A model generated the notes under the pieces. That model made no database searches, was not told the DNA's origin, and saw only the letters and a program-made list of their open reading frames with translations. A stretch of DNA of 64,000 nucleotides from Rubripirellula sp. (GTDB lineage Bacteria; Planctomycetota; Planctomycetia; Pirellulales; Pirellulaceae): NCBI GenBank assembly GCA_965216875.1, contig OZ244207.1:7136001-7200000 (forward strand), in the 5' to 3' direction. Positions 1 to 64,000 of the stretch are shown here, one piece after another; within the stretch, counting starts at the first letter, position 1, and each line of letters opens with the position of its first letter. Made by a program: the position numbers and the translations under genes.

Positions 1-2178
1 TTGATGCAAGCGTGTGCGCACAAGTCGCCCGGAGACTTGCGTCTCGTCGATTTCGAGCAGTTTTGCCAAGCAACGCGAACCAAGCGGCACGGAGGTGGTC
101 AAGCGATTTTGTGACTCGTCGGCTGCGGCACTCGCGTTGGTTGCGGCAGTGACATTCGGCTTGGTAGACAAGTCTTGGTCAAGCTTTCGCAGTTGATGAC
201 TAGCTCGCGTGCGTTCTTGAGGAGCACTTGGTAGACGAGGGCAACGGATCGCTCCGGCAAGCCGCCCGGCGGTTGCGCCGAGATGCCCCGATGCGGTTGC
301 CTCGAGTTCGCGGAGAGCGGCGTCGTGCTTTTGTGTTAGCGACGCAACCGATTTTTCAATGCTTTGCGAGATCGCGATCGTTTCTTCGTGCCAAGTTTCG
401 TTCCAGGTTTGCTTGCAGGATGCGAGTGAACTCAATCGGCGATCCAGACGAACGGTGTCTCCGATGGCGCGGACGATCCGCTGCGCTTCTTTCGAATCGG
501 CGTCGACGCCGACCTCGTCGAGCCACTGGCACAGCGGCGGTAGTTCCACGAACGAAAGGTCGCGTATGCGGGATGCGGTCGCCAGGTCGTTCATCACGTT
601 GGTTTGCGCATCGACTGTGGCCGCATACTTGCGCACGATTGCATTGATGTCCGCTTTCGAAACCTCTCCGTTGCGAATGTCGGCGATGACGGTATCGGCC
701 AAGATTCGCCACTGCGTTTCCGCAGGCTGGGCCAGGTGGTTGGCGGCGGGGAAAAGCGAATCGGGTTGTTCGCGAAGCGTTTCAAGCCATCGAGCTCGCG
801 TGTTGGCGACCGATTGAATGGACGACGCATCCTGCCAAAACAGCGAATGATCGTTCGCCGCCATCAAGTGCAAAGCGGGAACCGGTGTCAATTGATCCTT
901 CGCGATCGAATCAATCGCACCGCGGACCGTTTCAAGTGAGGGTCGCTTGGCGATCGCGTTCCAGATTGTCGAAGCGGCACGAAGGGATTGCAGGTCCGGG
1001 CAACCGGCCGAGGCTTGCTGGTGGCTGTGTTGCATCTGTTGCAACTGAGTCAATTGGCGATCGAGCCGGTTGTACCATCGTTCGCTTGATCGGCGAGCCG
1101 CGATGCCGCCATAGGTGGATTGCCCGAGCGCATGCAGCGTTCGCTGAATTTGCGCCCATTGGTGCATCGCGTTTTCGAGCGGAAACGTATCCCGTATTTC
1201 ATCCGCTTTGGCCATCGCGGCATCGAATCGCTCGATGGAAGCCGGACTCGGTGCCGCGGTGCGTTTAGTCGGCAGACCGGTTGCATCAGGGTCGACCTGT
1301 CCCAGCAACACATGACGCGTCGCGCCCGTAGCGTAGAGGGTTGGTGACTGCAGTTTCCCACGATGCTTGATCGACCATCGCTCGGTGTGGTGGCGCACAA
1401 ACTGAAAGAGTTCCTCGGAATCAACCCAGCCATCGTGCTGCGAATGTTCGAAACCGTCGGCAGCGCCGGTGAGCCCTTGTGCCAAGAAGCTGGTAAAGAT
1501 GTCACCTTGTCCGAGCTGTGAATGGAGGCTGCGTTGCCGTGATGCACACGACGACATCACCACGACGCGCGAATCGGGGTGACGCTGGTGATGGTCTTGG
1601 ACCAACAGGCGAAGCCGATTGTCGAAATCGTTTTCAGCGATTCCAGCCGACCATTGCGATCGAAGTTTGCCACACTCCAATAGCAACAAAGCAGGTTTGT
1701 TGTGACGTGCTGATTGGGTGGCTGCGATGCGGTCAAGAAGCAGACGAACAGGAAACCAAGTTGACGCGTCATCGGCGGTTGCGTTCGGCGGGATCCAACA
1801 GGGCTGGCCTTGATCGTCGACGGCGCCGTGCAAGTTGATGTAAAAGACAACGGCGCTGGCACCCGGTGCTGAAAAGGCATCATCGATCCGCGTATCGGCT
1901 TTGTCCCAGAAACCAGCGGCCAAGCGATCGATCGACGAAAGTGATTGAACTTGAAACGATCGTGCGCCAAGCGACTGGATGTGCCCCAGGTCTTCTTCGA
2001 CCCAGGCATTGAGATCCCAGTTGGGACCGTACGACGACGTGAGCGTCAGGATCGGAGTTCGTTCGGGGCGGGCCAACAGGTGGGTAGCGAAGGCGATCAA
2101 CACCATCGAAAGCGCGCAAAGGCAGAGCCCGATTCGAATCGGTCGTCGCTGCCTACGGTGCGAGCTGGTATTGATCAA
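1..2178 (-). CDS. Large membrane-anchored protein with N-terminal caspase-like (peptidase C14 fold) domain; 3' end outside window
   Basis: Manual translation gives a stop-free minus frame from about 2247 to base 1; it is absent from the ORF track because no stop is present. TM segment IGLCLCALSMVLIAFATHLL, then VVFYINLHG, LLLLECGK, VVVMSSC, IFTSFLAQGLTGAAD, DGWVDSEELFQFVR, LQSP. Start uncertain (TTG 2217, TTG 2178 after AGGAG, or ATG 2106). Confidence 0.75.
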   Translation of the reverse strand, partial: MINTSSHRRQRRPIRIGLCLCALSMVLIAFATHLLARPERTPILTLTSSYGPNWDLNAWVEEDLGHIQSLGARSFQVQSLSSIDRLAAGFWDKADTRIDDAFSAPGASAVVFYINLHGAVDDQGQPCWIPPNATADDASTWFPVRLLLDRIAATQSARHNKPALLLLECGKLRSQWSAGIAENDFDNRLRLLVQDHHQRHPDSRVVVMSSCASRQRSLHSQLGQGDIFTSFLAQGLTGAADGFEHSQHDGWVDSEELFQFVRHHTERWSIKHRGKLQSPTLYATGATRHVLLGQVDPDATGLPTKRTAAPSPASIERFDAAMAKADEIRDTFPLENAMHQWAQIQRTLHALGQSTYGGIAARRSSERWYNRLDRQLTQLQQMQHSHQQASAGCPDLQSLRAASTIWNAIAKRPSLETVRGAIDSIAKDQLTPVPALHLMAANDHSLFWQDASSIQSVANTRARWLETLREQPDSLFPAANHLAQPAETQWRILADTVIADIRNGEVSKADINAIVRKYAATVDAQTNVMNDLATASRIRDLSFVELPPLCQWLDEVGVDADSKEAQRIVRAIGDTVRLDRRLSSLASCKQTWNETWHEETIAISQSIEKSVASLTQKHDAALRELEATASGHLGATAGRLAGAIRCPRLPSAPQERTRASHQLRKLDQDLSTKPNVTAATNASAAADESQNRLTTSVPLGSRCLAKLLEIDETQVSGRLVRTRLHQ

Positions 2179-2597
2179 GTATTCGTTGCGACTCCTACGA
2201 CCGGCAAAGGTTGCCAACCAAGATCGAGGCTTGAGTTTGAGAGACCTCCATCAACATCGGAAAATCGCAACGATCGACATGCTAGGCACAATCGAAAATA
2301 CGGGAACGGCGTTCGGTCGGGGTTGCTACGATCGACACGATTGGAACAACCCGACCGCGGGCTACGTGACAGTCGGGACCTCGGCATGTCGTCCCGCTTT
2401 AGGCCAGGGCTCGCAACGACGAAGACACGCGCCGATTGCCGCTTTTTGCGGGGTTGCTGGGAGACGTCAGCGGAAAAAATTGACGGAATCCCTCAAGCGT
2501 CCTCTAATAAGGGTGCCCGTCGCTGCAGGTGCCAGCACTGACCGGTTCCACTGATGACGGACCTTTTCTCTTCTCCTATTGATCAGGCGTCCATTCC

Positions 2598-4337
2598 ATG
2601 GCGAATGCAACGCTCCCTCAACAACGTGTTGATCGTTCACGTGCGCGGCGCTTGCGCAGTGCTGAAAGTGCAACAAAGGGTTTGAGCTGCGCGCCGCCGC
2701 TTCAGCGCAGCGAGGATGCTGATTCGGGGCCGACTCCCAGCCGATGGACCTGGGTTTGGAGTGTGCTGTTTCATTGTGTGCTGCTGTTGGTGTTGGCCAT
2801 GTTCGCCGTCGGCGCAACAACAAAACCGCCGCCGATGGTCATCGGTCGTGCGATGAGTGCGACCGAGATGGATGCACTGCACGTCTTTGACTTGGATCAG
2901 GCGACACCCGAGTCGACGACGCTTGAGGACCAAGCGTCGGCGATCGAGATTCCACCAACGGTTGACGTGTCGCTTCCGGCGCTGGCGATGGTTGTCGAGA
3001 AACCGGCAAGCCGTGTCGATTTTTCGAGCGAGTTGTCGACAAACGTGCTTGCCGAGGTTCTGCCGAACACGGAAGTGCGGTTTGACCAGTCGCCATGGCT
3101 GGCAAAGCAAGACGCTTGGATTCGTGACCCCGAGCCAATTCCACTCGGTCATTTTGAGTTGCAGGGTCGGGCCGAGCGGCGCGTTCAGTTTTCGACGGTT
3201 GAAAAAGACTACATGATCAACCGCGCACTGAATTGGCTTGCGCGACACCAGGCGAGTGATGGCAGTTGGTGTTTTGATCATCAAGGCGGTGAGTGCCGCG
3301 GCCGTTGTGGGAACCCAGGTAGCCATCGTGCTGCGCGCAACGCGGCGACCGGTATGGCACTGTTGCCGTTCCTCGGTGCCGGACATTCGCCGGACCATGG
3401 AAAGTACAAAGAGGTTGTCTCCAATGGAATCAATTACCTGATCAAGCACTCGAGAACGCAGGAGAGCTTGTGGCAGCCGCAGGGGCGCATGTATGGCCAA
3501 GGCATCGCAACGCTGGCATTGTGTGAATGTTACGGCATCATGTCGCTGTCACCGAGTGAGCTGAACGCAACGAAGAAATCGGGAGTCGATATCGAGCAAT
3601 TGCGTTATGCAGCCGAGGCGGCGATCTACTACATCGTTCACGCGCAAGCTTCCGGCGGTGGTTGGCGATACATGCCGCGACAACGCGGCGATACGTCGGT
3701 CGTTGGTTGGCAAATCATGGCGCTCAAAAGCGCGCAAGACGCCGGACTCTCGACTTACCCGAAAACGCTTGATGGTGCCCAGCGATTTCTCGATCGTGTT
3801 CAGGTCCAGGTTGAAGGTGATCCGTCCTACGGCAAAGTGGGAACTGTGTATGCCTACACCGCCAGTAAGAATATCCAAACGCCAGCGACGACGGCGATCG
3901 GATTGACCTGCCGAATTTACCTGGGCACTTCTCCCCATCACCCTGGAATGAAAATCGCGGTCGCGCGAATGGCAGACCGTGGGCCGATTCTGGGCAACAT
4001 GTACTACAACGTCTATGCCAACCAAGTGATGTTCCAGCATGGTGGCGCGGCCTGGCAACAGTGGGATGCAATGTTGGTGAATCAACTTGGGCGGACGCAA
4101 AGCAACGATGGGCACGAGGAAGGCAGCTGGTTCTTTGGCAACGTCGACCATGGTGGATCGGCAGGCGGGCGGCTTTATGCGACGGCGATGTCGTGTCTTT
4201 GCTTAGAAGAAACGTTTCGGCATTTGCCAATCTATCGGCAAAACAAAGAGGCTGCGTTTCTGGCAGGTTTCCAAGGCCGTGAGAAAGAGCTAGTGGCCCA
4301 GCCGATGCCGGCCAAGCCCGCATTTGACGAACAATGA
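2598..4337 (+). CDS. Prenyltransferase/squalene-oxidase (QW) repeat protein with N-terminal TM anchor
   Basis: Repeats LARHQASDGSW, HAQASGGGWRY, QSNDGHEEGSW; SVLFHCVLLLVLAMF anchor; typical planctomycete family. Confidence 0.85.
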   Translation: MANATLPQQRVDRSRARRLRSAESATKGLSCAPPLQRSEDADSGPTPSRWTWVWSVLFHCVLLLVLAMFAVGATTKPPPMVIGRAMSATEMDALHVFDLDQATPESTTLEDQASAIEIPPTVDVSLPALAMVVEKPASRVDFSSELSTNVLAEVLPNTEVRFDQSPWLAKQDAWIRDPEPIPLGHFELQGRAERRVQFSTVEKDYMINRALNWLARHQASDGSWCFDHQGGECRGRCGNPGSHRAARNAATGMALLPFLGAGHSPDHGKYKEVVSNGINYLIKHSRTQESLWQPQGRMYGQGIATLALCECYGIMSLSPSELNATKKSGVDIEQLRYAAEAAIYYIVHAQASGGGWRYMPRQRGDTSVVGWQIMALKSAQDAGLSTYPKTLDGAQRFLDRVQVQVEGDPSYGKVGTVYAYTASKNIQTPATTAIGLTCRIYLGTSPHHPGMKIAVARMADRGPILGNMYYNVYANQVMFQHGGAAWQQWDAMLVNQLGRTQSNDGHEEGSWFFGNVDHGGSAGGRLYATAMSCLCLEETFRHLPIYRQNKEAAFLAGFQGREKELVAQPMPAKPAFDEQ

Positions 4338-5593
4338 ACACACCCCATTCATTGCGCGGGGTGGTCGGGATTGCGTTGCTCGTTCTGTGTGGCAACGCAA
4401 ACGCTCAAGTCTTTCGCCAACATGCCAAGGTCAAGGTCACCGCACCGACACGCTACGACTGGGGATTGGTCGTCACGGGCGTGAGTCCAAGCGAAAGTCC
4501 CGAGAATCTCACGCCCGACTACGAATCGACTTTGCAGCGATTTGACATGTACGCGCCGGTGCGGCCTGTGGGCGACGACCCCCTTCCCGTGATCGTCTTT
4601 ATTTCGTTTCGCGATACACCATTTGGCTGGGAACAGTTGGGGCCGACCTGCGTGCGAGAGGGCGTGATTTTTGTTGCTCCCTATGGAGTCGGGAATTCAC
4701 AGTCGAGCGCCAGACGTATCCGCATCACACTCGATTGTCTCGATGAAGTCGGCCGACGCTATCGAGTCGACCCCGATCAAATCTATCTCGCCGGCTACAG
4801 TGGTGGTGGCTATATCGCGGCGCGGATCGCAACGATGTTGCCCGAGTTCGTCGGCGGAGTCATCGCGTCCAACATGGTGGTGCAACCACCGGCGACGCCT
4901 TGGCAACGTGATCGAGTGGCCAACCGGCTTAGCGTCGCGTCCATCGTTGGTGAAAATGAGCCGGCAGGATTGCACATGAATCGCGTCGTGTTTCCGTTTC
5001 TAGAGCGGATGGGGGTTCACGCGAGTTGCCAAGTCTTGCCAAGACATGGTCACAACGCGCCGCCAGCGGCGCCCTTTGATGCGGCCTATCGCTTTCTCAA
5101 ACAAGGCATACCGACTCGCCGCGATTCGGCAGCCGAGCGACCGGCACTTCGAATTTCGGTTGAGACAACACGCAACAAGTGGGCCGAGCGAGCGTTTCAG
5201 GATGCACAGAAACAATTAGCAAGCGCCGACGAGATGGCTCGCACGTTGGGAATTCTGCGAGAGATTCGGCGGCGATGGCCCGACCTGCCACAAGCAGCCG
5301 AGGCGGAGGCCTTGATCAATCGCACGCGGCAGCAGCACCCCGAGCAGCCGTGGCTCGATGAAGAGCAAACGCAGAAACTCAACGAGTCGCGGTTTCTTGC
5401 GGGAGCATACGATTCGGCCGCGACGGCTCGAGCCAAACTCGGCAAGCAGGATCGAGCTGCTTTCGCGATGTCGGCGATCGCAAGTTATGAGTTTGTTGCA
5501 AAGTCGGCCGACGACGTCCAGGAAGTTCGTCGAGCGAGAGAGCGGATCGAAGCGCTGCGTCCATTCACTTCGTTCCTGCCGACGCGCAAATAG
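4334..5593 (+). CDS. Secreted alpha/beta-hydrolase (esterase/PHB-depolymerase-like) with helical C-terminal domain
   Basis: Signal peptide ending ANA-Q; VDPDQIYLAGYSGGG nucleophile elbow; ATGA overlap with the upstream gene. Confidence 0.75.
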   Translation: MNTPHSLRGVVGIALLVLCGNANAQVFRQHAKVKVTAPTRYDWGLVVTGVSPSESPENLTPDYESTLQRFDMYAPVRPVGDDPLPVIVFISFRDTPFGWEQLGPTCVREGVIFVAPYGVGNSQSSARRIRITLDCLDEVGRRYRVDPDQIYLAGYSGGGYIAARIATMLPEFVGGVIASNMVVQPPATPWQRDRVANRLSVASIVGENEPAGLHMNRVVFPFLERMGVHASCQVLPRHGHNAPPAAPFDAAYRFLKQGIPTRRDSAAERPALRISVETTRNKWAERAFQDAQKQLASADEMARTLGILREIRRRWPDLPQAAEAEALINRTRQQHPEQPWLDEEQTQKLNESRFLAGAYDSAATARAKLGKQDRAAFAMSAIASYEFVAKSADDVQEVRRARERIEALRPFTSFLPTRK

Positions 5594-5603
5594 GCAGCAG
5601 CGA

Positions 5604-6443
5604 TTAGGTTTGCGAGACAGAAGGGGCTTCGAAGGAGGCGGGCACCATGATCACGCAGCGGCAATCGACGTTCAGAATCTGCGTTCCATTGTCGAGTTCG
5701 GCGAGCGGTTGGTCCCAGTGTGCGTGACCTCGGATGACGAGCGTCGGATCAAAGGCACGTAGCAGTTCGCGAACGCGCGCGGATCCTTTGCCCGGGCCGT
5801 CGGGTTGGTCGGGGCCGTCATGCAGCACAAGCACATCGGGTTGGTCCAGCACGGCCTGCTCGATCGCACGCGCGTAGTCGTCGTCGCTGTACCGCCAGTG
5901 ACGCCGCGGGTTCCCGATGATTCCGCTGACCCCGTAGAAAGAAAGCCCCGCCAGGTCGCAACCACGTTGGTCGAGAAAGTGCGAACGCGAGGAAATCGAG
6001 TGCGCTGGGCGCGGGAACTCGCCAAAGGTGTCGTGGTTACCAGCAACGCCGACTGTCCAGTCAAAGTACCTCGCAAATTCCTGCCACACCTGACTGACGT
6101 CGCCTGTGCCGCCCCGTTTGTCTAACAGAGGAACGGTATAGAAGTCTCCGGCCAGAATCACGCCGGTCGCGCCATCGGCCGGAGCGTATTGCGGAAGGAG
6201 CTGGTCGTGTAATTGGTACGGAAGGACTTCGCCCAGCAGACGTGGGGGGTGACCGCATGCATTTTCGAATGTCTCGCGGCCTTGGAGGTCGGCGGTCGCG
6301 ACGATGGCTCGCACGCCAGCGGGAAAAGGATCGACCTGGGCAATTTGGACCGGCAATCGATCGACGTAGAAACCCCCCACGCCCCTGCCCGCATTGAGGA
6401 AGGGGATTTCGGTCACAGGCTGACTGAGAGAGACGATACGCAT
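5604..6443 (-). CDS. Calcineurin-like metallophosphoesterase
   Basis: Motifs ADLQG, AGDFY, AGNHD, LHDGP, RGHAH; ATG at 6443 preferred as start. Confidence 0.85.
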   Translation of the reverse strand: MRIVSLSQPVTEIPFLNAGRGVGGFYVDRLPVQIAQVDPFPAGVRAIVATADLQGRETFENACGHPPRLLGEVLPYQLHDQLLPQYAPADGATGVILAGDFYTVPLLDKRGGTGDVSQVWQEFARYFDWTVGVAGNHDTFGEFPRPAHSISSRSHFLDQRGCDLAGLSFYGVSGIIGNPRRHWRYSDDDYARAIEQAVLDQPDVLVLHDGPDQPDGPGKGSARVRELLRAFDPTLVIRGHAHWDQPLAELDNGTQILNVDCRCVIMVPASFEAPSVSQT

Positions 6444-6872
6444 GGAAACCAAAGGGGTGCTAAAGGGCGTCGCTACCTTCGGCAGAGGTGGAATTTGTTG
6501 GGAGGCCGGCCGTCGATCACCCTAATGTTTGGGCAAGCGTTGCCGGGGGTGATCGGGGAGCGTGGCGACGGCGATTTGCGGCACGGCGCGTCGCTGGATC
6601 GAAGGGGGGCGATTCCATCTCCAGAGGCAGACACGGGGCTCGCGGGGCCGGTTCGCCGTGAAGGTGAGAATGTGAAGGATTGACGTCCTCTACGTTCGGC
6701 GATTTTTTTGCTATTCTGCTCCGCAATTTGGACAGCGCTTCCGAAAGACCCCAAAGCCCGCGATTGAGCGGCTTTTGCGCCACCGCCCGAATCGGCGAGA
6801 TGTGGCTAGGGTTGGACCGCGCGCCAATGACGTTCTTTCTCAACGCCATCCCACCTCGCCGGAAGCCGATCA

Positions 6873-10127
<3,255 letters not shown>

Positions 10128-10216
10128 AACGCTAAGGCGATCCCTGAGGTGGGATCGCATGAGGCTGAATGGTTGTGATCAAACTCATTGGGTTTGACCC
10201 AGAACTGTCAGCGCAT

Positions 10217-10260
10217 AAAAAAAGAGTTCCCGCGGGTGGGGCAGCGACCCGCAGGAACTC
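10217..10260 (-). terminator. Intrinsic terminator on the minus strand
   Basis: GAGTTCCTGCGGGT-cgctgcccc-ACCCGCGGGAACTC followed by T7; 14-bp stem whose single G-U pair forms only on the minus strand. Confidence 0.75.
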
Positions 10261-10331
10261 AAACGACATGGAAAAGCGGGGCAGAGCCTCTCCATGTGTG
10301 GATTGTTGGGGAAGGTTTTTCACAACCAACA
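10217..10331 (-). ncRNA. Candidate small RNA of about 115 nt with three hairpins and repeated CUGCCCC loops
   Basis: -10-like TATATT at 10343-10338, three consecutive stems and a terminator; no minus-strand CDS ends here. Confidence 0.55.
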
Positions 10332-10503
10332 CGCCCAAATATAGCGACCGGCCGACCACGAGGGAATCATTCGATCAAGGGGTAGGTGTGTACTCCGACA
10401 GATGTCGGCTCAACCTTCTGATGCTAGTCATCGGCAAATGGTTGCGGGTGGCCGCATAAACTTTCCCGTTTTAGCAAAAACAAATCGGTTTGCAGGCTCA
10501 GAC

Positions 10504-11973
10504 ATGGCAGAAGAATCGTCAAAAGCCGAACAAAATCGCGAATTCTCCCCCGCGGAGGGGGCGGAAGAGATTGGTTATCAGCCGGCCGACTTCCGGGTTT
10601 TGGTCGTCGACAATGAGCCAGCTCACGCTCGTGCGATGATGGAATCTTTGGAAAAAGTTGGCTACACCTGCGAAGTGGCCACCAGCGGACCGGAAGCCGC
10701 TGGCCTGATCGAGCGTGAAACCTATGACATCATCATCACCGACATGGTCATGAACGATGTCGATGGCATGAAGATCTTGAACTTGGCAACCGAACGCTTG
10801 CCCGATTGTGCCGTGGTGATGGTCACCGGCCATGCGACGGTGCCGATCGCTGTTGAAGCGATGCAGAAGGGCGCGTTCAACTTCCTTGAAAAGCCGATCA
10901 CGCCCAATCGATTGCGCGCCATCGCCGCCAAGGCAGCAGATTCTGTCGCGCTGCGGCGTCAGAACATCGAACTACGCCAACGTTTGGACGAACGCTTTGG
11001 CTTCGAAGGCATTATCTTCGCCAGCAAGAAAATGGCGACGGTGATTGATCGCTTGCGTCGCATTGCGGCGACCGATGCGACGGTATTGATCACAGGCGAA
11101 AGTGGGACGGGCAAAGAGATGATCGCGCAAGCCATTCATCAAAACAGCCCTCGTCGAAACAAACGTATTGTTCCGATCAATACTCGGGCGGTGACGGAGA
11201 CACTTGTAGAAAGTGAACTCTTTGGTCACGTCAAAGGTGCCTTTACCGATGCTGTTTCGGATCGCGTCGGCCAGTTCGAATACGCCAACGGCGGTACGTT
11301 GTTCCTTGACGAAGTGGGCGACATGCCAATGAGCACGCAGATCAAGCTGCTGCGTGTCTTGGAAGAAAACGAAATCACGCGCGTCGGTGACAACAAACCG
11401 ATCAAGGTGAACGTTCGATTGATTTCGGCAACCAACCGTCCGCTTGAAGAAATGATCGACGGTGGCACGTTTCGCAATGACCTCTACTTTCGCTTGAAAG
11501 TGGTCACGGTCGAGTTGCCATCGCTCCGTGAGCGACGTGACGATGTGATTCCGTTGATGGATCACTTTCGCAAGATGTTCCTGCGTCATCATGACAAGCC
11601 GGTCGCCCACTTTACACCCGCAGTGACGAAGCGATTCTTCAACTACGATTGGCCCGGCAACGTTCGTCAGTTGCGCAACTTCGTGGAAACGATGATCGTG
11701 CTCGATACCGATGGCACGCTCGATTTGGACGACTTGCCGCCCGAGCTGGATGACGGCACGGTCGAAGTGAGCGAAGAAGCCACCCTGTTGTCGGGTGAAT
11801 CGAATTTGATCGGTCAGCCACTTAGCGTGATCGAACGTTGGGCGATCGAAGAAACTCTCAAATTGACCGGCGACAACCGCGAAGAGACCGCAAAGGTGCT
11901 CGGAATCGGAGCCCGGACGCTTTACCGCAGGCTCGATCAGTACAAGAAAGAAGAAGACGAAGGCGAGGCGTGA
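10504..11973 (+). CDS. Sigma54-dependent response regulator (NtrC family: REC-AAA+-HTH_8)
   Basis: Receiver VLVVDNE...ITDMVM...FLEKP; GESGTGKE, ESELFGHVKGAFTDA, LFLDEVGDM, WPGNVRQL; Fis-type HTH. ATG 10504 preferred over 10402. Confidence 0.95.
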   Translation: MAEESSKAEQNREFSPAEGAEEIGYQPADFRVLVVDNEPAHARAMMESLEKVGYTCEVATSGPEAAGLIERETYDIIITDMVMNDVDGMKILNLATERLPDCAVVMVTGHATVPIAVEAMQKGAFNFLEKPITPNRLRAIAAKAADSVALRRQNIELRQRLDERFGFEGIIFASKKMATVIDRLRRIAATDATVLITGESGTGKEMIAQAIHQNSPRRNKRIVPINTRAVTETLVESELFGHVKGAFTDAVSDRVGQFEYANGGTLFLDEVGDMPMSTQIKLLRVLEENEITRVGDNKPIKVNVRLISATNRPLEEMIDGGTFRNDLYFRLKVVTVELPSLRERRDDVIPLMDHFRKMFLRHHDKPVAHFTPAVTKRFFNYDWPGNVRQLRNFVETMIVLDTDGTLDLDDLPPELDDGTVEVSEEATLLSGESNLIGQPLSVIERWAIEETLKLTGDNREETAKVLGIGARTLYRRLDQYKKEEDEGEA

Positions 11974-12017
11974 TCCCGTCCTCGTTTACGCGGTCCCCGT
12001 GGGAACGCACGCTTCGC

Positions 12018-12092
12018 TGAGCCGTACGCGCTAGCGTCGGGCCCGGCACGCTAAAGACTCTCGAAAGGCCCGACGCTAGCGCGTTCGGCTCA
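12018..12092. repeat. REP-like long inverted repeat (family A, TGAGCCG...CGGCTCA) between convergent genes
   Basis: tgagccgtacgcgctagcgtcgggcc / ggcccgacgctagcgcgttcggctca; one arm recurs at 42572-42597. Confidence 0.85.
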
Positions 12093-12116
12093 CAGGTGGG
12101 CGTCCCGCGAACGTGA

Positions 12117-13184
12117 TCACTTCTCTTCTTGCGAACCGTGAACTTCGCGTGGCACGTACCGGCCGGGCAAGTCTTCGCCGTAGTGGGCGGCAAGGTGTTG
12201 TTCGAACTCTTCCTTAGTACGCATTTTTGCAAACGCGACTCGCACTTCCTGATGGTTAGGGTGCGAATGAGAGTACTTGATGCAGAACTTGCGCATCAGT
12301 AGCGGCGCGCGGTCGACGGTGTAGGTCTGCTCGCAGAGTTCGAAATGCTCTCGCATCACTGCGGCTTGTTGATGCAGCGATGGAGGAGCCGGTAGGGGCT
12401 GGCCATCGCATAACGCACGAGCTTGTTCGAAGATCCATGGATTCCCAATCGCGCCGCGAGCCACCGTCACTCCATCGATGCCCGTTTCATCAAGCATCCT
12501 TAAACAGTCTTCTGCCGAAAACAGGTCGCCGCTTCCGAGGATCTTCAGGCGGTCCCCAACATGTTGTTTCACATCGGCAAGAAACTCCCAGCGACTTGGG
12601 CCAACATAGCGTTGCATCACCGTGCGTCCGTGGACGGTCGCGCCGGCCAGGCCATGTTCGATCGCACCATCGAGGATCTGAAAGAAGTGATCGCGAGACT
12701 CCTGGGAATCGTCGATGCCACGCCGCATTTTGACGGTGACCGGGATGTGGTCAGGAACCACATCGCGGGTGCGTCTGAGGATCTCGATGGCGACATCGGG
12801 CTGCGACAGGTGAAAGCCTCCGCGGCAACGTCCGAGGACTTTTTTCACCGGACAACCAAAGTTGACGTCGATAATGTCAAATCCGGCTTCGACAAGTTTG
12901 AGTGCCCCGAGAGAAAACTGCTCTGGTTCGGCACCCATCAATTGGCCGCCGACCGGGTGTTCGTCCGGGTGAATATCTAAGAAGTGTTTCGTTTTTTTGC
13001 GTTCGTTCAGTGCCAACAGGAACTGGTCCAGCATCACCTCGCAAATCGAATAACTCGCTCCGTGCCGACGCGCCACGACTCGCATCGGCAAGTCGCTGTA
13101 GCCAGACAGGGCAGCCTGCACGATCGGAAACCCAATCGTGACGTTTCCGATTTGAAGCGGTGCGGTTTGAAAGGAAACACTCAT
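12117..13184 (-). CDS. dus: tRNA-dihydrouridine synthase (DusB-like)
   Basis: AALSGYSDLPMR, DVNFGCPVKKV, TVKMRRG, TVHGRT, ARGAIGNPWIF. Confidence 0.93.
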   Translation of the reverse strand: MSVSFQTAPLQIGNVTIGFPIVQAALSGYSDLPMRVVARRHGASYSICEVMLDQFLLALNERKKTKHFLDIHPDEHPVGGQLMGAEPEQFSLGALKLVEAGFDIIDVNFGCPVKKVLGRCRGGFHLSQPDVAIEILRRTRDVVPDHIPVTVKMRRGIDDSQESRDHFFQILDGAIEHGLAGATVHGRTVMQRYVGPSRWEFLADVKQHVGDRLKILGSGDLFSAEDCLRMLDETGIDGVTVARGAIGNPWIFEQARALCDGQPLPAPPSLHQQAAVMREHFELCEQTYTVDRAPLLMRKFCIKYSHSHPNHQEVRVAFAKMRTKEEFEQHLAAHYGEDLPGRYVPREVHGSQEEK

Positions 13185-13319
13185 GCTAGGAATGATAGAT
13201 TGTGCGGCAATTGCAATCAGCGATTCAATTGGCCGTTCACAAAGGACTTGTAGGGTTGGTTAAGTTGGTTGAACGAGAATTTGCACCTACGGTACACGAA
13301 TGATCCCGAAGTCGTCATC

Positions 13320-14453
13320 ATGCACACTCAAATGTTCCGAACCCGATTTCTTCTACTGCTGGTTTTGACAGCGACCGCAACAACCAGTTCCCAATCCATC
13401 GCTGAAACATCGAATATGAAAATCGAATCCGCACCGTTTGGTAAGACCGCCGATGGCGACGAGGTGACTCGTTTCACGCTGATCAATTCCCATGGACACT
13501 CCGTCGCTCTGATGAATTGGGGAGCGACGTTGATGGACGTCCGTGTGCCTGATCGTGACGGCAATCTGGCGAACGTCAACCTCAGCTTCGATTCGCTCGA
13601 GCCCTACCTGGACGGGCATCCCTATTTCGGAAGCACCGTGGGACGCTTCTGCAATCGCATCGGCGAAGGCAAGTTTTCGATCGACGGCCAGGATTATCAG
13701 GTCACCGTCAACTTGGGCGACCATCACATCCATGGAGGTAAGGTTAACTTCACCTACCAATTTTGGAATGCCGAGAGTTATGAAACCGATGACACCGTGG
13801 GGGTTCGCTTCACGCTGACCAGCCCCGACGGCCAAGAGGGCTATCCAGGCACGGTCCAGGCAACCGTTGACTACAGTTGGAACGACAAGAGCGAGCTTCG
13901 AATCGCCTTCACCGCGACGACGGACAAGCCGACTCACGTCAATCTGACCAACCACAGTTATTGGAATCTCGGCGGAGCCGGTTCCGGATCGGCCATGGAT
14001 CACGTGGCCACGATCGCGGCAGATCAATCGCTGGATGTGGACGAGGACCTGATTCCGACCGGCAAATTGAATGACGTCGAGGGTACGGTGCTCGATTTTC
14101 GTCAGCCCACGGCACTCGGCCAACGCGTCGATCAACTTCCCGCAACCAAGGGGTATGATCACTGCTATGTGGTTCGCGGCGAAGCGGGGACCTTGCGCCA
14201 CGCCGCATTGGTGGTCGACCCAGACACCGGCCGGACCCTCGAAATTGAAACGACCCAGCCTGGAATGCAGCTCTATACGGCCAATCATCTTCCAGGAAAT
14301 GAACGCTCAGCCGGCGCGGGGCAACACGAAGCGTTCTGTTTGGAAACGCAACACTATCCCAACGCGCCGAATCGCGAATCGTTTCCAACCACTCTTCTGA
14401 GGCCAGGTGAGACGCTTGAGGAAGTAACCATTCACCGCTTCGGACTCAAATAG
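13320..14453 (+). CDS. galM: Aldose 1-epimerase (mutarotase) with N-terminal signal peptide
   Basis: YFGSTVGRFCNRI, HIHGG, NLTNHSYWNL, YDHCY, FCLETQHYPNAPN. Start uncertain (13320 or 13332). Confidence 0.93.
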   Translation: MHTQMFRTRFLLLLVLTATATTSSQSIAETSNMKIESAPFGKTADGDEVTRFTLINSHGHSVALMNWGATLMDVRVPDRDGNLANVNLSFDSLEPYLDGHPYFGSTVGRFCNRIGEGKFSIDGQDYQVTVNLGDHHIHGGKVNFTYQFWNAESYETDDTVGVRFTLTSPDGQEGYPGTVQATVDYSWNDKSELRIAFTATTDKPTHVNLTNHSYWNLGGAGSGSAMDHVATIAADQSLDVDEDLIPTGKLNDVEGTVLDFRQPTALGQRVDQLPATKGYDHCYVVRGEAGTLRHAALVVDPDTGRTLEIETTQPGMQLYTANHLPGNERSAGAGQHEAFCLETQHYPNAPNRESFPTTLLRPGETLEEVTIHRFGLK

Positions 14454-14492
14454 TCGATCGTTAAGGTGGAACCGAAGTCCCTCAATTGCGCA

Positions 14493-14785
14493 CAAGAGCA
14501 ATCTGGTTGTGGTTGTCCGCAACTGATGCGAATTGCTCTTGGCGTTGTGTTGCTGCATGCCCTAGAAAGCAAATTAGGGAAATTAATCGCCCTTGACGTG
14601 TTGACGGACAACATGAGCATGCGAGAAACCGATTGAGGGTAGTTAATTGGTTTCAAATTTGAGACGACGCTTCGGGGCAGATCGTTGCATCTCAAGCATT
14701 CGCATGTTCAGAGCCGAGTCCCCCAGGATCGGGTACGGATCCTGGGTAACTCGCACGTCGTCTCAAAGGCCATGTGCTGCATGGC
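14493..14785 (+). other. Highly structured non-coding segment (candidate ncRNA, structured 3' UTR or MITE)
   Basis: Stems at 14493-14541, 14625-14654, 14658-14767 (12-bp perfect closing stem with an internal hairpin at 14715-14753) and 14769-14785. Confidence 0.45.
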
Positions 14786-14801
14786 ATCTCTGGTTTGTAG
14801 A

Positions 14802-15313
14802 ACTACAAACTGCCAAACTCTCCTGGCAAAACATGAGCCGCAGAGCGATAGCTCGCGGTTTTTCGAAACGCGGAGAGGATGTAGGAACCGCACGCTATCG
14901 CGTTGCGGCTGATCGTTCGTAGTCCCGCCTTCAGGCGGAAGGCTTGAAGATTCCGGCTAAAGCTCGGTACTACAAACTGCCAAACTCTCCTGGGAAAAAC
15001 ATGAGCCGCAGAGCGATAGCTCGCGGTTTTTCGAAGCTCGGAGAAGATGTGGAAACCGCACGCTATCGCGTTGCGGCTGATCGTTCGTAGTCGCGCCTTC
15101 AGGCGGAGGGCGTGAAGATTCCGGCTAAAGCTCGGTACTACAAACTGCCCAACTCTTCTGGCAAAGACATGAACCGCAGAGCGATAGCTCGCGGTTTTTC
15201 GAAACGCGGAGAAGATGTAGAAACCGCACGCTATCGCGTTGCGGCTGATCGTTCGTAGTCCCGCCTTCAGGCGGAGGGCGTGAAGATTCCGGCGAAAGCT
15301 CGGTACTACAAAC
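14802..15313. repeat. Three tandem composite REP units of about 168 bp (BIME-like; family A hairpin plus GTAG family B hairpin)
   Basis: Units start at about 14811, 14978 and 15146; each has gagccgcagagcgatagc...gctatcgcgttgcggctga plus gttcgtagtcccgccttcaggcgga...ttccggctaaagctcggtactacaaac, with minor variation. Confidence 0.92.
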
Positions 15314-16716
15314 TAGGCAAGCACTTCGTTCACAACGTGCGCTGGTTCGACGCCGGTCAGGCGCATGTCCAAACCTTGGAACTTGAAACTGAAACGTTGG
15401 TGGTCGATTCCCAACAGGTGCAGCATCGTTGCATGGAAGTCATGAACCGAAACCACGTCTTCGACGGCGTTGTAACCGAGTTCATCGGTGGCACCATGAG
15501 TCACGCCACCTTTGATGCCACCGCCAGCCATCCAAAGCGAGAAGCCTTTGATATGGTGATCGCGACCAGGATTGTTGCCGCCACCTTGTGACATCGGCGT
15601 GCGTCCGAACTCGCCACTGAAAACGACGAGCGTGTCTTTCAACATCCCGCGTTGCTTCAAGTCCTTGACGAGCGCGGCGGTTGCTTGGTCGACAAGTTTT
15701 GCCGTGACGCCGACACCGTTCTTGACGCCACCGTGATGGTCCCAGCCGCGGTGATACAGCTGGATAAACCGAACGCCCCGCTCGGCCAACCGACGCGCGA
15801 GCAGGCAGTTGCTGGCGAACGAACCGTCGCCCGGTTTGGCTCCATACAGGTCGAGCGTTTCTTGGGATTCATCTGAAACGTCGACCAACTCGGGAACACT
15901 CGCCTGCATTTTGAACGCCAGTTCATATTGGGCGATTCCGGTTGCGATTTCGGGATTGTCGACCCAGCGATTGCGCAAGCGGTTCAAATCATTGACGGTG
16001 TTGATCACCTGTTGTTGGTCGTCGCGATCGACACCAGGCGGGTTGCCAACGTAAAGGACGGGATCGCCTTTGGAATGAAAATGGACGCCTTGGTATCGAC
16101 TTGGCAAAAAGCCGCTGTGCCATTGTCGCGACGCAATCGGCTGCGACTGGCCACCACCGACCGAAGTCAGCACGACGAAACCGGGCAAGTCCTGTGCTTC
16201 GCTGCCGAGGCCGTACTGAATCCACGATCCCATGCACGGACGTCCTGAGATCTGCGTGCCGCAGTTCATGAACGTGTGAGCGGGGTCATGGTTGATCTGT
16301 TTGGTTGTCATCGATCGAACGATCGCCATTTCGTCGGCGATGTCGCCAAGATGGGTGAACGCGTCGGAGATTTCTTGCCCCGATTCACCACGCGGCGTGA
16401 ACTTGAACTGTGGGCCAAGGCATTTCAGTTCTTTGCCTTGCAGCTGTGCGATCGGTTGCCCATCGGTGAACGAGTTGGGCATTGGCTTGCCGTCCATTTC
16501 GGCAAGCTTTGGTTTGTGGTCGAACGTTTCGAGGTGCGACGGTCCGCCAGCCATGCATAAAAAGATGACCCGTTTTGCCTTGGCGGGAAAATGCGGCTCG
16601 AGGTTTCCGAGGCTTTTCGATCCGTTTTGGTCAGCAAGGATTTGGCTGGCCAAGGCAAGCGAACCGATGCCAACGGCTTGACGATTGATAAAGGTGCGTC
16701 GATTGATTTGGAACAT
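15313..16716 (-). CDS. DUF1501 domain protein, Tat signal
   Basis: INRRTFI; AKRVIFLCMAGGPSHLETFDHKP; CLLARRLAERGVRFIQL; GEFGRTP; GRDHH. Confidence 0.93.
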   Translation of the reverse strand: MFQINRRTFINRQAVGIGSLALASQILADQNGSKSLGNLEPHFPAKAKRVIFLCMAGGPSHLETFDHKPKLAEMDGKPMPNSFTDGQPIAQLQGKELKCLGPQFKFTPRGESGQEISDAFTHLGDIADEMAIVRSMTTKQINHDPAHTFMNCGTQISGRPCMGSWIQYGLGSEAQDLPGFVVLTSVGGGQSQPIASRQWHSGFLPSRYQGVHFHSKGDPVLYVGNPPGVDRDDQQQVINTVNDLNRLRNRWVDNPEIATGIAQYELAFKMQASVPELVDVSDESQETLDLYGAKPGDGSFASNCLLARRLAERGVRFIQLYHRGWDHHGGVKNGVGVTAKLVDQATAALVKDLKQRGMLKDTLVVFSGEFGRTPMSQGGGNNPGRDHHIKGFSLWMAGGGIKGGVTHGATDELGYNAVEDVVSVHDFHATMLHLLGIDHQRFSFKFQGLDMRLTGVEPAHVVNEVLA

Positions 16717-16736
16717 AGTGTCGTATGATCAGTCGG

Positions 16737-19700
16737 TTAGAAACGCGAAGTGGTTTCGTAGAGGTTGATGATGGCTCGAGCGACTTGCGTCCAAGCGGCG
16801 AATTCGGCAGGGTCGCTGCGGTTGGCGTTTGATTCGGATGCACCGACTTTCAAGAGTTGGCCGGCGCGTTCCGAGCTTTGGTGGAAACGCTCGATTTGGT
16901 GTTGGTAGAGTTGTGCGAGCAGTTGAACTTCTTCGCTGCTCGGATCGCGCGAGACTGCTTTGCGGAACGCCCAGCGGATCTTTGCTTCGGTGTCCCCTTC
17001 GGCGGCCGCGATCTTGGCGGCGAAAACACGTGCGGCTTCAACGAAGGTTGGATCGTTCAGCAAGACGAGGGCTTGCTGCGGAATGTTCGAGCGCGCTCGC
17101 TGTGCCGTGCACTCTTCGCGGCTGGTCGCGTCAAAGGCGAGCATCGCGGGGTGCAAGAATGTTCGACACCAGAATGTGTACAAGCTGCGGCGATAAAGGT
17201 TGTCACCTTGATCGGCTTGCCACGAGCGTTTGGGGAAATTCAAGTGCTGCCAATAACCGGCGGGTTGGTACGGTTTGACGCTCTTGCCGCCCACCGAGCT
17301 GTCTTGCAAGAGACCTGCGATGGACAGCGCGGCGTCACGCACAAATTCAGCTTCCAAACGCCACCGACCTTGTCGGGCGTACAGCCGATTGCCGGGGTCT
17401 TGCGATCGGCTCTTGGCCGACCCAACTGAGGATTGAGCGTAGGTGTCGCTGGTGACCAACAATCGAACCATGTGTTTGACATCCCAGCCACTCTCTTGGA
17501 ATTCAACCGAGAGCCAATCGAGCAGTTGCGGGTGCGTCGGTGGCTGGCCTTGGCCGCCGATGTCGTCAAGGTTGCGCGAGAGTCCTTCGCCAAAGTAGAG
17601 CTTCCAAAGTCGGTTGACGAACGTTCGCGATGTGAGCGGGTTATCCGAACGCATGATCCACTTGGCCAAGTCGAGTCGATTGGCGCGGCGATCAGTGATT
17701 GCGTCATGCGGCAGGAATTCGGGCACGGCGGGATCGACCACGTCACCAGAATCGTCAAGCCAGTTGCCGCGAGGCAAAATGCGAGTCATCCGCGGCTCGG
17801 CAATCGTTTCGGTGACCAGCGTGGTTCTCGCCGAGCCTTCAATTTCCGCAATGCGTTTTTCGGCGGCGGCTAGCTTGTCTTTGTAGGGCTGAAGTTCAGG
17901 CGAGAATTGTTCGTAGTGGGCGCGGAGCGTCTTGGCCTGCTGGGCAGTGCGTTTCTCAGCAGGCGTCTTGAGCGCGGCGACGACGCTGTCAGGGATCGTT
18001 GCGGCGTCGAGGTTTGCACTTTCACGATCCGTGACGCCCAATCGGAAGCGACCGATCAAGTGTTGTTTGTGTACTGACGTATGATCGAGCTTGATGGTCA
18101 GCGTGCCACCTTTACTGCCAAAGTCGTGGGGAGTCTTCAAGCGGAAGACCGCGGAACGCTTTTCGGCTTTCTTGTGGTGGCCGTCGATTGCCCAGCCCGT
18201 CGTGCTGCTCTTGTCGAGGGTGTGGGCGATGGGCCAGCCAGCTTGTTCGTAGTTGGCGTCGGCCTTTGCGATCGATAGTGCCTTGTCACCGGCGCTGATC
18301 TTGACGTCGGTAAGGACGAAGTTGCCGTTGCCGCGTGAGAACCCCGTTCCCGGAAAGCCGGGCGTGCTAAAGGTTTCGAGCCGTACGGCGTTTACCTTGC
18401 CTTGGACGTCAAGCGAAACGGTATAGCTTCCTTTGTTCGGGTTACTGCCGGCGCTTTTGAGCGAGCCATCTGGTTGAGCTTCGAGTTTGACGCCGTCGGA
18501 GGCTTCCGTTTTGGATGGTTTGGGAGTTTGCCAAACCGAGCTTCCCGATTCGATGTCACGCAGGGCTTCGGATTCCCATTGCGTTTGGCCTTTAGCAACC
18601 GCTTGAGCAAGTTCTTGGTTGCTCGCGAGCAGCGCCGGCAAGCGAAGTGATTCGATGTCCGATTTCAGACTGGCGATCTCCGCAAGTTGCTGATCGGTGT
18701 ACATCTTCAAGTTCGGTTCACGCTTGCCGACGGCCCGTTCTTTGATGTCTGCAAAGAAGGCTGCGAGCGAGTAGAAATCTCGCATCGTGATCGGGTCGTA
18801 TTTGTGGTCGTGGCATTGGGCGCATCCGACCGTCATTCCCATCCATACCGCCGATACGTTTCGAACACGGTCGGCAGCATAGATTGCGATGTACTCTTTC
18901 GCCTGTGCCCCGCCCTCTTCGGTCGTTTGCAGCAAGCGGTTGTAGCCCGATGCCACTCTTTGCGTTTCGGTTGGCTCCGGCAGTAAGTCGCCGGCGAGCT
19001 GTTCGGTGGTGAATTGGTCGAACGGTTTGTTGTGGTTGAACGCATCGATCACATAGTCGCGATAGGCCGATACTTCCATGTACGTGTCGCTGTGATAGCC
19101 AATCGTGTCGGCATAACGAACGAGGTCCAGCCAATAGACTGCCATGCGTTCGCCGAATCGTTTGTCGTCAAGCAAGCGATTGACGAGCGAGAGGTAGGCC
19201 TCTTCGGATGAATCGTTGACAAAGGCCTCGATTTCTTGTGGCGTCGGTGGAACGCCGAGCAGGTCGAGGTAGAGTCGCCGGGCGAGTGTTGTTTTGTCGG
19301 CTCGGTCGGCGGGTTGAAGCCCTTGCTTTGCGAGCTTGGCTTGAATGAAGCAATCGATCGGTTGGAGTGATTCGGAATCACCAACGTCGGGAACCTCTGG
19401 GCGGGTCACAGGTCGAAAGGACCAGTGCTTTTCATAGATCGCGCCCTCGGCGATCCATTTTCGAATGACCTCGATTTCCTCGGCCGACATCGGTTTGTTG
19501 ATGTGCGGCGGAGGCATCTTTTCATGTTCGTCGTCCGATAGAATTCGCTCCATCACCAGAGAAGGCTCATCCGTTTCGCTCAGCAAAGCTTCGACGGTGG
19601 TCTCTTCACGCAGGTCAAACCTCAAGTCGGCTTCACGCGTGTGTTCATCTGGTCCGTGACATGCAAAACACTTGTCGGAAAGGATGGGACGAACGTCATC

Positions 19701-19793
19701 AACGAAGGAGACCGAAGCCTCATCGGCCTGTGCGACCATTGTCGCCTGAACAACCAAAAGGAAAGTACAGGCGAAGTGCACCAAACGAATCAT
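16737..19793 (-). CDS. Planctomycete cytochrome c (PSCyt1) + DUF1549 (PSCyt2) + DUF1553 (PSD1) protein
   Basis: VRPILSDKCFACHGPD; HWSFRP; WLDLVRYADT; CAQCHDHKYDP; NPLTSRTFVNRLW; PTHPQLLDWL; PQQALVLLND. Confidence 0.93.
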   Translation of the reverse strand: MIRLVHFACTFLLVVQATMVAQADEASVSFVDDVRPILSDKCFACHGPDEHTREADLRFDLREETTVEALLSETDEPSLVMERILSDDEHEKMPPPHINKPMSAEEIEVIRKWIAEGAIYEKHWSFRPVTRPEVPDVGDSESLQPIDCFIQAKLAKQGLQPADRADKTTLARRLYLDLLGVPPTPQEIEAFVNDSSEEAYLSLVNRLLDDKRFGERMAVYWLDLVRYADTIGYHSDTYMEVSAYRDYVIDAFNHNKPFDQFTTEQLAGDLLPEPTETQRVASGYNRLLQTTEEGGAQAKEYIAIYAADRVRNVSAVWMGMTVGCAQCHDHKYDPITMRDFYSLAAFFADIKERAVGKREPNLKMYTDQQLAEIASLKSDIESLRLPALLASNQELAQAVAKGQTQWESEALRDIESGSSVWQTPKPSKTEASDGVKLEAQPDGSLKSAGSNPNKGSYTVSLDVQGKVNAVRLETFSTPGFPGTGFSRGNGNFVLTDVKISAGDKALSIAKADANYEQAGWPIAHTLDKSSTTGWAIDGHHKKAEKRSAVFRLKTPHDFGSKGGTLTIKLDHTSVHKQHLIGRFRLGVTDRESANLDAATIPDSVVAALKTPAEKRTAQQAKTLRAHYEQFSPELQPYKDKLAAAEKRIAEIEGSARTTLVTETIAEPRMTRILPRGNWLDDSGDVVDPAVPEFLPHDAITDRRANRLDLAKWIMRSDNPLTSRTFVNRLWKLYFGEGLSRNLDDIGGQGQPPTHPQLLDWLSVEFQESGWDVKHMVRLLVTSDTYAQSSVGSAKSRSQDPGNRLYARQGRWRLEAEFVRDAALSIAGLLQDSSVGGKSVKPYQPAGYWQHLNFPKRSWQADQGDNLYRRSLYTFWCRTFLHPAMLAFDATSREECTAQRARSNIPQQALVLLNDPTFVEAARVFAAKIAAAEGDTEAKIRWAFRKAVSRDPSSEEVQLLAQLYQHQIERFHQSSERAGQLLKVGASESNANRSDPAEFAAWTQVARAIINLYETTSRF

Positions 19794-19846
19794 GTTTTGC
19801 GAAACGGATTGGGAGGGAGGGAGCGTAGAACGGTTGCTGAGGAACG

Positions 19847-21289
19847 TTATGCCAATTCAGGCACTTCGTATCCTTTGCGGTACTTGCGTTTCAAGAAACT
19901 GTTGGCCTTGTCGGCGCCGTCGCCAGTGAATTGTTGTGTCTTGGCATCAAGCGTTAACAGGTTGCTCAGGCGAATGTCGCTGTCTTGCAGTGACAAGCCG
20001 TGTGCGCCGAGATGTTTGCCCATTTCGCCGATCACCTTGGTCCACTGTTCGTTCGCGATCGTCATCGCATCCGCAATCGCGAATTGCTTACCCGATCGGT
20101 AAGCGACGTTGGCCAGGTTGCACCAGCCGGTCGAATCATTACCGACGACGACATCCGAGTTGAGCGATGATGCATCGCGGCTGCGCATGGCGTCGATGAA
20201 ATTCTTTTGATGCAAGCGGTTGCCGCCGTTTCCTTTGAACGAGCGAATCTTTTTGCCAGAAGCGTCAAAGGCAGCAGCACCACCCCGTTGGCCTTCCAAA
20301 CGTCCGCCTTCGCCGTAGGCGATGTAGCCGCTGCCCGGTCCAGGGTGTGGTGCGGCGCCGCGTGAGTTTGGCTTGTCAGTCAAGTTCGACAATCCGATCA
20401 CGACGGGGATCGACCCCGTGTCAAAGTATGCGAAGTGCACGTTGGGTGTTTGGCCAGCGTCACCCAAGGCAACGCGACCGCCGCCACCCAAGACGCGTTT
20501 TGGGAGAGCCACAGAGTCCTGGAAGACGTTGTTGCGAAGATCGTCGAGGACGTGAACGCCCCAGTTGCCCATTTCGCCTGAGCCGGTGTTCCAATCCCAG
20601 TGCCAATCGTAGTGCAGTTTGTCGCGGAAGATCGGTTCGTCTTGAGCAGGTCCGAGCCACAGGTCGTAGGCAACGTTCTTCTCGACTTTCAGCGGACTCG
20701 AACGGCGACCAATCGAAGGACGTGGTCCATAGCGGTTCACACGAGCCGATGTAATTTCGCCAATGCCCTTTTCTTCATGCAGAAACTTTTTGATCTCAGC
20801 TTGCATGGGGTCGGACCGTTGCTGGGTACCGACCTGACAGATGCGGCCGTACTTTTTGGCGGCGGCAACGGTTTGCAAGCCTTCCCATTGCGAATGCGAA
20901 AGTGGTTTTTCGACATAGACGTCTTTGCCTGCTTCCATTGCCCAGATTGCAGCAAGGCAGTGCCAGTGGTTGCAGGTCGCAATCACGACCGCGTCAATGC
21001 TTGGTGAAGCGATCAGCTCGCGAAGGTCGGTCCAGCCTTGAGCTTTGGGGAATCGTTTCTTGGCAGCTCCGAGACGGTTTTCGTCGGCATCGCACAGTCC
21101 CGCGATGTTCACGCCGTCGATTTCATTGAAGTAACCCATCAGTCCGCCCGCGCGTCCACCACAGCTGATGAAGCCAACGTTGATCTCGTCGTTGGCATTG
21201 GCGGCGAGCAACGATTTCGGTGCGATCGATGTGGTCAGGCCGACCGCTGCGGACGTTCCGATGAACTGACGACGTGAAAGAGTGCGCAT
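19847..21289 (-). CDS. Gfo/Idh/MocA family oxidoreductase, Tat signal
   Basis: LSRRQFI; DAVVIATCNHWH; GKDVYVEKP; QVGTQQRS; GEMGNWGVHVLD. Confidence 0.93.
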   Translation of the reverse strand: MRTLSRRQFIGTSAAVGLTTSIAPKSLLAANANDEINVGFISCGGRAGGLMGYFNEIDGVNIAGLCDADENRLGAAKKRFPKAQGWTDLRELIASPSIDAVVIATCNHWHCLAAIWAMEAGKDVYVEKPLSHSQWEGLQTVAAAKKYGRICQVGTQQRSDPMQAEIKKFLHEEKGIGEITSARVNRYGPRPSIGRRSSPLKVEKNVAYDLWLGPAQDEPIFRDKLHYDWHWDWNTGSGEMGNWGVHVLDDLRNNVFQDSVALPKRVLGGGGRVALGDAGQTPNVHFAYFDTGSIPVVIGLSNLTDKPNSRGAAPHPGPGSGYIAYGEGGRLEGQRGGAAAFDASGKKIRSFKGNGGNRLHQKNFIDAMRSRDASSLNSDVVVGNDSTGWCNLANVAYRSGKQFAIADAMTIANEQWTKVIGEMGKHLGAHGLSLQDSDIRLSNLLTLDAKTQQFTGDGADKANSFLKRKYRKGYEVPELA

Positions 21290-21647
21290 GGAATACCTCT
21301 TCAGGTGAATGGGCTTGGTCTTAGTAACCGTGGTGATGCTTGCAGCAAGCGTGGTGGCAGGAGCGGGACGGAGTGCCGATCAGGCAGATTGTCGTTGACT
21401 CACTGCTCAGTCGCGTTCGTGCATGGGGAAGCTGCCTTCCCCGCCGAATGTCCTCGCTGGATGCATGATATCCTAATCCAACGATCCGTCCGCGGCATCG
21501 ATTATGCTAACCCCTCCAAGTTCGATCTGAGAAGCGGCCAGAATCCACGTTTTTGTGATAAATCGGACGCAAAAAAACTTAGCGATCGAGCTTTCTCTCC
21601 CTGCCGGTCTCTCTCCCAAGCCACCACTCCCGCCATCGACCACCACC

Positions 21648-23417
21648 ATGAAACGGACTCTTTTTGCTGCCTTTTGCTGGGCGTTTACCTCGCTGTCGAT
21701 TGCATCGGTCGCAGCGGAAAGCCGCCCGAATGTCATCGTGATCCTGACCGACGATCAAGGTTGGGGCGATTTGAGCCTGCATGGAAACCCGAATCTCTCG
21801 ACGCCAAATATCGACTCGCTCGCCCGCGACGGGGCCCAGGTCGACCACTTTTACGTCTGTGCCGTCTGCTCGCCAACGCGCGCCGAGTTTTTGACGGGTC
21901 GCTACCACAGCCGAATGGGGGTCTACAGCACTTCGGCTGGCGGCGAACGATTCAACTCCGACGAACAAACGATTGCGGACGTGTTTCGTAGCGGTGGGTA
22001 CGCGACAGCGGCCTATGGCAAATGGCATAGCGGGATGCAGTTCCCCTATCACCCCAATGCGCGCGGGTTCGATGATTACTACGGCTTTTGTAGCGGCCAT
22101 TGGGGCAATTACTTTGACCCGATGCTGGAACGCAACGGAAAGATTGTGCAAGGCAAGGGATTCTTGGTCGATGATCTGACCAACAACGCGATGGAGTTTG
22201 TTTCACGACACAAGGACGAACCGTTTTTTGTTTACTTGCCGCTCAACACGCCCCACTCACCGATGCAGGTTCCCGACCCTTTCTGGGATCGGTTCAAGGA
22301 CAAAGAGATTGTTCCCGATCCAGCGCCCGAGAATGCCCGAAAACAAAACCTGACGCATACCCGCGCAGCGCTGGCGATGTGTGAGAACATCGACGCGAAC
22401 GTCGGGCGATTGCTCAACCATTTGGATCAGTTGGAAATCGCAGACCGGACCATTGTCGTCTACTTCTGTGACAATGGCCCAAATGGATCGCGATTTAACG
22501 GAGGATTGCGTGGTCGCAAGGGTTCGACTTACGAAGGTGGGCTTCGCTCGCCCTGTTTGATTCGCTATCCCGACAAGATCAAGGCTGGGCAACACGTCGA
22601 TCAGGTTGCGGGTGCGATCGACCTGCTGCCAACTTTAGCCGACTTTGCAGGAATTGATTTCGAATCTCGAAAAAGGCTTGATGGTGTTTCCATCGCGGGC
22701 CAGCTTCAAGGTGACGAAACGAAATTGAAGCAACGGTTATTGTTCAGCACATGGAATAACAAAGCGAGTGTTCGCAGCCAACGCTATCGAATGCATCACA
22801 CTGGCGAGCTTTTCGATATTCAAAGTGACCCGGGTGAACGTAAAGACGTGGCCAAAAGTCAGCCACAGGTCGCAAGCCGGATGAAATCGCGACTCGATGC
22901 GTTTCTGGCCCAGACGAAACCAAAATCCTCGCGAACCCGCCAGCATCGTCCGATCACACTCGCCCATCCCGACGCCGAATTCACGCAACTGCCGGCTCGC
23001 GATGCTCATGCCGGTGGCGGGATCAAACGAAGCAATCGGTTCCCGAACTGTACGTTCATGACGAACTGGACCTCCGAGGAGGACACAATCACTTGGGATG
23101 TGAGCGTACTGGGCGAAGGAGACTATGAGGTCGAAATGTACTACGCCTGTAAGGCGGAGAGTGTCGGCTCAGAGATTGAACTGAGTCTTGGATCGCAGAA
23201 ACTCGCCGCATCGATCGACACGGCCAACGATTCGCCATTGATTGGCGCTGGTGAAGATCGCTTTGAACGCGTGGAAGGCTACGTTCGTTCCTGGCAGCCA
23301 ATGACGCTCGGCACGATGCATCTTTCACCGGGCAAAAGCACTCTGACAATGAAGGCGACCAAAATCAACGGTGCGGAAGTGGTTGATATGCGGCTGTTGA
23401 TGTTCCGCAAACTCTAG
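21648..23417 (+). CDS. Arylsulfatase (S1, formylglycine-dependent) with C-terminal beta-sandwich
   Basis: Signal peptide MKRTLFAAF...; RPNVIVILTDDQGWGD; CSPTRAEFLTG; GKWH; DNG. Confidence 0.93.
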   Translation: MKRTLFAAFCWAFTSLSIASVAAESRPNVIVILTDDQGWGDLSLHGNPNLSTPNIDSLARDGAQVDHFYVCAVCSPTRAEFLTGRYHSRMGVYSTSAGGERFNSDEQTIADVFRSGGYATAAYGKWHSGMQFPYHPNARGFDDYYGFCSGHWGNYFDPMLERNGKIVQGKGFLVDDLTNNAMEFVSRHKDEPFFVYLPLNTPHSPMQVPDPFWDRFKDKEIVPDPAPENARKQNLTHTRAALAMCENIDANVGRLLNHLDQLEIADRTIVVYFCDNGPNGSRFNGGLRGRKGSTYEGGLRSPCLIRYPDKIKAGQHVDQVAGAIDLLPTLADFAGIDFESRKRLDGVSIAGQLQGDETKLKQRLLFSTWNNKASVRSQRYRMHHTGELFDIQSDPGERKDVAKSQPQVASRMKSRLDAFLAQTKPKSSRTRQHRPITLAHPDAEFTQLPARDAHAGGGIKRSNRFPNCTFMTNWTSEEDTITWDVSVLGEGDYEVEMYYACKAESVGSEIELSLGSQKLAASIDTANDSPLIGAGEDRFERVEGYVRSWQPMTLGTMHLSPGKSTLTMKATKINGAEVVDMRLLMFRKL

Positions 23418-23420
23418 ACG

Positions 23421-23611
23421 TTGTCGCCTTCTGCTCCGCAAAAGATGCGTTCGAACACGCTACTTTCGCGGAGCGAAAGGCGACTTTCAAGAAACCAAAC
23501 CGCGGAGCGAAAGGCGACTTTCAAAAGATGCATCAGCCGTAGAGCGATCGCTCGCGGTTTTCCAGCAGGAGAGACCGCGAGAGCACCGGACGCTATCGCG
23601 TGGCAGCTAAT
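23421..23611. repeat. REP cluster: one inverted and two direct copies of CGCGGAGCGAAAGGCGAC, plus a family A hairpin
   Basis: 23421-23444 (degenerate inverted copy), 23463-23490, 23501-23524; atcagccgtagagcgat...gctatcgcgtggcagctaat at 23532-23611. Confidence 0.8.
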
Positions 23612-23872
23612 GAAGGTGTGCAGAACTTCGCGATGTCGACCGGTTGTTAATCTGTGACGTTTATGACGGTCGCGTCGGCGCCCGATCTTCGACGAATCGG
23701 GTCAGGACGCGGAATTGATTGTGACGACCGGCCGGTTTGTGACGATTACACGGAAGTGAAATTGGGGATGTCCGCACCCAGTCTGTGTGGCATTCCGTTT
23801 CGACAGGCCCCGAACCATCCCTCATTCGGTGCCCTGTGGACCCAGACCCCTTCCGCGATTGAAGAGTCACCC

Positions 23873-24754
23873 TTGGCCGCATCTTTGAAGATCTTCTGTG
23901 GTGGTGAGACCGGACGCAGCCTGCGAGTGGGCAGCCGGTTGGACAAATACCGATTGCAACGTCGCCTTGGCGAGGGCGGCTTTGCGACCGTTTTTTCGGC
24001 GATTGATACGATCGAAGACCGCAAAGTGGCTTTGAAAGTTCCCGACTCGCGGTACGTCAACAACACGCAAAGTTTGGATGATGTCCAACGCGAAGTGCGG
24101 ATCATGGCACGACTGGATCATCCCAGCATCTTGCCGCTCAAGGACGCGCGTTTCATTGACGGTCATTTCGTGATGGTCTTTCCGCTCGGCGAGGAATCAC
24201 TTTCCGATCGGCTCTGTCGCCGTATGTCTCGCGCCACGGCGGTTGATTACGTGGTGCAAATGATCGCTTCGGTCGCCTCGGCACACCAGCAAAACGTCCT
24301 GCACCGCGACATCAAACCAGAAAACTTCATTCTGTTTCCCGACCAGGAAATCAAGCTGACCGACTTTGGTTTGGCTCGAATCGAACAGGGGATGCATGAC
24401 GTCTCGGCCTCGGGAACACTCGGTTACATGGCGCCCGAGCAGGCAATGGGCCGGCCCAGCTATCGAAGCGATGTCTTTTCGCTGGGTTTGGTCATCTATC
24501 GCATGCTCTCGGGTGAGATGCCCGAGTACCCGTTCCAGGCGCCGCTGCCAGGGTTCAACAAATTGCGCCGAGGTCTATCGACCGATTTGGTGGCGTTGAT
24601 TCGCAAAGCAATTGATCCCGTTCCCAGCAAACGGTTTCGCGATGCCGTGGCGATGAACAACGCGATGCAGAAGATTCGTTTCCCGTTGACCGATCGCAGT
24701 GTTTCACAGCGCGGCGTCACAGCAAACTCGCGCGTAACGCGGCGGGCGGCTTAA
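23873..24754 (+). CDS. Hanks-type Ser/Thr protein kinase, stand-alone and cytoplasmic
   Basis: LGEGGFATVF, VALK, HRDIKPEN, DFG, GTLGYMAPE, SDVFSLG; no TM segment. Start uncertain (TTG 23873; the ORF is open to 23654). Confidence 0.92.
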   Translation: MAASLKIFCGGETGRSLRVGSRLDKYRLQRRLGEGGFATVFSAIDTIEDRKVALKVPDSRYVNNTQSLDDVQREVRIMARLDHPSILPLKDARFIDGHFVMVFPLGEESLSDRLCRRMSRATAVDYVVQMIASVASAHQQNVLHRDIKPENFILFPDQEIKLTDFGLARIEQGMHDVSASGTLGYMAPEQAMGRPSYRSDVFSLGLVIYRMLSGEMPEYPFQAPLPGFNKLRRGLSTDLVALIRKAIDPVPSKRFRDAVAMNNAMQKIRFPLTDRSVSQRGVTANSRVTRRAA

Positions 24755-25037
24755 GGCGGGCTGCATAGAAAGACACTTTTAGACTGCCCGATCATGGCCC
24801 GGTGGGGGCTTGCTCTGCGCAATGCCTAGTCGTTAACGCGATCGCGACTGAAGAGTCGAATTCCCCCGGGCCTTTTGCGGTTTCGGCAGTGCCCGTGAAC
24901 CGCAGGCCGTCAGGCCCTTGCCGACGCGCGGTGAGTGTGAAGGCGATTGAGGCCCGGCCGCTTACGCGATCGCGGCTTCGTTGTGTGAACTTCGGCAGCG
25001 ATTTCTGCTGGTGGAAGCGCAATTGCAATCCGTAGCC

Positions 25038-26474
25038 CTAGTCCGCAGGGGCGATGATCTTTTTGACCAAGTTGTCGGCCGCTTGGATGACCGGCGCGAT
25101 GCCAACGCCATGCATGGCATTGTTGGTTAAATAGAGATCAGGCAGCTTGTCGATTTCGTCTTCAATCTTGGCGACGCGTGTTTTATGGCCAACGTGGTAC
25201 TGGGGCATGGCGTTGTTCCAGCGGACAACGCGTGAAACTTTCGGATCGCCGGAGAGTCCAATCAGGTCGGCCAGCTCGCGGCTTGCCAGCGCGATCAAGG
25301 CGTCATCGTCTTGTTTGAGCAATTCGGGCTGAAGCATGCCGCCGATGAAAACGCGTACGATCACATGATCATCCGGAGCGCGGCCCGCGAATTTGTTGCT
25401 GGCGAAACTGGCGGCAAGGATCTTGCGGTTTTCTTTGGGGGGAACCACAAAGCCAAACGTGTTGATGTCGGCTTTGATTTGGTCTCGGTGAACGACGAGA
25501 ACGGCAATCGCAGTCGAAGCTGCTTTGATCGATGCCAACGTTTCACTCCCGGCGGGACAAACATCGCCGAGTAGTTTTGCGGCAGCGGCGGGCGGGATGG
25601 CGACCACAACGTCGTCGAACGATTCGGTTTGGTCATTGACCGAGACCGTCCAGCCCGAATCGGTTTGTTCAAGCTGAGTGACATGCGAGTTGGTGCGGAT
25701 GCAGGTTTCGGGCAACTGCTCGCGGAGTGTCTTGATCAGTTCGATCATCCCACCGCGAAACGCGCGAAATTGTTCGTATCGTGCGCCACTGCTGTCGCGT
25801 TCGACGGCATCGAGTCCGTTTCGTCGTCGGGCGGCGGTCGCTTTGGCGAGTGATCCGTATTCTCGTTCCATCGCGGCCAACGGGCCCATGGTCGCTTCCA
25901 TGGAGAGTTGGTGGACATCGGCGGTGTAGATGCCGGCGACGAGAGGTCCCACGAGGTTGTCGAGTGTTTCGCGGCCGAGTCGCTTGGATACAAACTCGGC
26001 GACACTGATATCGGCGTGATTTCCTGAGGCGTCTTCTTGGCCGGTGACACGTCCAACGAACCGCTCTCGCAAGAAACGCAGCTTTCCTGCCCAGGAAAGG
26101 AGAGGTGTTGTGAGCAGTGGCCCGAGTTTTGTTGCCCGCATCAACACAAAGCCATCGGGGAGATCAACCAATTGGCCCTTGTGGACGATTCGAGCACCAC
26201 GCCCCGATTTCTTGGGCAAGATCAACTCATCCGCCACGCCGAGCTGTTTGAGGAAATCGAGTGCCGCCGGTGGTTTGGTGGCAAACATGTCGGCACCGCG
26301 ATCGATCAGAAAATCATCGACGCGGATCGTGTCGATCACACCACCGACGCGGTCGGAACCTTCGAGGATGGTGATCTGCCGATCCGGCGCGGCAAGGTGC
26401 AATTTGACGGCGGTTGCCAGCCCAGAGAGTCCGCCGCCAATAATCGCAGTGCGGCGAGTCGTTGGTTGGGTCAA
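25038..26474 (-). CDS. hemG: Protoporphyrinogen oxidase (HemY-type FAD oxidoreductase)
   Basis: IIGGGLSGL, RVGGVI, PLVAGIYT, FGFVVP, KFAGRAP, RWNNAMPQYHVGH. Confidence 0.92.
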   Translation of the reverse strand: MTQPTTRRTAIIGGGLSGLATAVKLHLAAPDRQITILEGSDRVGGVIDTIRVDDFLIDRGADMFATKPPAALDFLKQLGVADELILPKKSGRGARIVHKGQLVDLPDGFVLMRATKLGPLLTTPLLSWAGKLRFLRERFVGRVTGQEDASGNHADISVAEFVSKRLGRETLDNLVGPLVAGIYTADVHQLSMEATMGPLAAMEREYGSLAKATAARRRNGLDAVERDSSGARYEQFRAFRGGMIELIKTLREQLPETCIRTNSHVTQLEQTDSGWTVSVNDQTESFDDVVVAIPPAAAAKLLGDVCPAGSETLASIKAASTAIAVLVVHRDQIKADINTFGFVVPPKENRKILAASFASNKFAGRAPDDHVIVRVFIGGMLQPELLKQDDDALIALASRELADLIGLSGDPKVSRVVRWNNAMPQYHVGHKTRVAKIEDEIDKLPDLYLTNNAMHGVGIAPVIQAADNLVKKIIAPAD

Positions 26475-26565
26475 GGTTAGAACGTTTTAATCGAGAACGA
26501 CTTGGGACGACCTGATCAAGTCATTCAATCTTGCCAGGGATTCGGGCTTGGTGAAAGGAGGTCTG

Positions 26566-27876
26566 CTAGGGCTGCGACATTTCGCGCATCATTCGCTCTT
26601 GTTGTTTCATTTGTTCTTCGTAGTCCATGCCTTCTTCCATCATTTGGTCCTCGTAACTCGAGTCATACCCGGAACCGTAGCCCATGTTTCGGTTTCGGGA
26701 GCCGCCGATGGAGACGCCTAGGGCAGCAACCTGCTGTTCAAGGTTGGGAAGAACCGATGCCAATACGGTTTCGATTTGAGCGTGAAAGGTGGTTTCGTCC
26801 TGGGCGCTTTCAAAGGGCACCAAGAAGCCCGACGCCAAAGCAAAGCCGGCAAGTGCTGCGGTGGGGTTGTTCTCGTCCTGTTGAAGCTGGAGTTTGTTCT
26901 CGGCCACCTGATCCGACCACGATTTGGACATCTCTTCCGTCACCCAATAGCCATCGACGTTGACCAGCTTTAGCGTTTCAGTTGTTGTGCCCTGCGAAGC
27001 TTTGACTTCGGCGGTCTTGTCATCTTGTTTGACAACCGAAAAGACTCGCGAGTCCATGGGTGCGAATTGGTTGGCAGCGGCGATGTAGCCTGAGATGGCT
27101 GAATCACGTTCGGTAAGCCATTGTCCGAATTCCATTGTTTGCAGCTTTTGAAGATCCATCGCTTGTGGATCGAAGCCGTCACGAAGGATCCACGCCGCCG
27201 CCAAGGCAAGCTCTTTCACTTGCTCCATGTCCTCGGGATCCATTGCCTCGAACCTGGGGTGAGAGAAGAGCCAGTTCTGGCGCGTCAGGACCAAGTTGCC
27301 AACTTTGTGCATGAAGCCCGTCATCGCATTCCAGCCGGTCGGGTCGATTTTCGCCGCGGCGAGTTTGACGATTTCGTCGACATCTTTTCGGTAGCTCGGG
27401 GGCAACGCGTCATAAAGGACCACGAAGTGACCGGCCGCCAACTGGTCATCGATGTGCTCCATGAAAGCGTCGACCTTTGCGTTGGCAGGTGGTTTTTCGT
27501 ACGCCGCTGCTGCCGGTGGTTTGGGCAGCGGGTTTGGAGCGGGGGCTGCAGCGGCTTCGGCCTGGCCCGCAAGTTCTTCGACGCGGGTTTGGCGCTGAGT
27601 TTGCATTTTTTCCCACATCGCGCGCGCCTGGATTCGGCTCTCGGACCGCAGCGACGATAGTGGCACGGCGAATCGGCGAGCCCCATCCATTTCGAGAATG
27701 ACGCGGTCATCCCACATCCCCAACATCTTGGCCTCGATCGATTGATCGTTCAGGGCCGTCCAGGTCTCCGCATGGCAGGCGGTGCTTGAAGGGAGCAGCA
27801 ACGCCATGGCAACCAGAGGGATGAAAAAACGTGAAGCAACGGCAGCGACCGAAGCGAGGTTTGTCGGATGAATCAT
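26566..27876 (-). CDS. Secreted protein with N-terminal SHD1-like domain
   Basis: Signal peptide, then ETWTALNDQSIEAK...VPLSSLRSESR (SLA1-homology-domain pattern), a Pro/Ala linker and a Met/Glu-rich tail. Start uncertain. Confidence 0.7.
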   Translation of the reverse strand: MIHPTNLASVAAVASRFFIPLVAMALLLPSSTACHAETWTALNDQSIEAKMLGMWDDRVILEMDGARRFAVPLSSLRSESRIQARAMWEKMQTQRQTRVEELAGQAEAAAAPAPNPLPKPPAAAAYEKPPANAKVDAFMEHIDDQLAAGHFVVLYDALPPSYRKDVDEIVKLAAAKIDPTGWNAMTGFMHKVGNLVLTRQNWLFSHPRFEAMDPEDMEQVKELALAAAWILRDGFDPQAMDLQKLQTMEFGQWLTERDSAISGYIAAANQFAPMDSRVFSVVKQDDKTAEVKASQGTTTETLKLVNVDGYWVTEEMSKSWSDQVAENKLQLQQDENNPTAALAGFALASGFLVPFESAQDETTFHAQIETVLASVLPNLEQQVAALGVSIGGSRNRNMGYGSGYDSSYEDQMMEEGMDYEEQMKQQERMMREMSQP

Positions 27877-28204
27877 CTCGGCCCAATCGAGCGAGGGAGG
27901 TCTTGGGGTTGGAAACGGAATGGGCGCGTGCGGATCACCGGTTGGGTGAGAAAAAGTGAGGCCCTTGAGCACCACGCCTCCGTCGAGAAGTCATTATATT
28001 GAGAGAACGCGAAGAATGCGGCCCGAAAATTGGATCACGGGCCAACTGCTTTGCTGAAGGAGTAACGCTCGCAGATTGCGGGCAATTCACGGAAAAAGAA
28101 CACTGGGATCAAACGGTCACGACCGGAAATCACGGTGGTGCCCCAACCACAGGTGGGGCGGCCATGCAGACGCGGATACGGAGCCGGTTTAGCGGAGAGG
28201 CACC

Positions 28205-29161
28205 TTGAGTGAGACGATGGCTCTGGAAACCGAAGAGATTGGCCAGCTTCGGCAGCAGCATTACAACGCAACCATCGTGAAACGAATCGACGTTCATGAT
28301 GATTTGGCTCGGTTTCATATCCGCCCCGACAACCCTATCCCCGCTTTCGAGCCAGGGCAGTATGTCGCGATCGGGCTAGGCAATTGGGAGCCGCGTTTGG
28401 AGGGCACTCAGCCGGAAGAGGTGCCGGAAAAGAAACTTCGCAAACTCTCCCGCCGAGCCTATTCGATTTCTTGCCCGATGTTGGTTGACGGCGAATTGGC
28501 ACCCGTCGATTCAATCGACTACTTCGAGTTCTACATCACGCTTGTGCGACAAGCGAGTTCGCCAGACAAGAAGCCACCCGTGCTGACGCCGCGGCTTTTC
28601 AATCTCAAAGAGGGCGAACGCGTCGAAGTCCAACAGCGGATCACGGGCAAGTACACACTCGGTGACGTGCAAAGTGACGACACCGTTTTGATGTTGGGAA
28701 CCGGCACCGGTGAAGCGCCGCACAACGCGATGGTGACCAAACTGCTGGCCGAGGGACATCGCGGCAAGGTCGTCAACGTTACCAGCGTGCGCTTTAGCGC
28801 AGACCTCGCCTATGCGCGAGAGCACAAAACGTTGATGGAGAAATTTGACAACTACCGCTACCTGCCTTTCACCACTCGTGACCCCGTCAACCTCGACAAA
28901 GATCACCCCGAGTACGTGGGCAAACAGTACCTGCAGCAACTCTTTACATCGGGGCAGCTCGCCGAGGCGGCTGGTGACGAACTGTCGCCAAAGAACACAC
29001 ATGTCTTTCTGTGTGGCAACCCAGCGATGATTGGGTACGTGCCTCCGGGAGCCGATCCGCCATCTTCGCCAGGGATGTTGCCGCTGCTGGAAGAGGCTGG
29101 CTTTTCTAATGAGGCAGAGTGTCGCGGCGCGGGGTGTATTCGATTCGAGAAGTACTGGTGA
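28205..29161 (+). CDS. fpr: Ferredoxin--NADP+ reductase family protein
   Basis: FEPGQY, RRAYSI, LTPRLF, GTGTGEAP, FLCGNPAMI, C-terminal EKYW. Confidence 0.88.
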   Translation: MSETMALETEEIGQLRQQHYNATIVKRIDVHDDLARFHIRPDNPIPAFEPGQYVAIGLGNWEPRLEGTQPEEVPEKKLRKLSRRAYSISCPMLVDGELAPVDSIDYFEFYITLVRQASSPDKKPPVLTPRLFNLKEGERVEVQQRITGKYTLGDVQSDDTVLMLGTGTGEAPHNAMVTKLLAEGHRGKVVNVTSVRFSADLAYAREHKTLMEKFDNYRYLPFTTRDPVNLDKDHPEYVGKQYLQQLFTSGQLAEAAGDELSPKNTHVFLCGNPAMIGYVPPGADPPSSPGMLPLLEEAGFSNEAECRGAGCIRFEKYW

Positions 29162-29288
29162 AGTTGCTTGACAGCTATCGACAAGCGACGTGAACAAGCT
29201 ACAAACGGGCCTATTCACAAAAAGAACTACAAACCGTGTCACTCGTCGCCGTTGTTGTTGACGAGTCAGTTTGAAAGCCTGGTGTCAG

Positions 29289-30572
29289 ATGGACCTCTCC
29301 AAAACAATCGCTTTGATCCTCGGTGGCGGCCGCGGAACTCGTCTCTTTCCGCTTACCAAGATTCGCGCCAAGCCGGCCGTGCCGCTGGCAGCAAAGTATC
29401 GATTGATCGACATTCCGATCAGCAACTGCATCAACAGCGGCTTGAACCGCGCTTACGTGTTGACGCAATTCTTGTCCGAAAGCTTGCACCGTCACCTTCG
29501 TCAAACCTATCACTTCGACCACTTCAGTGGCGGTTTCGTCGAACTCCTTGCCGCCCAAGAAACCGTTGGCGAAGGCACCGATTGGTATCAGGGAACAGCC
29601 GATGCGGTGCGCAAGAACTTGGTGCATCTGGAAGAGAGCTGGATCGAGCATGTCCTGATTCTCTCAGGTGACCAGCTCTATCGAATGGATTTCCGCGACA
29701 TGATGCGGACTCACATCGAATCGGGCGCCGACGCAACGATCGCGGGAATTCCGGTCTCACGTAGCGACGCTTCGGCACTGGGCATCATGCAAGTTGATGA
29801 CTCGGGCCAAGTGCGTGGGTTCGTCGAAAAGCCTCAAACCGATGAAGAGATCGAATCGGTTCGCATGGAACCAAGTTGGATCGACGCTCGCGGAATCCCC
29901 AGCAAGGGTCGTGATTGCCTGGCCAGCATGGGCCTCTACATCTTCAACAAGTCGATGATGGTCGATTTGCTTCGCAGCACCGATCATCAAGACTTTGGCA
30001 AAGAGGTGTTCCCCGAAGCGATCAACTCGCACAAAGTCCAAGTCCACTTGTTTGATGGCTACTGGGAAGACATCGGAACGATCCGTGCTTTCTACGAAGC
30101 CAACTTGGGGCTTGCCGGTAAGACGCCTCCATTTGACATTCGTAACCCCGAAGCGCCGATCTACAGTCGCCCACGCTATTTGCCGCCAACGATCATGGGA
30201 GATGCGAAAGTATCCGGAAGCTTGATCGCGGATGGTTGCCGAATCGGCGAAAACGTGACGATCGAAAACAGCGTCATCGGCTTGCGCACCGTCATCGGTG
30301 ACAACGTAACGATTAAGGACAGCGTTGTGATGGGCGCCGACTACATCGAGGCCCCAAGCGATCTGGATGAAAACCAATTGCCGGTCGGCATCGGTGACAA
30401 CAGCGTTATCTGCGGAACGATTCTCGACAAGAACTGCCGCATCGGATCAGGCGTGAAGATCACCAACGCTGCTGGTCATGATCACCACGGCGAAGAAGGT
30501 GCATTGCAGGTTCGTGACGGCATTCCGATCGTGATCAAGAACGCACAAATCGAAAACGGGTTCGAGATGTAG
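29289..30572 (+). CDS. glgC: Glucose-1-phosphate adenylyltransferase
   Basis: [55 protein letters not shown]. Confidence 0.97.
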
Positions 30573-30576
30573 TGTG

Positions 30577-30732
30577 GTAGTGGACGAGGCTACGAGTCCT
30601 CGTCCGCTGCCGTTCGTCGCAGATGATTGTGGTTCGGGATTGAGGGACTCGTTGCCTCGTCCACTACGAGGATCAGGGACTCGTTGCCTCGTCCACTACG
30701 AAGATGGGGACTCGTTGCCTCGTCCACTACGA
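30577..30732. repeat. GTAG-type REP cluster (GTAGTGGACGAGGCWACGAGTCC): one forward and three reverse copies
   Basis: Forward copy 30577-30599; reverse copies at 30644, 30676 and 30707, separated by only 5-6 nt. Confidence 0.9.
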
Positions 30733-30746
30733 AGAGTTCGGCGCTT

Positions 30747-30923
30747 TTACATCAGAAAGCGGTTGACGGTCCAAGCGAGCGCGCCGACCAACATGATGGC
30801 GATCAGGTATTCGATGCACCGTGTCACCAACGAGGTGGTCACGAGATTGTTGTCGAGTTCGTTCGACGCGGTTTCAGCATCAGGATTGATGAGCGGCGTT
30901 TGATAAGGGTTTCGCTCGGACAT
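30747..30923 (-). CDS. 58-aa single-TM membrane protein with N-terminal NPYxxP motif
   Basis: Manual translation MSERNPYQTPLINPDAETASNELDNNLVTTSLVTRCIEYLIAIMLVGALAWTVNRFLM; AAGGA upstream of ATG; below the ORF-track length cutoff. Confidence 0.75.
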   Translation of the reverse strand: MSERNPYQTPLINPDAETASNELDNNLVTTSLVTRCIEYLIAIMLVGALAWTVNRFLM

Positions 30924-31028
30924 GACCGATCCCTTGGTTGAGAGCAGATCAGATAAGAAAAGAAACGCTTCGGTTCGGTGATAGTTTAGCCGCTGTTCTG
31001 ACTCGGGTGGGGCATGAAATCGCGTGAT

Positions 31029-34000
31029 CTACCGGCCCAATATCTTGTCGAGACCGCGGTTGAGCTGCTTTTGAAGGTAGTTCTCGGCCGTGTCCTGAAC
31101 CGCTTGCACGCCGAGCTGCGAAACGACTTGGCGGATGCCACGTGAGTCGAGGCGGGGGTTAGAGATCGTTCCGTCGATGGGCAGCGTGACGGGTTGTCCC
31201 GCCCATGCTTGCAAGTCGTTTCCGAGCCAGCGAGCATCGAGTGGGACAACGGCCACCATGTCCAATCGGCCTGACATCGAGACGCGTCCGCTGGTCACGA
31301 TTTGGGCTCGGTCGACCTCAAAGTAAAGGCGATCGTGTTGGACTTGGCCCGATGCGACGGAGAAGTCGACCGTCTGCGCTGGCATATTGATGAGCGTTCG
31401 GTTTCCGCCAGCTTGGGCGGCTTGCCCACCAGCTCCGAGAGCGAGCAGACTTTGCACGTCTTGAACGTTCGTGCGCCCAAGGGCTTTGATTTGGTCGATT
31501 CCGCCGATGATCTGGTTCGCCAGCGGGCCGGCTGACATCCGCGCGCCCTCGATGTTCAATCGCCCGGTCACACGGCTGAGTTCGGGTTGATCAAGGACCA
31601 CAATCGCTTCGTCAACATCGACGCTGAACGTCCCTTCGGTGTTGGTCGAATCGGCAAGCAGAGGGGCGAGGTACTTGAGCCAGCGGTTGGTCATGTCGGG
31701 AGTCAACCGCACGGATTGGGCGAGTCGACCTGGTTCGGCTCGGAACCAAACCGGTCCCGGTCGGTAGTGCACGTCGCCGGCGAGGTTGAGTTGGCCTTGG
31801 CCGACTGAGATCGCCGAAGGCGAAACGTTGACGGTCGTTTCCGTCATGCGAACGGGGATCGATGCGGGCCCCATGCGTACCCCTGCGACATCTGCGGCCT
31901 CCCAGCCCAGGTTGCCCAGGACCGAGAAGGCGACATGACCGTTTTTGCCGCGAACGGCGTTGATCTCGATGGGCGTCTGCTGGATGCCAGCAGCGTGAAT
32001 CTCAGTACCAACCAACCGGGTTAAGCGCGCCGCGACTTCGTCCATTTTCAGTTTGGCCGGACCGTTGACGTGCAACTGAATATCGACATCGTTCCAGGCG
32101 GCATGACCACTCAAACTCGTCGCCAACCAATCAGTTGCAATGTGAAATTCGTCAGCTGAGACGCGCGCTGAGTGAGTTGGACTCGGACGGACTTGAGGGG
32201 CGGACTGATGCTCTGTTGGTTGACTAGCGTCAAAGATCAGGTCGCCATCCAGCCGCAGGTTGGGCTCGTACCAGACGACGCGAGACGCACCCGTTGATCC
32301 GCCCCGCGAGGCTGGGATGGGACCAGTTGTCGATGCCGATGCGCTGGGCGGTTGGACCACAGCGATGTTCTTGCCGGTGGTCGATGTTTCGATCGTCAAG
32401 CGGTTGCCATTGCCCTTGAAGATGAGGTCGCCTTCGCAATCGCCCATCACCAGCCAATCGTTGGTTTGAACTTCGGCGCCGGGATGATAGCCAACTTGCC
32501 GTACACCGTTGTCGGGGCGACCAGCGACTTGTTTGCGAACGCTTCCCTGCAGCCGCTCAAGTTTTGCTTTCCAGTTGGCATGCAGGTCGATGTTGCGACG
32601 ATTCCAAGTTCCGCTTGCGGCCAGCGAGAAGGCTTCGCTGGCGACCGTCAGCGACCGTGAGGTCAGGTCAAGGTTGGGTAAGTCGAATTGGCCGTCAAAG
32701 AAGACCTTCACTTCGGGTTGGCTGTAGTGCCGTCCGTCGTACGCAACTCTTGGTGAGGTGAGATGAAGGGTGGCCGACTCGATTCGGGCCGACGCTGATG
32801 GAGCGGTTTGTGCTGTCGGTTTTGACGGCGATGCCCATAGCCCGCGCGCGTTGAGCTTGAATCCGCCTTCGGCGTCTTGAAGTTGGTTGGGAACCCAGGG
32901 GGCAAATGTCTGGGCAAGGACCTCGATTCGTCCTTCACCGGCGACTTGCAGCGGCATTGCCGCGCCTGAGGTTGGGTCTTTGACTGGCGAGGTCAGATCC
33001 GCTCGGATGTCCAGCCCGGTGCTCATCAGGTGAACGTTCGCCTCGCTCAACTCATCGAGTGTCCGACCACCCCAACGGCCCACGGCTTCGATCGATCCAC
33101 GAAGCGATGGCTGCTGAAGCGATTGTCCCGAGGGCATCGTGATCAACAAGTTGGATGCCTTGCCGCTGCCGGAAAGTTTCCAAAGCCCGCCGTTGGATGC
33201 ATTCCAACGAACGTTGCCCGTTGCCGTCCCAGCGAGACTGGAGTCGGAGACTTCGATGATCGGCCGAAGCATATTGGAGAGGCGACCAAAGTCGATATCA
33301 AAGGTTGCCGCTCCGCTGCGCAAGTCACCGTGACCCGATGCATTCGCAAAGGTACTCGTGCATTCAAATTGCTCGGCAACGACTTGGCCATCGAGCGTCG
33401 AAACAATGGCGTTGATTTCGATCGGGTCGATCACGACGTTGCGGCCATGGCTGCGTGCCCGTAATTCGTCGCTGTGAAGGATGAGTTGGTTTCGTTTACC
33501 TGTGCCGTTTGTGGGCAGAGATTGGACCTGGGCGGTGGCGCGTCCCGAAATCAGTTCGGCTCCATGGCGAAGCGGAATCAGGCCGGGCATGGCTTGGTCC
33601 ATCGCCGCAAGGTCGATCTCGGCCGAGGCGTTGCCGGTGACGGTGTCGAGCCAATGAATTGGGTTGGTTGAGGAACTCGTCAACGACACCGAACGGGCCA
33701 TCGACCCGTCAAGCGTGCCCGAAGCAAAGTCGGTCTTGGCTTGCAGCCGACGTCCAACAATGCGGTCACCGAGCAATGCCAGGTCGCCATCAATAATGGC
33801 AAGCTGGTTCGACCACACTCGCCCCGTGGCGTCGATTGCCGAAAAGGCTCGAACCTGAAAACCGCTCAGCGACGCTTCGACTGAGCCATCGACGCCACCA
33901 ACCAGTTTGACCGATCCAGTTGCATCGCCACGAATGGCCGTTGGCATCGTCGACTGGCCTTCCGGTTGCGACGCAGCCAGTCGGCGGGTCATCAGCGAAA

Positions 34001-34739
34001 AGACCGAAAGGGGCAATGACTCGCATTGCAAGTCGACATGCCATGGTGAAGCTTCGTCAACGCCAAGTTCGATTTCACCTTGGATCGAACCACCACTTCC
34101 CGTGGGCTCGGTGACGACCCCAGCAAGGGTTGCTTGGATGGCATCGACGCTCATCATGACGTCGATATTGGATTGTGTCAGTTGCCATTGCTGGCCGGTC
34201 TCGGCTTCGGCGATGGTGATCGCGATCTCTTGCAGCTCAATCTTGCCTGTCGTCGTCGAATCGTCCGTGCTCGGTTGATCGAGCAATTTGGCGAGATCAC
34301 TTTCGAGGCTGCAGACGCCATCGCGCATGACGCAATGCACTTGAATGTCTCGGACGATTGCCGAGCCAAGCTGTGAGGTGGACTTGGACAAGAGGTCCGT
34401 GACGGTCAGATCCATGTCGAGCTGGCCGATGGAGACGTCGCTTTCCCCCGATTCGCCCTTGATGCGGAGCCCGGTGATACGAAGCGGTGTCAGCCAACCG
34501 ATGCGCACCGAGTCGACCGATGTGTCGAGTCCGTAGTCGCCCGCGGCTTGTGTCAGCAGTGATCGACCAATCGACGAGTGGCTGACCAAGCTCGGCGCAG
34601 CAAGGACCAGCATTGCCAAGATCATGGCGATGATGCAGACATAGACGCGTCGCCGTTTCAAACGGTCAAGTCGACGTCGCCGCGTTTTTTCTTGTTGCGA
34701 TCGTTCAACTTGTTCGCGCAGGAATTCGTCTGTTGGCAC
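31029..34739 (-). CDS. Large N-terminally anchored beta-rich protein, AsmA/TamB-like
   Basis: 1236 aa; single TM followed by LAAPSLVS; repeated amphipathic beta strands; C-terminal LPIDGTISNPRLD plus amphipathic helix. Confidence 0.7.
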   Translation of the reverse strand: MPTDEFLREQVERSQQEKTRRRRLDRLKRRRVYVCIIAMILAMLVLAAPSLVSHSSIGRSLLTQAAGDYGLDTSVDSVRIGWLTPLRITGLRIKGESGESDVSIGQLDMDLTVTDLLSKSTSQLGSAIVRDIQVHCVMRDGVCSLESDLAKLLDQPSTDDSTTTGKIELQEIAITIAEAETGQQWQLTQSNIDVMMSVDAIQATLAGVVTEPTGSGGSIQGEIELGVDEASPWHVDLQCESLPLSVFSLMTRRLAASQPEGQSTMPTAIRGDATGSVKLVGGVDGSVEASLSGFQVRAFSAIDATGRVWSNQLAIIDGDLALLGDRIVGRRLQAKTDFASGTLDGSMARSVSLTSSSTNPIHWLDTVTGNASAEIDLAAMDQAMPGLIPLRHGAELISGRATAQVQSLPTNGTGKRNQLILHSDELRARSHGRNVVIDPIEINAIVSTLDGQVVAEQFECTSTFANASGHGDLRSGAATFDIDFGRLSNMLRPIIEVSDSSLAGTATGNVRWNASNGGLWKLSGSGKASNLLITMPSGQSLQQPSLRGSIEAVGRWGGRTLDELSEANVHLMSTGLDIRADLTSPVKDPTSGAAMPLQVAGEGRIEVLAQTFAPWVPNQLQDAEGGFKLNARGLWASPSKPTAQTAPSASARIESATLHLTSPRVAYDGRHYSQPEVKVFFDGQFDLPNLDLTSRSLTVASEAFSLAASGTWNRRNIDLHANWKAKLERLQGSVRKQVAGRPDNGVRQVGYHPGAEVQTNDWLVMGDCEGDLIFKGNGNRLTIETSTTGKNIAVVQPPSASASTTGPIPASRGGSTGASRVVWYEPNLRLDGDLIFDASQPTEHQSAPQVRPSPTHSARVSADEFHIATDWLATSLSGHAAWNDVDIQLHVNGPAKLKMDEVAARLTRLVGTEIHAAGIQQTPIEINAVRGKNGHVAFSVLGNLGWEAADVAGVRMGPASIPVRMTETTVNVSPSAISVGQGQLNLAGDVHYRPGPVWFRAEPGRLAQSVRLTPDMTNRWLKYLAPLLADSTNTEGTFSVDVDEAIVVLDQPELSRVTGRLNIEGARMSAGPLANQIIGGIDQIKALGRTNVQDVQSLLALGAGGQAAQAGGNRTLINMPAQTVDFSVASGQVQHDRLYFEVDRAQIVTSGRVSMSGRLDMVAVVPLDARWLGNDLQAWAGQPVTLPIDGTISNPRLDSRGIRQVVSQLGVQAVQDTAENYLQKQLNRGLDKILGR

Positions 34740-35048
34740 GGTCCCATCCTTGTCGCCGTGTGATGTTTGCCTGAATCGACTTTGATGATCGCCAACGACG
34801 TCTTTCCGGACGCCGGTTTGGCTTCAGCCGAGCGAGTCCCGTGAGTCTAGCGGGCAACCGCAGGGCGGAGCGAGGTTGATTTTGGGGTTCTCCACCCGGT
34901 TGGGGCCCGGATTGGTAAGAATCTGAGAGTTTTTAATGGCGTTGGATCTTCCCTTGTGCGGCGATTTGGCATCCTGCGAGCCACGTTTTTGGGAAAATCT
35001 CCGTTCTGAACTGGTCGTTCCGGCACCGCACCTCCAAAAGGGCGGCGA

Positions 35049-35078
35049 TTGACAACCCGAGTGCCCGCCGACAAATCT
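35049..35078 (+). promoter_or_regulatory. Putative sigma70 promoter of the rpe operon
   Basis: TTGACA at 35049-35054; weak -10 AAATCT 18 nt downstream. Confidence 0.35.
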
Positions 35079-35225
35079 GTTGCCCCGCTGAGAGATCGGT
35101 GGTTCCCCTCTGAGGGATCGACGGGTTCGGGAACAGGCACTTTTGGACAGCTTCCAAGGTCTGTTTTCTGGGCAGCGTTCGTCGATGAATCCCCCAGGTT
35201 TTTGACTCAGTAACGAGTGAAGTGC

Positions 35226-35912
35226 ATGTCGAGGAATCGACTCGACTCAATCCGTGCCGCGGCGCCCGCCGTCCTGCCGAGTTTGCTGCTATGCGACTTC
35301 GGCGACCTGCGAAGCGAAATCGCTCGCCTGGAAGAAGCGGGGACGCACGTGTTGCATCTTGATGTGATGGACGGCCACTTTGTTCCGAACATGACCTATG
35401 GCATGCCCATCGTCGAAGGTCTGCGCCGCCATACCGAGATGCCCCTCGATGTGCATCTGATGATCAGCGACCCGATCACGTATGCCAAACCGATGGTCGA
35501 CGCCGGTGCAGATCTGCTGACCTTTCATGCTGAAGCGGTCGAAGATGTTGCGGCAACGGCACAGCAAATCCGGGATTTGGATGTCGGGGTTGGGATTGCT
35601 TTGAACCCAGGAACGCCGCTTGAAGCGATTGCATCCTGTGTTGAGATGGTCGACATGGTGCTGGTGATGAGTGTCGAGGCTGGTTTTGGCGGCCAGTCGT
35701 TCAATCCAGAGGTGCTTGAGAAGTTGCGGACGTTGCGTGAGCAGCGCCCTGACCTGTTGCTGCAGATCGATGGCGGCATCGATGCCAGCACGATCGGGCC
35801 AGCGCGTGAAGCGGGCTGTGACCTGTTCGTCGTTGGTTCGGCGATCTTCAAGAAAGAAGACTACAAGGTTGCGATCGACGATTTGAACTCAGCGATGGGG
35901 GCGTCGGCATGA
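35226..35912 (+). CDS. rpe: Ribulose-phosphate 3-epimerase
   Basis: HLDVMDGHFVPNMTYG, DVHLM, LVMSVEAGFGGQ, IDGG, VVGSAIF. Confidence 0.97.
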   Translation: MSRNRLDSIRAAAPAVLPSLLLCDFGDLRSEIARLEEAGTHVLHLDVMDGHFVPNMTYGMPIVEGLRRHTEMPLDVHLMISDPITYAKPMVDAGADLLTFHAEAVEDVAATAQQIRDLDVGVGIALNPGTPLEAIASCVEMVDMVLVMSVEAGFGGQSFNPEVLEKLRTLREQRPDLLLQIDGGIDASTIGPAREAGCDLFVVGSAIFKKEDYKVAIDDLNSAMGASA

Positions 35913-36493
35913 TCTTGAAGACCAAGACCGCCTCCCGCGTTTTGTTGGTTCGTCCCGGCGCGACCGAGTTTGATGACCAAGGGCGAATCAAGGGTTCGCT
36001 TGACATGCCGATGAGCGACCGTGGTCGCCAGCAGGTCGATTCGCTCGCCGAAGAGTTGTCGGACGTGCGGGTCAAAACGATCTACATTGGACCTTGTGAA
36101 TCAGCCCGCGAGACGGCAGACCGCCTGGCCAAGGGGCGTGACGTCCGCGTGAAAGTGGTCGAGGCGTTTCGCAACATCGACCACGGTTTGTGGCATGGCA
36201 AGCTGATCGACGAATTGCGCCGCAACCATCCACGCCTTTACCGACAAGGGCAAGAAAGCCCCGATGAGGTTTGCCCGCCAGGTGGTGAATCGATCCTGGA
36301 AGTCAAAGCCCGAGTGCTCAAAGCGGTTCGCAAGATTGCTCGAAAGAGCGGCGAGGAGCTTGTGGCGATCATTGTCCCTGATCCGATGGCCGCCGTCGTC
36401 GAGAGTCTGATATCGGGTGACGAGATCCCAGAGCTTTGGGATGTGGAAACGGACAACGGCCGCTGGCAGATCGTCGAATCGGTCATCCGCTAG
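35909..36493 (+). CDS. Histidine phosphatase (phosphoglycerate mutase) fold protein lacking catalytic histidines
   Basis: LLVRPGAT in place of RHG; DMPMSDRGRQQ; ARETA; IDHGLWHG; PGGES; ATGA overlap with rpe. Confidence 0.85.
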   Translation: MILKTKTASRVLLVRPGATEFDDQGRIKGSLDMPMSDRGRQQVDSLAEELSDVRVKTIYIGPCESARETADRLAKGRDVRVKVVEAFRNIDHGLWHGKLIDELRRNHPRLYRQGQESPDEVCPPGGESILEVKARVLKAVRKIARKSGEELVAIIVPDPMAAVVESLISGDEIPELWDVETDNGRWQIVESVIR

Positions 36494-36510
36494 CAATGCG
36501 GTGCTGGCTA

Positions 36511-36555
36511 TCGCCAGAAGGTGATGGTTTCGTAGCTACCTTCGCCAGAAGGTGG
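36511..36555. repeat. GTAG REP family C (GTAGCTACSYTCGCCAGARSGTGG): one full and one partial copy
   Basis: Same motif recurs at 42609, 42662, 43807, 52476, 52506, 52559, 55133 and 61843. Confidence 0.85.
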
Positions 36556-37039
36556 AGTTCTCGTTTTTAGCCTGACCTTGGGCGCCGCCCGACGCCGAGA
36601 GGCCCGCAGCTTCCGGATACGGCTCGATACAAACGGGCGATGCAGGAGCCAAGAGTCGACTGCGCCTATGGAAAAAACGCGTGCGACCGGTTCCTGAGAA
36701 CCGATCGCCCCGCGACTGCTCGCCAAACGGCAAAAGTCGATTTCATCGCGACAATCGTGAATATCGGCGCCTTTACCCCAATCGGGGAGGTCGGGTTGCC
36801 GCGTTACGGATGCGGCCCCATTGCAGGGCGAATAGAATATCGGATTGAGTACATCAGTCCTGAAGCCCCGTTTTCTCTACAGATGCACGAGATTTTCCGC
36901 TCGACGGCGTCGGTTGAAGTGAGCTAAGAATCAGGCTGGGTCCAGCTTGAGTGCCGCCCGTTGCGACCGCAGAGCGATTGTGATCAGTCTTGCCGATCGT
37001 TCGGCGTCGACGCTTATACCACCGAGGATTCCCTCAATC

Positions 37040-38680
37040 ATGTCTCGACTATTTGTTTGTTTGTTCTGTTCTCTGTTCACTCTGGCGACAACTAGTGCTG
37101 AACCGAACATGCCTTCGCAAGTGACTTTGATTAATGAGTCGATCGAGCAAGGTTGGCGCGACTTCGAGATCCGTCCTGCGAAAGAGGTCGGCGACGCGGC
37201 TTGGTGCCGACGCACCTACTTGGATGTGATCGGTCGCATTCCAAGCCTCGAAGAATTGCAGGCGTTTGTCAGTGAACGCGGCGTGGACAAAAAGGCCAAG
37301 CTGGTCGACATGCTTTTGCACGACGACAAGTACACCGAGGAATACGCCAACCATTGGGCGACCGTTTGGACCAACATCTTGATCGGTCAAAGCGGAGGGA
37401 ACGATCGTCGCTCGATGACCAGCCGCAGTGGCTTGCAAAAGTACTTGCGAGACTCATTTGCGCGGAACAAGCCGTACAACAAGATGGTCTATGAGTTGGT
37501 GACCGCCGAAGGGGCGACCAAGCCAGGTGCCGAGAATTTCAACGGCGCTGTCAACTTCCTGGTCGACAAGGTGAACGAGGAAAAGGGAGTGCTGGCAACA
37601 AGCAGCACGTCGCGAATCTTCCTCGGTCAACAAGTGCAGTGCACTCAGTGTCACAACCACCCGTTCAATCAATGGAAGCAACAGAAGTTTTGGGAGTTCA
37701 ATTCGTTCTTCCGGCAAACGCGCGCCCTTCGCCGGTTTGTGGATGGAACACGAGACATCGATCACGCCGAGTTGGTTTCCGAAGACTTTGCTGGTGAAGG
37801 TGGTGACCCGAACGAAGCAATCGTGTTTTACGAATTGCGAAATGGTTTGGTCCGCACTGCCCTGCCCGTCTTCACCGACGGCACGGAGGTCGGCTCAAGT
37901 GGTTACGTCGAAGACATCAATCGCCGTCAAGAGCTCGGCCGCTTGATGATGGAAAGCGAGTACCTTGACCAAATGATCGTCAACCGAATGTGGTCATTGT
38001 TCTTGGGGCATGGCTTCACCAAGCCGATCGATGACCTTGGACCGCACAATCCTCAATCGCACAAACAGTTGCTCGAAGACCTTTCCAAAGAGTTTCGCAA
38101 GAGCAGCTATGACCTCAAGCAACTGATCACTTGGATCACCCTCAGTCGACCTTATTCGTTGGATGCCACTTTGGGTGCAAGCAACGAGATCGATGACCCA
38201 TCGATGGGCGAGATGCCAAAGTTCTCGCGATTCTATTTGCGTCAGATGACTGCCGAGCAGCTTTACCAATCGATGGTCACCGCGACCGACGCAAAGGGCT
38301 CGGGAAGCTATGAAGAACAAGAGGCCCAGCGTCGTCGATGGTTGTCCCAGTTTGTAACGGCCTTTGGAACGGACGAAGGCGACGAGTCGACCACGTTCAA
38401 CGGATCAATCCCACAGGCGTTGATGATGTTCAACGGTGAGCTGACCAAGAAAGCAACAAGCGACAAGGATGGCGGTTTCATCGACCGCATCGCCAGCAGC
38501 GGTGCTCGTGATGGTGGCGTCGCGAATTTGTTTATGACCGGGTTGGCACGTCGGCCGACCAAGAAAGAACTCTCCGTCGCCCGCTCGCTGATGCAGGCTC
38601 GTGATGGCGATCAGAAAGAAATGCTCAAGGACCTTTGGTGGGCGATTTTGAACAGTAACGAGTTCATCATGCAGCACTAG
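37040..38680 (+). CDS. DUF1549/DUF1553 protein with one CxxCH
   Basis: Signal peptide; WCRRTYLDVIGRIPS; NKPYNKMV; CTQCHNHPF; VNRMW; IPQALMMFNG; LWWAILNSNEF. Confidence 0.92.
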   Translation: MSRLFVCLFCSLFTLATTSAEPNMPSQVTLINESIEQGWRDFEIRPAKEVGDAAWCRRTYLDVIGRIPSLEELQAFVSERGVDKKAKLVDMLLHDDKYTEEYANHWATVWTNILIGQSGGNDRRSMTSRSGLQKYLRDSFARNKPYNKMVYELVTAEGATKPGAENFNGAVNFLVDKVNEEKGVLATSSTSRIFLGQQVQCTQCHNHPFNQWKQQKFWEFNSFFRQTRALRRFVDGTRDIDHAELVSEDFAGEGGDPNEAIVFYELRNGLVRTALPVFTDGTEVGSSGYVEDINRRQELGRLMMESEYLDQMIVNRMWSLFLGHGFTKPIDDLGPHNPQSHKQLLEDLSKEFRKSSYDLKQLITWITLSRPYSLDATLGASNEIDDPSMGEMPKFSRFYLRQMTAEQLYQSMVTATDAKGSGSYEEQEAQRRRWLSQFVTAFGTDEGDESTTFNGSIPQALMMFNGELTKKATSDKDGGFIDRIASSGARDGGVANLFMTGLARRPTKKELSVARSLMQARDGDQKEMLKDLWWAILNSNEFIMQH

Positions 38681-38748
38681 GCGTTCTTAAACTGACAACC
38701 GAAAATAGACCGGATCACTTATCCAACAAATAAAACAAGGCTTCTCAG

Positions 38749-40020
38749 ATGACTCACTGGCAAACTCCGAAAGGCATGACCCGGCGGCACTTCATGAACC
38801 ACCTTGCTGGTTCAACGGCTGCCGTCAGTGCTGCGATGACCCTTGGGAATTCGATCACGGCACACGCGGACGAGATGCGAAAAAATCGCAAGTCAGCCAT
38901 CCTGCTTTGGATGGGCGGCGGGCCTGCCACGATCGATATCTGGGACCTCAAACCAGGTGCTCCGACCGGTGGACCGTTCCGGCCGATTTCGACCTCGGGC
39001 GACATGCAGATTTGCGAGCACATGCCGATGGTGGCTCAGCAGATGCACAACCTGTCGATCGTGCGAAGCATGTCGACGCGAGAAGCCGACCACGCTCGCG
39101 GTCGCTACTACATGCACACCGGCTATGTTCCTAACCCGAACATCGAACACCCAAGCTACGGCTCGGTCATCGCTCATGAAGTCATGGACCAACGTCCCGG
39201 GCTTGAGATCCCGCCGTTTGTTTCGGTGGGCGGTGGCAGTGCCGGACCTGGTTTCCTTGGCATGGCTTGGGCACCATTTTCGGTAACCAGCAACGGTCGT
39301 ATTCGCAACCTCGAGATGAACCTCGAGAACAGTCGCCTGCTGCAACGCATGTACGCACTGAACACGATTGAGACTGGTTTTGCAAATCGTACGCGCGACC
39401 TTCCTGCGGCAGAGCACGCGAAGGTGCTCAAGAAGACGTTCGACCTGATGACCAGCGAACAGATGGAAGCGTTCCGTGTCGAGAAAGAACCTGAGGAAGT
39501 GAAGGAACGCTACGGCACGGACAACTTCGGCCAAGGTTGCTTGCTCGCGCGACGCTTGGTCGAAGCGGGTGTCCCGTTCGTCGAGGTCGATCTTGGCGGT
39601 TGGGACAACCACAACGGCATTCACCCGCTGTTGAAAGACAACAAGTTGCCACAGCTTGACCGTGCGATGAGCGCGTTGGTCGAGGACTTGGAGCAGCGCG
39701 AATTGCTGCAGGATACTGTGGTGATTTGGATGGGTGAATTTGGACGTACACCGCGCATCAATGCAAACGCTGGTCGCGACCACTTTGCTCGCGCCTGGTC
39801 CTGTGTTGTGGGCGGGGGTGACCTCAAGGGTGGCGTTGCGGTTGGTGAAACCAGCAGCGATGGCCAAGCAGTCGAGACAGAACCCTTCAGCAGTGAAGAT
39901 CTGATGACAACCGTATGCAAGGGATTGGGTATTCCGACCGAAAAGACATTCACCAGTAAGAATGGCCGACCAATGAAGATTGCAGGCGGCGGAAAAATCA
40001 TTAGCGAATTGGTGGCTTGA
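38749..40020 (+). CDS. DUF1501 domain protein, Tat signal
   Basis: MTRRHFM; ILLWMGGGP; CLLARRLVEAGVPFVEV; GWDNH; GEFGRTP; GRDH. Confidence 0.93.
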   Translation: MTHWQTPKGMTRRHFMNHLAGSTAAVSAAMTLGNSITAHADEMRKNRKSAILLWMGGGPATIDIWDLKPGAPTGGPFRPISTSGDMQICEHMPMVAQQMHNLSIVRSMSTREADHARGRYYMHTGYVPNPNIEHPSYGSVIAHEVMDQRPGLEIPPFVSVGGGSAGPGFLGMAWAPFSVTSNGRIRNLEMNLENSRLLQRMYALNTIETGFANRTRDLPAAEHAKVLKKTFDLMTSEQMEAFRVEKEPEEVKERYGTDNFGQGCLLARRLVEAGVPFVEVDLGGWDNHNGIHPLLKDNKLPQLDRAMSALVEDLEQRELLQDTVVIWMGEFGRTPRINANAGRDHFARAWSCVVGGGDLKGGVAVGETSSDGQAVETEPFSSEDLMTTVCKGLGIPTEKTFTSKNGRPMKIAGGGKIISELVA

Positions 40021-40613
40021 TCCACGTGGCTTCGCCGCAGGGATCAACGAGTCAATCTATCGAACCAACGGACGATTCGGAACTTTCGCCTGATCAGGAG
40101 AAGGCCGAATTGGGGCCGGCGGAGTTGATCGCGCGTCACCAAAACGGGGTTTGGAGATACCTGCGGATGCTTGGCTGCGATGCGGCAACCGCTGACGATT
40201 TGACGCAGGAGACGTTTTTACGAGTTCTGAGTCGAGAAAGTTTCATTCAACATAATGACGCTGCCACTTCGGGTTACTTGCGTCGCACGGCCTACAACCT
40301 GTTGGTCTCGCGGCACCGCAAGTTGGCGCGAGTGCAGACCGTCGCGGAGCCGGCCGTGTTGGATGTGATTTGGGAGCGCTGGGCCGGAAAGGATTTGTCA
40401 GGAGACCTTGCGATCGATGCGTTGAAGTCCTGTCTTCAAACGTTGACCGATCGCGCACAACAAGCATTACGAATGAGATTTGCCGAGAACGCCAGCCGAG
40501 TTGAAATCGGCGAATCACTCGGCATTTCCGATCACGGGGCTCGCAACTTAATGCAGCGTGCAAAGCAGCAACTGCGAATGTGCGTTGAAGAAAAATTGCG
40601 TCAAGCAAAATGA
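40017..40613 (+). CDS. ECF RNA polymerase sigma factor
   Basis: Region 2 VWRYLRMLG..ADDLTQETFL; region 4 LTDRAQQALRMRF...EIGESLGIS...RAKQQLRMC. Start TTG 40017 or GTG 40026. Confidence 0.92.
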   Translation: MIHVASPQGSTSQSIEPTDDSELSPDQEKAELGPAELIARHQNGVWRYLRMLGCDAATADDLTQETFLRVLSRESFIQHNDAATSGYLRRTAYNLLVSRHRKLARVQTVAEPAVLDVIWERWAGKDLSGDLAIDALKSCLQTLTDRAQQALRMRFAENASRVEIGESLGISDHGARNLMQRAKQQLRMCVEEKLRQAK

Positions 40614-42559
40614 CAGACGACCAGCAAGACGACAAAATCGAGGAATTCGCACCAGGTGTAGAGCAAGCGCTCGACGTCCTGCTGAGCGAAGCGCACGGTG
40701 CTACTTCACCGCCCGATTTGTCAGACCGAATTCTCGATAAATTGCACGCGCTTGACGGTGCGCCCTACGGTGAATCGTTGTCCGACATCATCCTTGATGG
40801 CGGCGACCTTCATGGTGGGGCCGCGCTGTCAAAGAAAAAACGCCGTATCGCGATTGCAAGTGCCATCCTTGTTGCCATCGCCGCAGCCCTGTTGGTGATG
40901 TTCACTGGTGACGGGGATGTCGATCTTGATGGTGATCCTTCCACACAGGTTGCGGGTGCTGGCGATTCCGAATCGGATTCCGACGATACCTATGCCGATT
41001 CAACACCGCCAACCGATGGCGATGTGACCAGCGAGTCGGCGGAAGAGCAGCAAGATCGGTCACTCGCTCCAGCTGGACGCGGCATTCCGCTGGTGCTCAA
41101 CCATGGCGAAGATACCGAGTCCGAAACACAGCCGGGCAGTCTTGATTGGCTGATTCCCACCGTCCCCAAGTCGGAAGTCGCGATCACTTTGGTTTCGACC
41201 GATGTCGATTCGGACATGACCAACTACTGGCAGGCGATCGGCATCGATCCATCAGGTGATGCTCCCGCCGAAGAGGTTGCGGCCCGCTTGGCCGCAGTGG
41301 TGGGCATCGAATTGGATGCTGCCGCTGTCAAAGATTCGACGTTGATTCAAGAGGAAATCGCGCGTCCGGTGATTAGCAAAGTCATCGCACGACGATGGCT
41401 GACCGAGTTGACCGGCGGTGGAATCAACCGAGTTGAAAAGACAACGCGACAAGCTTTGATCAACGAGTTGAGCCAATGTTTCCGTTCGAAGCAAAGCTTT
41501 GACCGTACGCTCGCGAGCTGGATGAGTGGCAAGAGCGAACATTCGTCGGCCTTTTACACCGCCTTCGCAGGTGATGGGCGTCATCAAAGTGTTCGGCGAC
41601 TTGCATCGTTGACGGCGAACGTCGACCTTCGCTGCGTGCAGTGCCACGACTCGTACATCGAGGGCAATGTGGCGCAAAGCGACTACTGGTCGTTTGCCGC
41701 ATTCCTGAACAAGGGGCTGAGTCGTCAGCGCGATGACTGGAGTGTGGATGCCGAAAACCACACCGCGGCGCCGCTGTTCTATTCATTGCCAGATGGCCGA
41801 CAAAAAATCGCCGAGTCCGAGATCCCGCAGCGATGGGTTTCTGGACCGAAGCCCGAGAAGATTGTCGATTGGTCCGCATCGGTGGTCGGCTCCAAGCGAC
41901 TTGCGCGCGGCGTTGTGAATTCGCTTTGGAAACTGGTGCATGGGCAATCGCTTCGAGGGCACGTTTTCGACACGTCGAGTGCACCCCATGACAAGGCGCT
42001 CGATCGTCTTGAACAACGCTTGGCGAATGACTTTGTTGGATCGAACTTTGATGTTGGGCGACTGTTGGCGTTGATCGTCGCATCGCCCTCCGCGCGACGT
42101 AGCGTTCCCGAAGCGTTGCGGCCTGAGAACACGATTGCGTCCAGCGAGGAAGTTCATCAAGCGATGCAATCGGTCAACGCGTTTGCCGCTTCAATGCCAC
42201 CGCATCGGTCGTTGCCCATCCAACGTCGAATTGAGATTGCTCAATCACGCATTGGTGCAACGCTTGATGGCACCCAGCCCGTGCTGGCTCAGGGGACCGG
42301 TGAGTTGTCGAGTGAACCGCCTCGGGTCAATCCAAACCGTTCGAAAGCCGGAAGCGACTTCCCAAGTCGTGCTCACGGACTGCCGGTTCAATGGTTGTCT
42401 CGAATCGAAGATCCCCAGAATCAAGCCGCTCATCTCGGCTACCTGGCCGGAATGCACGAGTTTTCACCTGAGCTCCAGGCAGCGGCTAAGCAGCTTGAGG
42501 AGGCTGGAGAGGATCGCTCGCTGGCACTTCAGCGAATCTGGTGGCTGGTTCGCCCCTAG
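40610..42559 (+). CDS. Putative single-TM anti-sigma factor with degenerate DUF1549/DUF1553 extracytoplasmic region (CxxCH)
   Basis: ATGA overlap with the sigma gene; short N-domain LDVLLSE..PPDLSDRIL; KKKRR then TM; acidic linker; RCVQCHD..YWSFAAFL; VVNSLWKLVHG; NFDVGRLLALIVAS. Confidence 0.75.
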   Translation: MTDDQQDDKIEEFAPGVEQALDVLLSEAHGATSPPDLSDRILDKLHALDGAPYGESLSDIILDGGDLHGGAALSKKKRRIAIASAILVAIAAALLVMFTGDGDVDLDGDPSTQVAGAGDSESDSDDTYADSTPPTDGDVTSESAEEQQDRSLAPAGRGIPLVLNHGEDTESETQPGSLDWLIPTVPKSEVAITLVSTDVDSDMTNYWQAIGIDPSGDAPAEEVAARLAAVVGIELDAAAVKDSTLIQEEIARPVISKVIARRWLTELTGGGINRVEKTTRQALINELSQCFRSKQSFDRTLASWMSGKSEHSSAFYTAFAGDGRHQSVRRLASLTANVDLRCVQCHDSYIEGNVAQSDYWSFAAFLNKGLSRQRDDWSVDAENHTAAPLFYSLPDGRQKIAESEIPQRWVSGPKPEKIVDWSASVVGSKRLARGVVNSLWKLVHGQSLRGHVFDTSSAPHDKALDRLEQRLANDFVGSNFDVGRLLALIVASPSARRSVPEALRPENTIASSEEVHQAMQSVNAFAASMPPHRSLPIQRRIEIAQSRIGATLDGTQPVLAQGTGELSSEPPRVNPNRSKAGSDFPSRAHGLPVQWLSRIEDPQNQAAHLGYLAGMHEFSPELQAAAKQLEEAGEDRSLALQRIWWLVRP

Positions 42560-42570
42560 GGAATTCTTTT

Positions 42571-42722
42571 GTGAGCCGCACGCGCTAGCGTCGGGCCTTT
42601 CACTCAACGTAGCTACGCTCGCCAGAGCGTGGTGAATTGGAAAGCGGTCTACCGGTGAAAACCACCTTCTGGCGAAGGTAGCTACGGTCCGCGAGACGAC
42701 GCGGAGCTTGCGAGCGTAGCGA
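42571..42722. repeat. REP cluster (family A arm plus inverted family C pair)
   Basis: gtgagccgcacgcgctagcgtcgggcc; gtagctacgctcgccagagcgtgg at 42609-42632; ccaccttctggcgaaggtagctac at 42662-42685. Confidence 0.85.
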
Positions 42723-42812
42723 CGAGGAATCTCATCCCTTGCGGCCGCTTGATGGAGTATGATGGGGGTTGCTTATTCTCCTCCTCCTCCTCCGGTCGTT
42801 TGCAGGAAGCTG

Positions 42813-43682
42813 ATGGGCATTCGGTTTGCATGCCATGTCTGCGAAAGACGTCTGAACATCAAAAAAGAGCTTGCCGGCAAACGGGGGATTTGCCCGGTCT
42901 GTGCGGCTCGCATTCGGATCCCGCTTGCGGACACCGACAAGTCGACTCCGGTTGATGAGGCCAAGCCGGTCGCTGCTGCAGCCGCGCCTGCGGCGGTTTC
43001 AACTGCCACTGCCTCACCGATCGCAGCGGCACCTCAACCCGTTGCCAGCCGAGCCTCGGTCGAGGTTGCATCACAGCCATCGACCCCAATGCCCGTCGAG
43101 CAGAAATACCGGACGCCGGCATCTGCCGTTTCTCAGCCGACCGCTGAAACGTTAAATGATGACTTGCTGGTCGAGCATTCACCGGTGCCCGAAAAGGGCT
43201 CCGAGACGTCGTCGCTTGACTTGTTGACCGAAGAGAACGAGGCGACTTGGTATGTCCGTCCGCCGAGCGGTGGCCAATACGGACCGGCCACGACGGAGGT
43301 GCTAAGGCATTGGATTCAAGAAGGACGAGTTGCGTCTAACGCGTTACTTTGGCGTGAGGGTTGGCCCCAATGGCGCGATGCGGCCGATGCACTGCCCGAG
43401 TTTGCCGGACGGCTTCCGAAGAGTCGCGGCGGGACGCCTCGCTTTTCGACATCCAATCCACCCGACGTTCCGGGAGCCTCGAGTTCCGACCAAACAGGAT
43501 CGGTTGGAACAGGATCCGTTGTCCAGGGCGAGCTGTCAGCCGGTGCGAATGTGGCTCACGCCGAAGAGCGGATGGAAGAGGCTTCGAGACGATCGAAGCC
43601 GAACCAGATGGTGACGATCATCGTGCTTGGCGTGATTGCCTTGACGCTGATACTCGTGTTGGCATTTGTGGCGGCACGATAG
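42813..43682 (+). CDS. Zinc-ribbon + GYF_2 (DUF4339) domain protein with C-terminal TM anchor
   Basis: CHVC...CPVC; WYVRPPSGGQYGP...WIQEGRV...LWREGWPQW; hydrophobic C-terminus. Confidence 0.88.
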   Translation: MGIRFACHVCERRLNIKKELAGKRGICPVCAARIRIPLADTDKSTPVDEAKPVAAAAAPAAVSTATASPIAAAPQPVASRASVEVASQPSTPMPVEQKYRTPASAVSQPTAETLNDDLLVEHSPVPEKGSETSSLDLLTEENEATWYVRPPSGGQYGPATTEVLRHWIQEGRVASNALLWREGWPQWRDAADALPEFAGRLPKSRGGTPRFSTSNPPDVPGASSSDQTGSVGTGSVVQGELSAGANVAHAEERMEEASRRSKPNQMVTIIVLGVIALTLILVLAFVAAR

Positions 43683-43720
43683 TTCAATGGCCTACCGTTG
43701 GTAGCCTCTCGGTCGTCTCC

Positions 43721-43830
43721 GTTCGTAGTCCCGCCTTTAGGCGGAAAAGGGTGTGAAGATTCCGGCTAAAGCTCTGTACGACGAACCGGTTGCTCTCTCC
43801 GCCAGCCCACGCTCTGGCGAGCGTGGCTAC
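43721..43830. repeat. REP cluster (family B hairpin plus reverse family C copy) between convergent genes
   Basis: gttcgtagtcccgcctttaggcgga...ttccggctaaagctctgtacgacgaac; ccacgctctggcgagcgtggctac. Confidence 0.85.
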
Positions 43831-43842
43831 GAAGAAAAAAGC

Positions 43843-44922
43843 CTAGCGACGTTTCTTGGTCATCTTTTTGCTGCGAGCCGCGGCAGCTTGAGCTCGGCGC
43901 TTGGCGTACTCGACTTTTCGCGTCACGATCTGGTCGACCCGCGATGAGCGAACGACAAAGAACGCTGGGTCATCAATCACGAACGGTGTCGACCAAGTGC
44001 GCCCGTTGTTGTGGTTGCAGATGTTAAAGAAGAACGAGTTAAAACGTTCTGCCTGATACCCGTACGGGTATTGGCTCGAGAGGTGATCTTCGATCGTCAG
44101 GTCATCCGTGCCAGGTTTGCCGAAGTAGTGGATACGACCATCTGCCGAGACCGACATTCCGAACGTCCACCATCCGAATTGATCAATCGGAATCTCTTTC
44201 GCGGAGAAGTCACCACCACGACCGTTGCCGCGAATCTTGAGGTAGGCCGAATCGGCTTCAACGCCACGGCTCGTTTCGCTGCGGAAGTGAATCCAGATAC
44301 CTGGCCAATACGGTTCGTTGGTCATTGCCGATCCGACAGCGAACAGACCTTCACGCGGTTTGCGGATCGTTGTTCGGACGCCGACGCGAATGCCAAAGTG
44401 TGGACCCGATCGGTTTTCCCAAAGCGAGGCTTCGGGCAGATAAACGCGGACGGTGCAACTGGGCACATCTTCAACGCGAACCGGCGATCCCAGCCGCGCG
44501 GCGACATTCATGATCAGATCGTCTTGTTGCACGTCGTTGGTGTTGACGCCAGGAATGCCTGACCGCAACGTCGAGATTTGCAAGGCATGTTCGCTGCCCT
44601 CGAGTCCGCCCGGTGGCGTGGGAATCACCTTGACCACATCAGGTTGGCCACGCATTGGGCCCTCGGCCCAGCGACGGTTGACCGAGTAAGCCATGGGCGA
44701 ATACGTCCGCTCGTTCAGCTCGCTGGAACTCTTGGGATGGTTGTAGATGAACTTCCAAGCAGGATCTTCAAAGTCATCACCCAAGTAATCGATCTTTTTG
44801 CCGATGCCAGGAACGGGAACGCCCGTGACGTACCGAGTGGTCTGCCGCGATTGAGCCTGAGAGGTGCCGGATGTGGCAATCGCAATCAGCGAGGCAATGA
44901 CGATGGCGAGCGAGATTCGCAT
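43843..44922 (-). CDS. Secreted hypothetical protein, probably beta-rich
   Basis: Signal peptide MRISLAIVIASLIAIATSGTSQA; GDDFED, GWWTFGMS, FVIDDP; basic C-terminal tail. Confidence 0.8.
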   Translation of the reverse strand: MRISLAIVIASLIAIATSGTSQAQSRQTTRYVTGVPVPGIGKKIDYLGDDFEDPAWKFIYNHPKSSSELNERTYSPMAYSVNRRWAEGPMRGQPDVVKVIPTPPGGLEGSEHALQISTLRSGIPGVNTNDVQQDDLIMNVAARLGSPVRVEDVPSCTVRVYLPEASLWENRSGPHFGIRVGVRTTIRKPREGLFAVGSAMTNEPYWPGIWIHFRSETSRGVEADSAYLKIRGNGRGGDFSAKEIPIDQFGWWTFGMSVSADGRIHYFGKPGTDDLTIEDHLSSQYPYGYQAERFNSFFFNICNHNNGRTWSTPFVIDDPAFFVVRSSRVDQIVTRKVEYAKRRAQAAAARSKKMTKKRR

Positions 44923-45253
44923 GCGAAAGTCCCGTGGGTGAGCAGAGAACAGAAAGAAATCAGCTTCCACTGTTATCGGACGCACCGATCGGCATCCTCA
45001 GTTCACCGCCACAGCCGGGATAAGTGGCTTAATTGCTATGCATTAACACGAAAAGTCGAGTGCTTCCGGGGACGCAATTTGGCTGCGAAATTTGCCTAAC
45101 CCCACTCCCTTCGCAGGTTGCTGGTTGATCCATTAGAGTATCAGCGTTGGTCTTGTCGTCGCGATGTGACGGCGAGGCAGTGAGACTTTGCCAAATCAGC
45201 GGTCAGCTCGAAAGCAATACGAGCGGACCGATTCATCAACCGGAGTAGCTGTG

Positions 45254-45811
45254 ATGCGTGTTCAACTTGCACTGATCGGAATGCTGATGCTCGCGATTTC
45301 CGTTTCGCCAACACGAGCCGACGACGAAGCGGCCAAGCCCGAGTCGCTCAACGTGTTCGGTGCGACGATGGAAGTCCCCACCGATTTCGCGCGAGCCGAA
45401 AAGAAAAGTCGAATTATCGAGCATGAATTCGAAGCAAAGGTTGGCGAAGGCGAAGAGGCAAAGACAGCTCGAGTCACCTTCATGGCGGCCGGCGGCGATG
45501 TTGCTGCAAACATCTCACGCTGGAAAGGCCAATTTGCCGGTGGCAAAGCGGAAGACCAAAAAACGGAAGAGATGAAACTTGGCGAGTGGCAGGTGCACAT
45601 CGTTGACGTTTCTGGCTCGTACGCCGAACGTATGGGCGGCGGTCCGTTTGCGGGTGGCAAAGTGGTGCAACGAAAAGACTATGCGATGGCCGGTGCCATC
45701 CTCGTGCACCCAACCGGACGCAAGTACTTTGTGAAAATGATCGGACCGGCAGAGGTTGTCAAAGCCAACCGGAAGGCGTTCGTCGCAATGATCAAGACGA
45801 TCAATAACTAG
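45254..45811 (+). CDS. Secreted hypothetical protein
   Basis: GGAG upstream; signal peptide ending TRA-DD; GGDVAANISRWKGQF, YFVKMIGP. Confidence 0.8.
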   Translation: MRVQLALIGMLMLAISVSPTRADDEAAKPESLNVFGATMEVPTDFARAEKKSRIIEHEFEAKVGEGEEAKTARVTFMAAGGDVAANISRWKGQFAGGKAEDQKTEEMKLGEWQVHIVDVSGSYAERMGGGPFAGGKVVQRKDYAMAGAILVHPTGRKYFVKMIGPAEVVKANRKAFVAMIKTINN

Positions 45812-45825
45812 GCAACACTGACCGA

Positions 45826-47322
45826 ATGAACATTCAAAGCTTGTTGGAGCATCACGGGATCTCGCGCAACCCGTTTGCAGAAGAGGATGCGCAGACGGAC
45901 CCCGTGTTCAAAGAGCATTGCATCAGCAGTGCCTATCACCCGGTTTGGGACAAAGTCTATGGAGACGCCAGCGAACCGTCGACGTCGATCATCTTTGGCC
46001 CCAAAGGTTCTGGAAAGACTGCGATTCGTTTGCAGGTGGACCAGCATCTGGCAAGCTACAACACGGAGAATCCTGACAAGCGAATCTTCGTGATTCGCTA
46101 TGACGACTTCAATCCATTTCTCGATCACTTTTGTGAACGGTTGAGTCGGCGGAATTCCAAACGGCCTGAAAAAGCGCTCGACGCTTGGCGGCTTTGGGAC
46201 CACATGGATGCGATCCTCTGTTTGGGCGTTACCGATTTGGTGGACCGTGTGCTCAAACCTGATACGGGGCGCGAAGCGGCCGTGCGCAGTGAAGCGATTT
46301 CGAAACTTGATCGGACCGATGCTCGGGACCTGTTGCTGCTGGCGGCGTGTTACGACCAATCGACTTCCGATTCGTTCACTGGACGCTGGTCATCGCTTCG
46401 CAAGGCGCTGCGGTTTGGCAATCTGCAGTCGTACGTCAAGCTTGTTGTGGCAATCGTTTGGGGATTGGCGTCCATTGGTTTTGTCACCTGGTTGCTTAGC
46501 CGGAGTGCTGGCGGCGAAGAAGGTGTGAACTTCAAGCTGTTGTGGCTGATTCCGATCTTGGTGCTCATTGGAGCGTTCCCCTATTTGCTTGACCTGATCA
46601 AGTGTCAGGCAGCGGCATTGGGAATCCGCCGACACATGCGCGTTGGAAAACGCGAAGTCGGATCGATGCGTCAGGTGCTGATGAAGATCCCGGGCAAGGA
46701 ATTGGCCAGTCAGCCGCTGCCGCGCTATGATCGCACGGACGATCGCTACGAACTGTTGAACAAGTTCCAGTCGATCCTTCAGCGTCTCGGATTCGCCGGT
46801 GTGATTGTCCTGATGGATCGCGTCGATGAGCCACACATGACCGGCGGCAAACCGGAATTGATGCGTCGCTTCGTTTGGCCGATGCTTGATAACAAATTGC
46901 TCAAGCACCCGGGGGTCGGGTTCAAGTTGATGCTGCCCCAAGAGCTGCATCGTGACATTGAACGCGAGACGCGAGAATTTCACGAACGGGCGCGGCTGGA
47001 CAAGCAGAACGTGATTCCGGCATTCCAGTGGACGGGTGAGTCGCTCTATGACCTCGCCCGGGCACGAATGATGGCCTGTGCGATCGACGGCCGTTCGCCT
47101 GAGCCCAAGGATTTGTTTGCCGACGAGATCAGCTACGAGCGGATGATTGCGGCGTTTCAGTCATTGCGCGTGCCTCGCCACCTGTTCCGGTTTCTCTATC
47201 GGGTGCTGGTCGAGCATTGCAATCGCTACACCGACGCCCAGCCGGTTTACCAGATCAAGGGTGAGACGTTCGAGGCGATGCTGGCCGTCTACAGCCGCGA
47301 AATGGACCCCAATTTGGGCTAA
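45826..47322 (+). CDS. P-loop NTPase with two TM helices inserted between Walker A and Walker B
   Basis: IIFGPKGSGKT; TM segments LVVAIVWGLASIGFVTWLL and LLWLIPILVLIGAFPYLL; VIVLMDRVDE. Confidence 0.8.
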   Translation: MNIQSLLEHHGISRNPFAEEDAQTDPVFKEHCISSAYHPVWDKVYGDASEPSTSIIFGPKGSGKTAIRLQVDQHLASYNTENPDKRIFVIRYDDFNPFLDHFCERLSRRNSKRPEKALDAWRLWDHMDAILCLGVTDLVDRVLKPDTGREAAVRSEAISKLDRTDARDLLLLAACYDQSTSDSFTGRWSSLRKALRFGNLQSYVKLVVAIVWGLASIGFVTWLLSRSAGGEEGVNFKLLWLIPILVLIGAFPYLLDLIKCQAAALGIRRHMRVGKREVGSMRQVLMKIPGKELASQPLPRYDRTDDRYELLNKFQSILQRLGFAGVIVLMDRVDEPHMTGGKPELMRRFVWPMLDNKLLKHPGVGFKLMLPQELHRDIERETREFHERARLDKQNVIPAFQWTGESLYDLARARMMACAIDGRSPEPKDLFADEISYERMIAAFQSLRVPRHLFRFLYRVLVEHCNRYTDAQPVYQIKGETFEAMLAVYSREMDPNLG

Positions 47323-47330
47323 AGCCACCC

Positions 47331-47394
47331 GTTCGTCGTGCCGATCTTCGGGCGAATCGTGAGAAGATTCCGGCCAAAGCTCGGGACGACAAGC
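47331..47394. repeat. Degenerate family B REP hairpin
   Basis: gttcgtcgtgccgatcttcgggcgaa...gaagattccggccaaagctcgggacgacaagc. Confidence 0.6.
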
Positions 47395-47558
47395 GACGCT
47401 GACCGCGTGGAGCGGGGGAACGGGGCGTTCCATTCCGTTTCGTCTTGTGGTGTGGGATGGTTCTGCTAGGCTATCTGCCCCCAAACGCTAAAAAATCAAC
47501 CATCCACCACCTCGACGCCATCCAGATGACCCTGTTTGGCAACCTTTTGGAGACACAA

Positions 47559-47648
47559 TTGGGTACCAAGAAGACAGGAAAAGGACGACGCAAAGTAGGA
47601 CGTAAGAAGCGACGTATGCGGGCAAAGATTCGTCACCGCAAGAAGTAA
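47559..47648 (+). CDS. 29-aa Lys/Arg-rich protein, putative ribosomal protein of the bS22/mS38 (AURKAIP1/COX24) type
   Basis: GGAGA then TTG; MGTKKTGKGRRKVGRKKRRMRAKIRHRKK; upstream TGcTAGGCT extended -10; downstream hairpin cggctcg/cgagccg. Confidence 0.7.
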   Translation: MGTKKTGKGRRKVGRKKRRMRAKIRHRKK

Positions 47649-47736
47649 TTTCTAGATTCTCGGCCCGGCTCGTGGTTTGGAGCGAGCCGTGTTGGTGAGG
47701 TGTTCCCACGGAAATGCCGTGGGAACGGGGACTCGA

Positions 47737-48792
47737 TCAAGAACCCGAGTCACTCAGGCCAAGTTTGGCCAGCCAACGCCGTGATGGGGCTCCCGACTCA
47801 GCTGTCTCAGCTTCGCGGCGTAGACGTTCCAGCTGTTCTTCGAGTTCGGAATTCTTCCGTGCCAGTTCCAGGCGTTCTCGAGAGAGTTTGGCGCGTTCGA
47901 GGGAGAGTTCGATTTCGCCTTGGCGGAACTTCTCTTCCCATTGTTCTTGCAGTGTCGACAGGCGTTCGCGTTCTTGCTGGACCAGTTCGTCCGAGTCAAC
48001 CATTTGGGCGATCGCTGCGGCACCGACGGCGACACCACCTTCGCGTGTGCCCGACTGTTGCTCGAGTAGGTGACGTAGTTCTTGGACTTCGTCGTCGCGA
48101 CGATTCAATTCGTCGCGCAATCGTTCCTGTTCGCTGTGCAGTTGGTCAAGGTAGCCCTCTGCATCAAGGGGTTGGCCATCGTCGCCGGCATCCTGTTGTA
48201 GATCAGAAACGAAGGATTCGGCGTCAAACGCGTCGTCTTCCATTTGTTCAAGGATTTGACGCTTGCGGTCCTCCCACGACAGCGCATCGTTGCTGCCGGA
48301 GTCGGCGCACGCGACCGTCTTGCGAACATTATCACTGGCAACGCGTGAGGCGAGCTCCTCGTTTTGCCGCTCCAGTTCGGTGATGCGGCCTTCGTATTCG
48401 TCGATTTGTTGCTGATAGTACGCGTCGTCTCCACCGTACGCAGCGTCACCGCTGGCGGCACCGTTTGCCGTGGCGCCGTCTTGGGTGGCCAGCGCGTCGC
48501 TCAAGTCGCCGACACGGTTCAGCAGCAGTTCCAGCAGCCGTCCGTTCGATTCGACTTGGTATTGCAGCGATTGGCTGTCAGTACACTCGTCGTGTGCTTG
48601 GGTTGGGTGGTCCAATTCGTTTTCCCCATGGGGTACGTCTGTCGTTAGGCCGCATTCCTCTGCTTCGTTCTCAAGCAGACAAATGGTTGCCACTTCTCCA
48701 TCAGGCTCGAAGCTAGTAACCTCGGTGTCTCGGCTGTCCGTTTCGGATCGATTCTTCGATGTCCGCCTGCGCGATCGGGTCTTCCTGGCCAT
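47737..48792 (-). CDS. Acidic coiled-coil hypothetical protein
   Basis: Heptad E/Q/L/R-rich segments; LSWEDRKRQILEQME; EIELSLERAKLSRER; C-terminal RRWLAKLGL. Confidence 0.8.
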   Translation of the reverse strand: MARKTRSRRRTSKNRSETDSRDTEVTSFEPDGEVATICLLENEAEECGLTTDVPHGENELDHPTQAHDECTDSQSLQYQVESNGRLLELLLNRVGDLSDALATQDGATANGAASGDAAYGGDDAYYQQQIDEYEGRITELERQNEELASRVASDNVRKTVACADSGSNDALSWEDRKRQILEQMEDDAFDAESFVSDLQQDAGDDGQPLDAEGYLDQLHSEQERLRDELNRRDDEVQELRHLLEQQSGTREGGVAVGAAAIAQMVDSDELVQQERERLSTLQEQWEEKFRQGEIELSLERAKLSRERLELARKNSELEEQLERLRREAETAESGAPSRRWLAKLGLSDSGS

Positions 48793-48931
48793 TTTTTGAG
48801 CTTGCTGGGGACAAGCTGATTGCAATCGGTAAAATCGGTAACTTCGACGTTGGTTGTGGGGATAGCGCACGTCGAAACAACGCTCTATCTATTCCTTAGG
48901 TCGCACTGTTCGGACTGTCAAAAGCGGAAGC

Positions 48932-49405
48932 ATGGCAAAGAAGAAGGCAGCCAAAAAAAAGACGGCAAACGCATCAAACGATGCCCACGCTCGGGGGTCC
49001 GATGGGGGTCTCCCCCCGCATGGCAGTGGCGACTGTGATGCCGGTGATCTGCAAGGTGATGGCAGCGACCTGCAAGGTGATGCCGGTGATATCAGTTTTG
49101 AGGACGCGTTGGCCGAGATCGAGCAAATCGTTCACCAATTGGAAAGTGGTGAACTAGATTTGACTGAGTCACTGAGCCGATACGAGCGCGGGGTGAAACA
49201 ACTCAAACGCTGCCATGCCCTTTTGGACGCCGCAGGACGTCGAGTCACTTTGCTCTCCGGTTTCGACGAAAATGGACAACCGGTGACCGAAACGTTTGAC
49301 CCCGCAGCCGAAACCCCCACAAACGGTCTTGAGGGCGGACGCAGCACCATTGCAGAGGCTGGTCAAGCCAGTGATTCAATGGACGATCCGCCGTCGCTCT
49401 TCTAG
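48932..49405 (+). CDS. xseB: Exodeoxyribonuclease VII small subunit
   Basis: SFEDALAEIEQIVHQLESGELDLTESLSRYERGV; xseB-ispA-dxs synteny. Confidence 0.93.
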   Translation: MAKKKAAKKKTANASNDAHARGSDGGLPPHGSGDCDAGDLQGDGSDLQGDAGDISFEDALAEIEQIVHQLESGELDLTESLSRYERGVKQLKRCHALLDAAGRRVTLLSGFDENGQPVTETFDPAAETPTNGLEGGRSTIAEAGQASDSMDDPPSLF

Positions 49406-49546
49406 ACTTGGGAGGGCATTTTTACCCAGTTTATTGGGTGACCGATTTTGGCGGTGACACACGATCACCAACCTCACCCGAGTCCAAACCAGCGATCCCA
49501 GCCAGTTACCTGAAAAAGGGCCGGCAAGATCCAAGGCCCTTTATTT

Positions 49547-50506
49547 ATGCAACAAGCTGATGGAACCCTGCCGGCTGAGCACCTCAACGGGTTAGAGGGC
49601 CTTCTGCCACCAATCGAAGAGGCGCTCGAGCGGGCGTGTGAGTTTCGGTCGGGTTGCCCACAGGAGCTAGGCGATGCCATTCGCTATGCCCTGCTGGCTC
49701 CGGGAAAACGCCTTCGCCCCGCATTGACGCTGATGGCGGCCGAAGCGTGTGGCGGGGAATTGAGCGATGCCATGCCCGGTGCGGTTGCCGTGGAGATGAT
49801 CCACGCCTACTCGCTCATTCATGACGATTTGCCGGCGATGGACGACGATGACCTTCGTCGCGGTCGGCCCACCGTCCATATTAAGTTCGACGAAGCGACC
49901 GCGATCCTGGCCGGTGACGCATTGCAGGCCGAAGCGTTTGCCCATCTCAGCCACAACGTCCCCGCTCCGGCGGTTGCGATCGAAGCCGTACGCGTACTCT
50001 CCTTAGCGGCTGGTTCGGCACACCTGGTCGGTGGACAGGCCGATGACTTGGCCGCCGAAAAAGAGGCCAAACATACCGCTGATGGGGCGTCCGAAGCGTC
50101 TGAACCGACCAATGCACAGCCTCGTACACTGGAACACCTTGAGTCGATTCACCGTCGCAAGACCGGGGCTCTGTTTGCCGCGTCACTCGATTTGGGGGCC
50201 GTCTTGGTAAAAGCAGATTCCGACGCGCGCAAGGCTCTTGGTAACTACGCTAGTGACCTCGGTTTGGCGTTTCAGGTCGTGGACGATGTTTTGGACCACA
50301 CGGCGACATCCGAGAAATTAGGAAAACGCGCGGGGAAAGATGCGGATCGCGGCAAGCTGACCTACCCAGGTTTGCTTGGTCTCGATGCAGCCCGTGCCAA
50401 GGCGGAGCAATTGGTTAGTTCTGCAAAAGACCACCTTTCTGTTTTTTCAGAAGACGCTTGGCGGTTAACGTGGTTGGCCGACTATGTGTTGAAGCGAGAA
50501 CATTGA
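49547..50506 (+). CDS. ispA: Farnesyl/geranylgeranyl diphosphate synthase
   Basis: GKRLRP, HAYSLIHDDLPAMDDDDLRRGRPT, GQADD, KTGALF, FQVVDD. Confidence 0.95.
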   Translation: MQQADGTLPAEHLNGLEGLLPPIEEALERACEFRSGCPQELGDAIRYALLAPGKRLRPALTLMAAEACGGELSDAMPGAVAVEMIHAYSLIHDDLPAMDDDDLRRGRPTVHIKFDEATAILAGDALQAEAFAHLSHNVPAPAVAIEAVRVLSLAAGSAHLVGGQADDLAAEKEAKHTADGASEASEPTNAQPRTLEHLESIHRRKTGALFAASLDLGAVLVKADSDARKALGNYASDLGLAFQVVDDVLDHTATSEKLGKRAGKDADRGKLTYPGLLGLDAARAKAEQLVSSAKDHLSVFSEDAWRLTWLADYVLKREH

Positions 50507-50517
50507 CGAAGGCATCA

Positions 50518-52446
50518 ATGAGCGAATCCAACGATCAAAACGTGAGCCCAGCAAAACACCCGCTTCTGGCAAGTCTTGACAGTGCCCAACCACTGAAGGA
50601 CTTTTCACACGACCAATTGGTTGATGTGGCAAGCGAGATTCGTGATGTGTTGTGCAACCTGCTAGCAACACGAACCGCGCACTTTGCATCCAACCTTGGT
50701 GTGGTCGAGCTCTGTATCGCGCTGCACTGTGAGTTCGATTTCTTGCGCGACCGTTTGATCTGGGATACAGGCCATCAGGTCTACCCGCACAAGTTGGTCA
50801 CCGGGCGCTATGGCGAGTTTTCGAATATTCGTACGCGCGGCGGTTTGATGGGTTACCCCAATCCGCACGAAAGCGACTACGACTTGTTCATGACCGGTCA
50901 CGCTGGTTGTAGTGTGAGCACGGCGGTGGGTCTTCGCAGTGGCGACTTGATCCGCGGCGAAGAGGATCGCAAGACCGTGGCGGTGATCGGCGACGGAGCT
51001 TTCCCAAGCGGCATCGTTTTTGAGGCGATGAACAATGCGGGCGAGTTGGAAGACGACCTGACGATCGTTTTGAACGACAACAAGATGTCGATCTGTCCAC
51101 GCGTCGGCTCGGTGGCAAACTACTTGGATCGGTTGCGAAGCAATCCGTATTACACCGGCTTGAAGCACGAAGTCACCAAGTTGCTCGACCACGTGCCCAT
51201 GTTCGGCGATCCTGCCGAGCGTTTTCTTGCTCAGATGAAGGAAGGTGTCAAAGCCGGTTTCCTTGGCGGGATGTTGTTCGAAGAACTCAACATTCGCTAC
51301 GTCGGTCCCATCGACGGCCACGACATCGCTTTGGTGCGAAAGTACTTGAAGATGTGTCGCGAGATGAGCGGGCCGGTTTTGTTGCACGTCGTGACTGAAA
51401 AAGGGCATGGCTACAAACCGGCGGCCGAAGACCCCGTCTTCTTCCACACGCCACCCGCATTTGAAGATCGCGGTGGCAAACCCGTCACCAAGGGCAGCGA
51501 TGGAAATCCGCCCTACACGGTGTTTGCACGTGATGCGATTCGCCGGCAAATGGCCGAAGACCCTCGCGTCACGATCATCACGGCAGCGATGTGCCAAGGA
51601 AACAAGTTGGAACCGGTTCGAGAACAGTTCCCCGATCGGTTCTTTGACGTCGGCATCTGTGAATCTCACGCCGTCGCCTTTGCGGCCGGTCAATGCAAGA
51701 CTGGTTTGCGCCCAATCGTTGATATCTACAGCACGTTCCTGCAACGAAGTCACGACCAAATCTTCCAAGAGGTTGCTCTTCAGGATTTGCCGGTTGTCTT
51801 CATGATGGACCGCGCTGGATTGACCGGCCCCGATGGACCGACGCACCACGGTTTGTTCGACATCGGTTACCTGCGACCGTTCCCGAACCTGGCATTGATG
51901 GCGCCCGGCTATTCGGCAGAACTGGAGCTGATGCTTTCGGCCGCACTTTCGCACGATCATCCCTGTGGCATCCGCTACCCCAAGGCTTCGGCGTTGGATC
52001 TGGAAGGTCACACACCGGCACCGATCGAATTTGGCAAGTCAGAAGTGATTCGCGAAGGCAGCGATGGAACGATCGTCGCCTACGGTGCGATGCTCGAGCA
52101 AGCGATTGCGGCCGCCGAATCGCTGGCCGGTGACTTGGACGTTGGCGTCGTGAACGCACGATTCGTCAAACCGATCGACGTTGAAATGGTTCGCGAAACG
52201 CTTGGCGGTGGCCGGTTCGTGGTGACCGTCGAAGAGGGTGCCAAGATGAGTGGTTTCGGATCGGCATTCATCGAGTGTGCCGTGACGGAGCGGCTGGACA
52301 CCCGAAACATTCACGTGCTCGCACTTCCCGATGAATTCATCGAGCATGGTGACCGCAACGATCTGCTTGCCGAGCACGGCTTGAGCACCGAAGCGATCGC
52401 CCAAACCTGTCGGGATGCCTCCGGCGTCGAAAGCCTGATGATCTAA
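50518..52446 (+). CDS. dxs: 1-deoxy-D-xylulose-5-phosphate synthase
   Basis: HFASNLGVVEL, WDTGHQVYPHK, GDGA, LNDNKMSI, DVGICESHA, DGPTHHG. Confidence 0.98.
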   Translation: MSESNDQNVSPAKHPLLASLDSAQPLKDFSHDQLVDVASEIRDVLCNLLATRTAHFASNLGVVELCIALHCEFDFLRDRLIWDTGHQVYPHKLVTGRYGEFSNIRTRGGLMGYPNPHESDYDLFMTGHAGCSVSTAVGLRSGDLIRGEEDRKTVAVIGDGAFPSGIVFEAMNNAGELEDDLTIVLNDNKMSICPRVGSVANYLDRLRSNPYYTGLKHEVTKLLDHVPMFGDPAERFLAQMKEGVKAGFLGGMLFEELNIRYVGPIDGHDIALVRKYLKMCREMSGPVLLHVVTEKGHGYKPAAEDPVFFHTPPAFEDRGGKPVTKGSDGNPPYTVFARDAIRRQMAEDPRVTIITAAMCQGNKLEPVREQFPDRFFDVGICESHAVAFAAGQCKTGLRPIVDIYSTFLQRSHDQIFQEVALQDLPVVFMMDRAGLTGPDGPTHHGLFDIGYLRPFPNLALMAPGYSAELELMLSAALSHDHPCGIRYPKASALDLEGHTPAPIEFGKSEVIREGSDGTIVAYGAMLEQAIAAAESLAGDLDVGVVNARFVKPIDVEMVRETLGGGRFVVTVEEGAKMSGFGSAFIECAVTERLDTRNIHVLALPDEFIEHGDRNDLLAEHGLSTEAIAQTCRDASGVESLMI

Positions 52447-52475
52447 TCGGCCCTTCGCGACGCTCGCCGTGGCCC

Positions 52476-52634
52476 GTCGCTACGCTCGGCCAGAGCGTGG
52501 GGCCCGTAGCTACGCTCGCCAGAGCGTGGGGGTGTCAGCGAGCGTTCTCTAGCACATTCCACCTTCTGGCGAAGGTAGCTACGGCGATGTCGGAATGGGG
52601 TTGCTCCGTGGTGCGTGCAAGCACACACCCTACT
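52476..52634. repeat. REP cluster: two direct and one inverted family C copies plus family E (reverse GTAGGGTGTGTGCTTGCACGCAC)
   Basis: 52476-52500, 52506-52529, 52559-52582; family E at 52611-52633 is identical to 61896-61918. Confidence 0.85.
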
Positions 52635-52815
52635 TGGCAAGTGCCTTCACTCCCTACAAACGCTCTTTTTGCTCAGCGAACCTCTGCGTCATCACGTGTG
52701 ACATTTCATTCGGGATTGACGTTTCTACGGCCTTCCCATCATCCTCTGTGCTGGACATCGCGCTTCTCGTATCTGCGCGATTCGGTTCACCACGAAAAAA
52801 GAATGAAGTGCCGCC

Positions 52816-55026
52816 ATGAGTACCGCTTCCGCAGCAAACGTCCGTATTCAACTGCCCGACGGGAACATTGTCGAACATCCTGGGCATGCGACGCCGATGG
52901 ACATTGCCACTGGAATCAGCGAAGGACTGGCTCGCAGCGTGATCGCTGCCGAGGTTTCCGGAAAAATTGTTGACGCCGACCGACCCTTTGGCGAATTAGC
53001 CGAGGGCGATGACCCGCTCGAACTCAAACTGCTGACCAGTCGAGATCAATCCGCCCTGGACGTGCTGCGTCACTCGGCTGCCCACGTCATGGCGCGCGCC
53101 GTGATGCGACTCTACAAAGGTGTCTCGCTCGCATTTGGTCCGACCACCGAGGGTGGTTTCTATTACGACTTTGATCTGCCCGAGAAGATCAGCGAAGAAG
53201 ACTTTCCAAAGATCGAAGCCGAGATCAAGAAGATCATCAAGGACAAAGAACCGTTCGAGCGGTTCATTCTCGATCGCGATGAAGCACGAAAACTTTGCGA
53301 TGACCTTGATCAAGACTTGAAGGTCGAACACATCGACACCGGTTTGGGTGATCAAGCGACGGTCAGCTTTTATCGACAAGGCGAGTTTGTCGACCTCTGT
53401 CGTGGCCCGCACATTCCTGATGCCGGCAAGATCAAAGCGATCAAGATGATGAGCGTTGCCGGTTCGCACTGGAAAGGGGACGTCAACGGTCGTCAGCTTC
53501 AACGGCTTTACGGAACCGCGTTCTTCGACAAGAAAGAGCTCAAGGCGTATCTGGAACAAATCGAAGAAGCCAAACGTCGCGACCACCGCGTGCTCGGCAA
53601 GCAGCATGGTCTCTTTGCGGTCAATCCCGAAGTCGGACCAGGTCTGCCGCTGTGGTTGCCCAAGGGGGCAAAGGTTCGTGTCACCCTGGAAGACTTCTTG
53701 CGAAAGGAACTTCTCGGTCGCGGGTACGATCCGGTTTACAGTCCCCACATTGGCCGCGTCGAGCTTTACGAAACCAGCGGGCACTTTCCCTACTATCGAG
53801 ACAGCCAATTCAATCCACTCTTCGGCACCGAAGTGGGCGGATTGCTCGATGCTTGGTCAGAGCGTTTGAAGGCGGGCACCATTGATTCGGACGGTGAAGC
53901 CAAGTTGATGGCCGCGGTCGAAGCGCTCGGCGTGACCCTGCCCGACTACAAGCCATCCTCGTCGGCAGACGACAAGTGCGATGTGTTGCACGCTTGGCAA
54001 AAGACCAACGAACGTTATTTGCTCAAGCCGATGAATTGCCCGCACCACTGTCAGATCTTTGCGGCCCAACCGCGAAGCTATCGTCAGTTGCCCTTGCGAT
54101 TGTTTGAGTTTGGAACCGTCTATCGACACGAGCAAACCGGCGAGCTGAACGGCATGTTGCGTGTTCGCGGTTTCACCCAAGATGACGCGCACATCTTCTG
54201 CACCGCCGATCAAGTTGAAGCTGAGTTTCAGGCGACGATTGAGCTGACCAGTTTTGTGCTCAAGTCGGTCGGACTCGATGACTACAACGTGCAACTGTCG
54301 CTACGTGATCCGAAGAGCGACAAGTATGTTGGAACCGAAGAGAACTGGGATCAAGCCGAACACGCACTGCGCGGCGTGTTGCAGAACTCGGGCCTCGACT
54401 TTAATGAAGAGGAAGGCGAAGCCGCTTTCTATGGTCCAAAGGCCGACTTCATGGTTCGCGACTGTATCGGACGGTCTTGGCAGCTGGGTACGGTGCAGTT
54501 GGACTACAACTTGCCCGAGCGGTTCAAACTTGAGTACGCCGGCAACGACAACAATTCGCATCGCCCGGTCATGATCCACCGCGCGCCCTTTGGATCGCTC
54601 GAGCGATTCACTGGCATGCTGATCGAGCATTTTGCCGGTGCGTTTCCGCTCTGGTTATCGCCCGAACAAGTTCGCGTGTTGCCCCTCAGTGACAAGTCGC
54701 TCGAGTATGCCGCCCAGGTGGCTCACCAGCTTGAGGATGCCGGCTTGAAAGTGACCGTCGATTCAAGTGGCGGAAAGGTGCAAGCCAAGATCCGCAACGC
54801 TCAACTAGAGCTGATCAATTACATGGCAGTCGTTGGTCCCAAGGAAGCCGAAGCGGGTCACGTTGCCCTACGAGACCGGATCGATGGCGACCTGGGATCG
54901 ATGCCGATTGCCGAGGCGATTGCTCGCTTGAAGGAAGAAATCGAGACTCGCCAAGTTCGCCAAGTTGTCAAAAGTGACTTCACGGCGGCAGCCGTTGATT
55001 CCGACGCCATTGGCAACGAATACTAA
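52816..55026 (+). CDS. thrS: Threonine--tRNA ligase
   Basis: TGS domain; [53 protein letters not shown]. Confidence 0.99.
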
Positions 55027-55132
55027 TCGTGACGAACACGCTCGGGGTTGTTGATTCAATGACCCCCGAGGCGTCAAATGATTCACCAGCGAGACGCCTT
55101 GCTTGGCATCGGGTGTCTCCCTCAAGCATGTT

Positions 55133-55156
55133 CCACGCTCTGGCGGGCGTAGCTAC
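55133..55156. repeat. Family C REP, single reverse copy
   Basis: ccacgctctggcgggcgtagctac. Confidence 0.75.
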
Positions 55157-55227
55157 GGCGGTCGATCCTGTAGAATGGAATTGACCAATTCGCTCCTCAC
55201 ACTCGCCATGATGGCAAGCTAGGCAAC

Positions 55228-57645
55228 GTGACGTTTCTGAACGCAACTCTCGTTTTCGGAACCGCGGCAATCGCGATCCCGTTGTTGTTGCATTTGATTG
55301 CACGCCGCCAACCCAAGACGGTCATCTTTCCATCGGTCCGATTCTTGACGAAACGGTTCGAATCCAATCGCAGCCGGGTGCGGGTGCGGCGTTGGTGGTT
55401 GTTGGCATTGCGGATCGCGGCGGTCGCGGCATTTGCACTCGCGCTTGCTCGGCCAGCCATTGACCGATCGCTTTCGGTGACTTGGCTGACCATAGGATTG
55501 GTTGCCGTTGCTGGAGTCGCGTTGTTGGTCATGGCAACGATCGCCCTTTCGCGTGGCCAACCCAAGGCTTTGATCTATGGTTTGACTGCCGGTGCGCTCG
55601 TCGCATTGGTGATGTCGATTGGTTGGGGCGGATACACCTTTGCTGCAGGGCCCAAAGTTTCTACCGAACAAGCCGCGCCCGTGGCGTTGGCGATCGTGAT
55701 CGACAATGGGCCGACGACCGCCTGGAAATCGGCGAGCGACGATCGAACGGCGCGGATCGCGGACCTGGCGACTTGGATGGTCACGCGGTTACCGGTCACG
55801 AGCCGCATCGCGATCATTGACCGTTCAGCACAACCCGCTTCGTTTTCACTCGACTTGGCGAGCGCAGTTTCCAAGATCGAAGCCATCAAGCCGTTGCAGG
55901 TCACTCAGCCGATCGAAACTCGGATCGATGCGGCGATCCGACTCGTGAGAACGAGTGACTTGACCAGCCGCCAAGTGCTTGTCGTTTCGGATTTGTCGAC
56001 ATCGACTTGGGAAGCGGCCTTAGCGGAGAGTTCACTGTCCGCATTGTTGAGCGAGACTCCCGAAGTTGCGGTGACCCTTTTTGACCTTGGTGACTTTGAC
56101 AAACCGAACCGCACGCTCTCGAAACCGAAGTTGTCCGACACAACACCGCCCAAGGACGAGCCGGTGGCGATTTCAACGACGCTTCGTTGGGAGGGCGCCG
56201 AGCCTGGGGCGACGCTTTCGGTCGCCGCTGAACTGCAGCTCTATGACAACGATCCCGCACTTCCCGTGGTGCGCGACGGAAAGATCCGACGCCCGCGTCT
56301 TCGCAGCGTCGACCGCACCAGCGTTCAAATCGCAGCGGGTGGTTCGAGTCGGTTGTTGATGACCGTACCGCCCTTGAAATCAGGGACACACCATGGGCGG
56401 ATTCGTTTGGTGGGTGATGATCCGATGGCGCTTGATGACGTTCGCTACTTCAGTGTTCGCGTACTCGAGCCCGAACCGGTTTTGATCGTCTGTGATGACG
56501 CCGATGACGCGCGTGTGATGCAGTTGGCGATGTCGGAAGAGTTTGCGGTCGAGCGAATTGGTTTTGACGACCTGCCGGTTGTGCGATTGGCCGATTACCG
56601 TGCCGTCTTTGTGATGGACCCACCGGGCAGCGTGTTGTCAGACACCGCTCTGGAAGACTACCTCGTTGCTGGGGGCGGTCTGTTTGTCTGTCTGGGGCCA
56701 GCAGCCGGTGATGGCAAACTTGAATCGCCGTTCCTGCCGACACTTCGATTGCGTTGGCGAGTAACGAGTCCTGGGACGTTTTTGAAGCTTGCGGAAACAT
56801 CGCACCCGCTTCTGGAGCCGCTCGCCGAAGTGGATGGCGGTGTCCCATGGAGCAGCTATCGCGTTTTGCAGTATTGGACCGTCGAGCCGAATGCGACGGC
56901 CGAACGTGGCCGCAGCGACCGCGTGTTGGCAACCTTTGTTGGCGAAGACCATCCTGCTTTGATCGAACGATTGTTTATGCCCCAAGAAGACGATCAGGCG
57001 AACCAGCCGGGACGTTTGGTGCTGATGACGACGCCAATTCCTGCACTGGGCCAACGGACAAGGTCGTGGAATGAACTGTTCAGCAGCAGCGATGCGTGGC
57101 CGGCGTTCCTACTCACTCGTCAGTTTCCCGAATACTTGACCCGTCATAGTGCCGACCAATCGATGACGATGGTTGGTAGGCCACAGCTCGTTCGGATTGA
57201 GACGCCCAAGAGTGATGACGAGAACGCACCGAACCGCTTGCAACTCTTTCCGCCAGGTGATTCCGCGCCGGTACCGCTCGATCTTCCGCCCGGCGCGACG
57301 GAAGTGGCGATCGATGAAGTCGCCACAGCGGGCAACTATTGGTTGCGCGGGCGCGGCATACGTTCGGGTTTTGCGGCGAACCTCGACCCTGCTGCGATCA
57401 GCACGCAGCGCGTTGAGCAAGATCAGCTTGAAGTTTTCTTTGGTCCCGATCACTTCAACGTCGCAACCGATCGCGAGGGGATCGAGTTAGCAGAAAGTCA
57501 ATCGCAGGCCCGCGTTTCGTTGCAATCGCCCGTCATGCTGTTGGCCTTGATTGCGTTTCTGTTGGAACAGATTCTCGGTAATCGATTCTATGGCCGAGCC
57601 AGTCGGCAAACCTCTTCAGGTAGTGGAGCGGTTTCGCCGGCATGA
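55228..57645 (+). CDS. BatA N-terminal domain membrane protein with degenerate vWA and GATase-like regions
   Basis: MTFLNATLVFG..AIPLLLHLI..FPSVRFL..WLLALR..LALARP; VLVVSD; C-terminal TM LLEQIL. Confidence 0.85.
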   Translation: MTFLNATLVFGTAAIAIPLLLHLIARRQPKTVIFPSVRFLTKRFESNRSRVRVRRWWLLALRIAAVAAFALALARPAIDRSLSVTWLTIGLVAVAGVALLVMATIALSRGQPKALIYGLTAGALVALVMSIGWGGYTFAAGPKVSTEQAAPVALAIVIDNGPTTAWKSASDDRTARIADLATWMVTRLPVTSRIAIIDRSAQPASFSLDLASAVSKIEAIKPLQVTQPIETRIDAAIRLVRTSDLTSRQVLVVSDLSTSTWEAALAESSLSALLSETPEVAVTLFDLGDFDKPNRTLSKPKLSDTTPPKDEPVAISTTLRWEGAEPGATLSVAAELQLYDNDPALPVVRDGKIRRPRLRSVDRTSVQIAAGGSSRLLMTVPPLKSGTHHGRIRLVGDDPMALDDVRYFSVRVLEPEPVLIVCDDADDARVMQLAMSEEFAVERIGFDDLPVVRLADYRAVFVMDPPGSVLSDTALEDYLVAGGGLFVCLGPAAGDGKLESPFLPTLRLRWRVTSPGTFLKLAETSHPLLEPLAEVDGGVPWSSYRVLQYWTVEPNATAERGRSDRVLATFVGEDHPALIERLFMPQEDDQANQPGRLVLMTTPIPALGQRTRSWNELFSSSDAWPAFLLTRQFPEYLTRHSADQSMTMVGRPQLVRIETPKSDDENAPNRLQLFPPGDSAPVPLDLPPGATEVAIDEVATAGNYWLRGRGIRSGFAANLDPAAISTQRVEQDQLEVFFGPDHFNVATDREGIELAESQSQARVSLQSPVMLLALIAFLLEQILGNRFYGRASRQTSSGSGAVSPA

Positions 57646-59906
57646 CTTCCTTTGCGATCGAACCGATCTATGGATCCATCTTGGTTGCTGGCCTCGTGGC
57701 TGCAGCGACCTTTGCGGTGATCGCGTGGGTCACGCCGCCGACCGAAGACGTGTCACAGCGACGTTGTTTGGTGGCCTTGCGCAGTCTGGCTGCACTCGCG
57801 TTATTGTTGGCCATTTTTCGCCCCGCGTTTCTAAGGACGGACAACCGGCCTGCTGATGCGTCGTTGATCGTTGCCGTCGATACTTCAAAAAGTATGACGC
57901 TTCCCGACGGCGATGGTAGCGATCGCTGGACGACTCAGGTTAACGCGTGGCAGGCCCTGGCAACGGGGCTTGAGCAACTTGATCAATCGTTGACAGTGAA
58001 GCTGCTTGCCTATGACGCCGATGCCCGCCCACTTCCAGGCGCCGAAGCGACGGCCTTGGACAATCAACAGCCATCGGGTGATTCAACCGATTTAGCGGCT
58101 GCGGCGCTCGCGATGATCAGCGCTGCCGAGGGCCAACCGATTGCGGGCGTTGTGCTAATGGGCGACGGAACGCAAACCGCCCCGATTCAAGGAACGGGCG
58201 CTCAACGGGTGGTCGAAACGCTGAACTCGCTGGGCGTTCCGTTTTGGGCCGTACCCATCGGGCCCGCCGCGGGGCAGTCGGCCTCGCGTGATGTTGCCAT
58301 CGAGGCCCTTCCGGAAAGTTTCAAGCTGTTTGCTGGAAACGAAATCGATGTCGACTTTCAGGTGCAAACCCGCGGATTGGCCGGCGTTGATGTTCCGATC
58401 AAGGTTTCCTGGGTCGATGAAGCGGGCGCTGTCAGTGAGGTCGCCGTCCGCCAGTTCCGATCCGGCAAGGCGAGCGATGTGGGATCGATGTCGATCCCCG
58501 TGACGGCGCCACAACCCGGAACGTATCAATTGCGCGTCGAAGCACCGCCGCAAGAGGGCGAGTTGGTGACGGTCAACAACACCCAAATCGCGTTCGTCGA
58601 TGTCCGCGACGGCGGTGGGCGAATCCTCTATCTCGAAGGACAGATTCGCGAAGAACAAACACGGCTGACTCGAACACTTCGCAGGTTCCAAGACCTCGAT
58701 TTGACCTACCGGTGGATACCGACCGACACTGCCAAGTCGTGGCCGTTGCAGCTCGACCAACTACTTCGTCCTGGCCGATTTGACGTTTACATCATTGGCG
58801 ACTTGGACGCCGGGGCGCTTGGCCAAGACCAGCTCGCCCAGCTTTCCGAAGCGGTCGCTGCCGGCGCTGGGTTGGTCACGCTTGGTGGTTACCAAGCCTA
58901 TGGTCCTGGTGGTTACGCGACGTCGCCTCTTGCCGATGTCTTGCCCGTCCAGCTTGATGGTTCGCGACGGCGTGATCCGACCAAACCGATTGACGACCGC
59001 ACCGGGCATCTCAAAGGCCCCGTTGTGATCGAGCTCGCTCGGAATCATCCCATCACCGACTTGGGCGGCGATGTTCAAGCGGCTTGGAGAAGCCTGCCAC
59101 CCCAACTGGGTGCCAATGCATTTGTGGGACCAAAGGCAGCTCCGGGCGTGCAGGTCTTACTTCAATCGCCGCAACAAGCACCGTTGATGGTGGTCGGTGA
59201 ATATGGAAAAGGTCGTACCGCATCGATCGCGTTCGATTCGACCTATCGCTGGCGACGCGGCGGACGCGGCGATGTTCATCGACGGTTTTGGCGACAGCTC
59301 ATCTTGTGGTTGTTGTCCCGAGAAGTTTCCGGTGGTGACAAGATTCGGATCGCCATCGATTCGCAACGATTCGACCTCAAGAAACCGCCAAACTTCACTG
59401 CGATGATTGACAGCCTTGATCAAGCAGCTGGACCGGTGGAATTGCTCGCCGAAATCCTCGCGCCCGACGATCGTGCCGTTAATGTGCCAACCAGTAGTGA
59501 TGGCGACGCGACCGCCGTTTCAATCAGCGGCGCCATTCCCGAGCTCTCACCGGGGATTTATCGACTGCGTGTTCGCGCCGCCGACCCCAACTCGAAGATA
59601 GAACCAGACGAAGTTGCATTCCAAGTCGTTGATCAAAGTCGCGAGTTGTCACGACCGATGGCAGACCCCGTCTACTTGCGACAACTGGCGGCGCTGACGA
59701 CGGAACATGGTGGCGCCGCGTATGATCCCGACCAGATCGCTGAATTGGTCGACGTGATTTCCAAACGCCGTCAACGCGCCGAGACGGCGATTGTCGAAAA
59801 GTTCCGACTCGGCGACGGGCCACTAAGCGGCTGGATTGTGTTTCTGTTGTTTGCGATCCCGCTGTGTGGCGAATGGTACTTGCGCCGGCGCTGGGGAATC
59901 GCTTGA
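57642..59906 (+). CDS. Membrane protein with vWA (MIDAS) and glutamine-amidotransferase-like domains
   Basis: VAVDTSKSM, VVLMGDG, GAGLVTLGG, GEYGKGR, RFWRQLILWL, EWYLRRRWG; ATGA overlap. Confidence 0.85.
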   Translation: MTSFAIEPIYGSILVAGLVAAATFAVIAWVTPPTEDVSQRRCLVALRSLAALALLLAIFRPAFLRTDNRPADASLIVAVDTSKSMTLPDGDGSDRWTTQVNAWQALATGLEQLDQSLTVKLLAYDADARPLPGAEATALDNQQPSGDSTDLAAAALAMISAAEGQPIAGVVLMGDGTQTAPIQGTGAQRVVETLNSLGVPFWAVPIGPAAGQSASRDVAIEALPESFKLFAGNEIDVDFQVQTRGLAGVDVPIKVSWVDEAGAVSEVAVRQFRSGKASDVGSMSIPVTAPQPGTYQLRVEAPPQEGELVTVNNTQIAFVDVRDGGGRILYLEGQIREEQTRLTRTLRRFQDLDLTYRWIPTDTAKSWPLQLDQLLRPGRFDVYIIGDLDAGALGQDQLAQLSEAVAAGAGLVTLGGYQAYGPGGYATSPLADVLPVQLDGSRRRDPTKPIDDRTGHLKGPVVIELARNHPITDLGGDVQAAWRSLPPQLGANAFVGPKAAPGVQVLLQSPQQAPLMVVGEYGKGRTASIAFDSTYRWRRGGRGDVHRRFWRQLILWLLSREVSGGDKIRIAIDSQRFDLKKPPNFTAMIDSLDQAAGPVELLAEILAPDDRAVNVPTSSDGDATAVSISGAIPELSPGIYRLRVRAADPNSKIEPDEVAFQVVDQSRELSRPMADPVYLRQLAALTTEHGGAAYDPDQIAELVDVISKRRQRAETAIVEKFRLGDGPLSGWIVFLLFAIPLCGEWYLRRRWGIA

Positions 59907-59916
59907 GGTTTTGCGC

Positions 59917-59956
59917 GTAGGCCGGATCAAGGAGCGACAGCGGCGCTGATCCGGCA
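59917..59956. repeat. GTAG REP family F (GTAGGCCGGATCAA...GATCCGGCA)
   Basis: Second copy at 61789-61828. Confidence 0.8.
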
Positions 59957-59967
59957 TGATCAGCCAC

Positions 59968-60930
59968 CTACAGATCGGCCAACCAATCGGCGAGTGACAG
60001 ACGCAAGTCGTCGCGGCTCTTATTGATCGACTTGTTGAGTTTTGCGGCGAGCTTTTGGTTCTGCTCTTCGAGAAACTTGTCGCGGATCACATCCTCAAGC
60101 AGCTCGCCCCATTCTTCGGCGACGTCACCTCCGATCTTGCTGACGCGATCGACTTCGAAGTGCTCGAGCGTTAGATGGGCCGCTTCAATCGTGGGGTCAA
60201 GCACAAGTGCCGGCGGCACTTCGCTGTAGTCGGCAACGAAGGCGACGGTCGAAGTCGACGTCAGACGCAATCGCATTTCACCGCGGATCGTCATGCTGTA
60301 GAGCTTCACGCCGCGATTCCAACGTTGGACTTGAGCTGCGAACGTCATTGGCGCGATAACAATCGATTCGATGCGATACCCCTTTTGACCCGTTTGGGGA
60401 TCAACGACCTCGTGGACTTGACGTACGTCGGCGACCGCCCGGCGACGCGCCGAGGTTGGTGGCAACGTCACCTCGTAACGCATCCACCGTCCATGGTTCG
60501 CTTCGCGCCACCGGCGATGCGTCTTCGGGCGCAGACCATCAAACTTGACTTTGACACCTGCCCACAGTTTCTTTTGTTCGCCCCAATCTTTGTCGCCTCG
60601 GTAGGTGCGCGGCGCGTTGTCGACAAGCAAGTCGGCGAGCCATTGCACCGAGGCCTTCGCTTGCTCTTCAGTGACCGAAAGGGTCTGAGCAGGAACCGTC
60701 GCAGAGAGTGAAGGTGGCCGTGAAACGTTAAGCGGTGCCGTCAATGACCCAGGCGGCACAGTCTGCCCCGCTGGTTGCCTCTCGGCCAACGTCGTTTGAC
60801 CGAGACAAGCCGAACTGCTGTTTGATAGCAACCAAAGAACTAGCGGTAGACCACGGCAAAGTAGACACCATCGCGACCGGTTGCCATTGCGGCTCCTGCG
60901 TATCGCATTCGACTGTCGCTGGTGAAGCAT
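59968..60930 (-). CDS. Hypothetical, probably secreted protein
   Basis: Long ORF with conserved-looking DKDWG, NHGRWMRY, QRWNRGVKLYS, RVSKIGGD; start uncertain and overlapping the upstream gene. Confidence 0.75.
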   Translation of the reverse strand: MLHQRQSNAIRRSRNGNRSRWCLLCRGLPLVLWLLSNSSSACLGQTTLAERQPAGQTVPPGSLTAPLNVSRPPSLSATVPAQTLSVTEEQAKASVQWLADLLVDNAPRTYRGDKDWGEQKKLWAGVKVKFDGLRPKTHRRWREANHGRWMRYEVTLPPTSARRRAVADVRQVHEVVDPQTGQKGYRIESIVIAPMTFAAQVQRWNRGVKLYSMTIRGEMRLRLTSTSTVAFVADYSEVPPALVLDPTIEAAHLTLEHFEVDRVSKIGGDVAEEWGELLEDVIRDKFLEEQNQKLAAKLNKSINKSRDDLRLSLADWLADL

Positions 60931-61460
60931 GCCGAGACCTTTGACGGTGAGTATGAACTGGACCAACCCACTCCTTCGTATCGGCCAGGAGCGAACGATC
61001 CAGGAGGATGATTTTTCAATCCACCCGCAGCCATCTTGCGGGCACGCCGTTCGGCAACCGCTTGCAACTGAGGGTCAAACACCAAGGCCCCCAGTCCGCG
61101 CTGGGCTCGTTGAGCGTTCAAGTTGCTGAGCACATTGACGACTCCGCCCGATGCTTGCATCGCGCTGCTGGCGGCAACCGGAACGCTCTGAATGACCGAA
61201 CCACCTTGAGACGTCGAACCACCGTCGACGTAGGTCACAGGCGCGATCGTCGTCGGTGTGGAGGCGACGGGTGTGGAGGCGACGGGTGTGACGCTGGCTT
61301 GCGTGGTGACCGGAGCGGTGACGTTGCGGTAGTGGATTTTGCCACATTGGGCGCAAACGTAGCTTTCTCGAATCGTCGTGGTTGACGTTGTCTGAGCTTG
61401 GCTGGCGGTGCCAGCGACGACGGCAAAAAGGGTGGCAATCAACAATGCAAACGAACGCAT
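60840..61460 (-). CDS. Secreted CAP (SCP)-like domain protein
   Basis: AGGAG then ATG 61460; signal peptide; CAQCGKIH; Thr/Pro linker; LNAQRAQRGLGALVFDPQLQAVAERRA..H..E. Confidence 0.82.
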   Translation of the reverse strand: MRSFALLIATLFAVVAGTASQAQTTSTTTIRESYVCAQCGKIHYRNVTAPVTTQASVTPVASTPVASTPTTIAPVTYVDGGSTSQGGSVIQSVPVAASSAMQASGGVVNVLSNLNAQRAQRGLGALVFDPQLQAVAERRARKMAAGGLKNHPPGSFAPGRYEGVGWSSSYSPSKVSACFTSDSRMRYAGAAMATGRDGVYFAVVYR

Positions 61461-61788
61461 CGGTCTCTCCTGACGAACAGCGTGACGCGACAACAAACGA
61501 GCCCCAAAACGCCTCGCTCTCGTTGTCCGGTCGAAGCCGGTTTTGCACCTAGCCAGTCCGGAATTAGGCAAGAGCGAGTCATGATTGGCGGCAAAGGATT
61601 CCCGATCCGATGTTCGGGAGGAAGGGGGTGGACGCGTGCTTTGGGGAGATTGGAGAGGGTGGGGTCTCGCGAAAGGCGTCTTTTGCCGTTTCGATCGATC
61701 AGAAAAAAGTTTTGTGAGCTTTTGCGTGATCTGTATTCCGCAGAACGTTCCGCGGCGTTTGCAAACCGTTGAGTGGAACGCCCGGCTT

Positions 61789-61918
61789 GTAGGCCGGATC
61801 AAAGGCCGATAGCGATACAGATCCGGCACGATCCTTCGGCAACCACGCTCTGGCGAGCGTAGCTACGTTGAGTGGAAGGCTTACCAGCTGCCCTGGTGCG
61901 TGCAAGCACACACCCTAC
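61789..61918. repeat. Mosaic REP cluster (families F, C and E)
   Basis: 61789-61828, 61843-61874, 61896-61918. Confidence 0.85.
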
Positions 61919-61926
61919 TAAGTGGC

Positions 61927-62556
61927 TTACGCGAGGGCTTCGCTGGCGCTGGGAAGGTTCGCGAAAGCGTTCAAGAGCTTCAGCCCATCGGCTTGGCTTT
62001 TTTCGGGGTGGAACTGGGTGGCGAACAAATTGTCTTTCCAGACCATCGCACAGAACGGCCCGCCATAGTCGCACTCAAGAGCGACCACATCGGGATCACT
62101 TGGACGCACGTAGTAGCTGTGGACGAAGTAAAAGTGGGTGCCATCGGCCAGTTCGCTCAGGAGAGGCGCGTCGCTTTTCTTCGTGACCGTGTTCCAGCCC
62201 ATGTGGGGAACCTTCATGGTGTCGGGCAATTCAAACCGCACGACATCGCCTTGAAGAATCCCCAGACCTTCGTGTTCGCCATGCTCCAGACCTCGTTCGA
62301 AGAGCAATTGCAATCCCAAACAAATGCCGAGGAAGGGGCGACCTGAGGCAACGAAATCAATGATCGGCTGAGCCAGATCACGACGACGGATTTCGGCCAT
62401 CGCATCGCCGAACGCGCCGACGCCTGGCAGGATCAGCTTTTCAGCTTCGGCGATTTCTTTGGGGTCGGAACTGATACGGGCCTGGCCGCCGATCTTCTCG
62501 ATTCCCTTTTGCACACTACGCAGATTTCCCATCTGGTAGTCGACGATCGTGATCAT
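61927..62556 (-). CDS. hisH: Imidazole glycerol phosphate synthase glutaminase subunit
   Basis: IVDYQMGNLRSV, LPGVGAF, GICLGLQLL, VPHMGWN, YFVHSY, QFHPEKS. Confidence 0.98.
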   Translation of the reverse strand: MITIVDYQMGNLRSVQKGIEKIGGQARISSDPKEIAEAEKLILPGVGAFGDAMAEIRRRDLAQPIIDFVASGRPFLGICLGLQLLFERGLEHGEHEGLGILQGDVVRFELPDTMKVPHMGWNTVTKKSDAPLLSELADGTHFYFVHSYYVRPSDPDVVALECDYGGPFCAMVWKDNLFATQFHPEKSQADGLKLLNAFANLPSASEALA

Positions 62557-62772
62557 GGTTTTGGTCAATTCTGGTTCATCGGAACCGCCGGCGAGGGGCG
62601 GCGTGGAAGGGGCAATCAGTAGGTTAACTCAAAGGGGCAGAAACCGAATGGGGGCAACAGGTTCGGTTTGCGTTGGCAAAATGGGTTTGGCCGTCTAACA
62701 TCGTGCGATATCGCCCTGATAGAAGGCCTGATCGCCAGTTTGTTCCCTCGATTTGATCCATTTGGCAACCTG

Positions 62773-63120
62773 ATGAGCCACTCGCTCGACCCCATCGCTC
62801 GACTGATGCAGACCCTCGCCGAGCGAGCCGAAACCCGGCCTGAGGGGTCCTATACAACCAAGTTGCTTGATGGTGGCGTCGAAAAGATCGGTAGCAAGAT
62901 CCGCGAGGAAGCTGCCGAGATGATCGAGGCTGCCGCAGAACAGGGCGACGCGGGACGGGACCACTTTGTTTACGAAGCGGGGGACCTGATCTACCACACC
63001 CTCGTGCTGCTCGCTTGGCGTGGGGTCGACATTTCCGAGGTCGCAAATGAACTCGCGCGACGCGAGGGGACGAGCGGTCTCGTCGAAAAAGCCAGCCGAA
63101 ATCAACCCAACCCCGAATGA
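62773..63120 (+). CDS. hisE: Phosphoribosyl-ATP pyrophosphatase
   Basis: EGSYTTKLL, KIREEAAE, EAGDLIYHTLVLL, ELARR. Confidence 0.96.
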   Translation: MSHSLDPIARLMQTLAERAETRPEGSYTTKLLDGGVEKIGSKIREEAAEMIEAAAEQGDAGRDHFVYEAGDLIYHTLVLLAWRGVDISEVANELARREGTSGLVEKASRNQPNPE

Positions 63121-63161
63121 CCTGAAACGGTCCACGGACCAATCAAGCCGGAAACACACCG

Positions 63162-64000
63162 TTGAACTCAAAAGAAAACCTCCGCATTGGATTGCCAAGC
63201 AAAGGACGACTCAGCGAAGTCGCGGGCGATCTACTCAAGCAGGCTGGCCTGCGCTATAGCCGCCAAAGCCGTGGCTTATTTGCCAAAGTCAGTGGCCTGC
63301 CGATCGACCTGATCTTCCTACGCACCGACGACATCCCCACGCTTTGCGCCGAAGGTGCGATCGACATGGGAATCACCGGCAGCGACTTGGTCGCCGAATC
63401 GAACGGTGACGTCAACGTTCGCATGAACCTTGGGGTTGGCCGATGTCGCTTGGCCGTCTGCGTCCCCGATGATTCCGAGTACACATCGCCCTCGCAGCTT
63501 GACGGGAAGAGTTTGGCGACGAGCTTTCCCAACATCACCGAGACCTATTTGCAAAAGCACGGCGCCGCGGCACATCTGGTTTCGCTTTCGGGAAGCGTCG
63601 AGGTGATGATTCAACTTGGCGTTGCCGACGCGATCGTCGACTTGGTCGAAACGGGCAGCACGTTGGCCGCCAATCGCTTGCGAATTCTTGACGAGATCGG
63701 TTCCTACGAAACGGTGCTGATCCAAAACGAGCGTTGCCGCGACAGTGAAACGGCTGATCGCGTCGTCAGGCGGCTTGAGGGTGTTGTGATCGCGCGCGAT
63801 TACTCGCTGCTGGAGTACAACATTCCAAAAGCAAAGTTGTCCGACGCCGAAGCGATCACGCCAGGATTCAATTCGCCAACGGTCAACGCTCTGGAAGATC
63901 CAGATTGGTGTAGCGTGAGTGTGATGGTCAAACGCAAAGAAGTGATCGGCGTGATGGAGCAACTTGAGTCGCTCGGCGCATCGGCCATCTTCGAGATGAC
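63162..64000 (+). CDS. hisG: ATP phosphoribosyltransferase, long form; last codons outside window
   Basis: Manual translation from TTG 63162: LRIGLPSKGRL, RTDDIP, GITGSD, SGSVE, ADAIVDLVETGSTL, TPGFNSPTV. Confidence 0.96.
   Translation, partial: MNSKENLRIGLPSKGRLSEVAGDLLKQAGLRYSRQSRGLFAKVSGLPIDLIFLRTDDIPTLCAEGAIDMGITGSDLVAESNGDVNVRMNLGVGRCRLAVCVPDDSEYTSPSQLDGKSLATSFPNITETYLQKHGAAAHLVSLSGSVEVMIQLGVADAIVDLVETGSTLAANRLRILDEIGSYETVLIQNERCRDSETADRVVRRLEGVVIARDYSLLEYNIPKAKLSDAEAITPGFNSPTVNALEDPDWCSVSVMVKRKEVIGVMEQLESLGASAIFEM

Follow-up and report, generated by a model that had tools for sequence, protein, structure and literature searches.

A predicted ECF sigma/anti-sigma pair of Rubripirellula whose putative sensor domain appears to descend from the lineage of a DUF1549/DUF1553 gene in the same operon

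What could an anti-sigma factor sense with an outer domain that resembles the product of the first gene in its own operon? The question is raised by a locus of Rubripirellula sp. at 37040-42559 of the window, i.e., of the whole 64,000-nucleotide stretch of DNA that was analysed. The locus begins with a DUF1549/DUF1553 plus DUF1501 gene pair. A planctomycete genome contains dozens of such pairs, and we know of no function for them. Besides gene 4, the Rubripirellula genome contains 57 PSCyt2/PSD1 matches. Of the 301 genomes that were searched in the class, 239 have the gene-1 subfamily found at this locus. Four co-directional open reading frames, the last three linked by TTGA and ATGA overlaps, had been described in an earlier note on this DNA, and both the frames and the overlaps are present:

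37040..38680, + strand: gene 1, PSCyt2-PSD1 (DUF1549/DUF1553) protein of 546 aa, predicted to be secreted (Pfam, conservation, trees)
37640-37660, + strand: CxxCHxH motif of gene 1
38749..40020, + strand: gene 2, DUF1501 protein with a twin-arginine-like signal (Pfam, 355.6 bits)
40017..40613, + strand: gene 3, ECF sigma factor of 198 aa without extension (Pfam sigma70 regions 2 and 4)
40610..42559, + strand: gene 4, putative anti-sigma factor of 649 aa

Conservation of this arrangement in relatives, which the earlier note had proposed to survey, was seen in 40 of 45 loci; four of the others are cut by contig ends, and one lacks genes 1 and 2. Gene 1 matches PSCyt2/DUF1549 with 157.6 bits and PSD1/DUF1553 with 85.3 bits. 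The N-terminus of gene 2 reads RRHF, which is twin-arginine-like, and its product is predicted to adopt an alkaline-phosphatase/sulfatase fold (model pLDDT 77.7; Foldseek top E 1.5e-6; VIA search Z 17.8, rmsd 3.2, 247 aligned). Gene 3, whose TTG start is predicted (the start of one relative falls at Val4), carries sigma regions 2 (42.4 bits) and 4 (36.8 bits) only, in about 200 aa, which is the architecture of an ECF sigma factor. It scores 62.9 bits with TIGR02937, above the cut-off of 42.9, and lies outside the TIGR02989 subfamily (79.4 bits, cut-off 124.55), which both family-f3 sigma factors examined pass (162.6 and 161.4). Thirty new planctomycete ECF groups were reportedly defined by Wiegand in 2020, and may already include sigma factors of the gene 3 type.

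The anti-sigma topology that had been proposed for gene 4, with KKKRR, one transmembrane segment and an acidic linker, is evident in both the sequence and the model. The relevant parts of the gene are as follows:

40652..40756, + strand: residues 15-49, two-helix peptide LDxxLxE...PPDL..IL, putative sigma-binding domain (model, alignment)
40847..40903, + strand: predicted transmembrane helix, residues about 80-98, with KKKRR just before it
41177..42556, + strand: outer domain, a diverged PSCyt2-PSD1 (hhalign, tree, conservation)
41633-41647, + strand: CxxCH (CVQCH, residues 342-346)
42431-42433, + strand: invariant His608

KKKRR occupies residues 75-79, and the single hydrophobic segment starts at residue 80; a corresponding segment was found in 158 of 162 gene 4 homologues, with more positive charge before it than after it in 138 of the 158. 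Residues 100-175 form an acidic, proline-containing linker of low pLDDT. Gene 4 thus adjoins a sigma gene and encodes a short cytoplasmic N-terminus, one transmembrane segment and an outer domain, the layout of a membrane anti-sigma factor, and it is likely, judged from these sequence features, to be a single-pass one.

The earlier note had read the outer part as a degenerate copy of gene 1. BLASTP aligned the two proteins with an E of 3e-6 and 20% identity over 314 columns, and this alignment contains four of the five pairings that had been made by eye; the fifth, LQRIWW with LKDLWW, is supported by a MAFFT alignment in which W645 corresponds to W534. The profile similarity to DUF1549/DUF1553 is strong: hhalign of the gene-4 family profile with gene 1 gave a probability of 99.1 (E 5.3e-19, 301 columns), and the top ESM Atlas clusters for gene 4 are all PSCyt2+PSD1 (score 0.94). 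Of 100 near-invariant gene-1 residues, gene 4 retains 23; its CxxCH is no longer followed by the second His (CxxCHxH), and both the C-terminal NSxEF...H tail and the RRxxLD motif are missing. Because these motifs are lost, and because the Pfam scores fall under the gathering cut-offs (PSCyt2 22.5 bits, cut-off 29.8; PSD1 19.1, cut-off 28.5), the outer domain is, by its sequence, a degenerate member of the PSCyt2-PSD1 family.

By direct score, gene 1 was ruled out as the nearest paralogue of gene 4. It ranks only fourth in the genome (53.9 bits with the gene-4 family profile, against 69.7, 62.1 and 59.0 for the paralogues above it), and the link between the two genes therefore rests on intermediates in other genomes. 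When seven related anti-sigmas were compared by BLAST with the Rubripirellula genome, the five near-intact ones matched gene 1 first, at 409-534 bits (next-best paralogue at most 242), while for the two diverged ones gene 1 was not the first match. Scores of the anti-sigmas against the gene-1 profile form a gradient from 757 down to 17 bits. In a tree that includes the intermediates, gene 4, on a very long branch, lies inside the Pirellulaceae anti-sigma clade (99/97), within a group of gene 1 and anti-sigmas (100/100). FastTree, run without the intermediates, did not recover the diverged clade within the gene-1 clade, which, given the tree with intermediates, we read as long-branch attraction. 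Since gene 4 nests among near-intact intermediates, descent of its sensor from the lineage of gene 1 is supported. According to the trees, a sigma/anti-sigma pair, sister to pairs with vWA-YfbK sensors, would have acquired a copy of gene 1 as its outer domain, and in some Pirellulaceae this copy would afterwards have evolved rapidly. The idea that in sigma-first operons the anti-sigma is the only gene-1 copy of its genome was rejected, most such genomes also having a free gene 1.

Could gene 4 simply be a membrane-anchored paralogue of gene 1, with no regulatory role and co-transcribed with an unrelated sigma gene? Near-intact forms do resemble functional gene-1 copies, and the N-terminal peptide, modelled with helices at residues 15-28 and 38-49, resembles no known anti-sigma domain: in Pfam the 48 peptides gave no RseA_N, RskA_N or zf-HC2 match at E<=1, the peptide had no match among PDB sequences, and gene 4 has two helices before the transmembrane segment where the class I anti-sigma domain (ASDI) has four. 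However, the peptide accompanies this type of sigma factor whatever the outer domain. Its E, P and D are invariant across the 48 aligned peptides, including those with vWA-type sensors, and anti-sigmas of sister sigmas bear the same peptide with vWA+YfbK_C (PF12034, which we take to be DUF3520) in seven of the eight scanned and with EF-hands in one. Since the same peptide carries other sensors there, it appears to travel with the sigma factor rather than with the sensor. Conversely, the PSCyt2-PSD1 outer domain is joined elsewhere to an anti-sigma domain of the zf-HC2 type (L231, 26.2 bits, cut-off 22.2) or, in another lineage, stands behind a different N-terminal motif, and sigma and gene 4 homologue remain adjacent where genes 1 and 2 lie elsewhere. 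A non-regulatory gene 4 is therefore highly improbable. The PSCyt2-PSD1 sensor is fused to three different sigma/anti-sigma modules; in each it is sister to gene 1 of its own lineage, which suggests that gene-1-derived sensors arose repeatedly, and a single sensor clade is rejected for two of the three (AU p 1e-17). Gene conversion may instead account for the pattern.

An ECF promoter motif had been anticipated at 36560-37040, and one was found there that moves with the sigma gene:

36846..36872, + strand: predicted ECF promoter, -35 TGAGTAC (36846-36852), 16-nt spacer, -10 CGTT (36869-36872)
36833..36838, + strand: sigma70-like -10 hexamer TAGAAT, which may serve as a basal promoter immediately 5' of the ECF site

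The motif GRGTAC-N16/17-CGTT precedes gene 1 in all 38 orthologous loci (16-nt spacer in 35, 17-nt in three), compared with a mean of 0.44 and a maximum of 3 in shuffled upstream regions. In 36 of the 38, a TA[GCT]A[AC]T hexamer is found no more than 60 nt before the ECF site, a count made without a shuffle control. A PWM score of at least 12 was obtained before the sigma gene in 35 of 48 loci and, where the sigma gene heads the operon, in 29 of 31, versus none of 20 sister-sigma controls. The site is also found before gene 1 far from the sigma gene (L206, L207, L212, L219 and G596). Most Pirellulales outside the Pirellulaceae, and several Pirellulaceae, have a weak site or none in front of gene 1. 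We infer that the gene 3 sigma recognises the GRGTAC-N16/17-CGTT promoter of its own operon, and consider it very probable that genes 3 and 4 are an autoregulated sigma/anti-sigma pair.

Genome-wide, matches to the promoter were no commoner than chance (43 in 8.26 Mb versus 2-8 per shuffled Mb), and so only conserved sites were counted. The promoter precedes 11 of 20 orthologues of a di-haem PSCyt1 cytochrome c gene (0.12 expected). It also precedes the ccsBA operon (ResB + Cytochrom_C_asm) in three of 19 loci family-wide (0.14 expected), with no site in the other 16, and in six of 12 further genomes of the subclade of the Rubripirellula locus, with none in the other six. A gene for a SQHop-fold protein is a weak candidate (site in 3 of 24), and an NHL-repeat gene was rejected as a regulon member (1 of 14 orthologues). 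Four other intergenic candidate sites lie at genes for a beta-lactamase-like protein, an OPT transporter and a KAS III-like protein, and at the ORF at G000:7091441. The conserved predicted promoter suggests that the pair switches on its own operon together with other haem-c genes; the predicted regulon points to haem c.

The usual signal for haem-c attachment is an exact CxxCH located in a periplasmic domain. In gene 4 this motif lies in a predicted exported domain, in a genome with a CcsBA system, and the domain may carry covalent haem as a c-type cytochrome would. CxxCH and His608 are each present in 162 of 162 gene 4 homologues, the former being kept though identity to the query drops to 21%; His608 is found in 13 of 13 proteins of the diverged set, 10 of 23 intact anti-sigmas and four of 25 gene 1 proteins. 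One near-intact anti-sigma (L170) is without CxxCH. The whole 649-aa model of gene 4 gave no Foldseek match at E<=0.001, and its best VIA match had a Z of 4.9, with no cytochrome among the matches, an outcome still compatible with one. Queries A2, A4 and A5 returned no significant match among PDB sequences. Alternatively, CxxCH(xH/D) might be a metal or thiol-disulfide site that makes the anti-sigma responsive to metal ions or to oxidative stress in the envelope. CxxCHxH has its second His in 46 of 46 gene-1 orthologues and seven of seven paralogues, an Asp follows CxxCH in 153 of 162 members of the gene 4 family, and a DUF1549/DUF1553-linked ECF system of R. baltica, possibly orthologous, is described as stress-induced (heat, cold and salt; PMC2754498). 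Against a metal or thiol site, which we consider quite unlikely, stand the haem-c signature itself, the genome's CcsBA genes, and the cytochrome c and ccsBA genes in the predicted regulon.

The earlier note had also suggested that the anti-sigma might bind DUF1501. In such a scheme, the outer domain would dock the Tat-exported DUF1501 enzyme or the substrate of the complex, and occupancy would control sigma release. Near-intact relatives speak for it: they retain 88% of the 100 near-invariant gene-1 positions, a close DUF1501 paralogue lies directly 3' of the anti-sigma in 15 loci (L109, L139, L158, L159, L163-166, L171, L174, L175, L179, L181-183), and the fold predicted for DUF1501 is that of a sulfatase/phosphatase. 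Partner or substrate sensing may be the ancestral mode. For the window's copy, however, it is rather unlikely: the tail, the RRxxLD motif and the second His are gone, no DUF1501 gene follows gene 4, and the promoter is shared with haem-c genes. Because gene 4 keeps so few of the near-invariant residues, we favour sensing of haem-c status over DUF1501 binding. The paralogue-as-sensor circuit of the earlier note is supported as to sensor descent, conserved gene order and ECF promoter, and is weakened as to DUF1501 binding by this copy.

We propose that gene 4 is an anti-sigma factor in which a gene-1-derived haem-c sentinel domain controls the adjoining ECF sigma, and put the probability of this full model at about 0.5; given an autoregulated pair, haem-c status is moderately probable as its input. 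The cytoplasmic two-helix peptide would keep sigma at the membrane. CcsBA would attach haem c to gene 4 at C342/C345/H346, as to the proteins controlled, with His608 as a possible sixth ligand. Failure of haem attachment, or a redox or ligand change, would destabilise the outer domain, which would be proteolysed to release sigma, by analogy with other anti-sigmas. Sigma would then fire promoters of the type GRGTAC-N16/17-CGYT, a motif found in the DNA, before its own operon (gene 1 and DUF1501), the di-haem cytochrome c gene and, in the subclade, a lipoprotein-ccsBA operon, so that periplasmic haem-c proteins would come under feedback control. More tentatively, planctomycetes may have recruited a copy of one particular DUF1549/DUF1553 gene as an anti-sigma sensor three separate times, on different modules. 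Here the copy would have decayed into a covalent-haem sentinel, with loss of the second His and gain of the invariant His608, one that reports on how cytochrome c matures through its own c-type haem and controls ccsBA.

Through this locus, one DUF1549/DUF1553 subfamily can be tied to a predicted sigma factor, to a sharply defined promoter motif and to genes that would share its regulation, so that the inducing signal, and thereby function, becomes testable with a simple reporter. Such regulation, if as predicted, would offer a first way into a large protein family for which no function is known, and the repeated use of a target gene as sensor in its own regulation would, if true, be a clear convergent regulatory design. 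Our literature searches found no description of a PSCyt2-PSD1 anti-sigma, nor of one that bears haem c and monitors the maturation of cytochrome c.

As described in PMC7406223, RpoE/RseA, SigK/RskA and SigW/RsiW resemble the present pair in that the gene downstream of the sigma gene overlaps it and encodes a short cytoplasmic peptide, one transmembrane segment and an outer domain, and also in the predicted autoregulatory ECF-type promoter; gene 4 differs in its peptide of two predicted helices without a family match and in an outer domain that is a CxxCH-bearing copy of a regulated gene. By its description in the PMC7826278 supplement, ECF226, which includes Planctomycetes, has a one-TM anti-sigma with DUF3520 and von Willebrand domains, and so resembles the sister sigmas (97-137 bits) whose anti-sigmas bear the same N-terminal peptide with vWA + YfbK_C. 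Here, in contrast, the sensor is PSCyt2-PSD1 and the promoter is conserved, while none is reported for ECF226; in the portion of the supplement available, no mention of DUF1501, DUF1549, DUF1553, PSCyt2 or PSD1 was found. Genes 1 and 2 are a pair of the DUF1501 + PSCyt2/PSD1 module of PVC bacteria (PMC3542564, PMC5615132); the main texts of the two papers contain no instance of 'sigma' and describe no anti-sigma fusion. A link between an ECF sigma and DUF1549/DUF1553 is already published for R. baltica, where RB10049 was proposed to regulate the nearby PSD1/PSC2 gene RB10051 (Studholme 2004, cited in PMC2754498); the locus is possibly orthologous, and RB10051 is presented there as the regulated target rather than an anti-sigma or degenerate copy. 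Finally, BlaR1 and MecR1 are, like gene 4, membrane proteins with an outer domain akin to the enzyme type that they induce, their sensor domain being related to class D beta-lactamases (PMC9834060). BlaR1, however, acts on a repressor and not on a sigma factor, by means of a protease of its own, and its sensor is no copy from the lineage of the gene that it regulates.

The sequence has four overlapping or adjacent genes, the fourth with a product of anti-σ topology, just as described in the earlier note, and the homology proposed there between gene 1 and residues 190-649 of gene 4 (the outer domain) was borne out. BLASTP aligned the two at E 3e-6 and hhalign at 99.1%, E 5e-19; the Pfam profiles PSCyt2 and PSD1 both matched the region at sub-threshold levels, and its Atlas neighbours were PSCyt2+PSD1 proteins without exception. 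In the AlphaFold model of gene 4 (pLDDT 77), two N-terminal helices are followed by a TM helix and a disordered linker; the outer domain beyond it is confident and for the most part helical. Fold searches with the model returned no clear PDB match. Among 191 homologous proteins, the 162 of 560-800 aa were treated as full-length. Every one has a single CxxCH, and neither W207 nor H608 varies among them; a hydrophobic segment is found in 158, with more positive charge before than after it in 138 of these.

The gene order (gene 1, DUF1501, σ, gene 4), expected to be kept in relatives, was complete in 40 of the 45 GTDB loci surveyed, chiefly from Pirellulaceae; four loci are truncated by contig ends and one is without genes 1 and 2. 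In L043 (Novipirellula herctigrandis), σ and gene 4 are present and the 7 kb upstream lack the other two. In this survey, gene 4 was 33-54% identical (best segments), gene 1 mostly 68-83% and DUF1501 77-90%, i.e., gene 4 diverges much faster than the other two. Upstream of the operon, most relatives have rpe and a histidine phosphatase gene (35217-36493 in the window), and downstream some have genes for a GYF_2 protein and a P-loop protein (42759-43682 and 45188-47322), the latter well conserved (66-80%) and without clear family. Variant layouts were gene 1-DUF1501-σ-anti-σ-second DUF1501 (L139) and σ-anti-σ-gene 1-DUF1501 (L155). In two loci (L179, L180) the anti-σ is broken into two overlapping ORFs by a frameshift or assembly error, and a record titled Nitrosopumilus, an archaeon, bears the entire planctomycete locus and is likely mis-binned (L037).

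The earlier note took the sensor for a copy of gene 1 of the same operon. By direct score to the gene 4 family, gene 1 ranks only fourth among the paralogues of the window's genome (G000). In other Pirellulales, the same σ type is followed by an anti-σ with a nearly intact outer domain. Five such near-intact anti-σs, three of the window's σ type and two from family f3, matched gene 1 at 409-534 bits, with the next paralogue at 242 bits or less; two diverged anti-σs had a best match other than gene 1. Scores against the gene-1 profile grade from 757 down to 17 bits. In an IQ-TREE LG+C20 tree (39 of 101 aligned rows), gene 4, on a long branch flagged by the tool, lies inside a Pirellulaceae anti-σ clade (99/97), itself inside a clade of gene 1 and anti-σs (100/100); in a FastTree without the intermediates it falls outside the gene-1 clade. 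The near-intact intermediates and the nested position argue that the sensor goes back to an old duplication in gene 1's lineage, and is not a recent copy of the neighbouring gene.

The PSCyt2-PSD1 outer domain was found behind three different σ/N-terminal modules:
Type A: the window's module (σ and the N-terminal peptide of gene 4).
Type B (family f3): 27 loci; in 25 of them the module is preceded by gene 1 and DUF1501.
Type C: one genome (L231), with a zf-HC2 domain; the gene runs to the contig end.

Type B σs score at most 32 bits against the window's σ (the two tested pass TIGR02989), and their anti-σs have an N-terminal motif other than that of type A. One f3 genome (G854) has the type B module of gene 1 and σ/anti-σ twice (L239/L247, L244/L249). 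Types A, B and C each cluster with the free gene 1 of their own lineage (100/99, 97/95 and 100/98), and with groups defined after inspection of the first tree, AU tests rejected a single clade both for A and B (p 1e-17, 35 rows) and for all three types (p 2.6e-4, quick LG tree). Since the groups were chosen post hoc and some type A copies are interspersed with free gene 1, this pattern may reflect gene conversion plus module swapping instead of three separate origins. Sister σs of type A are accompanied by the same N-terminal peptide on vWA+YfbK_C (7/8 scanned) or EF-hand sensors, which argues that the peptide goes with σ, the sensor being exchangeable; those with vWA+YfbK_C agree with the description of ECF226.

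Conservation of at least 90% across 46 gene-1 orthologues defines 100 positions. Intact anti-σs retain 88% of these and diverged ones 32%; gene 4 itself has kept 23. The diverged proteins retain CxxCH, with the second His of CxxCHxH in only 1 of 13; their C-terminal NSxEF...H tail is gone, and His608 is fixed (13/13). One intact, otherwise well-conserved anti-σ (L170:2284-4557) has its CxxCH region replaced. Fifteen intact anti-σs have a DUF1501 gene of their own. The window's DUF1501 (38749-40020) has a predicted alkaline-phosphatase/sulfatase fold; His115, within H-x-R-G-x-Y-x-M-H-T-G, is invariant, as are the GWDxH and RDH motifs. The sulfatase nucleophile motif is CxPxRxxxxTG, and the spacing of the two is the same.

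A predicted ECF promoter motif, which the earlier note proposed to seek in 36560-37040 of orthologues, lies at 36846-36872. The motif, GRGTAC-N16/17-CGTT, precedes gene 1 in each of the 38 loci with sufficient sequence (0.44 on average after shuffling); a σ70-like hexamer stands just upstream in 36 of the 38. A PWM trained on these sites scored at least 12 before σ in 35/48 type A loci, including 29/31 with σ heading the operon, and in 0/20 sister-σ controls. Before gene 1 it scored low in f3 (one site at 14.5) and most other families. In the window's genome there are 43 matches, about chance level, 10 of them intergenic; apart from the window's site nine remain, of which four were checked in relatives. 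One precedes a secreted di-haem cytochrome, with a site in 11/20 orthologues (0.12 expected):
G000:5047517-5049412 (L253): secreted PSCyt1 protein, 631 aa, two CxxCH.

A prenyltransferase-fold protein had the site in 3/24 relatives and an NHL protein in 1/14. The lipoprotein-ccsBA operon had it in 3/19 family-wide and, ccsBA adjacency being presumed, in 6 of 12 further genomes of the window's subclade, upstream on the same strand (L387, L388, L393, L394, L395, L399; the set leaves out two duplicates and one genome without a match). In two complete genomes with intact anti-σs, the site stands before σ, before gene 1 and before this di-haem cytochrome. Since related genomes are not independent, all these counts measure conservation and not repeated origin. 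The lipoprotein-like gene stands before a 1206-aa ResB/CcsA fusion in 19/19 loci checked (G000:5507173-5512232, L383); it has no NCBIfam match and is possibly a cytochrome c maturation accessory. The motif also occurs upstream of a secreted cytochrome c'-like protein in another genome (G389, L327), with no such match before its G000 orthologue (G000:3135493-3136494).

On this observed groundwork of homology, ancestry, gene order and motif, gene 4 would bind σ and carry haem attached to its outer domain, and σ, freed by proteolysis, would drive transcription from the predicted promoters. We favour diverged gene 4 as a haem-c sentinel, because selection preserved the haem motif together with a new His but let most family residues go, and because a cytochrome c and genes for its maturation are in the predicted regulon. 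The ancestral mode may be sensing of a partner or substrate via DUF1501.

The locus is a real, conserved and new form of the ECF/anti-σ design, its group perhaps already included in Wiegand 2020. For R. baltica, PMC2754498 describes the ECF RB10049 as stress-induced and gives Studholme's suggestion that it regulates the DUF1549/1553 gene RB10051. That pair, possibly orthologous to the window's locus, would likewise link an ECF σ to a DUF1549/1553 gene.
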